Source: Candidatus Aenigmatarchaeota archaeon (GTDB lineage: Archaea > Aenigmatarchaeota > Aenigmatarchaeia > GW2011-AR5). From it: DNA of 64,000 nt. This document shows, piece by piece, positions 1 to 64,000 of the stretch. A model generated the notes under the pieces. The model made no database searches, had not been told where the DNA came from, and worked only from the letters and a program-made list of their open reading frames with translations. Both the position numbers and the translations under genes were made by a program. Positions within the stretch are counted from its first letter, which is position 1, and the number at the start of each line of letters is the position of its first letter. The DNA lies in assembly GCA_016187335.1 (NCBI GenBank), contig JACPJW010000001.1, positions 800,001-864,000 of the forward strand, written 5' to 3'.

Positions 1-221
1 AAATGGGTTTATCATATTGAAGGAAAGAATAATTCCTTCCATCACATCTTATTAAAAATGGAAATAATTCCCATTTGATTTTGAGCAAAATTCTCTTTCC
101 ACTTGGTAAAAATTTCATTTTCGCGGAATTCCGTTCCGCACGCCGAATTTTTTAAATAAGCTTTGCCTTCTATTTTATTTTGTCTGGTTCTTTCCTAAAC
201 AAAAAATAATGTAGTGATTTT

Positions 222-1283
222 ATGGGACTTACCCGAAGGTTTTTGCGAACACTTGCGGCGGCGGGCGCTGCGGCAGTTTTAGTCCCCAGCTTGGCTCCTG
301 GGTCGGCCAGGGGTCTGTTTCCTCCATCCGAGGCATACGCATCTGAACGACAGGCAGCGTCCAATTTATCGGCTCAATATGAGAATGAACTGCCAAGGCA
401 GTATCGCGCTTTCTATTTTGGCTCTGCGCCCGTTTTAATCCAGTATGAACATTCGGCATTAAGGCCTTACCCGCTGCCCCGCGCGGTGAATTCCTTTGTC
501 ACACCCGGAATGCTCGCTTTGCAGCCTTATTCAACTGCAGGCGACGTCATAACGTCAGAAGCGGATGCAATAAAAGCAGGCCGTGAAGTTCTCAGAAAAA
601 TGGGAGTGAAATTCCGGCCGGGAAGGGGGGTTTTGACATTTGTGCGCGTGGATGACGGGAGGGAAGCTGCCATAAGCTTTGGTTCAAATATGTCCCTCAG
701 CGAGCTTCAAAGAAGGGCGGATGCTCTTAATATTCTTAACACGCCTCATTATCTGAAAATCGTGCAGCCCGGAATGCCCCGGGGTAATTATGAAAGAGAA
801 GTGGAAGCGGAGCTTCGTGATTTCCTTGGAATCCCCGCGCCCGCACTTGTTCTTTCAGTGACACCAGCTTCTGCTCCCGCACAAAGCGGCCAGCCAGGCC
901 AGGTAGTCATTCGCTATGGTTCTGTTTCGGAGCTGAGGCAGACATGTCCGACCGCGGACCGGGGCGCCTTGCCAGTATTCCCCGCATCGCGCCGGATTGG
1001 TGCTAGCGGTCATGCCCCTATGTATGGCATCGGCGTTGCCGGAGAAAAAAAACGTTTCGGGGATTTCAATCCAGACATAATCAAAGACGCACTTGATTAT
1101 TACATGCAATCCGGTCTTCCACTTCAGTTATTTGTACGGCATGGGGATCCCATTCCAACGGACGTTGATGCCACTGGCCGTCCCGTACCATTTGTTGATG
1201 CAACCGGTCGTCCCATACCGATAGTTCCATGGAGCGGGCGGGGGCCATTGAGCATTCCTGTCCCGTACCCCTGCGGGAATTAA
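222..1283 (+). CDS. Hypothetical exported protein with a twin-arginine-like signal
   Basis: 353-aa ORF; N-terminus MGLTRRFLRTLAAAGAAAVL followed by ARG; Pro-rich C-terminus with a VDATGRP(V/I)P repeat; no family recognised. Confidence 0.6.
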   Translation: MGLTRRFLRTLAAAGAAAVLVPSLAPGSARGLFPPSEAYASERQAASNLSAQYENELPRQYRAFYFGSAPVLIQYEHSALRPYPLPRAVNSFVTPGMLALQPYSTAGDVITSEADAIKAGREVLRKMGVKFRPGRGVLTFVRVDDGREAAISFGSNMSLSELQRRADALNILNTPHYLKIVQPGMPRGNYEREVEAELRDFLGIPAPALVLSVTPASAPAQSGQPGQVVIRYGSVSELRQTCPTADRGALPVFPASRRIGASGHAPMYGIGVAGEKKRFGDFNPDIIKDALDYYMQSGLPLQLFVRHGDPIPTDVDATGRPVPFVDATGRPIPIVPWSGRGPLSIPVPYPCGN

Positions 1284-3298
1284 GCAGCAATCCTTGACGT
1301 ATGGTCTTCCTTGTAGATGCGGATGACGTTGTCAACGTACGTGTCTATCTTGGGCTCGTGCGAAACAATGACCACTTGCTTTAGCTTCAGTTCATTCAGC
1401 ACCTCCCTTATCCTGTCCAGCTGCTCGGTGCTGAAGCCGTCCGTGGGCTCGTCCAGAATAAGCAGGTCCTTTGTTTTAATTGAATGTATCATGTCGTTTA
1501 TCACGCGATTCAGCGCAAGCCGGTACGCCAGAGCTACCGATGTTTTTTCGCCCCCCGACAGGTTCCTGTATTCCGTTTCGTAGCCGTTCTGCTCTATTAT
1601 GGGCGTGAACTGCTCGTCTATCCTCACCGCCAGGGCGTCGCTCATCAGCAATGAAAACCATTTCTGGAAGCATCCGTCAAATTCCCTTTGTATTGCCAGC
1701 ATGACGTTCTTTTCCATGGAGTCCATGAGCGCCGTGAAGTGATTCCCCAGCCAGTTCATCATTTCGTTCAGCATTTCTATTTTCTGGAAAGCCTTTTTCT
1801 TTTCCTCTATTTCTTCCCTGATTTTGGCTATCCGGCCTGCCGTTTCCCTGAGTTCTGTCTCCATTGACGCGTGCTTTCTCTGCTCGGTTATATACATGGC
1901 ATTGATTTCATCGAATCTCTTTTCGGCATCCCTGAGTATTTTTTCGTATTTTCCGGATTCGGACGCCCTGCTTTCAAGGCTTCCTATATCCCTCTCCAGG
2001 ATTGCTATTTCTTTGTCACACTCGGCATTTTCCGAGGAAAGCATGCCGCGCCTTTTTTCAATCTCATTTATTTCCTGCTCCAGCGAATACCTTCTCTCTA
2101 TGGCGTATAAGTAGTCTTTAGCGTCCATCTGCTTTTTCCTTAAAGACGCTATTTTTTCTGCCACCGCTTCTTCTTTTTCCGACAGCTCAGCCGCAAGCCG
2201 GGAGTTGAGCTGTATGCTGGCTGCAAAGCTCTCCTTGTCATGAACGGGCTGGCCGCACACCTCGCATATGCCGCGCTCGTGTATCCTTTTCAGGTTTTCT
2301 GCGTGCGCTTGCGCCCTGCTTTTTTCGTAAACAACGCCGCTTTTTTCTTTCTCTCCGCTTTCAATCGCCGCCTTTATCTGGTCGGGATCCATGTCAGGCT
2401 TCCTGACAGCGCTGTATTTTTCCAGGCTGCCTTTTCTTGAAGCGGCCCTTTCTTCCATCTCCTTTATTTCGGCGGCGTTCCTTTCGCGCCTTTTTTTCCT
2501 TGCCGATTTCTCCTTTTCCTTGGTTTCGATGTCTTTCCTGATGGAAGCGAAATTGTCGACGTCTTTCCTCGCCTTTTCTGTTTCATTTCTTTTTATTATT
2601 ATTTCGTTTTCTATTTTTTTCATTATTATCGACTGGTTTTCCAGCTCGGAGGATATTTTTTTCACTTTGTCCTCCTTTTCAAGAAGTTCCTCCTTCCTGA
2701 TTTCCAGGTCTTTTGTGTAGCCCTCCAGCGATTTTTTCTCTTCCCTGGCAGCGGAAAGCAGTAGCGAGACGTTGCTCTTTATCGTCCCGTACTTGTCAAC
2801 GTCAAATATTTTTCTCAGCGTTTCAAGCCTCCCTTCGTTCTCAATTATCTGCTTCATCTCTTCCTGCGGGGTGTAAACGGTGTAGCGGAATATGGGCCTG
2901 TTTTTCCTCAGCATCTCCTGCGGGTATCCGATCAGGTCGAGTATTTTTGCCGTAAGCTCCGTGGGGGTAAGCTCGTTCCTGTAGCCGTTTACGGAAAGAT
3001 AGCCCGGCTCCTGGTTTATTGAGTCTTTCCTTTTTTTCAGCACTCTTTTGACATTTATTTCCCTGCCGTCAGAAAGAAACTCCAGCTCTATCTCGCCCGT
3101 TTCGCAGCCGTGCCTCAGGAGGTCCGGGCCTGTTATCTCGCCCCGCCTTATGCCGAACAGGGCAAAGTCTATCGCTATAAGCAGCGTGCTCTTCCCCGAG
3201 CCTATGTCGCCCGAAAGCAGGGTGGACCCCAGGGGAAAGTCTATCCTGGCATCTGAATAACTCCTTACGTTTTTCAGGCGCAGCGATTTCAGCAGCAT
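1280..3298 (-). CDS. rad50: DNA double-strand break repair ATPase Rad50
   Basis: Walker A GDIGSGKS, long coiled coil, Zn-hook CEVC, LSGGE signature, Walker B LLILDEPT; adjacent to mre11. Confidence 0.95.
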   Translation of the reverse strand: MLLKSLRLKNVRSYSDARIDFPLGSTLLSGDIGSGKSTLLIAIDFALFGIRRGEITGPDLLRHGCETGEIELEFLSDGREINVKRVLKKRKDSINQEPGYLSVNGYRNELTPTELTAKILDLIGYPQEMLRKNRPIFRYTVYTPQEEMKQIIENEGRLETLRKIFDVDKYGTIKSNVSLLLSAAREEKKSLEGYTKDLEIRKEELLEKEDKVKKISSELENQSIIMKKIENEIIIKRNETEKARKDVDNFASIRKDIETKEKEKSARKKRRERNAAEIKEMEERAASRKGSLEKYSAVRKPDMDPDQIKAAIESGEKEKSGVVYEKSRAQAHAENLKRIHERGICEVCGQPVHDKESFAASIQLNSRLAAELSEKEEAVAEKIASLRKKQMDAKDYLYAIERRYSLEQEINEIEKRRGMLSSENAECDKEIAILERDIGSLESRASESGKYEKILRDAEKRFDEINAMYITEQRKHASMETELRETAGRIAKIREEIEEKKKAFQKIEMLNEMMNWLGNHFTALMDSMEKNVMLAIQREFDGCFQKWFSLLMSDALAVRIDEQFTPIIEQNGYETEYRNLSGGEKTSVALAYRLALNRVINDMIHSIKTKDLLILDEPTDGFSTEQLDRIREVLNELKLKQVVIVSHEPKIDTYVDNVIRIYKEDHTSRIAA

Positions 3299-3320
3299 AA
3301 TCAGAACCCCTCATATTATT

Positions 3321-3396
3321 TTTGATGAAACTTTTTCTAAAAGTTTCTTTGATGAAACTTTTTCTAAAAGTTTCTTTGATGAAACTTTTTCTAAAA
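3321..3396. repeat. Tandem array (27-nt period, about 2.8 copies) of the hairpin+ATCAAAA motif
   Basis: TTTGATGAAACTTTTTCTAAAAGTTTC at 3321-3347 and 3348-3374, partial copy at 3375-3396; internal palindrome GAAACTTTT-TCT-AAAAGTTTC. Confidence 0.95.
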
Positions 3397-4614
3397 TATT
3401 CCCAGGATTTTTCTTCCGGCTGACTTTATCCTTTCCTCGTAAGCCCTTGATGATTCGTCTTCCTGCTTTTCCTCCTTCAGGACGCTCATCAGGCTGGTTA
3501 TCAGGTTTTCCGTTTCATTCCTGCCAAGCCAAGAAACCTTCATTTTTTCAGAGTTGGCTGAAACGATTTCCATCTCCATCTCTTCCGTGCTTACGTGCTC
3601 TTTCACCAGGATTTCTCCCAGTTCCTTCGAGGTTATCTTCATGTTTTTCTTTACGGAAAGCGCTCCTTTTCCCGCCGCCATAGCGATCACGGGCTTGAGG
3701 TTTATGTCGCTGGTCTTTCCGTCTATGGTTCCTTCAATTTTCATCAGCAGTATCTTCCCCTCGAGGTTTTCTTTCTCGACGGCTTTTTCCGCTTCTTTCT
3801 GTATTTCCGCCGGCATCTTCCCGTCGGCGTTTATTTTTATGATGCACACGTCGCACAGCTTTGCCGAAACCCGCTTCACGGAAACAGGCCCGGGCGGCGT
3901 ATTGCTTGTGTCAAGGTCCACGATGTAAAAGCCGCTGTCATACCTTTCAAGCTCGTGAAAATCCGCGGGAAAAAGAGGACCCGGGAACGCCACGCGGCTC
4001 TTTTCGTCGTAAGAATGGGCATGAATGTGGCCGGATGCGTAATATTCAAAGCCTTTCGGCAGCAGCGATAGCGGTATTCCCGCGCCGAAATTTTCAGGCA
4101 GGTTTTCGGAAATGCCCGAATGAAAAACAAATATTTTCCTGCCCTTTTCGTTTTCAATTCCTCTGTCAAGGTTCTCAAAATACGAGCGCTCCAGGGCGCC
4201 CCTGCGCCCTACTACCCCGCATAATCTGGCGCCGGTTTTCCTGTCCTCGGTGAACTCAAGGAAGATTTTTCCGCCAGCTTCCCTGATTTTTCCTACGTTT
4301 GCCAGCAGCCCCGCGTCCTCAAGGACGTTGAGCATGCTCTTTCCCGTCGGCGAGAAGTCATGAGAGCCCGCTATGGCGTATACATTGATGCCAGCTTCTT
4401 TCAGCCGCCGCAACTCCAGCGCCGCTTTTCTTATTACGTCTATGGAAGGCAGTGACGTGTCAAAGAAGTCGCCAGCAATGATGACAAAATCCACAGCTTC
4501 TTCGATGCACCTGTCAACGGCTTTTTCCCACGCTTTCAGCGGATATTCCCGCAGGTCCGGGTGGTTGTTCCACGAGCCCAGGTGCACGTCAGAAATGTGG
4601 GCAAATCTTGCCAT
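3391..4614 (-). CDS. mre11: Mre11 nuclease (calcineurin-like phosphoesterase)
   Basis: Motifs SDVHLG, AGDFFD, AGSHD, FHSG, SGHIH; directly upstream of rad50. Confidence 0.95.
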   Translation of the reverse strand: MARFAHISDVHLGSWNNHPDLREYPLKAWEKAVDRCIEEAVDFVIIAGDFFDTSLPSIDVIRKAALELRRLKEAGINVYAIAGSHDFSPTGKSMLNVLEDAGLLANVGKIREAGGKIFLEFTEDRKTGARLCGVVGRRGALERSYFENLDRGIENEKGRKIFVFHSGISENLPENFGAGIPLSLLPKGFEYYASGHIHAHSYDEKSRVAFPGPLFPADFHELERYDSGFYIVDLDTSNTPPGPVSVKRVSAKLCDVCIIKINADGKMPAEIQKEAEKAVEKENLEGKILLMKIEGTIDGKTSDINLKPVIAMAAGKGALSVKKNMKITSKELGEILVKEHVSTEEMEMEIVSANSEKMKVSWLGRNETENLITSLMSVLKEEKQEDESSRAYEERIKSAGRKILGIF

Positions 4615-4641
4615 GTCATAAAAGAAGCAGCCAAAACTTAA

Positions 4642-4669
4642 ATCTGCAAAGAGCGAAGCTCTTTGCGAT
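4642..4669. repeat. Palindromic module with GCGAAGC core
   Basis: ATCTGCAAAGAGC-GAA-GCTCTTTGCGAT; a near-identical reverse-complement copy lies at about 20220-20248. Confidence 0.8.
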
Positions 4670-4721
4670 GACAGAAGATTTTCGAGCTTGAATGTTCAGG
4701 TTTCAGCTTTAATTTTCGCAA

Positions 4722-5558
4722 TCAAGGCAGTCTTTTGGCGATCCTTTCAGGTCCCTTCGCAGCCTCAGCCCTTTCCGTTATTGCCTTGATGCTTTTCCTT
4801 CGGGTTTCCTGCCTTCCCCTTTCCTGCTCAAGCTCTTTCCTGGCGGATGATTCAATCATTTCTTCCCTTGTCTCGGGAGCGGATATCGTTGCGGCAGCCA
4901 GCTGTCCTGACACCGGCAATTCTTGAGGATGGATTATCTCCGGAATTCCTGTTACAGCTAAAATTTTTCTCTCCGCGCTTATCCTTGCGCTCTTTTCCAG
5001 AGAGTTGTTTATTGCCCTGTCTATGGAATGCTTCGCTTTTTCCGGTACCTTCTCCCTTACAAGCTCAAGGACAAGCGTGCTTTTCTGGAGCGTGTCCTCC
5101 GTTTCCCTGGCGATAGCAGAAATATTCGCGCCGATTCCCTGCGTCCTGTTCAGTTCCTCGTTGTATTCGTTTATGTATCTCAGCGCCTCGTCTGTTTTGT
5201 TTTTTCTCATCAAATAGCGGGCTTCCGCCAGCCTTTCTTTCGCAAAGCCCAGGTGCAGCCTTGCCTTATCTTCCCTGCTTACTGCGAGAGCTTCCCTGAA
5301 GAATTCGCCCATTCTTTTGAAGACATGGAAAGGGCTGTCAGGAGCGATTCCGGGGCTGGCAAACGATTGTTCTGCCACGTCCAATTCAGCTTCGGTCACC
5401 ACGGAATCCGAGAAATCTATGCGGGCGGATGCCTGCGAGCCTATTTCATTCTGCGCCCATGCGGGGCCTGCAACCAGCGTTATTACTGCGATTACTGCAA
5501 ACAGCGGCTTCATACTTATCATCTCTATTCTGAATATAAAAATAAAAAGGATGCGCAT
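4722..5558 (-). CDS. Secreted helical protein, DUF5667-like (true start probably near MKPLFAV)
   Basis: Signal peptide; PGIAPDSPFHVFKRMGE...KARLHLGFAKERLAEA pattern recalled for DUF5667. Confidence 0.65.
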   Translation of the reverse strand: MRILFIFIFRIEMISMKPLFAVIAVITLVAGPAWAQNEIGSQASARIDFSDSVVTEAELDVAEQSFASPGIAPDSPFHVFKRMGEFFREALAVSREDKARLHLGFAKERLAEARYLMRKNKTDEALRYINEYNEELNRTQGIGANISAIARETEDTLQKSTLVLELVREKVPEKAKHSIDRAINNSLEKSARISAERKILAVTGIPEIIHPQELPVSGQLAAATISAPETREEMIESSARKELEQERGRQETRRKSIKAITERAEAAKGPERIAKRLP

Positions 5559-5576
5559 CCATTGTTAGTCATCAGG

Positions 5577-5804
5577 TCATTCAGCAAGATATTTCGTGAC
5601 CGGAGATTCCATTACTGTCGTGGACCTTTTGACAAGGTGAACGTCCGAAGCGCACACCGGGCATTTGATAGGGCGGAAATAATATTCGTCCCCGCAATTG
5701 TCGCATTTCCAGACATTGTAATTCCTCTTCCGGGCCTTGGGTTTTAACGTCAGGACGTGGATGATTTTCTTTTCCTTCTTGCTGAACAGTTTTTCCAGCA
5801 GCAT
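5577..5804 (-). CDS. Small Zn-ribbon protein
   Basis: WKCDNC...KCPVC; abuts the upstream ORF. Confidence 0.6.
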   Translation of the reverse strand: MLLEKLFSKKEKKIIHVLTLKPKARKRNYNVWKCDNCGDEYYFRPIKCPVCASDVHLVKRSTTVMESPVTKYLAE

Positions 5805-6314
5805 CTAATCAGCTCCGTTTCTGGCCTTGATGTGGAACCCGAAACCTTCGGACCTTTTGTGAAAGCTGCGGGTTCTTGTGAGGTACAGATTATAAGAGTG
5901 GCCGTCAAGGTTCATGGTGCCGTGCCACAATTTTGTGTTATTTTCCTTGGGCTTCAGGCTGAAAGAGCCCACAAGCGTGTCGTTCCTGTAAAGGCTGCCT
6001 GATAATGAGCCGTTGCTGATAGAGACGTTTCCCGCCTTTATGCGGCGGCTCCCTATTCTCATGAAACCGTGCAGGGCAACCCCTTCGTTATAGGATTTTT
6101 TTGCGGCAATCAGCAGCTTTACGTCCCTGAACGATTCCGGGTCGTTAACCCAGACGGCAGCCCCTCTCGCGATCAGCCTCAGGCCATTTATCTCTTCCGG
6201 GGAAAAAATGCCGACCTGGTTCCCGCCCGTTGAATCCGCCGGTATGTTGATTAATGTTATTATCATTATCGGCATCCTGTTTGTTTTTTCCTTCATTCCG
6301 ACCACCCTTTCCAC
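5805..6314 (-). CDS. Hypothetical protein (start likely at MKEKT)
   Basis: 169-aa beta-rich ORF; GGTGG ribosome-binding site before the second Met. Confidence 0.5.
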   Translation of the reverse strand: MERVVGMKEKTNRMPIMIITLINIPADSTGGNQVGIFSPEEINGLRLIARGAAVWVNDPESFRDVKLLIAAKKSYNEGVALHGFMRIGSRRIKAGNVSISNGSLSGSLYRNDTLVGSFSLKPKENNTKLWHGTMNLDGHSYNLYLTRTRSFHKRSEGFGFHIKARNGAD

Positions 6315-6349
6315 TCAGCTTCACCAGCTGCTCATGATATGTAAATATA

Positions 6350-6394
6350 GACTGTTTCACCAATGAGAAGGCGTGGTGAAACAGTCGTGAAACA
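6350..6394. promoter_or_regulatory. Perfect 13-bp inverted repeat plus an extra half-site between divergent genes
   Basis: GACTGTTTCACCA-N11-TGGTGAAACAGTC followed by GTGAAACA. Confidence 0.5.
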
Positions 6395-6465
6395 ATTGTA
6401 ATTCATGTGTAAAGGAGTAAGTAAGAAAGAAATTTTTAAATATTCTCAAAACAAGAAAAAATGTA

Positions 6466-6912
6466 ATGAAAATAGCTGATTTGTTTTCAAGAATAGTCAC
6501 AAGTTATAGAGATTTCTCTATTAGAAGAAAACAAGAAGTAGAGAGAGTTAGAAATGCGCGGTCTGACCTAATAAAAGAGTTGGAATCTCACGGCATACAT
6601 GCTTGGGATAATGAATACAGACCAGATTTAGGGCCTGATTCATTGGATTTCGCACCTCAAATAACAGAAGAATGTCTGTCAGTAGGCGTTTCAACGCCAT
6701 GGTTGCTTGAAGACCACCTTATGACAGAAGGATACGTAAATTTCGTAAATAAGACTGCCCGGCAAATAGCTTCTCGATATGGTCTTAGAAGCTTTAGTTT
6801 GGATTCGGATTATTCCGGATTTGGTGTTGTAAGCTACGTAGGGTTCAGGCTTCAACCTCAACCCCCTTTATGCAGATCCGGTTCCTGTGCTATTCCTCTT
6901 TCAGCCAGGTGA
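6466..6912 (+). CDS. Hypothetical protein (AT-rich orphan)
   Basis: 148-aa ORF with a composition distinct from its neighbours. Confidence 0.55.
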   Translation: MKIADLFSRIVTSYRDFSIRRKQEVERVRNARSDLIKELESHGIHAWDNEYRPDLGPDSLDFAPQITEECLSVGVSTPWLLEDHLMTEGYVNFVNKTARQIASRYGLRSFSLDSDYSGFGVVSYVGFRLQPQPPLCRSGSCAIPLSAR

Positions 6913-7753
6913 GCCTGTTCGTCCTGCCTTTCCTTTTCTTTGCCAGCAGCCTTTTCTCCGCAAGCTTCTGCACGATTCTGGTCATTTTTGCCCGCGAGAA
7001 CTTGAATTCCTGCTCCACTTTATTCTGGTAAGCGGTTTTGTGTTTTTCCATGTACTCTATCACCTTCTTTTCGTCCTCGCGGAAGCCGGTGAAGAATTCC
7101 TGTCTTGCATTTTCCTTTGCATGCCGGGATACCTTCTTGTGGTGCCTGTAAATGAAAGCCGCCGCGGCCAGGGCGGTTATCGTTGCAGCTATCCATAAAT
7201 TGAATTCCATGTTCAGGCGCTCAAACTTCACCGAGAAAATCCTGGGTTCGCTGTCGCTCAGGGACCACGATATTTCTATGTTCCTGCCGTCCGTGCTGAC
7301 CGAGGCATCGCCAGGCCTGTACGAATTCCGGTATACGCCGTAACCCTCTGGCAGGACAATTCTCACGTCAATGATCCTGGCATCCAGAGACAGCTCTGTG
7401 AAGAACTGGTATACGCCGCTGTTCTGAAAAACGAGCCTGTTTGAAACGAAGCTTATCGTCAGCTGCGAATCGCCCTGCGGCTGGATCCTCAGTATGTAGC
7501 CGCTGTCTGATTTTATCAGCTCGTGCGCCAGGGAGGTTTTGGAGTCCTTTACCTCTATGGATTTTACTTCCTCGTCAAGCCTGTAGTCTATTGAAGAATT
7601 CATCGGCTGCCCGAAGTCAATGCTGATTGTTTCCCCGACCGACAGGTCGTCCCGTATGGAAAAAACTACGTCCGCTTTTTCCGCGGCGGAAGCTGCTGCA
7701 GGCAGGATTGCCGCAAGCAATGCAATGGCAGTTATCACAGCAAAAAGTCGCAT
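6890..7753 (-). CDS. Membrane-anchored winged-HTH protein (signal peptide, extracellular beta domain, TM helix, C-terminal wHTH)
   Basis: Signal peptide; TM LWIAATITALAAAAFIY; C-terminal EDEKKVIEYM...QNKVEQEFKFSRAKMTRIVQKLAEKRLLAKKRKGRTNRL. Confidence 0.75.
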   Translation of the reverse strand: MRLFAVITAIALLAAILPAAASAAEKADVVFSIRDDLSVGETISIDFGQPMNSSIDYRLDEEVKSIEVKDSKTSLAHELIKSDSGYILRIQPQGDSQLTISFVSNRLVFQNSGVYQFFTELSLDARIIDVRIVLPEGYGVYRNSYRPGDASVSTDGRNIEISWSLSDSEPRIFSVKFERLNMEFNLWIAATITALAAAAFIYRHHKKVSRHAKENARQEFFTGFREDEKKVIEYMEKHKTAYQNKVEQEFKFSRAKMTRIVQKLAEKRLLAKKRKGRTNRLTWLKEE

Positions 7754-7815
7754 TATATTTAATTCGCTGGAGGGTTTTTAAGTAAATACGTAACGTATTG
7801 GAAAGATGATGGAAA

Positions 7816-8487
7816 ATGCCAGGCGATAAAGAAATTTCTGCTGTTATTAAAACGCTGAAAAGAGAAAGCAGGAAATTCAGGCAGCCAGCGGTTACAGAAA
7901 TTGCGGAGCGCGACGACGACCCTTATAAGGTGCTTGTTTCCTGCCTGCTCAGCCTGCGGACGCGCGATACGATAACGGAAAGAATAGCGCCTGAACTTTT
8001 TGCTGCTGCTGACACGCCTGCGAAGATGGCAAAGCTGCCCCTGGCGCGGATAAGAAAAATAATCCGCCCGATTAATTACTATAAAACCAAAGCAAAAAGA
8101 ATCAAGGAAATTTCTCGCGTTCTTGTGAAAAAATACGGCGGGAAAGTGCCTTCTGATATTGACGAGCTGCTGAAGCTGAAGGGCGTAGGCAGGAAGACGG
8201 CGAACATTGTCGTTGTCTACGGCTTCAGCAAAGAAGGTCTTCCCATTGATGTCCATTGCCACAGGGTGCCTAATCGTTTGGGCTGGATAAAGACAAAGAC
8301 GCCCGAGCAGACAGAGAAGGCATTGCGGGAACTTCTGCCGAAGCCCTACTGGCACGACTTCAACGACCTGTTCGTCCAGTTCGGCCAGAACGTCTGCACG
8401 CCGAGGAACCCGAAATGCGGTGTATGCCCGGTAAGCAGGTGGTGCGATTATTACCACAATATTTACCTTAAACAGCGAAAATCTTAG
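7816..8487 (+). CDS. nth: Endonuclease III (HhH-GPD glycosylase, 4Fe-4S)
   Basis: LLKLKGVGRKTA HhH motif, IDVH, C-terminal CTPRNPKCGVCPVSRWC. Confidence 0.95.
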   Translation: MPGDKEISAVIKTLKRESRKFRQPAVTEIAERDDDPYKVLVSCLLSLRTRDTITERIAPELFAAADTPAKMAKLPLARIRKIIRPINYYKTKAKRIKEISRVLVKKYGGKVPSDIDELLKLKGVGRKTANIVVVYGFSKEGLPIDVHCHRVPNRLGWIKTKTPEQTEKALRELLPKPYWHDFNDLFVQFGQNVCTPRNPKCGVCPVSRWCDYYHNIYLKQRKS

Positions 8488-8623
8488 TGTTTTGGCTATG
8501 CCCTGCCAATACATCAGGATGCATTTTCTCTGTTCGTGCCGTGTTCCAAAAAAGTTTAAAGAACGGAAATCAATAATATTTAAGCGTTGCGCTGATTAAC
8601 ATCTTTCTGGTAGTGCATAACTG

Positions 8624-10432
8624 GTGCATTCTGGTGGATTTATGGAAAAAGTCATCAACAATTTTTCGTGGAAAGTCGCCGGCGAGGCCGGCCACGGGAT
8701 CCTCAATGCCGGCCTGATGTTCGCCCGCATGTGCATGAGGGGCGGCCTGAACGTTTTCGCTACTGCGGAGTATCCCTCCCTGATAAGAGGGGGGCACAAC
8801 CATCTTGATGTACATGTCAGCGACAGACCGCTGCATTCGCATACGAGGCACGTTTCGCTTCTTGTGGCGCTCAACATGGATTCTGTTACGAAACACAGCC
8901 GCAAAATACTCCCGGGCGGCGGCATCATTTACGACGGCGTTGAGATGAAGCTTGATGAAAAGGATTTCCCGGGAATAAACCTCTATCCTGTGCCGCTCCT
9001 TGAGATAGCAAACCAGTGCGGCGGGATGATAATGCGCAACACTGTAGCCATGGGCGCTTCCATTGCTTTGGCGGATTTTGACCTTGAGATGTTCAATACC
9101 GTGCTGCGCGACAATTTCGGGAAAAAGAAGGGCGAGGATGTTGCAGAGAAAAACATTATTGCCGCAAAGACGGGCTATGATTACATAAAGAAGAACTTTC
9201 CTGACGGTTTCCGGTTTGTTTTGAGGAAGAAAGAAAACAGCGACAGGATATTCATTTCCGGCAACGAGGCCATATCTGTGGGCGCGATAAAGTCGGGGTG
9301 CAAGTTCTTTGCGGCTTATCCGATGACGCCTGCTTCATCCATCCTGCACACAATGGCTGCGAACGAGCGGGCATACAACATCGTCGTCAAGCACACGGAA
9401 GATGAAATAGCCGCGATAAACATGGCGGTAGGCGCGGCTTTTGCCGGCGTGCGCTCCATGACAGCAACGTCCGGAGGCGGCTTTGCATTGATGACGGAAG
9501 GGTTCGGCCTTGCGGCGCAGGCGGAAGTGCCCCTGGTTGTTGTCGAGGCGCAGAGGCCGGGGCCTGCCACGGGGATGGCGACGCACTCCGGCCAGGGCGA
9601 TTTGCGCTTTGTTCTCCATGCGAGCACTGACGAGTTTCCGCGGCTGGTGATTGCTCCGGGCGATGTTGAGCAGTGCTACTACAAGACTGTTGAGGCTTTC
9701 AATCTTGCCGAGAAATACCAGATGCCTGTTGTTGTGCTTACGGACAAATACCTTGGCGAGAGCTTCATCAGCGCGGAAAAATTCAGCGACGAAGGAATTG
9801 CTGTTGACCGCGGTTTGCTGCTCAGCGAAGAGGAGCTGCAAGAAACGGAAGATTTCCGGCGCTTCAGGGTAACCGAAAGCGGCGTTTCTCCGAGGAGCAT
9901 ACCCGGCCAGAAAGGCGGCGAGCATACGGCTTCAAGCTATGAGCACGACGAATACGGCTTTGAAAGGGAAGAGGAAGAAATACGCACAGCGATGCACGAC
10001 AAGCGCTTTAGGAAATTCGAGCAGATGAAAAAGGAAATAAAAAACCCCGGGCTTGTCGGCAACGGATATTCCGACATAACGATAATTTCCTGGGGCTCCA
10101 CAAAAGGCCCTGTCATGGACGCGATGCGCATGCTGGAAGAGGATGACATATTTTCCAACTTCCTGCAGGTCCTTTACATAAGCCCGCTTCCCGTGGAGCA
10201 GCTGACAGACGTGATTGGAAATGCAAGAAGGGTTGTAATCATAGAGAATAATAAAACGTCGCTTCTCGGCGGACTCATAAAGGAGCATACGGGCATTGAC
10301 ATAGGGCATAAAATACTGAAATACGACGGCCGGCCTTTCTCGCCGGAGCAGATAAGGGACGGGATAAAAAGGATAATTGAAGCTGAAGAACGGGTTCCTG
10401 TAAAAAGGGTTGAGAAAGAATGGCAGATATGA
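8624..10432 (+). CDS. korA: 2-oxoacid:ferredoxin oxidoreductase alpha(+gamma) subunit
   Basis: GEAGHGI, YPSLIRGGHN, AAYPMTPAS, EDEIAA, QRPGPATG; substrate specificity cannot be determined. Confidence 0.92.
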   Translation: MHSGGFMEKVINNFSWKVAGEAGHGILNAGLMFARMCMRGGLNVFATAEYPSLIRGGHNHLDVHVSDRPLHSHTRHVSLLVALNMDSVTKHSRKILPGGGIIYDGVEMKLDEKDFPGINLYPVPLLEIANQCGGMIMRNTVAMGASIALADFDLEMFNTVLRDNFGKKKGEDVAEKNIIAAKTGYDYIKKNFPDGFRFVLRKKENSDRIFISGNEAISVGAIKSGCKFFAAYPMTPASSILHTMAANERAYNIVVKHTEDEIAAINMAVGAAFAGVRSMTATSGGGFALMTEGFGLAAQAEVPLVVVEAQRPGPATGMATHSGQGDLRFVLHASTDEFPRLVIAPGDVEQCYYKTVEAFNLAEKYQMPVVVLTDKYLGESFISAEKFSDEGIAVDRGLLLSEEELQETEDFRRFRVTESGVSPRSIPGQKGGEHTASSYEHDEYGFEREEEEIRTAMHDKRFRKFEQMKKEIKNPGLVGNGYSDITIISWGSTKGPVMDAMRMLEEDDIFSNFLQVLYISPLPVEQLTDVIGNARRVVIIENNKTSLLGGLIKEHTGIDIGHKILKYDGRPFSPEQIRDGIKRIIEAEERVPVKRVEKEWQI

Positions 10433-10456
10433 TTTCCGGTTTGATAAAATGATAAA

Positions 10457-11320
10457 TTGATAATTATGGCAAGCGTCAAAGATTTAACGGCAAAAGAGCA
10501 GCCGACATGGTGTCCCGGCTGTGCTGACTTCGGGATATTGACCGTGTTAAGAATGGCTGTTGCTGAATTAGGGCTGGAGCCGCACAACACGCTGCTTGTT
10601 TCAGGGATAGGTTGCGGCAGCAAGACGCCGCACTTTGTCCGCACGTACGGCTTCGAAGGTTTGCACGGCAGGATATTGCCCGTTGCAACCGGAGCAAAGC
10701 TCGTCAACAAAGACCTTACCGTCATAGCTATCGGCGGCGACGGCGACGGTTATGGCATCGGCGGAAACCACTTTCTGCACACGATGCGGAGAAACCTGGA
10801 CATGACATATCTTGTGCAGGACAACGAGGTTTACGGACTGACGAAGGGCCAGGCATCGCCCACAAGCCCGCAGGGATTCAGGTCGCCTTCGACGCCTTCC
10901 GGCGCTCTGGAAGAGGCCGTGAATCCGATATCGCTCGCAATTATTGCCGGAGCCACTTATGTTGCAAGGGGATACGCTTTCAATATTCCGCATCTGAAAA
11001 TGCTTATCATGAACGCCGTGAAGCACAAGGGCTTTGCATTGATTGACATCCTGCAGCCGTGCCCGACGTACAACAAGGCGAACACGATGGCGTGGTACAA
11101 CCAGCGCGTTTACAAGCTGGAAGACAGCGGCCATAACGCTTCGGACAAAGCTGCTGCTTTGGCGAAAGCCGAGGAATGGGGCGACAAGATTCCCATAGGC
11201 TTGTTCTACAAGGCGGAAAAGCCCACGTACGAGGACGGGTTGCCCCAGGCTTCTGTTCCTCCGGTGAAGCACGATATCAGCAGTATTGATATTAAGCCGA
11301 TTCTCGCAAGGATGATGTGA
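10457..11320 (+). CDS. korB: 2-oxoacid:ferredoxin oxidoreductase beta subunit
   Basis: WCPGCADFG, SGIGC, GLHGR, TPP motif GGDGDG...DNEVYGLTKGQASPT. Confidence 0.93.
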   Translation: MIIMASVKDLTAKEQPTWCPGCADFGILTVLRMAVAELGLEPHNTLLVSGIGCGSKTPHFVRTYGFEGLHGRILPVATGAKLVNKDLTVIAIGGDGDGYGIGGNHFLHTMRRNLDMTYLVQDNEVYGLTKGQASPTSPQGFRSPSTPSGALEEAVNPISLAIIAGATYVARGYAFNIPHLKMLIMNAVKHKGFALIDILQPCPTYNKANTMAWYNQRVYKLEDSGHNASDKAAALAKAEEWGDKIPIGLFYKAEKPTYEDGLPQASVPPVKHDISSIDIKPILARMM

Positions 11321-11405
11321 ATTACCGGGATGAGACCGGTCAAGGTTTCTTGAAATCTTTATATATCACCTTGAACATATATATTACTGCTTCTAGAATG
11401 TAATT

Positions 11406-11451
11406 TATCCGCGATTGCATTACGTTTGTAATGCAGCAGAACGGGCGGATA
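11406..11451. repeat. Nested hairpin with TATCC/GGATA closing stem
   Basis: TATCCGC...TGCATTAC-GTTT-GTAATGCA...GCGGATA. Confidence 0.5.
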
Positions 11452-11467
11452 CGGAGCTGGGTCCTGA

Positions 11468-11605
11468 ATGGTAAGGAAAAAGAAAAGCAAGTATAAGAAA
11501 ATCTACATAGAGTCATGGAAATGCAGTGGCTGCGAGTTCCAGTGGAATTATAAAACAGTCAGGTGTCCCTTGTGCTCGTCGCAGCTTGCGACAAAAATTA
11601 TTTGA
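11468..11605 (+). CDS. 45-aa basic Zn-ribbon microprotein (not in the ORF track)
   Basis: Manual translation MVRKKKSKYKKIYIESWKCSGCEFQWNYKTVRCPLCSSQLATKII; two CxxC; followed by a T-rich tract. Confidence 0.65.
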   Translation: MVRKKKSKYKKIYIESWKCSGCEFQWNYKTVRCPLCSSQLATKII

Positions 11606-11837
11606 TTTTTTTCTTTTTCTTTTCTATTTTCTTCGTAATTCCGCCGTAATTGGAAACGCGCCAGTTGATACGGTAATAGAACGCTATGACAAGAGACGAC
11701 CATTCCGGAATTATCTGGTTTCCTCTATATGGGGACGCTCCGGAAGATGAAAGAGTATGCAGTCGATATGTTGTGATTCTTGTTTGATTGCAGTGTGAAA
11801 CTATAACCTATTTATAACTTTGCAGCTAATGTAGGAG

Positions 11838-13607
11838 ATGACGCGAAACAGACCGACGCACAAAGTGCGTCAAGCGACTAGCAGTGAAGTTTCTTCTGAA
11901 AAGCAGACAAAATTAATATTCGTCACAGGCGGCGTCATGTCCGGGGTCGGAAAAGGCGTCGCTGCAGCTTCCATAGCGAAAATCCTTCAGGAAAACGGCT
12001 TTTCCGTCAATGTTGTCAAGATTGACCCCTACATAAATTATGACGCAGGCACGCTCCGGCCGACGGAGCACGGCGAGGTGTGGGTCACCGACGACGGCGG
12101 CGAGATAGACCAGGACCTGGGCAATTACGAGCGTTTTCTGGGCATAGACATACCGAAAAAGAACAACATAACAACCGGCCAGATATACAAGGAAATCATT
12201 GACCGTGAGCGGAGAGGAGAATATCTGGGCCAGACCGTTGAGTACATCCCGCACGTCATAGATGAAATCAAAAGGCGCATCCGGGAATGCTCTGACGGTT
12301 ATGACATTCTCATCGTTGAAATCGGCGGCACCGTGGGCGAATACCAGAACATGCCCTACCTGTTCGCTGCAAAATCCTTTGGGCTGGAGCTTGGCTGGGA
12401 GAATGTGTGCCACGTTTTCATCACGTACCTGCCCGTTCCCACGCACATAGGCGAGATGAAAACAAAGCCGGCGCAGCAGTCCGTGAACCTGCTTAACGAG
12501 CAGGGAATATTTCCCGACTTCGTTCTGTGCAGGTCGTCAGTAGCTTTGGACGATGTCAGGAAGAAAAAAATACAGACAATGACGAACATCAGCATTGACA
12601 GCATAATTTCCGCGCCGGACATAAAGACAATCTACAAGATACCGCTGAACTTTGAAGAAGAAAGCCTGGGAGAAAAGATTCTCCGCCGGCTGAGGCTGAA
12701 GGCGGCAAAGAAGCCGGACTGGACCCGGTGGAAAAAGCTCGTCAGCAACATAGAAAACCCTTCTGGCAGGATAAAAATTGCCATCGTGGGCAAATACGTG
12801 GACACGGGCGCCTTTACGCTTGCTGATTCTTACATATCCGTGAATCATGCGCTGGGGCATGCCGGGGCGTCGCTGGGAGTGGGCGTTGAAATAGGATGGG
12901 TCGACGCGAAGCAGATTGAAAAAAGCGGCATCGGCATCTTGAAAGATTACGACGGCATAATAGTCCCTGTCGGCTTCGGCGCAACGGGCGTTGAAGGCAA
13001 GATAACCGCAATAAAGTATGCAAGAGAGAAAAATATTCCGTTTCTCGGTCTTTGCTTCGGGTTGCAGCTGGCAGTTGTTGAATACGCCAGAAGTGTATGC
13101 AATCTTGCCGGTGCAAACAGCGTTGAGGTGAACCCGAAGACGCCGCACCCTGTGATAGACATCCAGCCTGCGCAGAAAGAAATCCTTGCGCAGAACATGT
13201 ACGGCGGGACAATGCGCCTGGGCGCTTATGCGGCGTCGCTGAAGAAAGGCATCGTGCTTGACCTGTACAAAAAGACCGGCCGCCTTGCGCGGGACAAAGA
13301 AAAACTGGAGCAGCTGAAGAAAGACGAGAGCCAGAAATTCCGCTTGGGCATCATTGATGAGCCTGCCGTGCTTGAAAGGCACAGGCACAGGTACGAGGTG
13401 AATCCCAAATACGTTTCTGTCCTTGAGGACAACGGACTGTTCTTCTCCGGCCACCATACGCGCTTTGACAGGACGAAATTAATGGAGTTCATTGAGCTGC
13501 CGAAGCATAAGTTTTTTGTTGCAACGCAGTCGCACCCCGAATTCAAGTCGCGTTTGGGCGACCCTTCGCCGCTTTTCTTCGGCTTCGTGGATGCGTGCAG
13601 GAAATAA
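11838..13607 (+). CDS. pyrG: CTP synthase (glutamine-hydrolysing)
   Basis: IFVTGGVMSGVGKG, KIDPYINYDAGT, EIGGTVG, GLCFGLQ nucleophile elbow, ERHRHRYEVN, SHPEF. Confidence 0.97.
   Translation: MTRNRPTHKVRQATSSEVSSEKQTKLIFVTGGVMSGVGKGVAAASIAKILQENGFSVNVVKIDPYINYDAGTLRPTEHGEVWVTDDGGEIDQDLGNYERFLGIDIPKKNNITTGQIYKEIIDRERRGEYLGQTVEYIPHVIDEIKRRIRECSDGYDILIVEIGGTVGEYQNMPYLFAAKSFGLELGWENVCHVFITYLPVPTHIGEMKTKPAQQSVNLLNEQGIFPDFVLCRSSVALDDVRKKKIQTMTNISIDSIISAPDIKTIYKIPLNFEEESLGEKILRRLRLKAAKKPDWTRWKKLVSNIENPSGRIKIAIVGKYVDTGAFTLADSYISVNHALGHAGASLGVGVEIGWVDAKQIEKSGIGILKDYDGIIVPVGFGATGVEGKITAIKYAREKNIPFLGLCFGLQLAVVEYARSVCNLAGANSVEVNPKTPHPVIDIQPAQKEILAQNMYGGTMRLGAYAASLKKGIVLDLYKKTGRLARDKEKLEQLKKDESQKFRLGIIDEPAVLERHRHRYEVNPKYVSVLEDNGLFFSGHHTRFDRTKLMEFIELPKHKFFVATQSHPEFKSRLGDPSPLFFGFVDACRK
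11844..11879. repeat. 36-nt palindromic module shared with 21377-21412
   Basis: CGAAACAGACCGACGCAC-AAA-GTGCGTCAAGCGACT; 30/36 identical to 21377-21412 by manual alignment. Confidence 0.8.
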
Positions 13608-13707
13608 ACTTTAAATACTTGTTGCAGATGTAACTAACTAACTTTGAACTTTTTTGAAAATTCTTTTTCAAAAAAAGCTTCGCTAAAATGGAACAGGTGA
13701 AAACCAG

Positions 13708-13809
13708 ATGAAAATAAGTTACGAGGACGACGACGATTTCGGAGACGACGACTGGGACGACGAGGATGACGACGAAAGCGGTGACGGGGATTTTGACGAC
13801 GAAGAATGA
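13708..13809 (+). CDS. 33-aa poly-acidic microprotein (not in the ORF track)
   Basis: AGGTGA 7 nt before ATG; MKISYEDDDDFGDDDWDDEDDDESGDGDFDDEE; T-rich tract after the stop. Confidence 0.6.
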   Translation: MKISYEDDDDFGDDDWDDEDDDESGDGDFDDEE

Positions 13810-13895
13810 GTTTGTTTTTTATTTTTACCACAAAGACTGGAGTTCGGTTTCTGGATTTTTTATTATAAGTAAAGCCTTGGGTGCTGCAGCCGGAA

Positions 13896-14711
13896 TTAAG
13901 CTTTCTTCAGGGTCACTTCGACCTGCCTGTAAGGTATCTTTATCCTTGCTTTCCTGAATTCTTTGGCTATCTGCGAGTGTATTTCCGTTTTCACGCCGGG
14001 GATGTTTGCGCTTGAGAGGTCAAGCCAGTAGAAAGCCTCCAGCTCCAGAGACGAATCCCCGAAGCTCTTGAAATATACCTGCGGCGGCGGCATTTTTATC
14101 ACGTCCCTGTGTTTTTTCAGTATGCCAAGCATTATATTTGTTGCCTTTCCCACGTCGCTCTCGTAGCCTATTCCTATGCTAAGCTTCACGCGGTAAAGCG
14201 TGTCGGGAGCGCTCCTGTTTTTTATCACCGATGTCATCACGACGGAATTCGGTATTGTCACGTATTCCCCGTCGGCCGTGTAAATGACGGTTGTCCTTAT
14301 TTTTATGTCGCTTACCGTCCCTACAATATCGCTGATTTCAACTATGTCGCCTATCCTGAAAGTCCTGTCAAGAAGCAGTATAATCCCGCCGATGAAGTTG
14401 GCAATTACATCCTTTGCGGCGAAGCCCACGACTATTCCTGCGAAGCCCGCTCCGGACAGGAGAACAAGCAACGGCTCTTTTAAGTTGAATATGGTGAGGA
14501 TGTATGCAAAGGCGATGAAATAGACTATCACCGCAAGGACTTTCTGCAGCGCGGCAAGGTCGTGCTTTGACAGCTTCGCGCGCGCCTCCATCTCGTCCAC
14601 AAGCATGTCCGTGACAAGCTTCTTGAAGGAATACGCGGCAATGATGACTACCAAAGATGTAAGAATTTCCCTTGACACAGAAAGCGTTGTTTCGGAAACC
14701 ACGGCAATCAC
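13896..14711 (-). CDS. mscS: Small-conductance mechanosensitive channel
   Basis: Three TM helices, GFAAKDVIANFIGG, FRIGDIVEI, GTVSDIKIRTT. Confidence 0.92.
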   Translation of the reverse strand: MIAVVSETTLSVSREILTSLVVIIAAYSFKKLVTDMLVDEMEARAKLSKHDLAALQKVLAVIVYFIAFAYILTIFNLKEPLLVLLSGAGFAGIVVGFAAKDVIANFIGGIILLLDRTFRIGDIVEISDIVGTVSDIKIRTTVIYTADGEYVTIPNSVVMTSVIKNRSAPDTLYRVKLSIGIGYESDVGKATNIMLGILKKHRDVIKMPPPQVYFKSFGDSSLELEAFYWLDLSSANIPGVKTEIHSQIAKEFRKARIKIPYRQVEVTLKKA

Positions 14712-14990
14712 GAAATCGCAGATTAAATTGAATTTGCAAATTATTTTTTCCGAGAAACTAATGCAGAGAAGGGTTTATAAGTGTTGCTAAAACGGAAAAA
14801 GAAAATCGGAAATAATTTATCAGGATAAAATTAGCAAGAAAAGGTTTCAGAAAATAAGTTCCTTAAACATTTGATTCTTCAATCTATCTGCGATTTTTTC
14901 CGCAGTTTCTTTGTAATTCAATTGTAATTGAAAAATCCCATACATTTCGCTGAGAGAAGTTTTTAAAACTACTTTGAAGTAACAGTAAAT

Positions 14991-15374
14991 ATGGATGAAA
15001 TTGATGACAGGGAAATTTTAATTGTAATTGACGGAATAAAGGTGACAAGAAAGGCTGCAATACAGAGACTTATGGAATGTTTAGGCGCACCTGAAGAGCC
15101 GCTGTTCGCGCAGGACGGGCGTCCGAGATATATTCGGCGACAAGGGAATCCGGAGCATCAGGTTCCTGAAGGCTTTGCAAGCTACGTTTCCAATCTGGCT
15201 GCGTGGATAGACTCGCGCTCGGCAGAAGGCGATGCAGCAGCCCGCCTGGAAGATTATGCTATTCGCCGGAGAATATATTTCAGGGAGTTTCGCAACATGC
15301 CTTACAAAAGGCTGGCTGGAATCCTGGAAAGCCGTGACGCAAAAGCTGGCAGGATGCTTGGAACCGGGGTTTAG
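14991..15374 (+). CDS. Hypothetical protein
   Basis: 127-aa ORF preceded by a TATA-like TTTTTAAA; no family recognised. Confidence 0.55.
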   Translation: MDEIDDREILIVIDGIKVTRKAAIQRLMECLGAPEEPLFAQDGRPRYIRRQGNPEHQVPEGFASYVSNLAAWIDSRSAEGDAAARLEDYAIRRRIYFREFRNMPYKRLAGILESRDAKAGRMLGTGV

Positions 15375-15407
15375 TTTTTCGCTTGTGGCCTCTGAAAAGG
15401 TCTACCG

Positions 15408-15435
15408 TTTTGATCAAACTTTTCTGAAAAGTTTG
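15408..15435. repeat. Hairpin+ATCAAAA dispersed motif copy
   Basis: TTTTGATCAAACTTTTCTGAAAAGTTTG. Confidence 0.85.
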
Positions 15436-15472
15436 TTTTCCCATTTAAATATTTTCACAGCGTATTCTTCAC

Positions 15473-15820
15473 ATGCTTTCTGAGGAGAGGTTCAAGTACA
15501 GGCGCGCGCCTGCCATGCCGAGGCGCATCACTGAGATAAACCCCGAGAAGGACATAAGGGTGAGGATTTTCGGCCGCGTTCTTGACAAGTCCGATGGCAC
15601 GCTGATTGTTGACGACGGCTCGTCATCCGCGGAAATAGTCGTTGACAACAGCGAGACAGTGCGTGCCGGCGACGTTGTGAGGATATTTGCCCGCGTGCTG
15701 CCGCTGGAGACAGGCTACGAATTGCGCGGCGAAGTGATCCAGATAATGAACGACATGGACACGGCATTGCTCCGCAAGATAGAGCTGCAGGACAACATGG
15801 GGATAAGGGTGGGGGAATAA
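15473..15820 (+). CDS. Replication protein A small OB-fold subunit
   Basis: VRIFGRV...LIVDDGS...GDVVRIFARV OB-fold pattern; lies upstream of PCNA. Confidence 0.75.
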   Translation: MLSEERFKYRRAPAMPRRITEINPEKDIRVRIFGRVLDKSDGTLIVDDGSSSAEIVVDNSETVRAGDVVRIFARVLPLETGYELRGEVIQIMNDMDTALLRKIELQDNMGIRVGE

Positions 15821-15822
15821 AC

Positions 15823-16092
15823 ATGTCCATGCCCTCGTATAATGAAGTTCATTCAAGGCTGTTGGCTGAATTAGATAGAGAAACCCCTTCTGTGCTTGCG
15901 CAGGGAGTTAGAATGCTTTTAGAAAATCTCCGATTAAGATACCAATTAAAATCTACTGAAGAAAATTTAGAAGGTTACGTATCGGCAATATCCTTAGTAG
16001 AGGAAGCTCTTGGATTGGGACGCCAGAAACAGCATGTCCGTTCAGTCAGGGCAAATAGTCCCGAACCCTATGTATTCCAGCGAACTGGTTGA
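15823..16092 (+). CDS. Hypothetical protein inserted between RPA and PCNA
   Basis: 89-aa AT-richer ORF with 2-nt and 6-nt gaps to its neighbours. Confidence 0.55.
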   Translation: MSMPSYNEVHSRLLAELDRETPSVLAQGVRMLLENLRLRYQLKSTEENLEGYVSAISLVEEALGLGRQKQHVRSVRANSPEPYVFQRTG

Positions 16093-16098
16093 TTAACA

Positions 16099-16842
16099 AT
16101 GTTCTCAGCATCCATAGACGACGTTTCATTGCTCAGGGACAGCATATCGGCTGTGAGCGAGCTCATAGACGAAGTAGAGCTCAGCGTGAAGGCGGGCGGG
16201 CTGAAGATGGTCGCGGCGGACAGGGCAGTTGTTGTCGTGGTTGATTTCTTTCTGAGCAAGGACGCCTTCCGTGAATACAGCTACGAAGAAGACGCCAGGA
16301 TCGGATTAAACCTTGTGAGCTTCCTGCAGATTTTGCGGCGCGCCATGCCAGGGGACAGGCTGAAGCTCAGGCTTGAGGGCAACAAGCTTCATATCGTCTT
16401 GGAAGGGCAGTCCCTGCGCTCATTTGTTCTGCCGCTCATAGACGTGTCGCGCGAGGAAACGCCGCCCCTTGACAAGCTGGCGTTCCCTGCAATCTTTGGG
16501 ATGAGTTCTGATATATTCTCAAGCGGCGTTGACGACGCGGAGCTCGTGGGCGACTCCGTTGTGCTGACGGTAAGGAAGGACAGGTTCACCATGAAAAGCG
16601 AGTCGGATTCGTCCGCAACGCAGCTGGAGATTGTTCCGGGCGAAACATTGCGCGTTGTTGACATAAACGAGCCCGTCCGCGGCAGGTATTCTGTGGACTA
16701 CCTGAAAAAAATACTGAAGGCAAGGAAGCTTTCCGCCAACGTGACGATATCAATGGCATCCGATTACCCCGTCAAGTTCCAGTTCGACGTGCCCGGAAAG
16801 ATGGAGCTGGGCTTCGTCCTCGCGCCGAGGGTTGAGGAATAA
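16099..16842 (+). CDS. pcn: DNA polymerase sliding clamp PCNA
   Basis: ISAVSELIDE, AADRAVVVVVD, YSVDYLKKILKA, C-terminal FVLAPRVEE. Confidence 0.95.
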   Translation: MFSASIDDVSLLRDSISAVSELIDEVELSVKAGGLKMVAADRAVVVVVDFFLSKDAFREYSYEEDARIGLNLVSFLQILRRAMPGDRLKLRLEGNKLHIVLEGQSLRSFVLPLIDVSREETPPLDKLAFPAIFGMSSDIFSSGVDDAELVGDSVVLTVRKDRFTMKSESDSSATQLEIVPGETLRVVDINEPVRGRYSVDYLKKILKARKLSANVTISMASDYPVKFQFDVPGKMELGFVLAPRVEE

Positions 16843-16900
16843 TTACTTTTGCATTATATTTTGTAATAGTCGAATTGAGGCAGTTTGATTTCTTAGGAAA

Positions 16901-17016
16901 ATAACATGCTCTAATATGAACCCACGACTTTAGTCGTGGGTTTTATGTGCATGTTATCCAGAATACGTTGTGTTTTTCCTGAAAGGCAGTTTTCAACGTA
17001 TTCTCGGATAAGCAAG
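16901..17016 (-). mobile_element. Non-autonomous palindromic element, copy A (IS200/IS605-end or REP-like)
   Basis: AACCCACGACTTTAGTCGTGGGTT hairpin at 16919-16942 plus GAATACGTTG...CAACGTATTC nested stem; inverted near-copy at 20123-20298. Confidence 0.7.
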
Positions 17017-17018
17017 AA

Positions 17019-17192
17019 TCAAAGCCTCACGATTTCGTACACTTCTAGTTTGTTTCCAGATATGCGATACAAAAAATATCTCTTGTCAACCTCGACAGGA
17101 TAGAAACGCCCGGGTTTCATTCCCTCCGGCGCTCTTTTTAAAATACGGTGTAATTCAACAGGTCTATGTACGCCAGTGAGCCTCTCATTCAT
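17019..17192 (-). CDS. 57-aa hypothetical protein (not in the ORF track)
   Basis: MNERLTGVHRPVELHRILKRAPEGMKPGRFYPVEVDKRYFLYRISGNKLEVYEIVRL; GGTGA upstream. Confidence 0.5.
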   Translation of the reverse strand: MNERLTGVHRPVELHRILKRAPEGMKPGRFYPVEVDKRYFLYRISGNKLEVYEIVRL

Positions 17193-17248
17193 ATCTTCAC
17201 CGATTTTTTATTTTTTGGGCCTAATAATTATTTAACCTTTTAACCAGT

Positions 17249-17959
17249 TTGTTTCTTATGACAGTAAGGATTCTGACGAGCGATCTGATTACCGTTGAAG
17301 CTGCTCTTCAGAAAGCAAAAACATCAGGATTCAAGAGTTACAGGGATGGAGATTTCAGGAGGTTTGAGGCAGCTGTCAGGGAAGCTGCCATGAAAAATCC
17401 GCACATTGCTCCATGGCTTCTTCCAGCGTATGAACCTCTAAAGAAGAGAGCGAAGAAATATCTTTCTTTAGTTGAGAAAGAATGGGAAGCGCTGGGTTAC
17501 AGGGTGATGGGACAAATCCATGATGTAACAGATGTTACAGGTTACCCTCTGACCGTGTTCACAACCATGCCTGCTCTCAGGGATATTGATGACGGGGATT
17601 ACCTTATTCTGGGCAGTTCAAGAGAATGGTCCGACCCTGTCCTGAGAATATGCCGCACAGCCTTGATGAGAAAAATTAATGGGAAAGATGGCGGGTACGG
17701 GAGAATAAGGCGGGCTGTTGCCGACCTTGTAATGGAGGAAGTGGTTTCAAGGCTTGTTCATCTTACAGCGCTTCCTCATTATTACGGCGTGGAATACCCT
17801 CCTTTCAAAGGCTGCGGAGTCCTGGAAGAATTGAAAATGCAGCTGCTGCCGGAATGGAACGAATTTATTGCTTCCGAAAGAAACGGAAAAAATATTGATG
17901 ATTTTATATCAAGGGCTGAAGAAATTGCTGGCAGAAAAGAGGAACAATACGCCCGTTAA
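17249..17959 (+). CDS. Hypothetical protein
   Basis: 236-aa ORF; no motif recognised. Confidence 0.6.
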   Translation: MFLMTVRILTSDLITVEAALQKAKTSGFKSYRDGDFRRFEAAVREAAMKNPHIAPWLLPAYEPLKKRAKKYLSLVEKEWEALGYRVMGQIHDVTDVTGYPLTVFTTMPALRDIDDGDYLILGSSREWSDPVLRICRTALMRKINGKDGGYGRIRRAVADLVMEEVVSRLVHLTALPHYYGVEYPPFKGCGVLEELKMQLLPEWNEFIASERNGKNIDDFISRAEEIAGRKEEQYAR

Positions 17960-17987
17960 GAAATCTCAGGTTCCACCCAGTCTTTCC

Positions 17988-18203
17988 CTATTTCATCCCC
18001 GCCAGGATTTCCTCGGTTTCCGGGAACCTGCCTTCCTTGTGGCGCGAGAAAACAATCTTGCCGTCAACGTAGACGTCGTAGGTGCCCTTGTCGCCGCCCA
18101 CCAGCTCAACTGAAGCGCCGCTCTTTTCCATCTCTTTCTTCATCGCCTCGGCTCGTGCTATGTGCCCGCACGGGACGCAGTAGACTATTTTGACTTTGTG
18201 CAT
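17988..18203 (-). CDS. Rdx-family (SelW/SelT/SelH-like) thioredoxin-fold protein
   Basis: KIVYCVPCG, GDKGTYDVYVDGKIVFSR...RFPE. Confidence 0.85.
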   Translation of the reverse strand: MHKVKIVYCVPCGHIARAEAMKKEMEKSGASVELVGGDKGTYDVYVDGKIVFSRHKEGRFPETEEILAGMK

Positions 18204-18267
18204 TGAACCACCTAGAATAATCTGATGAAAAAGTTTAAAAGAATGTAGATGTAAGAAACAAGTTAAA

Positions 18268-18531
18268 ATGTACCGAATGATGGCTCCACGTATGCTTGGT
18301 GAATTTTCTTTAGTAACGAATGGCGAAAGAAATCCTTATGACATTGTTGATGATTGTGGGAGGTCTTTGCCATGGCTTGGATACAAAGATGACCCTGATT
18401 GCCCGTGTCCTTTTGGTGGCTCAAGAACTGTCGGTTTAACAATAAATGGAAAGAAACTTGAGGCTTATAAAGCACCAGAGACAAACGGTTTTGTTCGTGA
18501 TGGATGGGGAGATCCGGATTTTGGAGAATAA
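18268..18531 (+). CDS. Hypothetical protein (AT-rich orphan)
   Basis: 87-aa ORF. Confidence 0.45.
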   Translation: MYRMMAPRMLGEFSLVTNGERNPYDIVDDCGRSLPWLGYKDDPDCPCPFGGSRTVGLTINGKKLEAYKAPETNGFVRDGWGDPDFGE

Positions 18532-18535
18532 ATAT

Positions 18536-18994
18536 TTATCCGGTTCGCATCCTGCCGCCTTTGGCGATGCCGTGCTTCTTCACAAAGCCCCCGTTGACTT
18601 CCAGGACGTATTTTGCGGGCTTTGAAACGTAGCGCGGGCATTCAAAGCTTTCACACGGCTCGAAATTTTCTTTTATGTCGACAACCGTCCCGCCGCTGTC
18701 TGCAAAGATAAGGTCTAAAGGAATTAATGTGTTCTTCATCCAGAACGAGCGCGGTGCTTCGTCGCCGTAGATGAAAATCATACCCTGCCCTTCGGGCAAA
18801 GCCTCCCTGAACATCAGGCCCCTTGCCTGCGTTATGGGGTTGTCGGCTATTTCTGCTGTTATGGTTGTCTTGTTTTTTCCGGTTACAGTAACCTGCGTTC
18901 TGCTGTAGGGCAGAATCAGGGCAATGAAAAACAAAACTAGGAAGAAAGCAATCAGGAGCAGAAATAAAATTTTAGGTTCTGACGGGATTAGCAT
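18536..18994 (-). CDS. DUF192-family protein with N-terminal membrane anchor
   Basis: AEIADNPITQARGLMFR, FWMKNTLIPLDLIF, YVLEVNGG. Confidence 0.9.
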   Translation of the reverse strand: MLIPSEPKILFLLLIAFFLVLFFIALILPYSRTQVTVTGKNKTTITAEIADNPITQARGLMFREALPEGQGMIFIYGDEAPRSFWMKNTLIPLDLIFADSGGTVVDIKENFEPCESFECPRYVSKPAKYVLEVNGGFVKKHGIAKGGRMRTG

Positions 18995-19036
18995 GGAAAT
19001 AATTATTGATAGAAAAGAAGAAATAGTCGGTGAAGT

Positions 19037-19498
19037 TCACGCAAACCTTGTCCAGTCGTCGTCTGCTGCCTTCCTCTTTTCCGCGGGCGCAGCGAGCTTC
19101 TTCTGCATCTCGTCGAAGTATTTCTCGTCCGTCTTGAACCTGGGAAAGTGCAGTTCAATGCCGTCGCCTTGGTAGCGCGGTATGATGTGAAAATGGATGT
19201 GTTCCACTATTTGGCCCGCGATGCGGCCGTTGTTCAGCATTACGTTGGTGCCTTCGCAGTTCAGCTTTTCCTTGACGATGTCGTTGACCTTTTTTACGGC
19301 CGTGCCCAGTTTTTCCATTGTTGAAGCGTCAATGTCATGCATGCTGCCAAAGTGCTTCTTCGGCACCACAAGGACGTGCCCCGGGGAAGCGGGGTTTATG
19401 TCAAGGAAAGCTATGTTGTTCTCGTCCTCGTAGACCCTTTTTGAGGGTATCTCGTTCCTTACTATCTTGCAGAAGATGCATTCCTGTGCGGTTACCAT
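19037..19498 (-). CDS. HIT-family hydrolase
   Basis: CIFCKIV, FLDINPASPGHVLVVPKKH, GQIVEHIHFHIIPR. Confidence 0.95.
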   Translation of the reverse strand: MVTAQECIFCKIVRNEIPSKRVYEDENNIAFLDINPASPGHVLVVPKKHFGSMHDIDASTMEKLGTAVKKVNDIVKEKLNCEGTNVMLNNGRIAGQIVEHIHFHIIPRYQGDGIELHFPRFKTDEKYFDEMQKKLAAPAEKRKAADDDWTRFA

Positions 19499-19537
19499 GA
19501 TTATCTATCCTTTGGTTGCATTAATCTAATAATTTAT

Positions 19538-19924
19538 TTAAATCATCACGGTTTCCTTCAAATTTTTGAAATGAGGGTCTCCTGTGACTACCTTTGCCTT
19601 TAATTTCCTCGCAATTGCAAGAACAAAGGCATCAATAAGGACGAAATTCTTCTTCTCTTTTTTTATTTCTGCATGAAGAGATCCAGATTCGGCGCAAATA
19701 TCCTTATCGATATCAAATATTTTTGATAGAAGAGGAATGGTATTGAGGGCCTGTTCGTGGTCGCGATCACGCCGTTTAATAACGCTAACAATCTCTGCCA
19801 TTGTTATCGATGCTGTATAAATTTTGTTTTCCTTATTTTCAACCAGTTTTTTGACATCTTCTCCCTTGGGTGTTCCGTCAAAATATTCCAGCCAAGCGTA
19901 CGCGTCTATTACGTATTTACTCAT
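19538..19924 (-). CDS. vapC: PIN-domain toxin (VapC)
   Basis: YVIDAYAW...EIV...LIDAFVLAIA...VTGDPHF. Confidence 0.9.
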   Translation of the reverse strand: MSKYVIDAYAWLEYFDGTPKGEDVKKLVENKENKIYTASITMAEIVSVIKRRDRDHEQALNTIPLLSKIFDIDKDICAESGSLHAEIKKEKKNFVLIDAFVLAIARKLKAKVVTGDPHFKNLKETVMI

Positions 19925-20117
19925 GCGTATCCAGCTCGTCTTCGGCAGTAAAGGGCCCTATTCCTTTAAGGATTCCGAAACCGCTTACCGGGACTTTCTT
20001 TATTTCTATTTTTACAATCTGACCTTCCCGGATGTTTTCTTCCTTGGCCAAGTCCTTAGGTATCCTGACTACCAGAGAACCACCTACTTTCTTAACCCTT
20101 GATATTGTTTCCATCAA
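19917..20117 (-). CDS. vapB: AbrB/MazE-fold antitoxin (VapB)
   Basis: RVKKVGGSLVVRIPKDLAKEENIREGQIV; overlaps the vapC start. Confidence 0.9.
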   Translation of the reverse strand: MMETISRVKKVGGSLVVRIPKDLAKEENIREGQIVKIEIKKVPVSGFGILKGIGPFTAEDELDTHE

Positions 20118-20122
20118 ATCAC

Positions 20123-20298
20123 CTTGTTATCCGAGAATACGTTGAAAACTGCTGTCTTCAGACAGCAGATGAAACACAACGTATTCTGGATAACATCTTC
20201 AAAAACCAGAGGTTTTTGAGATCTCAAAGAGCTTTGCTCTTTGCAGATGCACATAAAACCCACGACTTTAGTCGTGGGTTCATATTAGAGCATGTTAT
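20123..20298 (+). mobile_element. Non-autonomous palindromic element, copy B, with a 52-nt nested insertion
   Basis: Reverse-complement match to 16901-17016, interrupted by 20197-20248; hairpin at 20257-20280. Confidence 0.7.
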
Positions 20299-20355
20299 AT
20301 TTCAAGTTAACAAAATATAACATAGAATTATATTTAAAGCTTTCTGGATTGCACA

Positions 20356-20670
20356 TTAAAAAACAAGTATCGGCGCTATTATGACAGCGGTGACTAAAAT
20401 GAAGAATATCATGAGCAGGTAGTTGACGTCCCTCACGAAGCCGAAATGCTCCTCGCCTATCTTTCCTGCAAGCTCTGCAATGAATATCGCCAGCGGCACG
20501 AAGCTGTAGATGGTGAAGCCGAATACATACATGTCGGCGTAAAGCCCGTACGAAGCCGAAGGAATGAAGAAGAAGAATATGTCCACGAGCAGGAACACGA
20601 AGTAAGCCGTGAATATGTATAAATAGAGTCTCGGCATGCCCAGCAGCTTTTCAGTCAGGCCTTCAAACAT
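20356..20670 (-). CDS. Small membrane protein
   Basis: 104 aa with three hydrophobic segments. Confidence 0.7.
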   Translation of the reverse strand: MFEGLTEKLLGMPRLYLYIFTAYFVFLLVDIFFFFIPSASYGLYADMYVFGFTIYSFVPLAIFIAELAGKIGEEHFGFVRDVNYLLMIFFILVTAVIIAPILVF

Positions 20671-20717
20671 GATATTAATTTGGCGGGGCGGTTTTAATAT
20701 GTTTAAGGTTTGCGGCC

Positions 20718-21281
20718 TTGCATATCGTCATGCCAAGGCTTGTCGGACTCAGCGGCTATCCGGGAACGGGAAAAAGCCGGGTTGCGGAATATTTGGTTAG
20801 AAACGGCTTTGTGAGGGTTTCCACTGATGAAATGCGCCGGATGCTTTTCGGAAAAGAATGGCCGGAGCTTACTGAAGAAGAAAATATGACAGCATGGATG
20901 GAATGCTACCGCACGAAGCTTAACCTATTGGCTGCTGGTTATAATGTCGTGTTTGATTCAACCGCGCCCACAAATGAAGCAAGAGCCAGTTGGGTTCTGG
21001 GAACAGAAGGACTGCTTTCGGATATTAATGTTGGCAAGTATCTTGTTGTATTGCATACGGACAGGGAGATATTACAAAGAAGGGAAAAGAGGGGAAGAGA
21101 AATGAAATTCTGGGATGAAAAATGGGAAGACCCTTCGCCTGATCTTCCAGCTATTGTCCTGCCTTACATGAGCAACGATGCCTGGGATTATAGAATAATC
21201 TTGCGCGATCTGGAATGGAAGCTCGGGTTGAAAAGTAAAAGTGGGGCCACGAGGAATTTCGGAACTTTCCCTTTTGATTGA
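20718..21281 (+). CDS. P-loop kinase (AAA_33-like)
   Basis: GLSGYPGTGKS, STDEMR, VVFDST. Confidence 0.75.
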   Translation: MHIVMPRLVGLSGYPGTGKSRVAEYLVRNGFVRVSTDEMRRMLFGKEWPELTEEENMTAWMECYRTKLNLLAAGYNVVFDSTAPTNEARASWVLGTEGLLSDINVGKYLVVLHTDREILQRREKRGREMKFWDEKWEDPSPDLPAIVLPYMSNDAWDYRIILRDLEWKLGLKSKSGATRNFGTFPFD

Positions 21282-21487
21282 ACTTTTTGGAAAAGTTCAT
21301 TCGAACCCCGATCAGCGCGTTTCTCCTGTCATCTCGGAATCAAAGCTCCAGTTTTGGTTCTTTCCGTGCACGCTTTCGAAACAGCTGGACGCACGAAGTG
21401 CGTCATTCGACTTCGAAAGGGTGCGCTGGAGCGCGCCATCATAACCATACCCTTTTCCGTTTTGATGGAACTTTTTTGAAAAGTTCC
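21272..21487. ncRNA. Candidate structured non-coding element bracketed by two hairpin+ATCAAAA motifs
   Basis: Nested stems AGCGCG/CGCGCC, GCTCCAG/CTGGAGC, GTGCACGCTTTCGAA/TTCGAAAGGGTGCGC and GACGCAC-GAA-GTGCGTC; motif copies at 21272-21298 and 21460-21487. Confidence 0.45.
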
Positions 21488-21668
21488 AAAGGGTTGCCTG
21501 GTTAGACCATAGCCCCGGATAAGATTTCTTTACGTAGACGCTTTCTTTTAAAGAAAGGGTCTGGGGATAAAAAGATTTGCCGCGCTTGAATTTCTTTTCT
21601 GCTCAAATATTGCAGATGACAAAGCTTTATATAATAATTACTCTATAGTAGTTAAATAGGTAATAATC

Positions 21669-22265
21669 ATGCTCAATAAATCCCAAGGAGGGTCTTATAT
21701 CTCCAATGCAGGCGGCTTTTTATCAGCATTTCTGGGCGATGCAGGTCTCTATCTTCACGGCATCTTGCACCCAAGGGAATACCTGCGCCGGATTATGAGA
21801 GACCCTCTTACAGAAGCTTACAACCGGATGGCTTACAACCGTTTTCTTAATCTCCAGTTCGGGCATGCCGTCCGAACCGGTGAGCCGTTTTCCGCCGTGG
21901 TTGTTGATCTGACATTGAAACCTGTGAACGACGCTTACGGGCATCCTATGGGTGACGGCGTGCTAAAGTACGTTACAGAGGTGCTTTTCAGCTACGGTGA
22001 TACATTTAGGACAGGCGGCGACGAGTTCGCGCTTCTGCTTCCTGGCGTGCCTAAAGCAGAAGCTGATAGGTACGCGGCGGAGATTCTGTCTTTGAACGGA
22101 AAAGAAAACGTGATTGACGGCAAAGCATTATCATTCAATCTTTCAGCAGGCGTGGCCTCGTTCCCTGAGGACAAGCCTAGAACTGCGTCAGAGCTTATCT
22201 CCATTGCTGACCAAAGGCTTTACCAGCACAAAAGGCAGAATGGCAACGGCAGAAACGCCACCTGA
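21669..22265 (+). CDS. GGDEF-domain (diguanylate cyclase-like) protein
   Basis: RDPLTEAYNR, VVVDL..KPVNDAYGHPMGDGVL, FRTGGDEF, SAGVASFP, ADQRLYQHK. Confidence 0.88.
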   Translation: MLNKSQGGSYISNAGGFLSAFLGDAGLYLHGILHPREYLRRIMRDPLTEAYNRMAYNRFLNLQFGHAVRTGEPFSAVVVDLTLKPVNDAYGHPMGDGVLKYVTEVLFSYGDTFRTGGDEFALLLPGVPKAEADRYAAEILSLNGKENVIDGKALSFNLSAGVASFPEDKPRTASELISIADQRLYQHKRQNGNGRNAT

Positions 22266-22301
22266 AGCCTTTTTATACCTTCTATATAAAGCTTTCGGTT
22301 T

Positions 22302-22736
22302 TTGGCAACACTTAAAAAGCTTTCTCGGGAAGTAAGGAGCGTCTGGTGTGGGATAAAATCCCGCATCTTGCAAAAAGGGGTGTTACAAGAAATGAAGATG
22401 GAAAAAGTTGGGGAACTGGCATTCCTTGCCTGCGTCGTCATAGCAGTGCTGGCCGGTCTGGTCGCTGCGACCTCACCTTGGGTTCTGGTACTGTTGGTCG
22501 TTCTCGGGCTTGTTGTCGGCTTCCTTAACGTCTCTGAGAAGGAGACTACACCTTTCCTGGTTGCAGCTGCTGCCCTTATAATCGCGGGTACGGCAAGTTT
22601 CGGCCCTATTGACAGTGTGGTTCCGGGTCTCGGTTCCGCATTGAACAATATCCTGAACTATGTCGCCGTGTTCGTCGCTCCGGCAGCGGTCCTCGTGGCC
22701 ATGAAGGCAGTGTACGCTCTTGCTTCAAAGAAGTAA
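22302..22736 (+). CDS. Conserved-looking membrane protein (start probably 22392, MKMEK)
   Basis: Four hydrophobic helices; GC-rich core-type codon usage. Confidence 0.7.
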   Translation: MATLKKLSREVRSVWCGIKSRILQKGVLQEMKMEKVGELAFLACVVIAVLAGLVAATSPWVLVLLVVLGLVVGFLNVSEKETTPFLVAAAALIIAGTASFGPIDSVVPGLGSALNNILNYVAVFVAPAAVLVAMKAVYALASKK

Positions 22737-22789
22737 AACGGCACAAACCATTATAAACAGGGGATGATGACCGAGCATAGGGCTCAGAG

Positions 22790-22810
22790 TCGACCTTGGT
22801 CGATTTTTTT
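22790..22810 (+). terminator. Hairpin plus T-tract terminator candidate
   Basis: TCGACC-TT-GGTCGA followed by T7, downstream of 22302-22736. Confidence 0.5.
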
Positions 22811-22876
22811 CTTTCTTAATCAAACTTCTTTGGAAAATTTTCTTTCTGTGACGGAGGATAAGCCACACCCATTCCG

Positions 22877-23773
22877 CTAAAACGCCGGGAAACGCAGGGT
22901 ATACGCCTTGTTTTGCTGCAAGTAGCCGTTGAGTTCAGGCAGGTGCGCCCTGAAATGCGCGATATCATGGTCAGTGACGGGCACGACTTGGGTTCTCACG
23001 TATTGCCTGAAACCGTCTGAGGTCCCGATCCTGTCGGCGTATTTCTTGGCAAGCCAGTTTCCTGTCGCAAGAAACAGGAAATAAAATATGTCTTCTATCA
23101 CTTTTGCGGGATGTTTTTTGTTAACGAAGGCCACTAACCTGCCCTCCAGCGGGTCGTGCGCCAGCATTACCGGCTGTTTCCTTTTTTCTGACCTGTAGAA
23201 ATTCACTAATAACTCGTAATTCCCGCGCGCCTGCTGCTCGACGCCGATTCTTATCTTTTCAATCCAATCCTTGACGTCTTCCGGCCAGCGTTCGGAGTCC
23301 TTGTCATATTCTTCGGCTTCCTCGTGTTTTCCAAAGGACCTCAGCACATGCAGCTGGCAGTAATGGTCAACGGCTTCGACTTTCCCGCGTGGTATTATGC
23401 AGTCTTTCGCTGCGATATGAGGGAAAATGAGCGTCCGAAACCCCCTGTCGTGCCTGAGCCGGCTTCTGTATATCCATTCCGGATCAAAAACCACTTCTTC
23501 TCCCATGTTATCGCCGCCAGCGATTCGAAAGTATAAATGGCCTGACTCCGCCGCCAAGTGCTGCAAGATTTCCGTCTCGGAGAGGTCTCTTGATTTTTCA
23601 TAGACTATGATAATCGTGCCAGCAACGGTTTGGGAAAGAGGCTGAAGTCCGTGCTCCTTCGCCTCTTCGCGGCTAAACATTTCCACAGGGGGCCTTATCG
23701 CGCTTAGGTCGAACAGTTCTGCCAGCAGTCCGGAAACCTCGTCCCGCATTTTTTCAACATATTGTCTTTCCAT
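22877..23773 (-). CDS. Hypothetical protein with a degenerate zincin-like motif
   Basis: 298 aa; HLAAESGH resembles HExxH with the first His lost. Confidence 0.6.
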   Translation of the reverse strand: MERQYVEKMRDEVSGLLAELFDLSAIRPPVEMFSREEAKEHGLQPLSQTVAGTIIIVYEKSRDLSETEILQHLAAESGHLYFRIAGGDNMGEEVVFDPEWIYRSRLRHDRGFRTLIFPHIAAKDCIIPRGKVEAVDHYCQLHVLRSFGKHEEAEEYDKDSERWPEDVKDWIEKIRIGVEQQARGNYELLVNFYRSEKRKQPVMLAHDPLEGRLVAFVNKKHPAKVIEDIFYFLFLATGNWLAKKYADRIGTSDGFRQYVRTQVVPVTDHDIAHFRAHLPELNGYLQQNKAYTLRFPAF

Positions 23774-23806
23774 AGATGCCCAATAGGAACGGGAAAATTT
23801 AAGAAA

Positions 23807-25015
23807 TCATTTCTCCGCCCGTTTTCCGGGATTCGCTTTCCTGCTAAGCAGCGCCGTGGCGACTGAAGTGTAGAGCACCGTAGCCAGAATGACAACGAAG
23901 ATGGCGTTGGCGTAGAAGTCGGCGTTGGGCAGCCCGTAAGCCTTCGGCAGCTGCGCCAGCACGGCAGCGGCAAGCCCCCGCGGCACCATGACGCGCATGA
24001 TGTTCTTCTCGTAGCTGCTCAGTGCCATGCCGAATGACGATACCTCCACCAGGATGAGGCGCACCATTATTAATATAAGGGCTATCGCAACGCCGTAAAT
24101 GGCGATGCTCTCGTTGTAGTAGAATATCAGCCCCATGTAGACAAAGAAGAACGAGCGGATGAAGAAGGATATCTCGGCCTGGAAGTGCTTCATGAGGTTC
24201 GGGGTGCCGAGCCTCTTCTCAAATTTGAGCATCCTTGAGAACGCCGTGCCGTTTCCGAGCACGAGGCCGAAGAACAAGGCGGCTATGGCTCCCGAGCCGC
24301 TGACGGATTCAACGAAAGCGTACAGCAGGAACAAAACAGCCAGCGTCAGCATGTAGTCAAACGGCTTTCCCTTCAGCTTGTTCAGGGCGAAAAGCCACGC
24401 AATGCCGGCAAACAGGCCGATGACGGCGCCTATGGAAAATGCTGACAGGACGCCGCTCAGCGCGGAATACTGGCTGTTCGACTGTATCATTATGTTTATT
24501 ATGGCTATGGAAACGACAACGACCAGGGGGTCGGTGAATATTGATTCAAGGTTGATGACTGTCCTCACGTTCCTGCTGATTTTCATCCTGCCTGCCAGCG
24601 ATACGACTATGGGCGAGGACGTGCCGCCGACCATCACGCCGAGGAGCAGCGAAGGCAGCAGAGGCCATCCCAGGTAGAAATAAAGGAACGCCCCGACAGC
24701 AACGGCTTCTATTGCTACTCCTAAGACCGCAAGGATGATGCTTCGCGAAAATCCGCGGACCATCTCGTAGAAGTCCATGTTCAGGCCCGCGTCAAAAAGG
24801 ATTATGAGCAATGCAAGCGCGGCGAGGAACGGCGTTATGAAAAGGAAGATTGAGCGGTCGACAAGGTTGAACACGGGCCCGACGAGGATGCCGAAAAGCA
24901 CGAGCCATACTATGTCCGGCACGCGCGTCTTGTGGAATATCAGGGAGCCGATGTAGCCGATGACGATGGTGATGCCGAAAAGGGCGAGCAGCGAGAAGGC
25001 GCTTATTTCGGGCAT
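23807..25015 (-). CDS. Cation:proton antiporter (NhaP/CPA1-like)
   Basis: About 12 TM helices; ILFDAGL, GGTSS, NLESIFTD, PRGLAAAVLA. Confidence 0.9.
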   Translation of the reverse strand: MPEISAFSLLALFGITIVIGYIGSLIFHKTRVPDIVWLVLFGILVGPVFNLVDRSIFLFITPFLAALALLIILFDAGLNMDFYEMVRGFSRSIILAVLGVAIEAVAVGAFLYFYLGWPLLPSLLLGVMVGGTSSPIVVSLAGRMKISRNVRTVINLESIFTDPLVVVVSIAIINIMIQSNSQYSALSGVLSAFSIGAVIGLFAGIAWLFALNKLKGKPFDYMLTLAVLFLLYAFVESVSGSGAIAALFFGLVLGNGTAFSRMLKFEKRLGTPNLMKHFQAEISFFIRSFFFVYMGLIFYYNESIAIYGVAIALILIMVRLILVEVSSFGMALSSYEKNIMRVMVPRGLAAAVLAQLPKAYGLPNADFYANAIFVVILATVLYTSVATALLSRKANPGKRAEK

Positions 25016-25068
25016 GAATAACTTTGTTCCGGCGGCTTATAAAATTAATCTGCGGTTTTGTTTCTTCC

Positions 25069-25386
25069 CTATTGCCGCGTGCCTTGCTCTTTGCCGTCAG
25101 CTTCTCTCTGATTTCTGAGATTCTGGAAATCTTTTCTCGAGCTGTAATACCTTATCATTCTTACGTTCGGGTCCTCCCTGCCTGCATAACCTGCAAGGAG
25201 TTCATCCAGCTTAAAGCCGGTAGCCAGCGAAACCTCTTCTATGCTTAGGGTATACCATTTTTTCTGGCCTGAAAGCTGTACGAATTCCCTTTGCCCGTCT
25301 ATCGAGTATCTCAGCCTCACGCGGACGGCGTAGTATTTCCTCTCGCCGCCGCCGGCATCAGCAGGCCTTTCCTTGGATGCGGTCAT
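25069..25386 (-). CDS. Hypothetical protein
   Basis: 105-aa ORF. Confidence 0.45.
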   Translation of the reverse strand: MTASKERPADAGGGERKYYAVRVRLRYSIDGQREFVQLSGQKKWYTLSIEEVSLATGFKLDELLAGYAGREDPNVRMIRYYSSRKDFQNLRNQREADGKEQGTRQ

Positions 25387-25425
25387 ATATACCTTATAGG
25401 GATAAGGCAGAATAAGATTAAAGCC

Positions 25426-25812
25426 TTAGAGAAATGCGTCAGTCTCCGGACTTTGCCGTGGTTTTTGTCCGCTAATGCTTTGCAGCCGCAGAATCTGTGA
25501 GGCGTAAGCCGACGGGTTTATAGATAAAATAAACACTGCCTGGCGTGTACTATTCGGCTCGCCTTCGCAAAAGAATTCCCCTCTTAAATGATTGCCTTCC
25601 CTTCTCAGGGTTAATGAATAAGGTTCTTTTCTTGTTTTGATTTCCGCCATTCTCGGGTCTTCAAAAAGCCCGACATATCTTTCTAAATCCCTGCTTTCCC
25701 ACAAGGATTCCAATGCCCGGTATGCTTCGGAGCTTACTAGGGTAACATTAAACCATGCGTCAAACACGCCCGGAATTTTCCCGACTATGTGTTCAGAAAA
25801 TGCGTACACCAT
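25426..25812 (-). CDS. Hypothetical protein (AT-rich orphan)
   Basis: 128-aa ORF. Confidence 0.5.
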   Translation of the reverse strand: MVYAFSEHIVGKIPGVFDAWFNVTLVSSEAYRALESLWESRDLERYVGLFEDPRMAEIKTRKEPYSLTLRREGNHLRGEFFCEGEPNSTRQAVFILSINPSAYASQILRLQSISGQKPRQSPETDAFL

Positions 25813-25886
25813 GACTTAACAGAAAGCCACAATCCTTTTAAGCTTTTTATTTTTCACTACTTTGAGGTTATTGCATAAAAAGCCGT

Positions 25887-26573
25887 TCACATCCACTCCC
25901 TGCTCCGCGGCGTCTCTTCGTAGCAGCGCTCCCTATATTCACACAATCTGCACATCCACAGCGTCTTGCGGTCGCCGCGCGCTTCCGGTTCGGGCGTGCC
26001 CCCTTCCTTTATGCTTTTATGCAGGGCGCGGAATCTTTCTAGAATCTGCTTCGCCTTTTCTTCGTCATAAGCAATGGGAAAGACCTTGCTCTTCAGGTTC
26101 CTCTTGTCCAGATAAAGCAGTATTCCGTCGTGTATGCCCAGGACGTGCATGTACAATTGCAGCTGCACGACGTTGTGCGGCGCGGCTTCCTCAATGAAGT
26201 CTATATTGCCTGTTGATTTCACTTCCACAAGCACGTTTTTGCCGCTGATTTTTACCAGAATCAAATTGTCAATCCTTCCGGAAATGACGAAGTCATCCAC
26301 CTCGTGCTTGAACGGGAACTCGCTCTTGAGCAGCTCAACGTCCGGATTCTTCTCGCTTCTGAGCACCTCAACGACGAAGTCGTGCAGGATGTTGCCGACT
26401 TCAAAGATCTTGAGCAGCTCCGGCTGGATTTCCTGCGGGTGCATGTAGGAATAGTAAACCTTCCGGAGGCACATGCCTATCTCCGAGGGATAATACCTGC
26501 CCACGCCTTTGGGATAGTTCTCCCGCTTCAGGTGGTTGTCAATCATCTTGTTGAAATCTATCATTGACATCAC
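25887..26573 (-). CDS. Solo Cas4-like PD-(D/E)xK nuclease with four Cys
   Basis: YYPSEIGMCLRKVYY, G..LH, ISGRIDNL, VEVKS, QLQLY, MCRLCEYRERC. Confidence 0.85.
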   Translation of the reverse strand: MMSMIDFNKMIDNHLKRENYPKGVGRYYPSEIGMCLRKVYYSYMHPQEIQPELLKIFEVGNILHDFVVEVLRSEKNPDVELLKSEFPFKHEVDDFVISGRIDNLILVKISGKNVLVEVKSTGNIDFIEEAAPHNVVQLQLYMHVLGIHDGILLYLDKRNLKSKVFPIAYDEEKAKQILERFRALHKSIKEGGTPEPEARGDRKTLWMCRLCEYRERCYEETPRSREWM

Positions 26574-26622
26574 ATGGTCTTATAGTGAAACCAGAAAATA
26601 AACACCAATACACGCAAAGAAA

Positions 26623-27408
26623 TTAATAAACTCCTTCCCTTATCTTCTGCAAATCAAGCAGGTCGTCCTCGTCAAACTCAGAGGGCGGCCCCAGCGCCAG
26701 AAGGTTCTTCAGTGAGATATCCTCGACAGCCCAGTACATGACGCTTTCGTCGTTCTTTGAATGCCCGCGATGCGCGGCGTCCTCGTGGTCGCGCTCGCTT
26801 TTGTAATTTATGTTTACAAGCCCCATCAGGTGCCCCAGCTCGTGGATCGTAACGGCTTTCTCAATCTGCGGATAAAGAACCAGCGCCGATGTGGCGTCCT
26901 GCATTCTTTCAGGGAACAGCGCGATAGTTGATGCTTTGTAGACAACGCCAAGCGCGCCGCTTTGCTCGAAATTACCGTTTACCGACAGGACGTAGACAAC
27001 AGCCGTGCTTCCGGAAGTGTAGTGGTTTCGGTTTTCCTTTTCTATGGCAAGCAGGTCGGAAACAGCATAAACATTTTTCGTTGCTTCAATGACGTTGCCG
27101 CCTGAAAACGTAACGGACTTGCCTGCATTTCTGCGGAAGAAATCCGCTATCTTGTTTTTCGTTGCCGCCGCCGGCTCGTGGCCGCTGGCGTAATCTATTT
27201 CCACGATTACTTCGCGGCCGGGCTGCAGGTATTCGTGGTTGAGCCCGCCGGCATCGCGGTCGTCCGGCTTTGGCTGTGAAAAGAAAGGCGGCTGTTCAGG
27301 CTGCCCGCCTTGCTCCGGCTGCGTCGCATTCATCCGGCCTGCTGGAATGGGAATCTGGACGCAACCGGCTATGAGCAGCACGGTTATTAAGAGAAACGCG
27401 CATCGCAT
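26623..27408 (-). CDS. Lipoprotein-like zinc metallopeptidase
   Basis: LLIAGC lipobox-like signal; TIHELGHLMGL...H...SVMY. Confidence 0.75.
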   Translation of the reverse strand: MRCAFLLITVLLIAGCVQIPIPAGRMNATQPEQGGQPEQPPFFSQPKPDDRDAGGLNHEYLQPGREVIVEIDYASGHEPAAATKNKIADFFRRNAGKSVTFSGGNVIEATKNVYAVSDLLAIEKENRNHYTSGSTAVVYVLSVNGNFEQSGALGVVYKASTIALFPERMQDATSALVLYPQIEKAVTIHELGHLMGLVNINYKSERDHEDAAHRGHSKNDESVMYWAVEDISLKNLLALGPPSEFDEDDLLDLQKIREGVY

Positions 27409-27459
27409 GATTAATTTGTCGCGCTAAACTTTATTTCCTTATCTGACGTTAAATCACTC

Positions 27460-28596
27460 ATGACCGCCGAGATGCTTTTGTCCATAGGGATGCTCCTGCT
27501 TTTCGCGAAGATATTCGGCGAGCTTGCGGAGCGCTTCGGCGTGGCGTCGCTTGTCGGGGAAATTGCTGCGGGCATCTTCGTCGGGCCGCTCCTGGGCATC
27601 GCGCAACTCGGTCCATTTCTCAATGTGATAATGACCCTCGGGATCGTTTTTCTTCTTTTTTATTCCGGCCTTGAAGTCAAGCTGGAGGACATCCGCCCTG
27701 ATTTGTACACCGCGTCTACGCTGGCAACGCTGGGCGGCGCGGCTTCCGCTTTGCTTGCTTCCGCCGTGAGCTACTATTTTTTCCATGATGTTCTCACTTC
27801 AATAATCATAGGAATCGTGCTGATATCAACGAGCAACGGCACTGTGTTCCGGATTTTGGCAAAAACAGGCAATTTCAAGACGGCGATAGGGCGCTTGGTG
27901 ATAGCAACGACAATCGCCGATGACGTCGTGAGCATACTTGCGCTGTCCTTCTTCACCTCGCTTGTGCTGAAAAGCGGCGTTTACGTCAACGAGCTGTTCA
28001 CGCTGCTGCTTATCAGCCTTGGTTTCTATCTGTTCCTTCTGACAGCCGGCACAAGGGTGTTCAGCAGGTTTTTATCAGTCACAGGCCTGTTCCGCGACGA
28101 GCAGATATTCCTGGCAATGCCCGTTTCAATAGCGTTTCTGGCCAGCGTGTTCACGGAGAATCTGGGGCTCAGCTTTGCCACCGGAGCATTTTTGACGGGC
28201 ATGGCAATGAGCAAGTCAAGGTTCGCGGAAACCATCATAGTCCCGAAGATGGGCATTATAAGCAACGGCTTTCTGATTCCGCTCTTCTACGCTGCCGTGG
28301 GCACCCTGATTATTTTCAGCGGCATAAATTATTTCCTGGTCGTCATGCTGCTCGTCGCCGCGCTTCTCGGCAAGATGGTTCTTTTCGCGGCGGGCTATTT
28401 CATCGGGCTGACGACAAACGAGGCGAAGATGCTCGGCATAATAATGACCCCGCGGGGAGACAGCAACATAGTTTTCGCGCAGATAGCCCTGCTGCTCGGG
28501 ACGATATCCCTGCATCTTTACTCCTCGCTGATTTTTGTCATAATCGCGACAACGCTCATTGCGCCCGTCCTGCTCAGGGTTTTCGGGGTGAAGTAG
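27460..28596 (+). CDS. Cation:proton antiporter (CPA2, NapA/KefB-like)
   Basis: About 13 TM helices; GEIAAGIFVGP, FLLFYSGLE, ATTIADDV, GAFLTG, TPRGD. Confidence 0.88.
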   Translation: MTAEMLLSIGMLLLFAKIFGELAERFGVASLVGEIAAGIFVGPLLGIAQLGPFLNVIMTLGIVFLLFYSGLEVKLEDIRPDLYTASTLATLGGAASALLASAVSYYFFHDVLTSIIIGIVLISTSNGTVFRILAKTGNFKTAIGRLVIATTIADDVVSILALSFFTSLVLKSGVYVNELFTLLLISLGFYLFLLTAGTRVFSRFLSVTGLFRDEQIFLAMPVSIAFLASVFTENLGLSFATGAFLTGMAMSKSRFAETIIVPKMGIISNGFLIPLFYAAVGTLIIFSGINYFLVVMLLVAALLGKMVLFAAGYFIGLTTNEAKMLGIIMTPRGDSNIVFAQIALLLGTISLHLYSSLIFVIIATTLIAPVLLRVFGVK

Positions 28597-28605
28597 AAGA
28601 AGAAA

Positions 28606-29727
28606 TTATTGTATGTCCAACAAGACAGGTATTCTCTGGGCAACTAGAATCGGGTTGTATTTATAACCATATTCAGACATTTCTACAGCATGACCGTTCA
28701 CATTTTCCATTAGGACCATGTAACCATTCTCAGCAAAATTTCTTACAACATCATCCCTTTGAGCACCTAAAGATCTTTTCACGTAAGAGTAAAAACCGTA
28801 GTAATCATCAAGAGCGGCAAGAAGCAATGCCGATTCCCTGAAACTTTCTGGCAAGTCCCCGATGTCTATAAAACTTGTTCCGCTTGGATTAAACATAGTA
28901 AGTAAATCGAAATTTCTTACACCCGCTTCTTCAAGATATCTTGGTGATTCATCCAGACAAGAGGGTATATGAACAAAATCAACTTCAAGTCCAGAGATAT
29001 TTTCTTTTGCGTCCCTTTCATGAAATTTCAAATATTCTTCTGCAACATCAGGGTCTATTCCTACAATTCTCACGTTTTTTCCATGTCTCAAAAAATAATG
29101 TGCCATCATTGCGCCGTATGGCATAGACCCGCATCCGACATCGCCGATTACTAGTCTGTCTTTTCCAAATAATCTCCTGTGCTCTACAGGATGATTACGC
29201 GCTAATTGATTGAAAACCCCGTCGAGAATGGCAACAAAAGCTATGTCTGATATTCTACAGCTATCTCCGTCAAGATTATATTTTCTCATTGCTGTTTCCA
29301 AATCAGTCAATACAGCACCTTCATATCTTACTGCTCTAACCACAGAACCTTGTGTGATTTCTTCTGGAGATGAAGTTAGAGGGTGGTCAACAAAATATCT
29401 TCCACCAGGATTAAGAGCGATGCCTATTGGTTTATCATCAATGAGAATCTTGCCAAAACTTAAGCTGCCATATTCTGGAAACTGCAGACTGAGAAGGGTT
29501 CTGAAAGGGTCTGGATCTCTCGCGTCCGCCATTTGTAGTAATGTATGATTATCTTCGTTTCTATATGCCTGTAGAAATCTTTCATTTTCTTCTCCGAGAG
29601 CGCGGCCGCCGATACCATCAACCCTAGGCCGATACCCTAATCTTTTCGCTAAATTTAAGTAAAAATCGGTAAAGCTTCTTTCAGGAAAAATGGCAAGCGG
29701 GCTGTAACCTGCTTGGATATGAGGCAT
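28606..29727 (-). CDS. Hypothetical protein with a C-terminal SAM-methyltransferase-like fold
   Basis: VIGDVGCGS (motif I), VGIDP, NFDLLTMFNP; AT-rich. Confidence 0.55.
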   Translation of the reverse strand: MPHIQAGYSPLAIFPERSFTDFYLNLAKRLGYRPRVDGIGGRALGEENERFLQAYRNEDNHTLLQMADARDPDPFRTLLSLQFPEYGSLSFGKILIDDKPIGIALNPGGRYFVDHPLTSSPEEITQGSVVRAVRYEGAVLTDLETAMRKYNLDGDSCRISDIAFVAILDGVFNQLARNHPVEHRRLFGKDRLVIGDVGCGSMPYGAMMAHYFLRHGKNVRIVGIDPDVAEEYLKFHERDAKENISGLEVDFVHIPSCLDESPRYLEEAGVRNFDLLTMFNPSGTSFIDIGDLPESFRESALLLAALDDYYGFYSYVKRSLGAQRDDVVRNFAENGYMVLMENVNGHAVEMSEYGYKYNPILVAQRIPVLLDIQ

Positions 29728-29830
29728 AACATTTCTAGGAGCAGAAACTATTTAAACTTGTTACTTTTCAATAGTAAAAAACAATATTCATAATACGCGT
29801 ATTTTAATAAACAGTGTCCTAAAATTCTGT

Positions 29831-30445
29831 ATGAAATCCACTTTGATTCTTATTGCCGCATGCATTTTCGCCTTCGTTTTGCAGACAGCAGTTCAAGGAT
29901 TCACCGATGCCTTCATTCTTGACAGCGCCGCGGTGTGGTCAAGGCCGTGGACGCTCCTGACGGCTGTATTCCTTCATGCCGACCTGTTGCATCTGGGCTA
30001 CAACATGATTGCGCTGTTCTTTTTCGGAGCAATCCTGGAAAGCATAGTGGGCGCGAGGATATTCCTGCTGCTGTTCTTTATTGCTGGCTTGGACGCTTCG
30101 TTTGCTTCTCTGTTCTTTTACGAGCAGTCCCTGGGCGCGAGCGGCGCTGTTTACGGCCTGATCGGGGCATTGGCCGTACTGCGCCCGAAACTGACTGCTT
30201 TTGCTCTGGGCGTGCCGATGCCCATGATTGTGGTTGCCGGGGTATACCTTATTCTGGATATCCTCGGGGTGTTCTATCCGACAAACATTGCCAACGCCGC
30301 GCATATTGCCGGCTTGTTTGTCGGTGCGCTGGCAGGTCTGCTGTTGCGCAGGAAGTTCCCCGAGCCGAAAAGAAGGAAAAGCGAAAAAGCGTTATCGGAT
30401 AAAGAAATCCAGGAATGGGAGAAGGAATGGATGAAAAACGCTTAA
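29831..30445 (+). CDS. Rhomboid intramembrane serine protease
   Basis: PWTLLTAVFLH, HLGYNM, GASGAVYG, NAAHIAG. Confidence 0.93.
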   Translation: MKSTLILIAACIFAFVLQTAVQGFTDAFILDSAAVWSRPWTLLTAVFLHADLLHLGYNMIALFFFGAILESIVGARIFLLLFFIAGLDASFASLFFYEQSLGASGAVYGLIGALAVLRPKLTAFALGVPMPMIVVAGVYLILDILGVFYPTNIANAAHIAGLFVGALAGLLLRRKFPEPKRRKSEKALSDKEIQEWEKEWMKNA

Positions 30446-30481
30446 ATAAATCAAAGCTTTGATAGACAGCTAAGTGGTGCA

Positions 30482-30613
30482 ATGACTGTAGCGGCGTTTG
30501 TCCCGGTAAGAAATTTCGACGAAGTCAGAGGAAAGGTTGACAGGACTGCTGTTGAATTTGGCTATACAATGTTTTGGCAGCTCGTCAGAAGGCTCGAAAG
30601 CATAAGAATATGA
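30482..30613 (+). CDS. Possible 43-aa protein (not in the ORF track)
   Basis: GTGGTG upstream; MTVAAFVPVRNFDEVRGKVDRTAVEFGYTMFWQLVRRLESIRI. Confidence 0.35.
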   Translation: MTVAAFVPVRNFDEVRGKVDRTAVEFGYTMFWQLVRRLESIRI

Positions 30614-30679
30614 TTATCAAATAGTAGTTAAAAAGGAAAGGCTTAAATAAACAGCGGAGAAACAAAAAAGGATGATAAA

Positions 30680-31294
30680 ATGGTAGAGATTCAAAAAACT
30701 ATGCAGGATCACAGGGACTTTGCCCTCTTTCTGCGGGCTAACAGAAGAGAAATATACGGGGAGCTAAAAAGAAGATATGGAACCGAAAGTACTGCGTATT
30801 TTACTGAAATCGGTGAAATTGTAGCAGGCATGTATCCTCGTGATACGGCTGTAATTAATTTCGTTGGAAATAATCATGGAGATGATGTGGCTGTTTTCTG
30901 TGCACAGCATCTGGCAGAGTCTTTGGGTGTTCTTGAAATAGTGGATGGCAATCGCAATGGTTTTTCGTATCGTGTCAGAGCACAACTGCCAGAAAGATAT
31001 GTGCCTTTGACCCTAGAAGTTCATTATAGACCAGGAGCAATGATATTGTCGGATACAAACCTACCTGAACTGGTAAAGAGTCTGATAGCTGCTAAAGAAT
31101 TGGACAGATTAGAAGGAGTAAGAGACGCCCTTGCATTCACCGAACATAGAATCAGCAGCATAGATAATAATCCTGAAGGGTCTGGGATAATTTACTATCG
31201 TTTCGAGCCAGGCGATGAAGAACTCGCATGGATGACATTTAACGTTGCAAGAAGCATCACTCCGTCGTGGCTTCATCCATACGACAGGTTCTAA
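30680..31294 (+). CDS. Hypothetical protein (AT-rich orphan)
   Basis: 204-aa ORF; GGATGA upstream. Confidence 0.6.
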   Translation: MVEIQKTMQDHRDFALFLRANRREIYGELKRRYGTESTAYFTEIGEIVAGMYPRDTAVINFVGNNHGDDVAVFCAQHLAESLGVLEIVDGNRNGFSYRVRAQLPERYVPLTLEVHYRPGAMILSDTNLPELVKSLIAAKELDRLEGVRDALAFTEHRISSIDNNPEGSGIIYYRFEPGDEELAWMTFNVARSITPSWLHPYDRF

Positions 31295-31469
31295 ACAAAA
31301 GCAAGGCCTTAATTCGTCCGCTTTATTTGAATTGAAACCCCTGTGATGTATCTTCCTCACAAAACTAGAACAGAATTTTTTCAGATGCTTAGCAAAAGAT
31401 TAAGAGGTATAAAAGAACCGGAAAATCCACAGAAACAAATGGTAATTATTCTTTAGGGATTTTGTGAAT

Positions 31470-33818
31470 TTATTTCACAACGATCTCGCCCGTGGCTTTC
31501 TTCACGCCTGATGCGGGCCAGTAGCTTGTGTAAGAAAAAGATTCGTCCGCCGTGAACTCAACGGTCTTGTTGTTTCCCGGCAGGACCGCTCCTGTTGTGA
31601 ATTTGTCGTTGCCGCTGCGGAAATCAAGTCCGCCGTAGTAGACATTGTTTTCGCTGACCCTGAACATTATCTTCACCAAAGAACCCTTCAGCACCTCGAT
31701 CTTCTTCGGCGTCAGTGAGAAGTCATCGCCCTCTACAGTGAAGGACGCGTTTGCGCTTGAATTTGCCTGCTGGCTCTGGCCTGCCCTTACTTCTGCTCTC
31801 TTCTGCCCGGTCCAGTAGTTCTTGCCGTTAATCAGGGCATGAGCGCGCAAATAAATAATGCCTTCCCTTGGAGGCGTGATTGATGAAGTGAACGTGTTGG
31901 GAACCCTGAAAGAGCCCTTCGCGTATTCCTGCGTTAACGAGACATAGCCGGATTCGGCAGCGCTGACGTCGGTTCCGAAAACTCCGGGGTGCGACGCGTA
32001 ATCATAATGGACTGCCGTGTGCGTTATCGTTGCGGGAACTTCCGTTTTCACTTTCCATACAACCTGGAAATCTTTGCCGGCTGTGGCGCTCTCGGGAGCT
32101 TCCAGTTCAACTTCCGGTGTTGCCCGCTTTTCCCGGATTTTCTTTACTTCCTCTACAATCTTTGCGCGCCTTTCGGCAATCTTCTGTATTCTTTCCGACA
32201 CCTCTCCGCGCTTCCTGCATAAATCCCCGAGCACGCGCGCATGCTGGGATATGTCACGCATTTCCACGGCGATTTTAGCCGCCTTTGTCTGGTTGCCCTC
32301 CGCCTTTGCTTTCTGCAGCTCTTCGTGAAGCAACTTTGCCTTGTTCACAAGCGCTTCAACGTCATCCTTTCCGACGCACTTGTCAATCTGGGCAAGCAGT
32401 TTGTCAGCTTCGTTGACTTTCTCGACGCTTTCAGCTTCGGTTTCGCTGCTTTGCTCTTCCTCTTCTTTTATTTTTTCAGAAATTTTTTCGTCCATCTTCA
32501 GGAGTTTTTTCAGCAGGTGCAGATCTTTCCTCACTGTTGAAAGGGAATGGTGCATGAGCCTGTTGGCGTCCTCAAGCTGCCCTGCGTTTATCTTGTCGCG
32601 GACTTCCAGCAAGGTCGTTTTTGCAGCATCAATGTCATGCCTTGTTGTTGATATCAGGACGATTGCATCAGCAGTCTGCGCAGCCGATGAATTAATCTCC
32701 TCTAATTCTATCTCCAGGCTGGACAACCTGTCCTCGGTCTTATTCAAAAGATCAAGCATCTTTTCTTTTATTTTATCCCTGTGAGCCTCTCGCCTTGCCT
32801 TTTCTTCCTCAAGCTTTTCCTTCCACCTTGCCAGGTGCTCCTGGAAAGTTTTCATGGCGTTTTCGCTGCGTGAGCCGCTCGTCATTTTCACGGTGATGTT
32901 GGCAGCGCTCAGCATGTCCGCTATCTCCTGCGCCAGGGCAGGATTCCCCACAACACGGACGTCGGTGATGTTCCTGCCGTTTATTAAATCAATCAGTTCC
33001 CGCGATTTATCGGCATTGCTCGCAATCCTCACGACGCTGTTTTCCGAAGGAACGCCGCCTGTTCCCAGGACATCGCGCCAGTTCGGCGCCGCGATTATCA
33101 CAATTTTCGCTTTTGCTGATTTGTTCAGGACCTCGTTTTCAGTTTCCGTTCTCGCCCTTATTTTAATTTCAAATCCAGCCAGCTGGCTTCTCCTTTCCGG
33201 ATTATCCTCGCCGAAAATTCTTACTTTCTTCACGCCTAGGTCGCCCAGCAGTTCCAGCACCTCAGCGGGCAGCTTTCCCTTTGGAGTAAGCAGGAGAACG
33301 CATTTTTCCTGCGAGGCGTCCGTGACGGCGTCGCTCTGCAGTTCCGTGTCAGCATCGCTGTCCTTCGTGTCGTCGGCGAGCACCGTGCAGTTCGCGCCTT
33401 CCTGCCAGAAATATCTTGCTGCTTCAACGGCCGTTCCCGTTCTTTCGGTGCCCCACAATCTTACCGTTGCATAACCCCATTCCTGTATTTTCTTTTCCGC
33501 TTCCGGCTTTATGACAGCCGGTCCGCCTACAAGGATTACTGTTTTCACGCTAAGGCTGGCATCAGCAAGCTGGGTGCGCAGCTCTTCGGTTGCTTCGCCG
33601 TTTACAGCGACAAGAACAGGCACGCCGGATTTTTCCGCGGCGGTTTTGGCGATGAGAAAGTCAGCTGAAGTAATGTCAGAAACAACTATTGCTTTGTCAA
33701 TGTTTTGCGCGAACGCAACGGCAGAGAAAAGCATTACAAGCGCAAAAACGCTCAGGACGGACCTTCCATTCATGTTAACACTTATTGCGGTGATAGAAAT
33801 AAAAGCATGTTTGCGCAC
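31470..33818 (-). CDS. Large secreted surface protein: CWB2-like N-terminus, coiled coil, Ig-like domain, cupredoxin-like C-terminus
   Basis: Signal peptide; ADFLIAKTAA..VPVLV, VILVGGPAVI, VRLWGTERTGTAVEAA, VRVVGNPA; charged helical middle; C-terminal GDDFSLTPKKIEVLKGSLVKI...SYWP. Confidence 0.7.
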   Translation of the reverse strand: MRKHAFISITAISVNMNGRSVLSVFALVMLFSAVAFAQNIDKAIVVSDITSADFLIAKTAAEKSGVPVLVAVNGEATEELRTQLADASLSVKTVILVGGPAVIKPEAEKKIQEWGYATVRLWGTERTGTAVEAARYFWQEGANCTVLADDTKDSDADTELQSDAVTDASQEKCVLLLTPKGKLPAEVLELLGDLGVKKVRIFGEDNPERRSQLAGFEIKIRARTETENEVLNKSAKAKIVIIAAPNWRDVLGTGGVPSENSVVRIASNADKSRELIDLINGRNITDVRVVGNPALAQEIADMLSAANITVKMTSGSRSENAMKTFQEHLARWKEKLEEEKARREAHRDKIKEKMLDLLNKTEDRLSSLEIELEEINSSAAQTADAIVLISTTRHDIDAAKTTLLEVRDKINAGQLEDANRLMHHSLSTVRKDLHLLKKLLKMDEKISEKIKEEEEQSSETEAESVEKVNEADKLLAQIDKCVGKDDVEALVNKAKLLHEELQKAKAEGNQTKAAKIAVEMRDISQHARVLGDLCRKRGEVSERIQKIAERRAKIVEEVKKIREKRATPEVELEAPESATAGKDFQVVWKVKTEVPATITHTAVHYDYASHPGVFGTDVSAAESGYVSLTQEYAKGSFRVPNTFTSSITPPREGIIYLRAHALINGKNYWTGQKRAEVRAGQSQQANSSANASFTVEGDDFSLTPKKIEVLKGSLVKIMFRVSENNVYYGGLDFRSGNDKFTTGAVLPGNNKTVEFTADESFSYTSYWPASGVKKATGEIVVK

Positions 33819-33824
33819 ACAGGC

Positions 33825-34727
33825 TCATTTTCTTTTGTTCTTCATATAATCTTGAACAGCCTTCCTGGTCGTTACCCAGTTCCTGCCAAGCTTGACGGCA
33901 TCTATCCTGCCTTTCCTAGCCAGAAGACTAAGGTAATCCTGGCTGTATGGCGTATCTTTCGCGGCTTCTGTTAGAGAGATGTATTCCATACCCTTCCTGA
34001 ATGTGGATAAATATATGTCAAGGCTCCTGTTCACGCAATAGCCTATGAAGTTTACAAACGGCTTTACATCGCCCAGGTCAGCCTTTTTCAGGCAATCGTA
34101 GTATTTTTTCCTGTCAACCTTGAGGACTATCGTTATCGGGTATCTGTGCTTCATCAATACCAGATTCATGATAAGCCTTGCCACGCGGCCGTTTCCGTCT
34201 ACGAAAGGATGTATAGCAACGAATTTGTAATGAAGCACTGCTGCAAATTCTATATGATTCAGCTTTTCCGGGTTCGCCTGTGCGTATTCTATAAATTCTT
34301 TCATCAGTCTTGGAACTTTATCTGCCTGCGGCGGCGATTTAACGGCGCCCAGTATGCGGACGTTGATATCCCTGTAGCGGCCTCCTCTGTCATCTATTTT
34401 CTCCAGTACAACTCCGTTCAATTTTTTCACCAAATCCTCGGTTATAGACCCCTTTAGCATGTCTTCGATGAAGTCTATGGCTTCCTTGTGATTGATTGCC
34501 TCGAAATGCTCCTTCAGGCTTTTGCCCTTTATCGTTATGCCATGCTCCAGAACCAGCTTTGTTTCTTTCAGCGTCAGCGAATTGCCTTCTATGGCATTGC
34601 TGTTATAAGTGAGTTCTATTTCGAACTGCTTTCTTAGTTCTTCGAGAACTTCCTTGGGTAAAGGCCTGTGTTTATCTAAATCTTTTTTCTTTGATTCTAT
34701 TCTCTGGAGCAGCTTCTTGTCCATCAT
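33825..34727 (-). CDS. Fic-domain protein with a C-terminal HTH
   Basis: HPFVDGNGRVAR catalytic motif; SNAIEG inhibitory motif; C-terminal YISLTEAA...YLSLLARKGRIDAVKLGRNW. Confidence 0.92.
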   Translation of the reverse strand: MMDKKLLQRIESKKKDLDKHRPLPKEVLEELRKQFEIELTYNSNAIEGNSLTLKETKLVLEHGITIKGKSLKEHFEAINHKEAIDFIEDMLKGSITEDLVKKLNGVVLEKIDDRGGRYRDINVRILGAVKSPPQADKVPRLMKEFIEYAQANPEKLNHIEFAAVLHYKFVAIHPFVDGNGRVARLIMNLVLMKHRYPITIVLKVDRKKYYDCLKKADLGDVKPFVNFIGYCVNRSLDIYLSTFRKGMEYISLTEAAKDTPYSQDYLSLLARKGRIDAVKLGRNWVTTRKAVQDYMKNKRK

Positions 34728-34845
34728 AGCTAACTATAATGCATAGAAGAATTTAAATGTATCGGATAGCTCTATTTTTGATATGTCCGATACTATCGGA
34801 TATAGTATTTTTCAACATATCCGATAATTGTGCATTACAATATTT

Positions 34846-35301
34846 TCAGCACCCCGCCTTCTTCGCCCAGTCAGCGGAGCCGAACTCGCTCTCGTCGCAG
34901 AATATCTTGTACAGCACGCCGTATTTGCCTTCAAGAATGGCGTCGTTTACGTTCGTGCCGTTGCAATAAACAACGGCAAGCATCCTGCCGTAGTCGTCGT
35001 AGTATTGAAGGTCATCCTGGTCGATAATTGCATTTTTATTGAGGCATAATGATTTTGTAAATTCTGTGGCTTCCTCATAGCCTTTTTCATTTTTCTCCGG
35101 CGTGTCCACCAAAACTAAGCGGATGCGCGTTTCCCCGGCGGCAATCGTGTCGCCGTCTATGACTCTTGTAACCTGCTCAGAAAAGCACTGCGCCCTGCCC
35201 GTGCATTCAGCGAAAGCCGGCCTGGGCTTCAGGAAGAACACGGCAAGAAAAGCTATGGCGGTGATTATCAGGGCAAGAGCAAGGGCGTGTGTGCGGTTCA
35301 T
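34846..35301 (-). CDS. Thermonuclease (SNase-like), membrane-anchored
   Basis: VIDGDTI, RIRLVLVDTPE, DDYGRMLAVVY, VNDAILEGKYG. Confidence 0.92.
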   Translation of the reverse strand: MNRTHALALALIITAIAFLAVFFLKPRPAFAECTGRAQCFSEQVTRVIDGDTIAAGETRIRLVLVDTPEKNEKGYEEATEFTKSLCLNKNAIIDQDDLQYYDDYGRMLAVVYCNGTNVNDAILEGKYGVLYKIFCDESEFGSADWAKKAGC

Positions 35302-35343
35302 GAAATTATTTTATCAAGAAACAAATTAATATTCACCAATTTT

Positions 35344-36330
35344 TCATTGTCGTTCTAAGAAAAATCTTTCTACAGTCTTCATATATTGGAGAAATCTCTC
35401 GATGTCGCCTGCGCTCATTGATACTCGAGGAAATTTTTCACCATCCATTATTAATTTAAATGTGTCCCATAAAGGAGAATCCTCCCAAAGATATTTGGGT
35501 GGAAATCCTTTTTGATGTGCTTGAAGACTAACATTCCAGAGTCCTCCTAAAGCCGCTCTCAGATAAACTTCTCTCAAAAATTCATCGTCTGTTACCTCTA
35601 TTGTAATTCTCACTCTTTTTAAGAAATCAGCCTGATTTTCAAGACCACCCCTGTACACAAATGGTCTTGAAACCTTGCCACCAGCTTCCACAAAAACATC
35701 CCAATCTCTGGAAACGTAGAAATCCAGTACATCGCTCTCCCTAAGCATTTCAGTAGTAAATAAATAGGACATTAAATCTAGTGTAGGCATGTATTTTCCG
35801 TCTTTGAAAGCCCTTTCTTCGTATACGGTACGTCTAAACCAATCAGGATTTAACCATCCTCTTTCAAGTAAAAGCCCCCTGTTTCTTTCTACTCCACTTA
35901 TTTTGTCTCTATGCAATGCGCAAGTATCCCTTTGTTCCTCTCTTACAACACTACCCTTGTAAACAGTTCCTACTGTAAATCGCGGTCTGTGGTTGAATGT
36001 TCCGAAAACATAAGTGTTTCCATGACTGCCGGATGCCGACGACCTTCTTACAGCATCTAAAAATAATCGGTACGCTTCTCCGTGGTTTGGAATCCCTGAT
36101 ATCGAATTAAAAACATCGCCTTCATGCAGCGTTTCGTCGTATCTGCCACCCAAGCCTATGATGTGGTTACCAGCTACTTTAACTTTGCATACTTGATGAG
36201 TTTCGATACCAGTTACATAACGACTAGGAGATATTTCAACACTTACTGGTGTAGCAGCCATTCTATCGCTAAGCATAAGTGTCAAGTCTTTTTCCCTGCA
36301 ATATGCAACCGAGCCGAATATTTGTGTCAT
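35344..36330 (-). CDS. Hypothetical protein with a proteasome-beta-like (Ntn hydrolase) N-terminus
   Basis: (M)TQIFG...LMLSDRMAAT...CKVKVAGNHIIGLGG resembles the Thr1/Asp17/Lys33/Gly47 pattern with insertions. Confidence 0.5.
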   Translation of the reverse strand: MTQIFGSVAYCREKDLTLMLSDRMAATPVSVEISPSRYVTGIETHQVCKVKVAGNHIIGLGGRYDETLHEGDVFNSISGIPNHGEAYRLFLDAVRRSSASGSHGNTYVFGTFNHRPRFTVGTVYKGSVVREEQRDTCALHRDKISGVERNRGLLLERGWLNPDWFRRTVYEERAFKDGKYMPTLDLMSYLFTTEMLRESDVLDFYVSRDWDVFVEAGGKVSRPFVYRGGLENQADFLKRVRITIEVTDDEFLREVYLRAALGGLWNVSLQAHQKGFPPKYLWEDSPLWDTFKLIMDGEKFPRVSMSAGDIERFLQYMKTVERFFLERQ

Positions 36331-36419
36331 TTTATTGCCTTATAATTATTAACTACTTTAAAATAATGACATATTTTAACTTTATAAGCTTATTTTAGAA
36401 ACAAATTTCCGCTTTAGTT

Positions 36420-37202
36420 TTACTTCTCCACGACCATGTGCCTCGCGGCGTCGCCGACGTTGCGGACCTCGACGACACTGATGCCCGCAATCCCGGTGAT
36501 GTTAGCGCTCTGCTGCTTGTACGTGACCTCGCAGTAATTGATGAAGCCCACGTTCCTGCATTCCCTCTGCCGCTTCAATTCCGTTGAGGTTGCCTGCCCT
36601 TTCGGGACAAGGAACATCGTAGCTCCGGCATCTTTTGCGGCCCTTGCTTTTTCAACTATGGCACCGACCCTGCCTATGCTTCCGTCCGGCTCTATTGTCC
36701 CCGTCATGAAGACGCTGCTGTTCAGCGTCTTGCTCTGCAAGGCAGCGATAACGGAAACAGCCATTGCCGCGCCTGCGGATGTCCCTTCAACTGCCGTGGC
36801 ATTGACCTCTATTGCATAGTTTATGTCTAAATTGCTGGTATCAATGCCGGTGTAGTTCCTTGCGACGTCCGCGGCGATTTTTGCCGACTGCTGGGTATCC
36901 AGGTAGGAAAGAACATTGCTCACGTCCACGGAAACGCCGCCCTTGCCGGGCTTCACCGTTGTCTTCAGTATCCCCACAACGCCGTTGCCTTTTGTATCTA
37001 CAGCCGGCAGGTATGTAACAACCTCCCTTTCGCCGTTCACAAAGCGGGCAAGGACTTTCGTTTCCGGCTTCTGCAGCGAGGATACGTAGATCCCCCCGAG
37101 GAATCCCGCCATCAGCGTGAACAGGATTATGAATGCAATGTCGCTTTTCTTCATGGAAATCACTTCAGAGTGGAAAGGAATTGTTCTGTTCTTGAATGGC
37201 AA
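36420..37202 (-). CDS. Membrane-anchored Lon-type S16 protease domain (no ATPase)
   Basis: N-terminal TM; AVEGTSAGAAMA (Ser), MTGTIEPDGSIGRVGAIVEK (Lys). Confidence 0.88.
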   Translation of the reverse strand: MPFKNRTIPFHSEVISMKKSDIAFIILFTLMAGFLGGIYVSSLQKPETKVLARFVNGEREVVTYLPAVDTKGNGVVGILKTTVKPGKGGVSVDVSNVLSYLDTQQSAKIAADVARNYTGIDTSNLDINYAIEVNATAVEGTSAGAAMAVSVIAALQSKTLNSSVFMTGTIEPDGSIGRVGAIVEKARAAKDAGATMFLVPKGQATSTELKRQRECRNVGFINYCEVTYKQQSANITGIAGISVVEVRNVGDAARHMVVEK

Positions 37203-37315
37203 TTCGCTTCCGTTTTGATTTTTTTGATGAAACTTTTTTCAGGGAAGAAACGCCTATTTTTCTATGCGGTAGCATCATTAATACAAGCGTTTCTGACATA
37301 TGCCATAAAAAGTTT

Positions 37316-37837
37316 CTAGCAGATTTTCTGGCCCTTCTCTTCCAGAATGCTGCCTTTTATGTACAAGGGAATTCCGTAGCGGCCCGCAAGCGCTATTGAA
37401 TCACTGGGCCTTGCGTCCAGCGCCAGCACGGAATTGCCGCGCCGGAAATAGATGGTTGCCTTGTAGATTTCCTCCTCAAACCTGTCTATGTTTATGCGCA
37501 AAACATGCACGTCGTAGTTGTCCAGAGCCTCCCTGAAAATGTCATGTGTGAGGGGCCTTTGCGAGGACGTGTTTGCCAGGCCGGTTGCTATTGAATAGGC
37601 CTGGTCCGGCGTCACTTCAAACTGTATCAGCCTGCATCCGTTCTTCAGGGATACGGTGTTGCCCTGTATGCTTGTTTCGGCTTCAATGAATCCCGGGCTT
37701 GCTGTGATGGCGCTTATGCTTGCCTGGTCGATTGCCTCCTCTACCGGGGCTATTCTGTACCTGGAGCCTATGCCGATGCCTATGAAAAAGGCCGCAGCAA
37801 CAAGGATTACCACCAGGACAAAGGAAAACCGCGTCAT
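37316..37837 (-). CDS. Bifunctional nuclease (DUF151/BFN) with N-terminal TM
   Basis: QAYSIA...RPLTHDIF...LDARPSDSIALAGR. Confidence 0.88.
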   Translation of the reverse strand: MTRFSFVLVVILVAAAFFIGIGIGSRYRIAPVEEAIDQASISAITASPGFIEAETSIQGNTVSLKNGCRLIQFEVTPDQAYSIATGLANTSSQRPLTHDIFREALDNYDVHVLRINIDRFEEEIYKATIYFRRGNSVLALDARPSDSIALAGRYGIPLYIKGSILEEKGQKIC

Positions 37838-37975
37838 AACCAGTAATAAAAGGCGGGGAATAAATTTAAGAGGTTAAAATGTCCCGATTAGCCAACTAAA
37901 TTGAATAAAAACGGGTTCTTCAACCAAAAACCGCGGCTTAACTAACCAAGAAAAAGGTTCCCGACTGCATTGAGC

Positions 37976-38086
37976 CTACGCGTATAAAAACGTCCTTTCG
38001 TCTTCAATCACCACGCCGCAGACCCTGCAGTAGGTCCATTCCCCGTCTTCTGCAAATTTGTCAGAGCCGCATTCCCTGCATTCCAT
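37976..38086 (-). CDS. 36-aa TFIIB-type Zn-ribbon microprotein (not in the ORF track)
   Basis: AGGTG upstream; MECRECGSDKFAEDGEWTYCRVCGVVIEDERTFLYA. Confidence 0.7.
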   Translation of the reverse strand: MECRECGSDKFAEDGEWTYCRVCGVVIEDERTFLYA

Positions 38087-38206
38087 GAAAGACACCTTTT
38101 GTGATTAAACTGAAACCATGAAGGAATCGCAACAGTTGAACTAATGAAAACTTTGCTGAATCCCCACAATCCCACGTGCAACCTTTTCACCATTCTTCTT
38201 TGACGG

Positions 38207-38338
38207 CTAAAATTCCACATATGCTATCAGCGAGCACGACAGGCATACGAACTCGCTTTCATCCACGTATATGCGCGTTGAAGAGCATCGCGGGCACTGG
38301 TTTGCAAACAGCAGTTCCCTTGACGTTATTTTGTACAT
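38207..38338 (-). CDS. 43-aa Zn-ribbon microprotein (not in the ORF track)
   Basis: GGTGA upstream; MYKITSRELLFANQCPRCSSTRIYVDESEFVCLSCSLIAYVEF. Confidence 0.65.
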   Translation of the reverse strand: MYKITSRELLFANQCPRCSSTRIYVDESEFVCLSCSLIAYVEF

Positions 38339-38425
38339 TTTTTCACCAGCCGAACCTTGTATTGTTTCCGTAATTTCTCCGTGTTCTCTGTAGTTTAATA
38401 CTAATTTTCGCTATATATACTCTTG

Positions 38426-38449
38426 TCTGTTACTGAAGTATGTAACAGA
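38426..38449. promoter_or_regulatory. Operator-like inverted repeat next to a TATA-like box
   Basis: TCTGTTAC-N8-GTAACAGA, just upstream (on the minus strand) of TATATATA at 38412-38419. Confidence 0.55.
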
Positions 38450-38619
38450 AAGTGTTGCCGTATACATGAAAAAATCCGCCAGAATCAGGCTTGAATTTCC
38501 ATAATTCCAGAATATTTTTCCTTTATAACAAATTTCTGTAACCAGCGTGGGAAACAAATGGGAACAAACAGTTTAAGAACCTTTCGCAACAAGAATTTTC
38601 AGGGTTCCTGGGTATTGGG

Positions 38620-38648
38620 CAACTTTTTAGAAAAAAGTTGCATCAAAA
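38620..38648. repeat. Hairpin+ATCAAAA motif copy
   Basis: CAACTTTTTAGAAAAAAGTTGCATCAAAA just before the TrmB ribosome-binding site. Confidence 0.85.
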
Positions 38649-38660
38649 GAGGGGTCTGAT

Positions 38661-39962
38661 GTGGACATTTCTTCTAAACTGAAGGATTTCGGGCTGACGG
38701 ACTACGAATCCAGGGTGTATACGGCCCTGCTCGGGCTGAAGCAGGCGAAGGTTTCAGATATAGCAAAAAATTGCAGCGTGCCGAGAAACAAGATATATTC
38801 CGTGGCGGAAAGCCTGCACAAGAAGGGCTTCGTTGAAATCGTTCCGGAAAAGGTGGCAAAATTCCGCGCAGTGCCTTTTGAAGAGGCGACGCAGGCATTC
38901 ATCAAAGAGCAGGAAGGCAGGCTGAAAAATCTGGAAGAAAACGCGAAAAAAATTTCCGCATTCCTGTCCTCGTTCGCGCCGGAAAAGAAGGAAGAAGACA
39001 GCAGCGGCGAGTTCCTGGTTTACAAGACCAAGAAGATGATTTACAAGAAGCTGAATGACATCATTCTGCAGGCCCAGTCAAGGATTTTCATCGCGGCCTC
39101 GTGGGAGGATGTCAACCGCGTCATGCCCGCGCTCAAGGCGGTTTCAAAAAAAGTGGACGTTAAAATCCTGTGCAATCTTACCGGGGACAACCTGGAAATG
39201 TGCATGAAAAGCTGCTGTCCCATTTCAGAGACACGCCACTATGAGAAGAACCTGCCTGAAAAGATAGTGGTTGTCGATGACAAGGAGGCACTGGTTTTCC
39301 AGGCTAACTCTCCTGTAGCTTTGTACAGCAAGGACCCCCAGTTCGTCGCATTCATGAAAAGATTCATGAACATGATCCTGGAAGACTCGGTAAGCGTAGA
39401 AGAAAGGGTAGCGGAAATAGAGACAGGAGTGCCGCGCGAAGAGGTAAAAATATTCCGCGGCGTTGAAAATATTTATGACGTCGCAAGAAAAGCCTCGTCT
39501 TCTGCAAAGAATCATATAATGAGGATAGCGACCGAAGGGACTTTCAACGACACCATGAAGCACGGCATTGTTGAGCTTGAGAAAAGACTGTCGGCGAAAG
39601 GCGTGAAAATAAGGTATATACTTCCGATAACCGAAGGCAGCCTCATGATGGTGAAGGAAGCCATGAAATTCGCCGAAGTGCGCCACATGGACTTCATTCC
39701 GATGCAGCTCAAGATCGTGGACGACGCCTACTGTTCGATGAGGCAGTGGGAAAGCATCGAGAAAGAGCCGGTGAACATAGTTTCAACATCCCCCGACTTT
39801 ATCGTGACCATGAAGCACTATTTCGAAAAGGTATGGTCCGACAGCATTCCTGCGGAAAAGCGCATCGCTGGCCTGCTCCTGAAGCAGCATGTGAAGAAAG
39901 AAACCGTAAAGAGCGGCATTTTCCCGGGCATGACGCCGGAAAAGCCCGATGTGAAGGAATAA
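38661..39962 (+). CDS. TrmB-family transcriptional regulator with two effector-binding domains
   Basis: LKDFGLTDYESRVYTALL...VPRNKIYSVAESLHKKGFV wHTH; two PLD-like effector repeats (VKILC...IVVVDDKE and VKIRYI...LKIVDDAY). Confidence 0.88.
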   Translation: MDISSKLKDFGLTDYESRVYTALLGLKQAKVSDIAKNCSVPRNKIYSVAESLHKKGFVEIVPEKVAKFRAVPFEEATQAFIKEQEGRLKNLEENAKKISAFLSSFAPEKKEEDSSGEFLVYKTKKMIYKKLNDIILQAQSRIFIAASWEDVNRVMPALKAVSKKVDVKILCNLTGDNLEMCMKSCCPISETRHYEKNLPEKIVVVDDKEALVFQANSPVALYSKDPQFVAFMKRFMNMILEDSVSVEERVAEIETGVPREEVKIFRGVENIYDVARKASSSAKNHIMRIATEGTFNDTMKHGIVELEKRLSAKGVKIRYILPITEGSLMMVKEAMKFAEVRHMDFIPMQLKIVDDAYCSMRQWESIEKEPVNIVSTSPDFIVTMKHYFEKVWSDSIPAEKRIAGLLLKQHVKKETVKSGIFPGMTPEKPDVKE

Positions 39963-39975
39963 ATCCGCAATGTTT

Positions 39976-40095
39976 CTTTATCTAAGATGAACATTGAAAA
40001 CTTCTGACTTTAGTCAGAAGATGAAACTCAATGTTCATCTGGATCCCATCTTCTCACAAACCACCGACTTTAGTCGGTGGTATACAAAGAAGATG
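39976..40095 (+). mobile_element. Palindromic element, copy C (diverged, compensatory changes)
   Basis: Same architecture as copy B; hairpins CTTCTGACTTTAGTCAGAAG (40001-40020) and ACCACCGACTTTAGTCGGTGGT (40060-40081). Confidence 0.7.
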
Positions 40096-40322
40096 TGATA
40101 CATATGCGTGAAAGACGAGGTAAATACAGAAAACTTCGTGCCCCGGAACAGATGGAACTTTTCCTGGAATTTCCGGAAAGACCGCTCTGGGAAGAAGAAT
40201 GAAATCTGCAGGAAAGCCCGGAAGACGCCTTCAAAACTTTCAGAAAGTTATCAGAAACGCAGGACGGATTCGGGCTTGGCGCACATTAAAAACTTTCTTT
40301 CATTAATTCTATTGGTCATTCT

Positions 40323-41120
40323 ATGCCCTCCGTCGAAGAAGTCATCAAAGCCGAGCGCGACAAAAGGATGCTCCAGCAGAAGGAGCGCGTTGCCGAGAAC
40401 CTGAAAGGCGTCAAGCGCCGCATTGCAGTGATGTCCGGCAAGGGCGGCGTGGGCAAGACCACTGTGGCAGTGAATATAGCGGCGCTTTTGGCTGAGAAGC
40501 ACAAAGTAGGCCTTTTTGACATTGACATTGACTGCCCGAACGTCGGGAAATTTTTGGGCATAACGGAAAAGGTGAGCGTGGACGCCGGCAACAGGATAAA
40601 TCCCATAGAGAAGCACGGCATGAAGGTTTTGTCCATGGCTTTCCTGCAGGGCGACGAGAAGCAGTCAGTGATATGGCGCGGGCCCATCATAAGCAACGCT
40701 ATATTGCAGTTCATGGAAAAAACAAACTGGGGCGATCTGGATTATCTGTTCTGCGACATGCCCCCTGGGACTTCGGACGCTGCCCTTACAATGATTCAGC
40801 TGGTCGGCATAGACGCTGCCCTGATTGTCTCGACGCCGCAGACAGCAGCGATAACGGATGCAAGGAAAGCAATAGACATGTGCAGGCATATGGCTGTGCC
40901 TGTTCTTGGAATCGTCGAGAACATGTCCGGGTTTTTCGGCAGCAGGATCGAGCAGATCGCAAAGGAAGAAGGCATTCATTTTTTAGGGAGCATTGAGCTG
41001 AGAAAAGATATTGCCGAGCTTTCCGACCTTGGGCTGCTGCCCGTCAAGGAAAGCGCAGAGGCGCGCAGGATTTTCGAGGAAATTTTAAACAACTTTCCTG
41101 ATGAATACAAGGTGAAGTAA
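40323..41120 (+). CDS. apbC: Mrp/NBP35 (ApbC) Fe-S cluster carrier ATPase
   Basis: MSGKGGVGKT, DIDIDCP, WRGP, DMPPGTSD, STPQ, GIVENMS. Confidence 0.92.
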   Translation: MPSVEEVIKAERDKRMLQQKERVAENLKGVKRRIAVMSGKGGVGKTTVAVNIAALLAEKHKVGLFDIDIDCPNVGKFLGITEKVSVDAGNRINPIEKHGMKVLSMAFLQGDEKQSVIWRGPIISNAILQFMEKTNWGDLDYLFCDMPPGTSDAALTMIQLVGIDAALIVSTPQTAAITDARKAIDMCRHMAVPVLGIVENMSGFFGSRIEQIAKEEGIHFLGSIELRKDIAELSDLGLLPVKESAEARRIFEEILNNFPDEYKVK

Positions 41121-41121
41121 T

Positions 41122-41652
41122 ATCAATTGGAGAACAGTAGAAAGGCCTGGTCAGTTCGGAAAGAAAAGAGAAGAAATTTTTCGCGATTATGAGTCAAGAT
41201 ACGGCAGTGGCAACTATCGCATAGTATGGCAATGGAGTGGAATTGTTGTTCCTTATGAAATCGCCTCTCACTTATACGAAGACGGATTTTACTGGGATTC
41301 CATAAGACGTGAAAAATTGTGGAGAAATCTTTTGTAGGAAGCGAGGAATGTCTACGATAATCAGGAAAGCGATGTTGAGTCAGGACTGATTTATCCTCCG
41401 TTTGAAGCAGCTACTCATTTACACGACATATCGATAAGGCGCGTCATTCTGAGAAGGGGCTGGAAATTCGAAGGTGACAAATTAGTCCAGATAAAAAGTC
41501 ATAGCGATTGGAAAGCTCTGAGCCCTGGGAGGGTTCGTTTCCATCTGCCGGAATTAATCGTAGACCCTCACTTGAAAGTGTGGTGGGATTATGATTCTAT
41601 CGAGGATTTTTACCAGAGTAATAAGCTTCTGCAGGTTAGGGTATCCCACTAA
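41122..41652 (+). pseudogene. Interrupted 176-codon hypothetical gene (ATC start, in-frame TAG)
   Basis: AGGTGA 6 nt before ATC; NWRTVERPGQFGKKR...LWRNLL*EARNVYDN...DFYQSNKLLQVRVSH; TAG at 41335-41337. Confidence 0.7.
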
Positions 41653-41720
41653 ATTCTCCTTAAAATCATTTTCCCATTCCAAATCTTTAATAACATCTTC
41701 TGGACATATTAAATCAGCTT

Positions 41721-42164
41721 GTGGTGGATATGAGGGTTTACACAATAGAAGAGGCCAGCCAGCTTGTGCCTTTCCTGGAAAGAACCTTTGAGGGCATCTT
41801 CGCGCTCAACACAAAGATAAAGATGGTCTCAAGGGACATAGACAACTTAATCAGCATATGGGGCAACGAAATATTCGAGAAAAGCAACGTCGACAACGAG
41901 TACTACAAGGAAAAAACAAAGCAAAGAGAGCAGCTGATCAGGGAAATGGCTTCTGAAGTGCAGAAGATACAGGACATGGGTTGCATCGTGAAGGACGTGG
42001 ACGTGGGCCTGGTCGACTTCCACTACGACAATTACGGAGAGCTGGTTTTTTTATGCTGGAAGTTCGGCGAGAAGGAAATTCTTTACTGGCATCCGATGTC
42101 GCAGGGCTACAGGAACAGGCGCAGCGTAGACGAGCTGCTGGCGATGAGGAAGAGGACACCATAA
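41721..42164 (+). CDS. DUF2203-family protein
   Basis: YTIEEASQLVP, GCIVKDVDVGLVDF, FLCWKFGEKEILYWH. Confidence 0.85.
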   Translation: MVDMRVYTIEEASQLVPFLERTFEGIFALNTKIKMVSRDIDNLISIWGNEIFEKSNVDNEYYKEKTKQREQLIREMASEVQKIQDMGCIVKDVDVGLVDFHYDNYGELVFLCWKFGEKEILYWHPMSQGYRNRRSVDELLAMRKRTP

Positions 42165-42176
42165 TTCATAGATTTC

Positions 42177-42878
42177 TCATAAAATTCCGTCTGGTTCTCT
42201 CCAAACTCTGTATTCTCCCTGACTTATTATTCTTCTTAATGTCGTCTCTATGTCAACATGCGCAGCATGAAGACAACCTGTTATATCTTCCATCCTTTGA
42301 GATGGAAGATTGAGGTCAGCGTCTTCACCCATTACAAATATCTTTTCCCTGTCAAGATAAGGCATAATGCCAACAGGCCGGAAACCAGATTCCTCGCCAA
42401 GTTTTTCCCGCAGGACATATTCAACACGACCAAGTCTTCCAACCAGCCTGCATCCTTTATCTCCGACAACAAGGAAATGAGTAGGCAAGTCCATATCCCA
42501 TCCATGTCCTCCATGAAAATACACAGGCATGATCTCCCTTGGGTCAACATCTATTGCGTAGGCACGAAACACCTGCGGTCGCTCGCCATCTTCGAACTCA
42601 TCAAACTCCAGCAATATTCCTCCATGAAAAGAGGAAACGCCCGCTATCAGGTCATGCCCTTCGGTATCCGTTCCCGCAACAACTTTTCCATTATCATATC
42701 CGGTTTTATGAGCCAATGATGTGACTTTTCCCAAGTCAGTTGTATAGATAACTCTTCCTTTTCCGAACTTTTCAGCCGCTTCAGCCTGATAAGAAGGAAC
42801 TGCAATCACAGCGTTTCCATGCCCAATGAATTCTTCTCCAAATTTTACAAAATTTGGTATACCTGTTGTTCCTGACAT
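42177..42878 (-). CDS. Hypothetical protein (AT-rich orphan)
   Basis: 233-aa ORF. Confidence 0.6.
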   Translation of the reverse strand: MSGTTGIPNFVKFGEEFIGHGNAVIAVPSYQAEAAEKFGKGRVIYTTDLGKVTSLAHKTGYDNGKVVAGTDTEGHDLIAGVSSFHGGILLEFDEFEDGERPQVFRAYAIDVDPREIMPVYFHGGHGWDMDLPTHFLVVGDKGCRLVGRLGRVEYVLREKLGEESGFRPVGIMPYLDREKIFVMGEDADLNLPSQRMEDITGCLHAAHVDIETTLRRIISQGEYRVWREPDGIL

Positions 42879-42995
42879 ATCTGAATATCCAACAATAAAT
42901 CATTTAAAAATTAAGCCAGCATTCTTCCGTGATTCTTCCGTGATTGGTTTTTCGCCGCCGAGAAATTTATAAGCTCTCCAGCAGTTAGAGATTCA

Positions 42996-43277
42996 ATGGC
43001 AATAATCGCGCTTCCCCGCACAGAAGTATCGGAACGGCCCGAAAGAAATGGATGGCTCTCATATATCACACCGCCGCAGGGATTCTGGGGAGCTTTCGAC
43101 GAAATCGTGTCCTTCTTTACTCTTGCCCAAAAATTCCATCGCGAATACGGAAGCGGCCTTGACAGCCGGAGGGAAAAAGTTTATCATTACGCGTCATTGG
43201 CGCTTCTTGAAGCAGCCGCGGACGGGCCGAAGGTTGCATTACTTTATGCATACGTAACGCAGCATTTTATGCGCTGA
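42996..43277 (+). CDS. Hypothetical protein
   Basis: 93-aa ORF preceded by TTTATAA. Confidence 0.45.
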   Translation: MAIIALPRTEVSERPERNGWLSYITPPQGFWGAFDEIVSFFTLAQKFHREYGSGLDSRREKVYHYASLALLEAAADGPKVALLYAYVTQHFMR

Positions 43278-43383
43278 ACCATAAGTCCTTCATACATTAC
43301 CTATAACGCATAAGCCATGCATTCTTTTTCTTTCTCCGCGCTTTCCCGGAACCTTTTTATCCTTTCGTTGCGGTTTACTATGT

Positions 43384-43797
43384 ATGTCCGCAGATATGTC
43401 TGTTGACCGACATAGTGTGGCTGAGGAATACATAAAATGGCCGGCTGCTTCGCAGCCCGCATCGGAAATAGAGCTGGGCATCCTGCAGATGCAGATTCTT
43501 TGGCTGCTTTCGCGCAAGAGCACCCACGGCTACGAGCTGATGAAATCGCTCAGCATCCTCAAGGGCACTTCAATAACCCAGGGAACCCTGTATCCCACGC
43601 TGAAGCGGCTGGAGGAGCTGGGCCTGATAAAGGGCGCTGAAGCGGACAGGAAGGTTGTTTACCACATAACGGCGAAAGGCAGGAAAACAATAAACGACTC
43701 CTGCCTGGAATTCGTGAAAACGTTCTACGGCATCTTCCATGATTTCGCGTGCCAGTCCTGCTCGTTTTACGAGCACCACAAGGGCGAGAAGAAGTAA
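43384..43797 (+). CDS. PadR-family regulator with a Cys/His-rich tail (start uncertain)
   Basis: QILWLLSRKSTHGYELMK...QGTLYPTLKRLEELGLI...YHITAKG; tail C..FACQSCSFYEHH. Confidence 0.88.
   Translation: MSADMSVDRHSVAEEYIKWPAASQPASEIELGILQMQILWLLSRKSTHGYELMKSLSILKGTSITQGTLYPTLKRLEELGLIKGAEADRKVVYHITAKGRKTINDSCLEFVKTFYGIFHDFACQSCSFYEHHKGEKK
43395..43414. promoter_or_regulatory. PadR-type operator candidate
   Basis: TATGTC-N8-GACATA inverted repeat at the 5' end of the padR-suf operon. Confidence 0.55.
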
Positions 43798-43820
43798 CAT
43801 GCTGAATTTTTGGTGAAAAT

Positions 43821-44597
43821 ATGAGCGAACAAAAAACGCTGCAGAAGCACGTCCTGGAAATAAGGAACCTTTACGCATCCGTTGACGGCAAGGAGATACT
43901 GAAAGGGCTGGATTTGACCGTCAGGAGCGGGGAAGTCCACGCCCTGATGGGACCCAACGGCTCGGGCAAAAGCACGCTGGCATATGTTTTGCTGGGCCAC
44001 CCCAAATATTCGGTAAGCGGCGGCGAGATTCTTTTTGACAATGAAAATATCCTGGAGATGAGCCCCAATGAACGCGCAAAGCGCGGCTTGTTTTTAGCGT
44101 TTCAGTATCCTGTTCCCGTGCCGGGTGTCGGGCTTTTCAATTTCCTGAGAACCGCTTACAACGCTGTCAGCGGGAATGAGATGCCGCCTATGGAGTTCAA
44201 AAAACTGCTGGACGAGAAAATGCGCCTGCTGGGACTGGATGCTTCCTTTTCGGCGAGGCATCTCAACGACGGCTTTTCCGGCGGCGAAAAAAAGCGCTGC
44301 GAGATTTTGCAGATGGCTCTGCTCAACCCGAAGATAGCTGTCCTTGACGAAACCGATTCCGGGCTGGACATAGACGCCCTGAGGATAGTCGCGGAGGGAA
44401 TAAACAGCATGTCGTCCCGGGAAAACGGCGTGTTATTGATAACCCACTACAACAGGATCCTGAAATACATAAAGCCGGACCATGTGCACATAATGAAAAA
44501 CGGCAGGATTGTGAAAAGCGGCGGCGAAAAGCTTGCGCAGCAGCTGGAAGAGAAAGGATATGACTGGATAAAAGATGAGGAGATAGATGATGAGTAA
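43821..44597 (+). CDS. sufC: Fe-S assembly ABC ATPase SufC
   Basis: [40 protein letters not shown]. Confidence 0.96.
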
Positions 44598-44790
44598 AGA
44601 CCAGATAAAACCGAATTTTGGAAATCAGAGAGTTCATGATTCATTCAGCATTGCGTTAGAATATTGGTCAAGAGATGGCAATGGCCCCTTTTCATTGGCG
44701 CTCCGTATACCCAGAGGTTATATGGAAAGAAGATTATGGGAACTGCCATATGATCAACTAGAAGCTAGGGAAGGGAACGACCATGACTGA
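44587..44790 (+). CDS. 67-aa orphan inserted between sufC and sufB
   Basis: Overlaps both the sufC stop and the sufB start; AT-richer. Confidence 0.55.
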
Positions 44791-46243
44791 ATTATCTCTG
44801 CGCGACAGCTATGAAGAGAAATACGGCTTCAGAACCCCTGGCAAGCCGTCTTTTGAGACAGAGAAAGGGCTTTCTGAAAGCGTCGTGAAAACAATTTCTG
44901 ATGTAAAGAATGAACCTGACTGGCTCAGGAAATTCCGCCTCAAAGCCTTGCATCATTTTTTGAAAAGGCAGATGCCAAAGTGGGGCGCCGACCTTTCCGC
45001 CATCAATTTTGATGATATTGTCTACTACATCAATCCTTCTGACAGGAAGCAGGCGACATCATGGGAAGAGGTTTCGCCGGAGATAAAGAAAACATTTGAA
45101 CGGCTCGGAATACCCGAGGCGGAACGAAAATTCCTCGCAGGTGTCGGCGCGCAGTTCGAGTCAGAAAATGTCTACCACAGCCTGCAGGAGCAATTAGCCA
45201 AGAAAGGGGTTGTTTTCGTTGACCCTGACACGGGACTGAATCCCACGGAAGAAAGGATAAAGAATTTGCGCCTGAACAAAGCTGCAATTGAGCACGCTAA
45301 CCAGATGTTCAGGAAATGGTTCGGCAAGGTTGTCCCGATAGAAGACAACAAGTTTGCCTCCCTGAACAGCGCTGTTTTTTCCGGCGGTTCTTTCATCTAT
45401 ATTCCGAAAGGCGTTGAAGTAACGCAGCCGCTTCAGGCATATTTCCGGATAAACAGGGAAAGCATGGGGCAGTTCGAGCGCACATTGATAATCGCAGACG
45501 AAGGCAGCAAATTACATTATGTTGAGGGCTGCACCGCGGCGATGTACGCTAATGACAAGCAGTCACTGCACACGGCTGTTGTCGAGATTGTCGCCCTGCC
45601 CGGCTCGCAGGTGAGGTATACCACGCTGCAGAACTGGTCCAACAATGTTTACAACCTTGTAACAAAAAGAGCTTACGCATACGATGGCGCGGCCGTTGAG
45701 TGGTTAGACGCGAATATCGGCAGCAGGGTGACAATGAAATTTCCGTCCGTGTTTATGTTAGGGCCCGGCGCGAAAGCGGACATTCTTTCTGTAGCATACG
45801 CCGGCAAAGGGCAGCACCAGGATTCCGGCGGCAAGGCATTGCATTTCGCTCCTAACACGACGTCGAAAATAATTTCAAAATCCGTGAGCAAGGACGGCGG
45901 CCATGCAACATATCGCGGCCTGCTGCACATAGCAAAGGGCGCGACAAACGCAAAATCGACAGTAAGATGCGATGCCCTGCTTCTGGATGAGCAGTCCCGC
46001 ACGGACACTTATCCCTACAACGAAATCAACGAGGACACGGCGACAGTGACTCACGAAGCGTCTGTCGGCAAGATAGGCGAGGATTTAGTATTCTATCTTA
46101 TGTCCCGCGGGCTCACGGAGCAGGAAGCGCTCAGCATGGTCGTGAACGGCTTCCTGCAGATATTCACCAAGGAGCTGCCGATGGAGTATGCAATAGAATT
46201 CAACCGCCTGATCCAGCTGGAAATGTCGGGGGCTGTGGGATAA
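44783..46243 (+). CDS. sufB: Fe-S assembly scaffold SufB
   Basis: LGIPEAERKFLAGVGAQFESE, GQFERTLII, YVEGCTA, CDALLLD, HEASVGKI. Confidence 0.96.
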   Translation: MTELSLRDSYEEKYGFRTPGKPSFETEKGLSESVVKTISDVKNEPDWLRKFRLKALHHFLKRQMPKWGADLSAINFDDIVYYINPSDRKQATSWEEVSPEIKKTFERLGIPEAERKFLAGVGAQFESENVYHSLQEQLAKKGVVFVDPDTGLNPTEERIKNLRLNKAAIEHANQMFRKWFGKVVPIEDNKFASLNSAVFSGGSFIYIPKGVEVTQPLQAYFRINRESMGQFERTLIIADEGSKLHYVEGCTAAMYANDKQSLHTAVVEIVALPGSQVRYTTLQNWSNNVYNLVTKRAYAYDGAAVEWLDANIGSRVTMKFPSVFMLGPGAKADILSVAYAGKGQHQDSGGKALHFAPNTTSKIISKSVSKDGGHATYRGLLHIAKGATNAKSTVRCDALLLDEQSRTDTYPYNEINEDTATVTHEASVGKIGEDLVFYLMSRGLTEQEALSMVVNGFLQIFTKELPMEYAIEFNRLIQLEMSGAVG

Positions 46244-46271
46244 ACTTTGCTGCTCCAAAGTTTAATCAAAA
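46241..46271. repeat. Hairpin+ATCAAAA motif copy
   Basis: TAAACTTTGCTGCTCCAAAGTTTAATCAAAA immediately after the sufB stop. Confidence 0.7.
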
Positions 46272-46292
46272 GAGATTTGTGGCGATGATTAT

Positions 46293-47627
46293 ATGGCATT
46301 AAGTCTTACAGAAGAAAGCGTGGATGAGCTTGCAAAAACCGGGCCCGGGTGGCTTGCAAAGCACAGGCTTGGTTCCTTCGCTAAATTCAACGGCATGCCT
46401 CTGGAAAGTTCAGAGCTTTTCAAAAAGCATGTGAATATCGACCTGGACATCGGCGAGTTCGCCCTGAAGAAGAACGGGTTCCCTGCAGAACTGGGCTTTA
46501 TCCTCGGCAGCGGCGTAACTTTCATTCAGCCTTCAGGCATGCTCATGAACAACGATCTCCCTTCCGGCGTTGTCCTGACGGACATGATGAAAGCAGTGAG
46601 AAATCACGAGGGCATCGTAAGAAAATATTTCAGCGAGCCAGAAACGAAGCTGGAAGCGCTCAACGAATCTTTCTTCGGCAGCGGATATTTCCTTTACGTT
46701 CCCGACAACACGGTGATCGACAAGCCTATCAGGATATTGACAACCCCGGGCCTGGGCGGCTCGGCTCTTTTCACGAAGAACGTTGCTGTTCTCGGAAAAA
46801 ACTGCTCCGCCAGGATTGTGGAGGAGTTTTACTCGCCTGAAATGGAAAGGTCGCTCGCAAGCTCGGTGACATCAATACATGCCGGCGAAGGTTCTCATGC
46901 AAGCATGGGGTGCATCCAGAGCCTGGGAAGCGGCGTATTGTTCACGCTCAAAAGAAAAGTTATTCTTGAAAAGGATGCGCACCTTACAAGCTCTTCGGGC
47001 TTCTTCGGCGGCGCTGCAACCCTGTCAAGGTTCGACAGCGTCATGAAAGACGGAGCAAGCTCAGAAGACTACGAAGTCGTTTTCGGCTCGTCAGCGCAGC
47101 GGTACGATATAACGTCCAACATAATACACAGGGGTATGAATACGAACGGAAAAGTCGTCATCAAAGGCGTATTTGACGGCGCTTCTTCCGGCATATTCAA
47201 GGGAATGATAGATATAAGCAGAGATGCAAAGTACGCCAATGCCTATTTGTCGGAGCATTCAATGCTGCTGGGCAAGGAAGCGAAGGCGGATGCGATACCG
47301 GGCCTGGAAATCAGCAACAACGAGGTGAAGGCGACCCACTCCGCTTCCGTGGCGCAGATAAACGAGGATGAGATGTTTTATTTGATGGCGCGCGGCCTCG
47401 GCAGCGAGCAGGCAAAAAAGCTCATAGTGCTGGGCTTTTTTGACCCTCTCTTCAGGCAGGTGCCTTCCGGGCACGTGAAGCTGCTACTGAGGGGGCTCCT
47501 GGAAATAAAATGGGAAAGAAAGGAGCTTTTTGAAATCAGGGAAGTGATGGAAAGGATTTTGCACGAGAGCGCCGCGGAGGAAACATCGTCAAAGGACATT
47601 TTTGAAAGGCACTATAAGTACCGATAA
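46293..47627 (+). CDS. sufD: Fe-S assembly protein SufD
   Basis: SufB/D beta-helix; ADAIPGLEISNNEVKATHSASV, YLMARG. Confidence 0.92.
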   Translation: MALSLTEESVDELAKTGPGWLAKHRLGSFAKFNGMPLESSELFKKHVNIDLDIGEFALKKNGFPAELGFILGSGVTFIQPSGMLMNNDLPSGVVLTDMMKAVRNHEGIVRKYFSEPETKLEALNESFFGSGYFLYVPDNTVIDKPIRILTTPGLGGSALFTKNVAVLGKNCSARIVEEFYSPEMERSLASSVTSIHAGEGSHASMGCIQSLGSGVLFTLKRKVILEKDAHLTSSSGFFGGAATLSRFDSVMKDGASSEDYEVVFGSSAQRYDITSNIIHRGMNTNGKVVIKGVFDGASSGIFKGMIDISRDAKYANAYLSEHSMLLGKEAKADAIPGLEISNNEVKATHSASVAQINEDEMFYLMARGLGSEQAKKLIVLGFFDPLFRQVPSGHVKLLLRGLLEIKWERKELFEIREVMERILHESAAEETSSKDIFERHYKYR

Positions 47628-47721
47628 GCCCTTTTTCTTAAAAGAAAAAGCGTTTGTGGAAAAAGAACATATAAAAGTTGAAATGAATGGAAATTCGCTT
47701 CCGGCTTGATAAATTTGTAAT

Positions 47722-48957
47722 GTGATAAAAATGGACAAACTCGTTTCAAAACTGAACATGAAAAAAATCCGGAAGGACTTTCCTATTCTTGGCAGGAAAA
47801 TAAGCGGCAAAAAACTGGTTTACCTTGACAACGCCGCAACGACGCAGAAGCCCAAAGCGGTAATAGACGCCCTGGATGAATACTACGAACAGCGCAATTC
47901 AAACGTGCACCGCGGCGTCCACACGCTGGCTGAGGAGGCAACAGAAGCCTATGAAGAGTCAAGAAAGAAATTAGCCAGGTTCATAAACGCTGACCGGCGC
48001 GAAATCATCTTCACGCGCGGAACCACGGAAGCGATAAATCTTGTTAAGTTTTCTTTAGGCTTCGAAAAAGGCGATGAAATAGTCACAACGGTGATGGAGC
48101 ATCACAGCAACATCGTGCCCTGGCTCATGCTGAAGAAGAAAGGCATTGCCGTAAAGTTTGTGGACGTAAACGAAGACGGTCTCCTTGAAGAAGAACAATA
48201 CGACGACCTGATAACGGAAAAAACAAAGCTCGTCACGGTTGCGCATGTTTCCAACGTTCTGGGAACGATAAATGACGTTAAAAAAATCGCCGGCATTGCC
48301 CATGACAGCGGTGCCTTGTGCCTCGTCGACGCGGCGCAGAGCGTTCCGCACATGCCCGTTGACGTTAAACAGCTTCAATGCGATTTTCTCGCCTTGTCGG
48401 GGCACAAGATGCTCGGCCCTACTGGAAGCGGGGCGCTTTACGGAAAAAAGCAGCTGCTGGAAGAAATGGAACCGTTCCAGGGCGGCGGCGAGATGATAAA
48501 AACAGTGAGCACGGAAAAAGCCACGTGGAACGACCTGCCGTGGAAGTTCGAGGCCGGAACGCCGAACATCGCCGACAGCATTGTTCTTGGCGCTGCTGTG
48601 GATTATCTGCAAAAGGCGGGAATGAAAAACATACGCGAGCATGAAAAAGACCTGACGAAGTATGCCCTGAGCAGGTTGAGCGAAGTGAAAGGCCTGACAA
48701 TCTATGGACCTGAAGCAGGCGACCGCGGCGGCGTTGTATCATTCAATTTAGGCGATATCCATGCCCACGACCTTGCGTCCGTGCTGAACGACGACGGCAT
48801 AGCAGTGCGAAGCGGCCACCACTGCGCCATGCCTTTGCATACAAGGTTAGGAATTGTTGCTACAGCGCGCGCGAGTTTTTACCTTTACAACACACCGGCG
48901 GAAATAGACAAGCTTGTTGCTTCGCTGAAAAGGGCAAGGAAGGTTTTCAGATTATGA
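47722..48957 (+). CDS. sufS: Cysteine desulfurase SufS
   Basis: YLDNAATTQKP, NVHRGVH, EHHSN, SGHKMLGPTG, EAGTP, RSGHHCA. Confidence 0.96.
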   Translation: MIKMDKLVSKLNMKKIRKDFPILGRKISGKKLVYLDNAATTQKPKAVIDALDEYYEQRNSNVHRGVHTLAEEATEAYEESRKKLARFINADRREIIFTRGTTEAINLVKFSLGFEKGDEIVTTVMEHHSNIVPWLMLKKKGIAVKFVDVNEDGLLEEEQYDDLITEKTKLVTVAHVSNVLGTINDVKKIAGIAHDSGALCLVDAAQSVPHMPVDVKQLQCDFLALSGHKMLGPTGSGALYGKKQLLEEMEPFQGGGEMIKTVSTEKATWNDLPWKFEAGTPNIADSIVLGAAVDYLQKAGMKNIREHEKDLTKYALSRLSEVKGLTIYGPEAGDRGGVVSFNLGDIHAHDLASVLNDDGIAVRSGHHCAMPLHTRLGIVATARASFYLYNTPAEIDKLVASLKRARKVFRL

Positions 48958-49583
48958 GTCTTCGATTGATTGAAAGATCCCCAACTGAAGTAGCTGGCTA
49001 TTATGACACAAGATACACTGAAGGCTCGGATCACTGGACCTTGGGACACGATCCAATGACAAGGGAAGATATAGCTCTAATCCGGGAGCACCTGAGAACA
49101 GGTAATGCTCTTGACGTAGGATGTGGTAAAGGAAGATACGCCCGACTCCTCGCTAGATCGTACAGAACTGTCGGTATAGACATTTCCGAGGTCGCCCTGA
49201 GAAAGGCTAGAGAGAGAGCAAATGGAACACCAAACATGTTTCTTCTAAGAGCTGACGCGACTCAGCTTCCGTTTTCGAACGAAACTTTTGACCTTGTGTT
49301 TGACAGGGGATGCCTGCATCACATGCATCCGGAAGATCATGCCGCGTATGCCGGAGAGGTCCAAAGGATTCTAAAAAGAGGCGGACTTTATAGACTTTTT
49401 GCGTTTACGGAAAACTACGCTCCTCAAGGACATTTTTCGACGAACACTGTCCACGGTCATTACAATTATTTTTTCAGCAGCCATTACATTGAAAGACTGT
49501 TTGGCGGTTTTGAAGTAATAAGCAGTCGGAAGAACTCGGTACATACGGTATGGCATTTGTTGATGAGGAGGCCTGCAATATGA
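48954..49583 (+). CDS. Class I SAM-dependent methyltransferase inserted between sufS and sufU
   Basis: LDVGCGKG, GIDIS, ADATQLPFSNETFDLVFDRGCLHH. Confidence 0.88.
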   Translation: MSLRLIERSPTEVAGYYDTRYTEGSDHWTLGHDPMTREDIALIREHLRTGNALDVGCGKGRYARLLARSYRTVGIDISEVALRKARERANGTPNMFLLRADATQLPFSNETFDLVFDRGCLHHMHPEDHAAYAGEVQRILKRGGLYRLFAFTENYAPQGHFSTNTVHGHYNYFFSSHYIERLFGGFEVISSRKNSVHTVWHLLMRRPAI

Positions 49584-49981
49584 CCGCTGACGAACTTTAC
49601 CAGGAAATAATACTGGACCACTATCGCCATCCGCACAATTACGGTATTTTAGAGGATAAAAATGCGGAAGCATCAGACGTCAATCCGCTCTGCGGCGATG
49701 CCGTATCCATGACGCTGAAAATAAACGGCAACGCTGTGAAGGACATAAGGTTCAGCGGAGCTGGCTGCGCTATATCACAGGCAGCCGCTTCCATGCTCAC
49801 AGATGCGGTAAAAAGCAAGACTATTGAAGAAGTGAAGAACCTCAGCAGGGACGACGTCACAAATATGCTCGGCGGCATGCAGCTCGGCCATGTTCGGATA
49901 AAATGCGCCATGCTTCCGCTGAAGGTGCTGAAGATGGCTGTATACAGCTATTACGGAAAGAAATTTGAAGAAGAATTGTGA
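49580..49981 (+). CDS. sufU: SufU/IscU-type scaffold
   Basis: LYQEIILDHYRHPHNYG, NPLCGD, FSGAGCAISQAAAS, RIKCAMLP; start re-assigned to ATG 49580. Confidence 0.92.
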   Translation: MTADELYQEIILDHYRHPHNYGILEDKNAEASDVNPLCGDAVSMTLKINGNAVKDIRFSGAGCAISQAAASMLTDAVKSKTIEEVKNLSRDDVTNMLGGMQLGHVRIKCAMLPLKVLKMAVYSYYGKKFEEEL

Positions 49982-49990
49982 GGTGGAAAA

Positions 49991-50260
49991 ATGAAGAGTA
50001 AGGAAATGAGGAGGACTTTTTACAAAAAAGTTCTATCAAAAAATAATAATATGGGAAATGAGATTCAAAAGAGAGAAACCGCGGGTTTCTACTCTTTGAA
50101 AGGGTCTGCAGGTTACTTCATCATCCTGAGCATCGTAGGAATTCTTGTCGGCATATGGATGCTCTTGCAGGGATTCGGCGGCAAGCCCATCACACCGGGA
50201 ATCGCAATTATACTGGGCGTTTTCGTGGTGATAAAGGAAATCCTGGACATCTTCCATTGA
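49991..50260 (+). CDS. Small two-TM membrane protein (start probably MGNEIQ)
   Basis: Two hydrophobic helices; flanked by motif copies at 50013-50042 and 50258-50286. Confidence 0.6.
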   Translation: MKSKEMRRTFYKKVLSKNNNMGNEIQKRETAGFYSLKGSAGYFIILSIVGILVGIWMLLQGFGGKPITPGIAIILGVFVVIKEILDIFH

Positions 50261-50296
50261 AACTTTTCGGAAAAGTTTCATCAAAAGAGTGATAAC

Positions 50297-50410
50297 ATGT
50301 CGTTCAAGTTCAGCAAGGTAAGAAACATCCCGAAGCGGTTCAAAGTCCTGATTGTTGTAGGCGCTTTGGTTATAGTCCTCATAATTATGAGGCTGCTGGG
50401 GTTAATCTGA
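50297..50410 (+). CDS. 37-aa single-TM peptide (not in the ORF track)
   Basis: GAGTGA upstream; MSFKFSKVRNIPKRFKVLIVVGALVIVLIIMRLLGLI. Confidence 0.55.
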   Translation: MSFKFSKVRNIPKRFKVLIVVGALVIVLIIMRLLGLI

Positions 50411-50459
50411 GGTGTAAGAATGAAATGCCCTCTAAAGAGAGCATTTCTTTCAAACATTT

Positions 50460-51401
50460 TTGGTGTTCGAAATGGCGTTAATTGAAAGCGTGTTCAGCTC
50501 GTCGGGACCTTTCATCATTACGTTCCGCGAGGCTCTTGAAGCAACGTTGATTGTGGGCATCATCGCCGCTTATCTGGACAAAACCGGCAGAGCGCCGCTG
50601 AAAAAATACCTGTGGCTCGGCAGCGGCGCCGCTTTGCTTTTGAGCGTTGTCCTCGGCTTGATGCTCGCGGCAATCTACGGCGGCTTGAGCGGCCCTGCTG
50701 AAAAGCTTTTTGAGGGAACTGCTTCCGTTACAGCAACAGCCGTGCTCACCTACATGATTTTCTGGATGGCAAAGCATTCTCACAAAATCAAAGAAGAACT
50801 GCAGAACAAGGTTAACATAGCCGTGACAAGGGGCGATATGCTCGGCATTGCCATGCTGTCTTTCGTGGTTATCATACGCGAAGGAATAGAAACCGTGCTG
50901 TTCCTTGTAGCTTTGGCAACGATAGACGCAACGGCAACCATGCTCGGCTTGGTCCTGGGAATAGCAAGCGTCCTGGTAATTTCTTATTTGATGTTCCGCG
51001 GATTTTACCGCCTTAATATCAAGAAATTCTTCCAGTACACGAGCATCCTGCTGCTGGTATTCGCCGCAGGCCTGCTGGGCTACGGCATCCATGAATACAT
51101 TGAAGCAGCCGAGGCTTACGGCATTGACGCGGGTTTCCTTGGGAGCCAGGCATTCAACATAAATCCTGCTGACACAGCCCACCCGCTTCACGAAAAAGGC
51201 GCTATAGGTTCGATACTCAAGACGCTTTTCGGCTACGACGGGAACCCCGAGTGGCTGCGCGTTTTCACTTATCTTGGGTATTGGATTATAATCGGCGCGT
51301 TCCTGCTTCGCACTTACAAGCCCGGACACCCGTTCCTGCGCTATATCGGCATGCAGAACGGCACGAGCGCAAGCGGGAAAACGATTGTTAAGAAAAGGTA
51401 G
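50460..51401 (+). CDS. FTR1/EfeU-type iron permease
   Basis: Two REXXE motifs (FREALEA, IREGIET); seven TM helices. Confidence 0.93.
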   Translation: MVFEMALIESVFSSSGPFIITFREALEATLIVGIIAAYLDKTGRAPLKKYLWLGSGAALLLSVVLGLMLAAIYGGLSGPAEKLFEGTASVTATAVLTYMIFWMAKHSHKIKEELQNKVNIAVTRGDMLGIAMLSFVVIIREGIETVLFLVALATIDATATMLGLVLGIASVLVISYLMFRGFYRLNIKKFFQYTSILLLVFAAGLLGYGIHEYIEAAEAYGIDAGFLGSQAFNINPADTAHPLHEKGAIGSILKTLFGYDGNPEWLRVFTYLGYWIIIGAFLLRTYKPGHPFLRYIGMQNGTSASGKTIVKKR

Positions 51402-51445
51402 CAGGTTAAAGAAAAGCTTAAATGATTCTGAATTATTGACTACGC

Positions 51446-51955
51446 ATGCCGAGAAAACCGACTGTTGTTGAATCTAAGGTCAGGAAGATCATAGATAATC
51501 TAAAGAGACTGGGAACAAAATCAAGAGATTATCGCGGACTGCTTGCGGATGCACAAGAACCTCTGGTAAAAATTCTAGATGCTGAAGAAAGGAAAAGGGA
51601 AGAAAAAGTTCAATGGGAAAGATGGCATTATCAGGGGTTCCCGGGCGGTTCTGGCCGTCGTTACGGCTATGGACGCCAGCTTGCAGAGGTTTACGCCAGG
51701 CATTTTGGAAGAGAAGGATTTACTCCGGTAGACGCGGTTGAATTTTTGGCAACGGAAAGGGACGAATTTGGCTTCTTACCTACCGGAAGTTTTAACGCCC
51801 TGATGCGCAGCGGTGGATATGTACACAGTCTTTTTGGAAGAGGTATACTGGAAAGAAAGCCTGATCCAAAACGTTTCGGAAGCATCTACAGGTTTACGGA
51901 AGAAGCCTGGGAGCATTTATTCCCTGAGCCCGCTGCGCCTTCGCAATCTTATTAA
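51446..51955 (+). CDS. Hypothetical protein, possible C-terminal wHTH
   Basis: 169-aa orphan; FTPVDAVEF...VHSLFGRGILERK...IYRFT. Confidence 0.55.
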   Translation: MPRKPTVVESKVRKIIDNLKRLGTKSRDYRGLLADAQEPLVKILDAEERKREEKVQWERWHYQGFPGGSGRRYGYGRQLAEVYARHFGREGFTPVDAVEFLATERDEFGFLPTGSFNALMRSGGYVHSLFGRGILERKPDPKRFGSIYRFTEEAWEHLFPEPAAPSQSY

Positions 51956-51975
51956 TCTTCTCAGCAATTTCAATC

Positions 51976-52815
51976 ATGTTTCAGCCAAAAAAGCTATTTT
52001 TCGGCACAGCAGGCAGGCCGGTGAGCACCGAAGGCGACACGATAGCAGGAATAAAGCAGGTAAGAAAACTGAACCTGGATGCAATGGAGCTGGAGTTTGT
52101 CCACAGCGTGAACATCAGCAAAGAAAAGGCACCTGCTGTCAGGGAAACGGCAAAGAAAAGTAACGTCCTGCTTACATGTCACGGTCAATATTATATAAAC
52201 TTGGCTTCCCCTGACAAAAAGAAAGAGAAAGAAAGTGTGGAACGCATCCTCAAGGCGGCAAGGATTGCTTCTTTATGCGGCGCATGGTCATTGTGCTTCC
52301 ATGCTGCTTTCTACCAAGGAAAACCGAAGGAAGAAGTCTACAATACCGTCAGGAAGCATCTGCAAGGCATTGTTAAAACGCTGAGGAATGAGGGGCATGA
52401 TTTGTGGCTGCGCCCCGAAACGACAGGCAGGGTGACGCAGTTCGGCGAGCTTGACGAGCTGCTGCGCCTGAGCAGCGACGTTGAACAGGTCTTGCCATGC
52501 GTTGACTTCTCGCACCTGCATGCAAGAAGCAACGGTGCCTTCAATTCATACGAGGAATTTTCCGGGGTGCTTGCAAAAATAGAAAAGGAACTTGGCAAAG
52601 CAGGAATAAAGAACATGCACATCCACGTCTCCGGCATCGCTTATGGCGAAAAAGGTGAGAAGCATCATTTAAACCTGAAGGAAAGCGACCTTCGCTGGAA
52701 AGAGATTATGCGCGCGCTGAAAGATTTCGGCGCGCACGGCGTTGTCATCTCCGAGAGCCCGAACATAGAGGATGACGCCCTGCTGATGAAAGAAGGGTAC
52801 AATAAATTGAATTAA
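51976..52815 (+). CDS. nfo: Endonuclease IV (AP endonuclease family 2)
   Basis: ELEFV, TCHGQYYINL, FHAAFY, RPETTG, CVDFSHLHAR, HIHVSG, ISESP. Confidence 0.9.
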   Translation: MFQPKKLFFGTAGRPVSTEGDTIAGIKQVRKLNLDAMELEFVHSVNISKEKAPAVRETAKKSNVLLTCHGQYYINLASPDKKKEKESVERILKAARIASLCGAWSLCFHAAFYQGKPKEEVYNTVRKHLQGIVKTLRNEGHDLWLRPETTGRVTQFGELDELLRLSSDVEQVLPCVDFSHLHARSNGAFNSYEEFSGVLAKIEKELGKAGIKNMHIHVSGIAYGEKGEKHHLNLKESDLRWKEIMRALKDFGAHGVVISESPNIEDDALLMKEGYNKLN

Positions 52816-52843
52816 AGCATAAATATCTTCTTGTCGTAATTCT

Positions 52844-53155
52844 ATGAGTGATTTTGTGTTTGTCCGCGTGGCTTCTGTCAATGACGTGCCGGAAGGCGAA
52901 GGAAGGGTCGTGAGTGTAAACGGGACGCCTGTTGCCCTGTTCAATGTCGGCGGGGAATTCCACGCAATAAGCAACGTGTGTGCCCACAAAGGAGGGCCTT
53001 TGGGCGAGGGCGAGCTGGACGGCAGCGTGGTTACATGCCCCTGGCACGGCTGGCAGTACGACGTGACCACGGGCAGGAATATAATGATGCCCAGCATCGC
53101 TGTCAAAAAATTCCCTGTCAAGGTTGAAGGCGAAGACGTTCTGGTGGATGTCTAG
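52844..53155 (+). CDS. Rieske 2Fe-2S ferredoxin
   Basis: CAHKGGPL and CPWHG. Confidence 0.93.
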   Translation: MSDFVFVRVASVNDVPEGEGRVVSVNGTPVALFNVGGEFHAISNVCAHKGGPLGEGELDGSVVTCPWHGWQYDVTTGRNIMMPSIAVKKFPVKVEGEDVLVDV

Positions 53156-53235
53156 GATATTCTTAAAACCGGCAGAAAATTATAAATGCAATGAGAGCCT
53201 ATTAGGGGTAAACGATAACTCTTCCGTGAATAATT

Positions 53236-53562
53236 ATGACCGAAGCAAAACAATGGGAAATGGTCGTGGTTGACCAGGACATATGCATAGGATGCAATGC
53301 GTGCGTCGCTGCGTGCCCTTACCAGGCGCTGGAGATGGACCAGGAGAACAAGGCGGCGCTCATTTTTGACAAGTGCAAGGATTCTTTTGACTGCATACCC
53401 GTCTGCCCCGTAACCTGCATCTGGAAGAGCGGCGAAGCGCCCGAGGAAAGCAAGGAAAAGGAAGGCTGGGTCCATTTCTCAAAGCCGCGCGAGCAGCTCA
53501 CCGAGGAAGAGAAGAAGCTTTACGACGAGTGGAAGGCAAAATACGGCATCAGGCACAGCTGA
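53236..53562 (+). CDS. Dicluster ferredoxin
   Basis: CIGCNACVAACP and CKDSFDCIPVCP. Confidence 0.88.
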   Translation: MTEAKQWEMVVVDQDICIGCNACVAACPYQALEMDQENKAALIFDKCKDSFDCIPVCPVTCIWKSGEAPEESKEKEGWVHFSKPREQLTEEEKKLYDEWKAKYGIRHS

Positions 53563-53572
53563 CTTTTTCTGA

Positions 53573-54013
53573 TCAAACAACAAAGGCAGGCAGAAAATAA
53601 AGAAGAAAAGCATGCCTCAGCGGGAGAATTACGTGCTTTCTGGAACTGAAGCTCCACAGAGTAAGGATGTTGTTCAGCGCAAACAGGTAGAACCACGGCG
53701 TGAAGAACACGGAGAAAATAATGCCTTCGGAGAGCCTGTCCGAAGCCACGTCAACAATGTATCCTTCTTCCGTGGGCATGTAATGCTTTTTTGCGATCAG
53801 TCCGTCAAGAAGGTCCAGTGCAAGGACAAGAAAAAGAATTGCAAAGGAAGCCGGAGGATTGTAGCGAAAAACCAGGACGAACAGCAGGCTCATCAGTATT
53901 GACAAGCCGGAAACTGCGTTTGGATTGGCGTTTGGCAGAGGCATCTTTAACAGGGCACTTTCTATTTTTCCCCTTGCTCTTTCAACCGGTTTTATTTTAC
54001 TATGCTTAGCCAT
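53573..54013 (-). CDS. CDP-alcohol phosphatidyltransferase family
   Basis: NPNAVS, DLLDGLIAK...EGYIVDVASDRLSE (DxxDGxxAR...GxxxDxxxD). Confidence 0.85.
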   Translation of the reverse strand: MAKHSKIKPVERARGKIESALLKMPLPNANPNAVSGLSILMSLLFVLVFRYNPPASFAILFLVLALDLLDGLIAKKHYMPTEEGYIVDVASDRLSEGIIFSVFFTPWFYLFALNNILTLWSFSSRKHVILPLRHAFLLYFLPAFVV

Positions 54014-54444
54014 ACTACCGCACCTAAAATCAGCGTTGACGCTATTTCAAAATGCATCCTGTATTTGTCGGGAAGCATCCCCAAGGAAATCTCCTTTTTT
54101 GAGAAAGGATAGAAGGGCCTGCTTTTGCCCACCAGAAAATCGGCGGCGTAGTGGACAATAGCCGAAAGCGCTATGACCTTTGCCAGCGTGGCACCGGAGA
54201 AAAAAGCAAGCAGAGACGCGGCTGCCGAAAAGAGCGTTAATCCGTACAGTTCATGGAACCTTGACCTGGATTCGGAACCGAATTTCTTCCGCAGGACTTT
54301 TCTCCTTGTTTTTATTACATACGGGATGTGGTCAAGGTCAAGGATAACGGAAAACAGAAGGATGTAAACGGCGTAGTTGTAGGCATTGCCTAAGGCGCCT
54401 TCAACAACAAGGTAGCTGAGAAAAAAATGAAGCAGCGTGTTCAT
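53992..54444 (-). CDS. Membrane metal-dependent hydrolase (YdjM-like)
   Basis: LLH, VILDLDH, RFHEL, VHYAADF, PFYPFS. Confidence 0.75.
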   Translation of the reverse strand: MNTLLHFFLSYLVVEGALGNAYNYAVYILLFSVILDLDHIPYVIKTRRKVLRKKFGSESRSRFHELYGLTLFSAAASLLAFFSGATLAKVIALSAIVHYAADFLVGKSRPFYPFSKKEISLGMLPDKYRMHFEIASTLILGAVVWLSIVK

Positions 54445-54507
54445 GATTTTTATTTATCCTTTCTTTTTATAAAGTATCTGAAAATTAAAATATAAACGGT
54501 ATTTTTC

Positions 54508-56013
54508 ATGAAAATCTACAACACGCTGACAAGGCGGAAAGAAGATCTCGTGCCGCTGCAGGACAATACTGTGCGAATATACACGTGCGGCCCGACGGTT
54601 TACGATTACGCGCACATCGGCAACCTGCGCACGTACGTTTTCGAGGATGCCCTTGTCCGTGTTTTGGAATGGCTGGGATTCACCACACTGCGCGTGATGA
54701 ACATAACCGACGTCGGGCACCTGACCAGCGACGCCGACACTGGCGAGGACAAGATAGAAGTGGGCGCGCGCCGCGAAGGCAGGAGCGCGTGGGAAATTGC
54801 TGCTTTCTATACCGAAGCATTCCTCAGTGACATGAAAAAGCTGAGGATAAAGGAAGCCGATGTATTGTGCAAGGCAACCGACCACGTAAGCGAGATGATT
54901 CAGATTATACAGGAGCTGGAAAGGCGCGGATTCACTTACAAAATCTCCGACGGGATTTATTTTGACACCTCAAGGCTGAAGGATTACGGGAATATGGCGC
55001 TGGTTGATTTGGAGCAGTTAAAGGCGGGGGCGCGCGTCGAGATGGTTCCGGGCAAAAAGAATGCAACGGACTTCGCGCTGTGGAAATTAACGCCGAAACA
55101 GACCGACGCCGAAGGCGTCATGCGCCCTGTCAAAAGGCAAATGGAATGGGACTCGCCATGGGGCCGCGGCTTCCCCGGCTGGCACATCGAGTGCAGCGCC
55201 ATGTCAATGAAATATATCACGGACGCTTTTCTCAGCGGCGTATTCAAGCCTGAAAAATTCCAGACGATTGACGTTCACGGCGGAGGCGTTGACCACATAA
55301 ACGTTCATCACACCAACGAGATAGCGCAGAGCGAGGGGGCGACAGGCAAAAAATTCGTGAATTACTGGGTCCATGGGGAGTTCCTGCTGGTGGAAGGGCA
55401 GAAGATGGCAAAATCCCTCGGGAACCTTTATACTGTAGCTGATTTGGAAAAGAAAGGCTACAGCCCGCTGGCGTTCCGCCTGCTCTGCCTGATGTCCCAT
55501 TACCGCAACCAGATGAACTTCACCTTCAACGCATTGGACGACGCAGAAAAAAATTTGGAAACAGTGAACGATTTTTTCTGCAGGGTGGAAGATTACCTGA
55601 AATGGAGCGCCGTGCCCGAACTGAAAGAAGCGCCTTTGCTCGTGGAGGAATTCAGGGAAAAAATAAGGCTCAAGCTTGCGGACGACCTTAACACGCCGGA
55701 AGCTCTGGCGGTTTTCTTTGATTTCATGAGCGAAATAAACAAGCTGCTTGACAGGAACGTTCTTGGCAGGGAATCGCTCGGGCTTGTAAGGGATTTTGTT
55801 CTTGAATTAGATGATGTTTTCTGTTTCCTTCAGCCCAAGGGAGAGCTTACTGACGTTGAGCAGGACCTTCTGGAAAAAAGAGAAGCCGCGCGCGCCGCGA
55901 AGGACTACGAGAAATCAGACCACTACCGCGCCCGCTTGCGCAGCATGGGCGTTGTTCTGGAAGACACGCCGTATGGAACGAGATGGAGAAGAACGAAGTT
56001 TAAGGAAGAATAG
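54508..56013 (+). CDS. cysS: Cysteine--tRNA ligase
   Basis: YTCGPTVYDYAHIGNLR, NITDVGH, DFALWK, GFPGWHIECSAM, HGGGVD, KMAKS. Confidence 0.97.
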   Translation: MKIYNTLTRRKEDLVPLQDNTVRIYTCGPTVYDYAHIGNLRTYVFEDALVRVLEWLGFTTLRVMNITDVGHLTSDADTGEDKIEVGARREGRSAWEIAAFYTEAFLSDMKKLRIKEADVLCKATDHVSEMIQIIQELERRGFTYKISDGIYFDTSRLKDYGNMALVDLEQLKAGARVEMVPGKKNATDFALWKLTPKQTDAEGVMRPVKRQMEWDSPWGRGFPGWHIECSAMSMKYITDAFLSGVFKPEKFQTIDVHGGGVDHINVHHTNEIAQSEGATGKKFVNYWVHGEFLLVEGQKMAKSLGNLYTVADLEKKGYSPLAFRLLCLMSHYRNQMNFTFNALDDAEKNLETVNDFFCRVEDYLKWSAVPELKEAPLLVEEFREKIRLKLADDLNTPEALAVFFDFMSEINKLLDRNVLGRESLGLVRDFVLELDDVFCFLQPKGELTDVEQDLLEKREAARAAKDYEKSDHYRARLRSMGVVLEDTPYGTRWRRTKFKEE

Positions 56014-56045
56014 AAGATTTAAATAAATTAGTATACTTAGTATAC

Positions 56046-56303
56046 TTGGTGTTAAAAGTGGAAAAAACTATAAAAGTGGATGAACGCACTTACAAGCTTC
56101 TTAACGAGCTTGTCGGAGAGATAAGGGCTGAAGAAAAGAGGCCTGTTTCTATAAACGAGGCCCTTTCGCGGGTGCTGAAAGAAAAGAAAAAGCGTAATTT
56201 AATGGATTTCGCCGGGTCATGGTCGATGAGCGACAACGAAGCGAAAAAAATGAAGTCTGGGTTAAGAAAAGTGTGGTCTAAATGGAAGCCAAGGTCGTTC
56301 TAG
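56046..56303 (+). CDS. vapB: VapB-type antitoxin
   Basis: KTIKVDERTYKLL RHH-like; LMDFAGSW; overlaps the downstream PIN gene. Confidence 0.8.
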   Translation: MVLKVEKTIKVDERTYKLLNELVGEIRAEEKRPVSINEALSRVLKEKKKRNLMDFAGSWSMSDNEAKKMKSGLRKVWSKWKPRSF

Positions 56304-56677
56304 ACACATCAATCCTGATAGATTTCATCAGAAACAGGGACGGCGCTGTTTCTCTTGTAAAAAGGCTTTCAGAAAAGTATGATATCTGCACAACAGACAT
56401 AAATGTATTTGAACTCTATTACGGCGCTTACCTGAGCAAAGAAACAAGCAAAAACATGGCTGCGGTGAAAGGAATTATTAATACCATACTTGTTTTCAGC
56501 ACTTCACCGGAGAGCGTGGAGATATCGGCAAAAATACTGGCAGAATTGGACAGGAAAGGCCAAAAGATTGAAATCAAGGATATACTTGTGGCTGGCATTT
56601 GCATGGTAAATTCTTGCATTGTAGCAACGCATAACAAGCAGCACTTTGAACGGATGGGCGTAAAATTAATAGAATAA
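56282..56677 (+). CDS. vapC: PIN-domain toxin (VapC)
   Basis: VVLDTSILID, NVFELYYGA, KDILVAGIC, THNKQHF. Confidence 0.92.
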   Translation: MEAKVVLDTSILIDFIRNRDGAVSLVKRLSEKYDICTTDINVFELYYGAYLSKETSKNMAAVKGIINTILVFSTSPESVEISAKILAELDRKGQKIEIKDILVAGICMVNSCIVATHNKQHFERMGVKLIE

Positions 56678-56699
56678 GGAATTCATGGGGGAATAATTC

Positions 56700-57002
56700 A
56701 TGCGCTCGCGCAGCAAGCCGGAATACCAGCTGAAGATAGCAAGGGAGCGGATACAGATACTGTTTGATGAAGCTGAGCATGCCGAAGACCCGAAGCTCGC
56801 GAAGCGGTACATCGAGCTGGCGCGAAAAATCGGCATGCGCTACAACGTCAGGATACCAAGGGACCTGAAAAGGAAATACTGCAGGCACTGCGGGGCATTT
56901 TTAAGGTACGGCGCCAACGCAAGACACAGCGTCAGGAAAGGCGTAGTAACTATTAAATGCTTTTCCTGTCAAAGTGAAATGCACTATCCGTACGGGAAGT
57001 AA
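56700..57002 (+). CDS. rnp4: RNase P protein Rpp21
   Basis: IARERIQILF, YCRHC...KCFSC. Confidence 0.92.
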   Translation: MRSRSKPEYQLKIARERIQILFDEAEHAEDPKLAKRYIELARKIGMRYNVRIPRDLKRKYCRHCGAFLRYGANARHSVRKGVVTIKCFSCQSEMHYPYGK

Positions 57003-57017
57003 AGTGGAAAGATTGAT

Positions 57018-57428
57018 ATGGTTTCAGCAAGAGACGCAGAACCGCAAAGGCTCATCGAAAGTACAGCGGAAGAGCTGAAAAAAACCTTGAAAAGACCTGG
57101 CTGGGCCGATTACGTAAAGACCGGTGTATCGCGGGAGCGCCCGCCCGAGGACGCTGACTGGTGGTATATGCGCGCCGCATCCGTGCTGAGAAAGGTTTAT
57201 GTTGACGGCCCTGTTGGCGTGTCGCGGCTGCGCAGCTTTTACGGCGGCCTGCACAGGAGGGGGCACAAGCCTGCGCATTTCGCCAAGGGCGGCGGGAAGG
57301 TTGTGCGTGTCATCCTGCAGGACCTGGAAAAAGCCGGCTTTGTGAAGCAGGCCGAGAAGAGGAAAGGGCGTATAATCACCCCGGCCGGCCAGAAGTTCCT
57401 GAACGGTGTCGCGAAAAACACTAAATGA
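57018..57428 (+). CDS. rps19e: 30S ribosomal protein S19e
   Basis: WADYVKTG..RERPP...WWYMRAASVLRKVY, YGG, GRIITPAGQ. Confidence 0.96.
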   Translation: MVSARDAEPQRLIESTAEELKKTLKRPGWADYVKTGVSRERPPEDADWWYMRAASVLRKVYVDGPVGVSRLRSFYGGLHRRGHKPAHFAKGGGKVVRVILQDLEKAGFVKQAEKRKGRIITPAGQKFLNGVAKNTK

Positions 57429-57761
57429 TTGCTGTAACTCCTTCTGCAATAATTTTATTTGTTCTGAAATCCAAAAGGTAAGCATCCGAGTGATGCCTTT
57501 GATAAGACACAATCCATATCCGGCACAAAATATCCCTGACATTCCGTATGTAGAAGGTTTCTGTCAAGAAAGGCATTTGCTTTATACGAGAAATTTTCCA
57601 CATGCACGTTCATATATGGGTGACAGGACCGCCGTAGAAAAAGTTCTTTTTCACAGGAGCTTGAGAAAATATTGTCACAAGCCGGATATTTCTCGATGGG
57701 AAAAACATTGGAGTTTCCGATGGATATAGACCTTTTTAAAACCTTTGCGGCCATCTTTTGA
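57425..57761 (+). pseudogene. Possible decayed orphan between rps19e and PDCD5
   Basis: ATG overlaps the rps19e stop (ATGA); a second frame with two internal TGA ends 1 nt before the PDCD5 ATG; length 3n+1. Confidence 0.35.
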
Positions 57762-57762
57762 T

Positions 57763-58098
57763 ATGCCCACGGAAGAAGAACTGAAAAGGAAGATATTGCA
57801 GCAGCGCATGCTTGAGCAGCAACAGCATGCGCTTCAGGAGCATATGCAGGCACAGGCGCAGCAGCAGCAAATGGAAGAAGTCCTGCGCGTCATAAAGATG
57901 CAGGTCCTGGAGCCGAAGGCCCGCGAGCGCCTGGCAAACCTGAAGCTGGTCAAGCCGGAGCTGGCAACGCAGCTTGAGCTTTATCTGGCCCAGCTTTACC
58001 AGTCCGGCCAGATACGCGGAAAAATCAATGATGAGCAGATGGTCTCAATCTTAAAAAAGATTTCCGAGAAGAAAGAATACAGGATAAAGAGGAAATAG
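57763..58098 (+). CDS. PDCD5-like DNA-binding protein
   Basis: Gln-rich helix, LEPKARERLANLKLVKPELA, KINDEQMVSILKKI; start re-assigned to ATG 57763. Confidence 0.92.
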   Translation: MPTEEELKRKILQQRMLEQQQHALQEHMQAQAQQQQMEEVLRVIKMQVLEPKARERLANLKLVKPELATQLELYLAQLYQSGQIRGKINDEQMVSILKKISEKKEYRIKRK

Positions 58099-58151
58099 CC
58101 TGGATTTAAAGATGCGCTAACAATTCTGTTACGCTTTTGAAAGTGATATTC

Positions 58152-58316
58152 ATGGGCTCAAAAAAAACATTGTGGCAGAAAATAAAGCTGATAGCGTCCA
58201 GAAGAAGCAACGCGCCGCGCTGGGCGGACATAAAGAAGTTCGGGCTGAAAAGAGCCAGAGGCCGCCGCATCGCTGCGGTTACCAAGCACTGGCGCCGCGG
58301 CAGGAACAAGATATAG
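58152..58316 (+). CDS. rpl39e: 50S ribosomal protein L39e (not in the ORF track)
   Basis: MGSKKTLWQKIKLIASRRSNAPRWADIKKFGLKRARGRRIAAVTKHWRRGRNKI; lies before L31e. Confidence 0.85.
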   Translation: MGSKKTLWQKIKLIASRRSNAPRWADIKKFGLKRARGRRIAAVTKHWRRGRNKI

Positions 58317-58404
58317 AAAACCGGAAGCAAAAGTTCGGCTTATGTTCCAACGGCAACTGACGTTTTGAAATTAGGAAACTAGAAGCTTTTCCGTCCTGAC
58401 AAGA

Positions 58405-58803
58405 GTGGTTCTCATGCCTGAAGAAAAAATCTACACGATACCGATTCGCGCAGAAAAGAAAACGCGCGTAAAGAGAAGCGCGCACGCTGTAAGGATTGTC
58501 CGCGCCTTTTTGAAAAAGCACTCTAAAGCTGACGAAATAAAGCTTGGCAGAAAGCTCAACGAAGCTGTATGGAGCAGGGGTGCAAAGAAGCCGCCTTCTT
58601 CCGTGCGCGTCAAAGCAGTGAAAGACGCCGGCGTCGTGCGCGCAGAGCTGCTCGGCTTCGATTACGAGGAATTCCGCGCGAAACCCAAGGAAGAAAAGAA
58701 GGGCATGAAGGAGCGGCTGATGGAACGCCTGGGCCCGAAGGCGCAGCAGAAGCAGGAACTGGAAGAAAAGATAGAGGGGAAAGCTGAGGAAAAGAATGAA
58801 TAA
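58405..58803 (+). CDS. rpl31e: 50S ribosomal protein L31e
   Basis: IYTIPIR, RSAHAVRIVRAFL, LNEAVWSRGAKKPP; charged C-terminal extension. Confidence 0.93.
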   Translation: MVLMPEEKIYTIPIRAEKKTRVKRSAHAVRIVRAFLKKHSKADEIKLGRKLNEAVWSRGAKKPPSSVRVKAVKDAGVVRAELLGFDYEEFRAKPKEEKKGMKERLMERLGPKAQQKQELEEKIEGKAEEKNE

Positions 58804-58852
58804 GTTACTATAAAGTAGTGACTTTAAGTACTTTTATTCTAAACTTGTTATC

Positions 58853-59950
58853 ATGGCATCACAGTTTGTAGAAAGAAAAGATTATTTAGTCGGAAAATTG
58901 CTGGATGGCAACAGAGTTTTATATGAATTTTTTGAAGTGGTGATTTCTAGAAAAAGTACTGACCCGTTTCAAGTAGCTGAAAATCTTATACGTCATTATA
59001 ATCTTACTCCAAATCAACAGAAATATTTGCGCAGAATTGCTGACAGAACACAAAGAGCAAAAAGAGTTATTTCTTATCTTGAAAAAAGATTTGGAATTAA
59101 CAGAGAGGGATATTTCGATAATCCAGAAGAAGTTTATAGATTTATGCATAGTGGCAAAGAACCACCAAAGCCGGTTTTGAATGCAAAACCTTATTCTATA
59201 GCTGTTGGGTTTGAACATGTTGAATGGGTTTATCAAAATATATTAGGTTATGCCGGACGAGGAAGTGTGGATATTGATTCTTTGGACTCAGATGAAAATC
59301 TTAGAAGAACTTTCAAAAGAGCAATTAAAGGCGATGATAGAAGTTTTGAAATGTTATCATTTTCTTATCGCACGCCAGAACAAAGACATAGAATTTTAGA
59401 ACAAGAATTTCTAGATTATTTAGGAACAGATGAAAGTGCAGATGTCAAGGCACTAAAACATGGTGTTCGTCGTACTGTATTACATGAGATAAGACATGTT
59501 ATAAATAGAATAATTTCACCAGAAAATTATTATTCAGAAGAAATAAGTGCTCGTTTATACGAAAGAGGTGGTGACCTTTTGAGTGTTTATACCGGATTTG
59601 ACCAAGAAATTGAAAAGGCTAAAAAAATGGCAGAAAAACTTATAAATGAACATGAAATGAGATTGAAAAGACTGATTGAGCAAGGAGCACCACCTATTAT
59701 TGTTGAAAGATCAAATAAGCGACTTCCCGAATTAAGAGAAAGGGGAAAGAAAGATGTAGAAGATATAACCAGTTGGGAAGATCTTACAAGGCAGATTTTA
59801 GGAAGTCTTAGATGGAATAGTACTTATAGAAGAGAACTTTCATACTTTTTCACTACAACGCCCCAAGAAAAAACAAGACACAGACTGGAACTAATAAGAG
59901 ATTATTTACCTAGAAGGATAAAACGAAAAGGCAAAAGTATTAAACATTAA
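58853..59950 (+). CDS. AT-rich orphan with a HExxH zincin motif
   Basis: 365 aa; TVLHEIRHVINR...SEE. Confidence 0.65.
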   Translation: MASQFVERKDYLVGKLLDGNRVLYEFFEVVISRKSTDPFQVAENLIRHYNLTPNQQKYLRRIADRTQRAKRVISYLEKRFGINREGYFDNPEEVYRFMHSGKEPPKPVLNAKPYSIAVGFEHVEWVYQNILGYAGRGSVDIDSLDSDENLRRTFKRAIKGDDRSFEMLSFSYRTPEQRHRILEQEFLDYLGTDESADVKALKHGVRRTVLHEIRHVINRIISPENYYSEEISARLYERGGDLLSVYTGFDQEIEKAKKMAEKLINEHEMRLKRLIEQGAPPIIVERSNKRLPELRERGKKDVEDITSWEDLTRQILGSLRWNSTYRRELSYFFTTTPQEKTRHRLELIRDYLPRRIKRKGKSIKH

Positions 59951-60009
59951 TTTTTCTATATCAAGTCCTAGGAGAATTCTTTTATAAGCCTTTAATAAAA
60001 ATAATACTC

Positions 60010-60465
60010 ATGCTCGCGAAAGCGACGGTTTCGCCGGGAGTTCACAGAGGATCAGGCCTCATAAAGAAATATGCGCCACGCCTCAGGAGTATCATAGGGT
60101 TCAAGCCTTTCCCGGGAACCATGAACCTGAAAATAGAAAGAAAGATCAGCTTCAGGCTGTACGCCACGCAGACAATCGGTCATCTCCTTCTGAGCGGCCA
60201 CAGCTACGTGGAGGCATACCTTGCGCCCGCGCGGCTGCATATCCGCGGAGAAAGCTACGACTGCTGGGGTTTCTGGCCTTTCGTGCAGGACAGGACAACG
60301 CAGCGGAACGAAGTGGAAATAATAGCCCGTGACAATCTTCACGAAAAATTCAAGCTCGAGGACGGTGACGAAGTTACATTGGAGCTGCTTGAGCACCCCG
60401 GCAGGCCGAAGAAGGATGGCATCCTGAAAGGGCTTTTCAGGAACGAGACGAGAATTTCAAGGTAA
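60010..60465 (+). CDS. ribK: CTP-dependent riboflavin kinase-like (DUF120), no HTH
   Basis: IGFKPFPGTMNL, VEIIA..NL...FKLEDGDEV; the N-terminal glycine motif is divergent. Confidence 0.7.
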   Translation: MLAKATVSPGVHRGSGLIKKYAPRLRSIIGFKPFPGTMNLKIERKISFRLYATQTIGHLLLSGHSYVEAYLAPARLHIRGESYDCWGFWPFVQDRTTQRNEVEIIARDNLHEKFKLEDGDEVTLELLEHPGRPKKDGILKGLFRNETRISR

Positions 60466-60572
60466 AAATCAAAACGGAATGTAATTTACCATTCATTTCC
60501 TGGCATAAACTTTGCTTTCTTCTTTTGAATTTTTCAGACTTAAAAAACTGACTGTTCATTATCTTTCTGAAC

Positions 60573-61226
60573 ATGTTCCTGAAAACGTCTGTGAGGGGGG
60601 ACCCCAACATAGGGCTGTACGGCTTTGCAACCGACAAGTACGCTTTTTTCGGTGCAAATCCGGAAAAGAAGGTAAAGGAAATTTTAGGCGTGAAAATCGT
60701 GACCTCGACGACAATGCACACGGATTTCGCCGGGATGTTCGCTGCAGGAAATTCTTCGGGCATTGTCGTGCCTGGAATCCTTGAAGAATACGAGCTGCCC
60801 CGTCTTCGCAGGCATTTCAGGGATGTACTTGTCCTTGAAACAAATTACACGGCACTGGGAAACCTGATTCTCATGAACGACGCCGGCATTGTCCTCTCCC
60901 CGCTGCTGAGGAAGCACAAAGCCGCTGTAGAAAGGTTTTTCGGCCTGAACGCCGAGACAGCAACAATAGCGGGAATAAATCTTGTCGGTTCCGTGGCGAT
61001 AGCAACAAACAAAGGATGCCTTGCCCACCCGAAAATAAGGGAAAAGGAAGCCGCCATTGTCGAGAAAACGCTTGGTGTCCAGCTGAATGTCGGCACGGTG
61101 AATTTCGGCTCGCGCTTCGTGAAGGCGGGCGTCATTGCGAACAGTTCAGGCTTCCTTGCTTCCAAGAGCACCTCCGGCTCCGAGCTCGGCAGGATAAACG
61201 AGGCGCTGGGCTTTCTGAAAGCTTAA
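60573..61226 (+). CDS. eif6: Translation initiation factor aIF-6
   Basis: GDPNIGLYGFATD, GNLILMND, GSVAIATNKG, GTVNFGS, TSGSELGRI. Confidence 0.95.
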   Translation: MFLKTSVRGDPNIGLYGFATDKYAFFGANPEKKVKEILGVKIVTSTTMHTDFAGMFAAGNSSGIVVPGILEEYELPRLRRHFRDVLVLETNYTALGNLILMNDAGIVLSPLLRKHKAAVERFFGLNAETATIAGINLVGSVAIATNKGCLAHPKIREKEAAIVEKTLGVQLNVGTVNFGSRFVKAGVIANSSGFLASKSTSGSELGRINEALGFLKA

Positions 61227-61251
61227 ATAAACTGGAGTTATTTTTCTGATA

Positions 61252-61728
61252 ATGGGAATGGCAAATTATATGAGAGTAACTCCACCGGCAAGTCCGGTAA
61301 TTATAAGAACAATTTTACAAGTTCTTCCAGAGCCTTCTTCAGTAGAAGTTCATTTATCAGGTAATTTAGATTATTCCTCTATTTCAAAACAGGTTGGGGA
61401 AATACTTCCAGGTGTAGAAATTTACAAGGGTCATGATTTTTATTTAAAGGATCCTGAAAAAGAAACTATTTTTGACATTTTCTTGCCATCCAGCGGGAGT
61501 GCTAACGCTGAACGTCATAGTGTAAGAGGAATCCAATTAATAAAAGCTACTTGGTACATACCAGACCTAATGGCTTATGATCTTAGACATCCTAGCAGTG
61601 CCCATATAGAGCTGACGCCTTATGAACTCAGCATAAGTTACAACAGCCCAATGCCCGACTACGTTTCCAAACTCGTACAAAAGATTAGGAGAGGAAAAGT
61701 TGCACTTAAATTTGAACTTAGTTCTTAA
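61252..61728 (+). CDS. Hypothetical protein (AT-rich orphan)
   Basis: 158-aa ORF directly after aIF-6. Confidence 0.55.
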   Translation: MGMANYMRVTPPASPVIIRTILQVLPEPSSVEVHLSGNLDYSSISKQVGEILPGVEIYKGHDFYLKDPEKETIFDIFLPSSGSANAERHSVRGIQLIKATWYIPDLMAYDLRHPSSAHIELTPYELSISYNSPMPDYVSKLVQKIRRGKVALKFELSS

Positions 61729-61737
61729 TTATCAAGA

Positions 61738-62028
61738 TTAAACTCTGAAAATCCTTTCAATGATTTCTTTCTTTCCTTTGTGCTTGTAATAAAAGCCAAG
61801 CGCCGCCCGGTAAAGCCTGTAATTCCCGTAGGGCATTATTTCCCATGAAAAGGTCTGGAATTTCTTGTGCCACAGAAGCCTGAAAATCAGGTAGTCTTTT
61901 TTTGATTTCCCGAACTTCTCGGCTTCCTCGACCTTTTCAAACATCCTTGAGTGAATCCTTCTTGTGTTCCTGGTTACCCAGACGACCTTTATGGTTCCTT
62001 TTTCTATTGCCATACTATCCTCGTGCAT
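61738..62028 (-). CDS. Hypothetical basic protein
   Basis: 96-aa ORF with core-type codon usage. Confidence 0.6.
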   Translation of the reverse strand: MHEDSMAIEKGTIKVVWVTRNTRRIHSRMFEKVEEAEKFGKSKKDYLIFRLLWHKKFQTFSWEIMPYGNYRLYRAALGFYYKHKGKKEIIERIFRV

Positions 62029-62087
62029 TATCTAACTGTAATATCTTAAAAAGAAAGAGGGTCAAGGGAGAAAGGCTTTTCTCCTTG

Positions 62088-62405
62088 TTACCAGTGGCTG
62101 ACTTTCTTGGACGATGACTTCATCTCAATGTCTTCCTCGACGTACCACAGCTCCTTGTGACGGTAAAGGAAAAAGCTTCCTACCATCAGGGAAGTTCCCG
62201 ACACTACAAGGACCATTCCTTCCAGCGAGAACAGGGGGATGTTGTAAAGGTAGGAGAAAACGATGAAATGCGCGTCAAAAAGGTAAATTCCTGTGGACAT
62301 GAAAATCCATATGTATTTGTATTTGTTGGAAAGCTGCGCGACGTACGAAAGGACAAAGGCCGATATAAGGTATTCAATAAAGGCCACTATAATCGCTGTT
62401 GCCAT
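62088..62405 (-). CDS. Small three-TM membrane protein
   Basis: 105 aa, hydrophobic. Confidence 0.65.
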   Translation of the reverse strand: MATAIIVAFIEYLISAFVLSYVAQLSNKYKYIWIFMSTGIYLFDAHFIVFSYLYNIPLFSLEGMVLVVSGTSLMVGSFFLYRHKELWYVEEDIEMKSSSKKVSHW

Positions 62406-62507
62406 TCTTACATCTTCCCGCTACAAAGACTATTTTCTCGGCCCTTATTTAAAGATTTATAAAAACTTTTACAGCAAAGCCGGAAATGCAGCATTCCGTC
62501 CGCTGAG

Positions 62508-62954
62508 GTGGATATCATGCCCAACGAAAAAGAGATACAGAAAAAATACATCCAGGCCCAGCTGCTCAAGCAGCAGATAAACGCCATGATAGAGCAGAAA
62601 AGCGCTATAGATGAAAAGCTCGGCGAAATGGCCGTTTCCCTGGACGCCATAAGCAAGCTGGAAGAAATAAGGAAAGGCGAGGAGATATGGTCTTCCGTGG
62701 GCGGCGGCGTGTTCGTGAGGAGCGACATAAAGGACACTGAAAGCATCCTTGTGAGCGTCGGTGCCGGGGTTGTTGCCAAAAAATCGCGGCAAAGGGCCTC
62801 GGAAATCCTGAAAGAAAGGATGGTCGAGCTGAAAAAGGCGGATTTGCAGATAATGGAAGAAGTGACCAGCTATGCGCACCAGATCGAGGAGCTGGAAGGG
62901 GAAATGGAATCCATGATGGAAGAGCAAGAAGGGAAAAAAAGCAGGAAGAAATGA
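62508..62954 (+). CDS. pfdA: Prefoldin alpha subunit
   Basis: Coiled coil / beta hairpins (SVGGGVFV, VSVGAGVV) / coiled coil; precedes ftsY. Confidence 0.92.
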   Translation: MDIMPNEKEIQKKYIQAQLLKQQINAMIEQKSAIDEKLGEMAVSLDAISKLEEIRKGEEIWSSVGGGVFVRSDIKDTESILVSVGAGVVAKKSRQRASEILKERMVELKKADLQIMEEVTSYAHQIEELEGEMESMMEEQEGKKSRKK

Positions 62955-63078
62955 GGCGCCTTTGATTCTTGGCATTGAAACGTCGTTCTCGGATTTCTTT
63001 TATAAACATTCTCCTGATACTTAATTAAAATAAAATGGTCTGGACAGAATTGCTTTGCAATTCTGGGTAGTGATACTT

Positions 63079-64000
63079 ATGTTCGGCGCTTTGAAGAAAA
63101 AACTGCAGGAAGCAATAAGCAGGATTACGGGCAAGGAAAAGCCGGCTGAAGAGGAAAAGCCAAAGCCACAAGAAACGACGGTGGAACCGAAACAGCCTGA
63201 AGTTCCTTCGAAACTTCCTTCTGCCCAAGATCTTCTTGAAGAGAAAACAGAAGGGAGAGAAGAGAAACCAGGGCAGCCGGAAGAAATCAAAAAGGAAGAG
63301 GCGAAGCCTTTTGTCTTGGAAAAAGAAGAAAAGCCGCTGATAAAAGAAGTTGACGAAATTCTTGAAGAAGAGAAGCTTCCTGTTACGGAAAAAGAGGAAA
63401 AAGAACGGCTGGGCAGGAGAGAAGAGCTGAAACCGGAGCCTGTTCTGGAAGAAGAAAAGCCCGGATTTTTTTCCGGTCTGCTGAGGAAAGTCACGAAGAA
63501 GGTAACGGAAAAAACGCTTGGCGGCGAGGAAATTGACAAGTTCCTGAAAGATTTGCAGTTAGCGCTGCTTGAAAACGACGTTTCAATGGAAACAGCAGAA
63601 CGGATATGCGAAGAAGTGAAGCAGCAGCTGAGCGGCAAAAGCGTGAGGCGCGGCGATGTTGAAAAGGAAATAAAGTCAGCGTTGCGCAGCGCCATGCTCG
63701 ACGTGATGCAACAGCCTGAACTGGATTTGGAAAAAATGATAGAAGAAAAAGGCGGCAGCCCGCTGCTTGTGGTGTTCTTCGGCTTCAACGGCACCGGAAA
63801 AACTACAAGCATAGCAAAGCTTGCGCACAGGCTGAAGCAGTACAGGCCCGTGATTGCCGCAGGCGATACGTTCCGCGCGGCGAGCATCGAGCAGCTGGAG
63901 GAGCACGGCCGCAGGCTTGGCGTTGATGTTGTAAAGCACAAATACGGCGCTGACAGCGCTGCGGTGATTTTTGACGCCGTGAAGCATGCATCAGCAGTTG
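63079..64000 (+). CDS. ftsY: Signal recognition particle receptor FtsY (partial, runs off the window)
   Basis: Manual translation MFGALKKKLQ...acidic linker...LLENDVS...FGFNGTGKTTSIAKLA...AAGDTFRAASIEQL...KYGADSAAVIFDA. Confidence 0.95.
   Translation, partial: MFGALKKKLQEAISRITGKEKPAEEEKPKPQETTVEPKQPEVPSKLPSAQDLLEEKTEGREEKPGQPEEIKKEEAKPFVLEKEEKPLIKEVDEILEEEKLPVTEKEEKERLGRREELKPEPVLEEEKPGFFSGLLRKVTKKVTEKTLGGEEIDKFLKDLQLALLENDVSMETAERICEEVKQQLSGKSVRRGDVEKEIKSALRSAMLDVMQQPELDLEKMIEEKGGSPLLVVFFGFNGTGKTTSIAKLAHRLKQYRPVIAAGDTFRAASIEQLEEHGRRLGVDVVKHKYGADSAAVIFDAVKHASAV

Follow-up and report, generated by a model that had tools for sequence, protein, structure and literature searches.

A double-hairpin repeat of Aenigmatarchaeota with covarying stems and a guide/cleavage-site code, probably a PATE-like non-autonomous derivative of IS200/IS605 transposons

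A repeat with long, nearly perfect stems occurs three times (copies A, B and C) in a stretch of 64,000 nucleotides of an Aenigmatarchaeota genome, which is called here the window. Its stems change together from copy to copy, and the question raised by copy C is whether such a pattern denotes an RNA gene or a piece of mobile DNA. The earlier note on this sequence had left both candidates standing, an HUH-mobilised non-autonomous element and a structured noncoding RNA, and had considered the repeat the strongest candidate for an undescribed system in the window. The genome that hosts the window has 1.01 Mb in two contigs, with 47% G+C, and is 91% complete; the nearest relatives of its PCNA gene were found in Candidatus Aenigmatarchaeota MAGs from groundwater.

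Each of the two hairpins of copy C (Table 1) is formed by a lower stem, an asymmetric internal loop, an 8-bp upper stem and a loop of 4 nt, and the two are joined through GATC. Within the lower stem of hairpin 1 lie the guide, the upper hairpin and the conserved stretch on its 3' side; the closing pairs of hairpin 2 are formed by 40043-40045 with 40097-40099. The tetranucleotide TTAT is located 19 nt from the left hairpin foot in copy C and 18 nt in most copies. Without nested pieces the element measured 117-123 nt. The complete 122-nt copy C folded as ssDNA with z = -9.2; both element strands folded equally well (z about -9 to -10), and the energy does not separate them. All the stem pairs quoted by the earlier note were present in the sequence, and copy C was found where it had been located, but it runs 4 nt further, to 40099. 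Two of the supposedly unpaired linkers required revision. CATCTTC is in copy C the 5' arm of the lower stem of hairpin 2 (40047-40054), and it is not a fixed linker either, the same letters arising in copy B at the edge of the nested insertion; TGGAT is unpaired only in part, the other part pairing at the base of both hairpins. A 32-codon open reading frame at window 40105-40203 (+), whose start lies 5 nt after copy C, showed no sign of being a gene.

Table 1. Features of copy C, the other copies of the element in the window and a second repeat family; positions are those of the window unless a genome and contig are named
Feature	Position	Strand	Remarks
Copy C including TTAT	39978-40099	+	122 nt, two adjacent two-tier hairpins
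Copy C, element body	39982-40099	+	R1 126.8 bits, E 1e-22 to 1e-23
Putative target/left cleavage tetranucleotide TTAT (C_L)	39978-39981	+	flank rather than element, by analogy with IS608
Hairpin 1, left-end module	39986-40039	+	lower stem 39986-39996 with 40029-40039
Left guide AAAA (G_L)	39997-40000	+	directly 5' of upper-stem foot
Left subterminal palindrome (IP_L)	40001-40020	+	8-bp stem, TTTA loop
Conserved unpaired stretch 3' of IP_L foot	40021-40028	+	kept in copies and in autonomous left ends as (G/A)ATGAA
Hairpin 2, right-end module	40043-40099	+	lower stem 40047-40054 with 40088-40095
Right guide CAAA (G_R)	40057-40060	+	covaries with last four bases of element
Right subterminal palindrome (IP_R)	40061-40080	+	8-bp stem, TTTA loop
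Putative right cleavage tetranucleotide TGAT (C_R)	40096-40099	+	last bases of element, 15 nt 3' of IP_R foot
Copy B	20127-20298	+	52-nt nested insertion at 20197-20248
Copy A	16901-17011	-	R1 84.8 bits; upper stem of hairpin 1 partly deleted
Second family, ~133 nt	G000:C2 66272-66404, 128122-128253, 511761-511868		outside window
Second family, ~133 nt	G000:C2 606633-606765, 617137-617214, 723543-723675		outside window

The search of the host genome with a covariance model of the element (R1) gave 7 full copies and confirmed that A, B and C belong to one repeat family. Copy B and copy D (C2:127954-128125), which lie 690 kb apart, were 98% identical, nested insertion included, and their homology stopped at the element borders. 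A 10-mer from the lower stem of copy B occurred 4 times in the window against 0.08 expected. The 52-nt insertion shared by B and D (C2:128003-128058 in the latter) sits after ...ACAT and ends ...AGAT; its two small hairpins both have ATC...GAT as their boundaries, and a shared GATC connects them in the way that hairpins 1 and 2 of the element are connected. The second of these small hairpins is also found alone, for example at window 4642-4669.

The compensatory change observed between B and C proved real in a larger alignment (A1) of 36 copies from 6 genomes. RNAalifold, with no structure supplied, predicted 38 pairs in four helices, and both-sided changes were observed in 27 of the 38: 10 of 12 pairs in helix 1 (lower stem of hairpin 1), 6 of 8 in helix 2 (IP_L), 5 of 10 in helix 3 (lower stem of hairpin 2) and 6 of 8 in helix 4 (IP_R). 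The bases of the paired cells were able to pair in 98.3% of cases, against 79.5% after shuffling and 31-44% when the partners were slid by 1-3 columns, and none of 500 shuffles reached the observed covariation. Among 75 intact copies there were 31 distinct arms of the first upper stem, 21 of the second upper stem and 37 of the lower stem. We propose that the stems covary because pairing, and not sequence, matters. T.G wobbles were frequent at three positions and A.C mismatches were singletons (79 versus 27 cells); the top strand is marked by this modest excess together with the guide code described below, and by these alone.

Across the order, R1 at E<=1e-5 detected more than 360 copies in 32 of the 70 genomes of the order, with matches in 27 of the 43 genomes of the same family. 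The number of copies reached 33 per genome of about 1 Mb, and presence or absence varied within genera. In two species of one genus some copies were 100% identical, against 93% in a flanking stretch, and near-identical copies were also seen across genera. Hairpin-1 and hairpin-2 subtypes occurred in all combinations. In 77 aligned copies the homology ended abruptly at both borders and the flanks were unrelated. A target duplication was sought in these copies and flank-to-flank identity was at chance level (k=2, 6 of 77 versus 4.8 expected); the target equalled the last 4 nt of the element in only 5 of the 77. Inverted terminal repeats were absent as well: the bases after TTAT are unrelated to the reverse complement of the last bases, and the pairing of each end is confined to its own hairpin, not to the opposite end. 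This dispersed and sharply bounded repeat behaves as a mobile element and not as a conserved gene.

The comparison of orthologous loci among relatives gave no clean pair of filled and empty sites. Three loci lacking the element also differ in their neighbouring genes; in the PCNA locus of the sister genome (L001) copy A is absent and so are two open reading frames, and in the Mrp-ATPase locus of G001 the upstream gene differs. Between G053:C18 and G015:C4:267925 the homology begins exactly at the 3' end of the element and the left flanks are unrelated, while the flanks of another copy of G015 (L030) had no match in the sister genomes G053 and G054. Contigs of four public groundwater runs, compared with window 16000-21500, break at the repeats and provided no joint across A or B. 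Copies A and B are inverted around a segment of 3.1 kb (window 16901-20298) with two orphan open reading frames, Rdx, DUF192, HIT and a PIN/MazE-type pair; in the sister genome PCNA leads directly to Rdx, and the host genome has about 1.15 kb more, made of copy A and the open reading frames at 17019-17959.

What fixes the unpaired segments while the stems vary can be approached by comparison with IS608. Its left site, TTAC, belongs to the flank and precedes the foot of the left hairpin by 19 nt, and its right site, TCAA, is inside the element, 3' of the right hairpin and 10 nt from the foot; both are recognised by a 4-nt guide located directly 5' of the hairpin foot, and not by the protein (PMC3201880). 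Base 1 of the guide pairs with position -3 of the site and base 2 with -4 (PMC5934647). A further pairing, of guide base 4 with -1, is suggested by our own comparison of both IS608 guides with their sites (AAAG with TTAC, GAAT with TCAA). The bases 3' of the hairpin foot form triplets with the guide (PMC3201880, PMC5934647).

The same arrangement was recognisable in the element. TTAT preceded 72 of the 77 aligned copies, TAAT or TGAT the remainder; the left guide was AAAA in 72 copies, and TTAT and AAAA stood together in 68 of the 77. In one copy with the left guide CAAA (L105) the target was TGAT. At the right end, guide and terminus were CAAA-TGAT in 33 copies, GAAA-TCAT in 30 and AAAA-TTAT in 3, copy A having the AAAA-TTAT version, which arose on two different lower-stem backgrounds. 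All of these versions obey the pairing rule of IS608, and in two copies (L112, L113) the guide pairing was kept though the stem partner was mismatched. With the autonomous relatives included, nine guide/site settings, representing eight different pairs, follow the code. Two deep subfamilies carry most of the covariation between guide and site, so the independent switches are few (at least 3). By analogy, these results support the view that the fixed linkers correspond to the 4-nt guides and to the bases next to the hairpin foot in ends of the IS608 type. Of the linkers quoted in the earlier note, TTGAAAACT includes the left guide and AGATGAAAC corresponds to the conserved bases that follow the IP_L foot on its 3' side. 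The family thus constitutes a natural data set of jointly changed DNA guide and cleavage site, a principle that has been exploited to retarget IS608 in the laboratory (PMC5934647).

Autonomous relatives were obtained by searching with two transposase genes of related genomes, which located 45 Y1 transposase loci in DPANN and other archaea. Their left end consists of TTAG or TTAA, about 16 nt, a guide AAAC or AAAT, a hairpin and (G/A)ATGAA, and it is enclosed by a lower stem with compensatory change between loci; at the right end the guide GAAA and a hairpin are followed by a terminal TCAT that pairs with sequence upstream. The guide/site pairs of these elements were TTAG-AAAC, TTAA-AAAT, TCAT-GAAA and TTAA-AATT. 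The IP_L core of B-type copies was near-identical to the left-end hairpin of one of them, L129, from an Aenigmatarchaeota MAG (JAFCEK010000007.1), whose left hairpin and flanks are almost identical to B-type hairpin 1; the guide of L129 is one base off (AAAC versus AAAA) and its target shifts to match (TTAG versus TTAT). IP_R resembles the right-end hairpins just downstream of tnpA in L066, L067, L068 and L120-L132. None of the loci examined was an autonomous element with an exact TTAT/AAAA left end. A core-deleted copy, about 70 nt long (L180, G042:C30), was located about 200 nt upstream of a tnpA gene; its left and right upper hairpins are recombined into one, and TTAT, the left arm and the right terminus are retained. 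A second IS200-type subtype, whose guide AATT goes with the site TTAA, is found in the genome G015, where at least 3 copies lie at contig ends (L070-L072, L074-L076). As a parent of the element we rejected both this multi-copy insertion sequence and a decayed tnpA of G014, which are of this other subtype (AATT/TTAA).

Since the autonomous IS200-type ends share the plan of the element, we read the latter as the two ends, left and right, of this group of insertion sequences joined to each other, and copy C is probably a PATE-like non-autonomous IS200/IS605 derivative. The observations that speak for it are the homology to autonomous IS200-type ends, the guide code, the anatomy, the covariation, the multi-copy spread with sharp borders and the missing inverted terminal repeats and target duplications. 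In this respect the first candidate of the earlier note, a non-autonomous element formed from IS200/IS605 ends, agreed with anatomy, code and shared hairpin cores, and its mobilisation by an HUH enzyme would follow from the likeness to IS608. A description of the repeat as an undescribed system overstates its novelty, because transposase-free elements with IS605 ends, the PATEs, have already been described in haloarchaea (PMC3119063).

By the same analogy, both upper hairpins of the single-stranded top strand would be bound by TnpA, a Y1 HUH transposase acting as a dimer and provided in trans. The four bases 5' of each hairpin foot would act as DNA guides pairing with the cleavage tetranucleotides; these would be the TTAT of the left flank and the T-N-A-T with which the element ends on its 3' side. 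The element would be excised as a single-stranded circle, and this circle would be pasted 3' of another TTAT with no target duplication. Cleavage, the identity of the transposase, the active strand and the present mobility of the host-genome copies are thus what we infer from IS608. Against this model, the upper stems are perfect 8-bp helices, while the hairpins of IS608 are imperfect and have an extrahelical base; the autonomous relatives L120 and L129 have one mismatch or wobble in the upper stem. The long lower stems, which are inherited from the ends of autonomous elements, would sequester the cleavage sites in duplex, and the IS608 model assigns no role to them.

A key aspect is the source of the transposase. 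The co-occurrence with tnpA, tnpB or RAYT genes contemplated in the earlier note did not appear: neither a Y1 transposase (PF01797, the Pfam family of both tnpA and RAYT) nor TnpB (PF07282) was found in the host genome, and the element did not track these genes among related genomes. Of 41 relatives, 11-12 had tnpA; element and tnpA occurred together in 5, tnpA only in 7, the element only in 11 and neither in 18 (odds ratio 1.2), and there was no association with tnpB. Of five further copy-rich genomes three had tnpA, two of them of the related subtype, and the copy-rich G004, G005, G018 and G060 gave no tnpA. The profile of Y2/IS91 transposases (PF04986) had no match in five genomes, nor in any control genome, and is hence uninformative. 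With no TnpA detectable in the host genome, the 7 copies may be relics or may need an enzyme from outside the assembly.

It is unlikely that the elements are now mobile in or between DPANN genomes that have no Y1 enzyme, served by an enzyme that is either external (from a host cell, a virus or a neighbouring strain) or unrecognised. If this were true, the almost fully paired "dumbbell" fold would be an adaptation that stabilises the single-stranded circle for transfer, and the three versions in which guide and terminus match would represent natural cases of retargeting in a transposon guided by DNA. Some Aenigmatarchaeota genomes hold dozens of copies in about 1 Mb of otherwise streamlined DNA, and transposase-free copies are near-identical across species and genera of obligate symbionts.

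That no tnpA was found in the host genome or in G004, G005, G018 and G060, together with the missing association, is also what would be expected if an unrecognised enzyme other than Y1 moved the element and the likeness to IS200/IS605 ends were ancestral or convergent; the insertion of small ATC...GAT-bounded hairpin modules into the element points the same way. We consider this quite unlikely, however, because the guide/site code is specific to the IS200/IS605 mechanism and holds in all nine settings. Moreover, these assemblies reach a completeness of 56-97%, and insertion sequences are a cause of assembly breaks; three contig ends of G015 bear tnpA, so the gene is easily lost from such assemblies.

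A domesticated repeat of the REP/BIME kind would account for several features of the genome; its hairpins would serve the host, for instance as terminators, stabilisers of mRNA or protein-binding sites, and recombination or an enzyme of the RAYT type would have spread them. The host-genome copies are all intergenic and frequently stand directly after stop codons, the free combination of hairpin subtypes is like that of BIME mosaics, and the self-comparison of the host genome showed at least 144 loci of short modular hairpin repeats in one network, with modules shared with the element. Nevertheless, this explanation is very unlikely: no RAYT or Y1 gene was found in the host genome, the hairpin cores are homologous to autonomous IS200-type ends, and REPs lack the fixed two-end architecture, the target tetranucleotide and the IS-type guides.

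The repeat that occurs most often in the host genome is not the element but another one, a short perfect hairpin that carries a fixed tail and whose commonest 16-mers have 13-21 copies; in the window it is present at 3310-3401, 21262-21299 and 21450-21487. A second family of about 133 nt (Table 1) shares the right-hand upper hairpin of the element, preceded by a different 10-bp hairpin, and its R1 scores are weak (21-36 bits). One copy of this family abuts copy D, and another starts 3 nt after an intron-bearing tRNA-Pro gene.

The other candidate of the earlier note was RNA, that is, a multi-copy structured noncoding RNA or a cis-acting RNA module of untranslated regions whose fold is under RNA-level selection. 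The very strong covariation in all four helices agrees with it, the tolerance of T.G above A.C fits one functional strand, and 6 of the 7 host-genome copies could be co-directional with a neighbouring gene, a set too small for an orientation test against transcription or replication. Even so, an RNA is highly improbable. Orientation to genes is mixed, copy B being antisense to both adjacent genes, and the copies along G015:C4 are also mixed in orientation. There is no promoter-like sequence common to the copies, whose flanks are unrelated; the patchy presence within genera is unlike that of a conserved RNA gene, and the inverted hairpin loops described below are a DNA-level event. The guide/terminus code and a TTAT placed outside the fold would be meaningless for an RNA gene, but they are meaningful for DNA ends of the IS608 type.

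The search against Rfam gave 0 matches at threshold in the window. Below threshold the best was psRNA14 (33-35 bits against a cut-off of 60); this family (RF02351) scored 29-35 bits at window 40014-40093 (-) and at L024, L025 and L029, which is probably chance or a shared hairpin type. On their consensus features, C/D-box and H/ACA RNAs were rejected for want of box or K-turn arrangements, and the hairpin ribozyme because the loop resemblance is split over two hairpins; Rfam gave nothing at threshold for them. ARAGORN called no tRNA in the window. With introns allowed it made 23 calls genome-wide, most with introns of 9-477 nt; none of the 7 copies overlaps a tRNA gene, which sets them apart from BHB-intron hairpin repeats. 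One of these calls, at window 40434-41553 with an intron of 1022 nt, overlaps the gene of a Mrp-type ATPase and is likely to be spurious. For annotation, the element is a warning that strongly covarying stems in a multi-copy hairpin repeat need not indicate an RNA gene.

Least probable of all is that the repeats are merely decaying palindromic DNA whose perfect stems are by-products of template switching: loop inversions (TTTA/TAAA, TTCA/TGAA) do recur in hairpin 1 (4 of 75 copies) and hairpin 2 (7 of 75), the stems are almost always perfect with few one-sided intermediates, and both strands fold equally well as ssDNA, but the sharp borders, the copy number, the near-identity across genera, the fixed unpaired guides and their pairing with sites outside the stems are left unexplained. 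The repeated inversions suggest that template switching within the palindromes helps to maintain perfect stems, and we take it for a mechanism that contributes rather than for a competing explanation.

Taking the element as a PATE-like derivative of IS200/IS605 ends, its place among known systems can be described as follows. A classical MITE of the DDE transposase type was rejected, both terminal inverted repeats and target-site duplication being absent. REP/BIME repeats with their RAYTs, and the "Nezha"-type double-hairpin MITEs of cyanobacteria, are likewise short intergenic hairpin repeats related to IS200/IS605 ends and found in mosaic arrangements; REPs, in contrast, are single short hairpins with a conserved 5' tetranucleotide, tied to a resident RAYT gene.

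In the element, as in IS608 and ISDra2 (IS200/IS605 family; Barabas, Ton-Hoang, Chandler, Dyda and co-workers), a T-N-A-N target stands on the 5' side of the left end at about 19 nt from the hairpin foot, the right cleavage site falls within the element and 3' of the right hairpin, N-A-A-N guides of 4 nt occupy the 5' feet (G1:-3, G2:-4, G4:-1 in the predicted pairing), and the bases 3' of the foot are conserved. It differs from both in having neither tnpA nor tnpB between its ends, and from IS608 in that the right site is 15 nt from the foot instead of 10 and that extra lower stems enclose guide and site. The IS200-type elements of DPANN (L129, L120-L128) come closer, sharing the succession of target, 16 nt, guide, hairpin and (G/A)ATGAA within a compensatory lower stem; the autonomous ones, however, carry a gene for a Y1 transposase of 143-145 aa, of which none was found in the host genome, and their left guides are AAAC/AAAT with TTAG/TTAA instead of AAAA with TTAT.

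The best comparison is with the PATEs, the palindrome-associated transposable elements of Haloquadratum walsbyi and other haloarchaea (Dyall-Smith et al. 2011, PMC3119063). The element is likened to these families by their described features and not by sequence similarity. Like PATEs (PMC3119063), it is too short for a transposase gene and lacks inverted terminal repeats as well as a target duplication; its 117-123 nt are almost fully base-paired. Its near-terminal palindromes are related to IS605-type transposons, here matched in the ends of DPANN IS200-type elements, and a short targeting oligonucleotide stands on the 5' side. Homogeneous and heterogeneous subfamilies are both present. Insertions of other small repeats are frequent in PATEs, and nested pieces occur in the element likewise; deletion of the core by recombination between the two palindromes is known in them (PMC3119063) and is seen in L180, which resembles the "terminal-only" PATEs of Haloquadratum. 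PATEs and the element also occur where IS200-type transposase genes are broken or absent. What distinguishes the present family is its host, DPANN Aenigmatarchaeota of groundwater with genomes of about 1 Mb; its two-tier ends with a long covarying lower stem, so that nearly all of the 120 nt are paired; and the occurrence of the right guide and terminal tetranucleotide in three matched versions. By this comparison a covarying, RNA-like repeat becomes an annotated mobile-element family for Aenigmatarchaeota.
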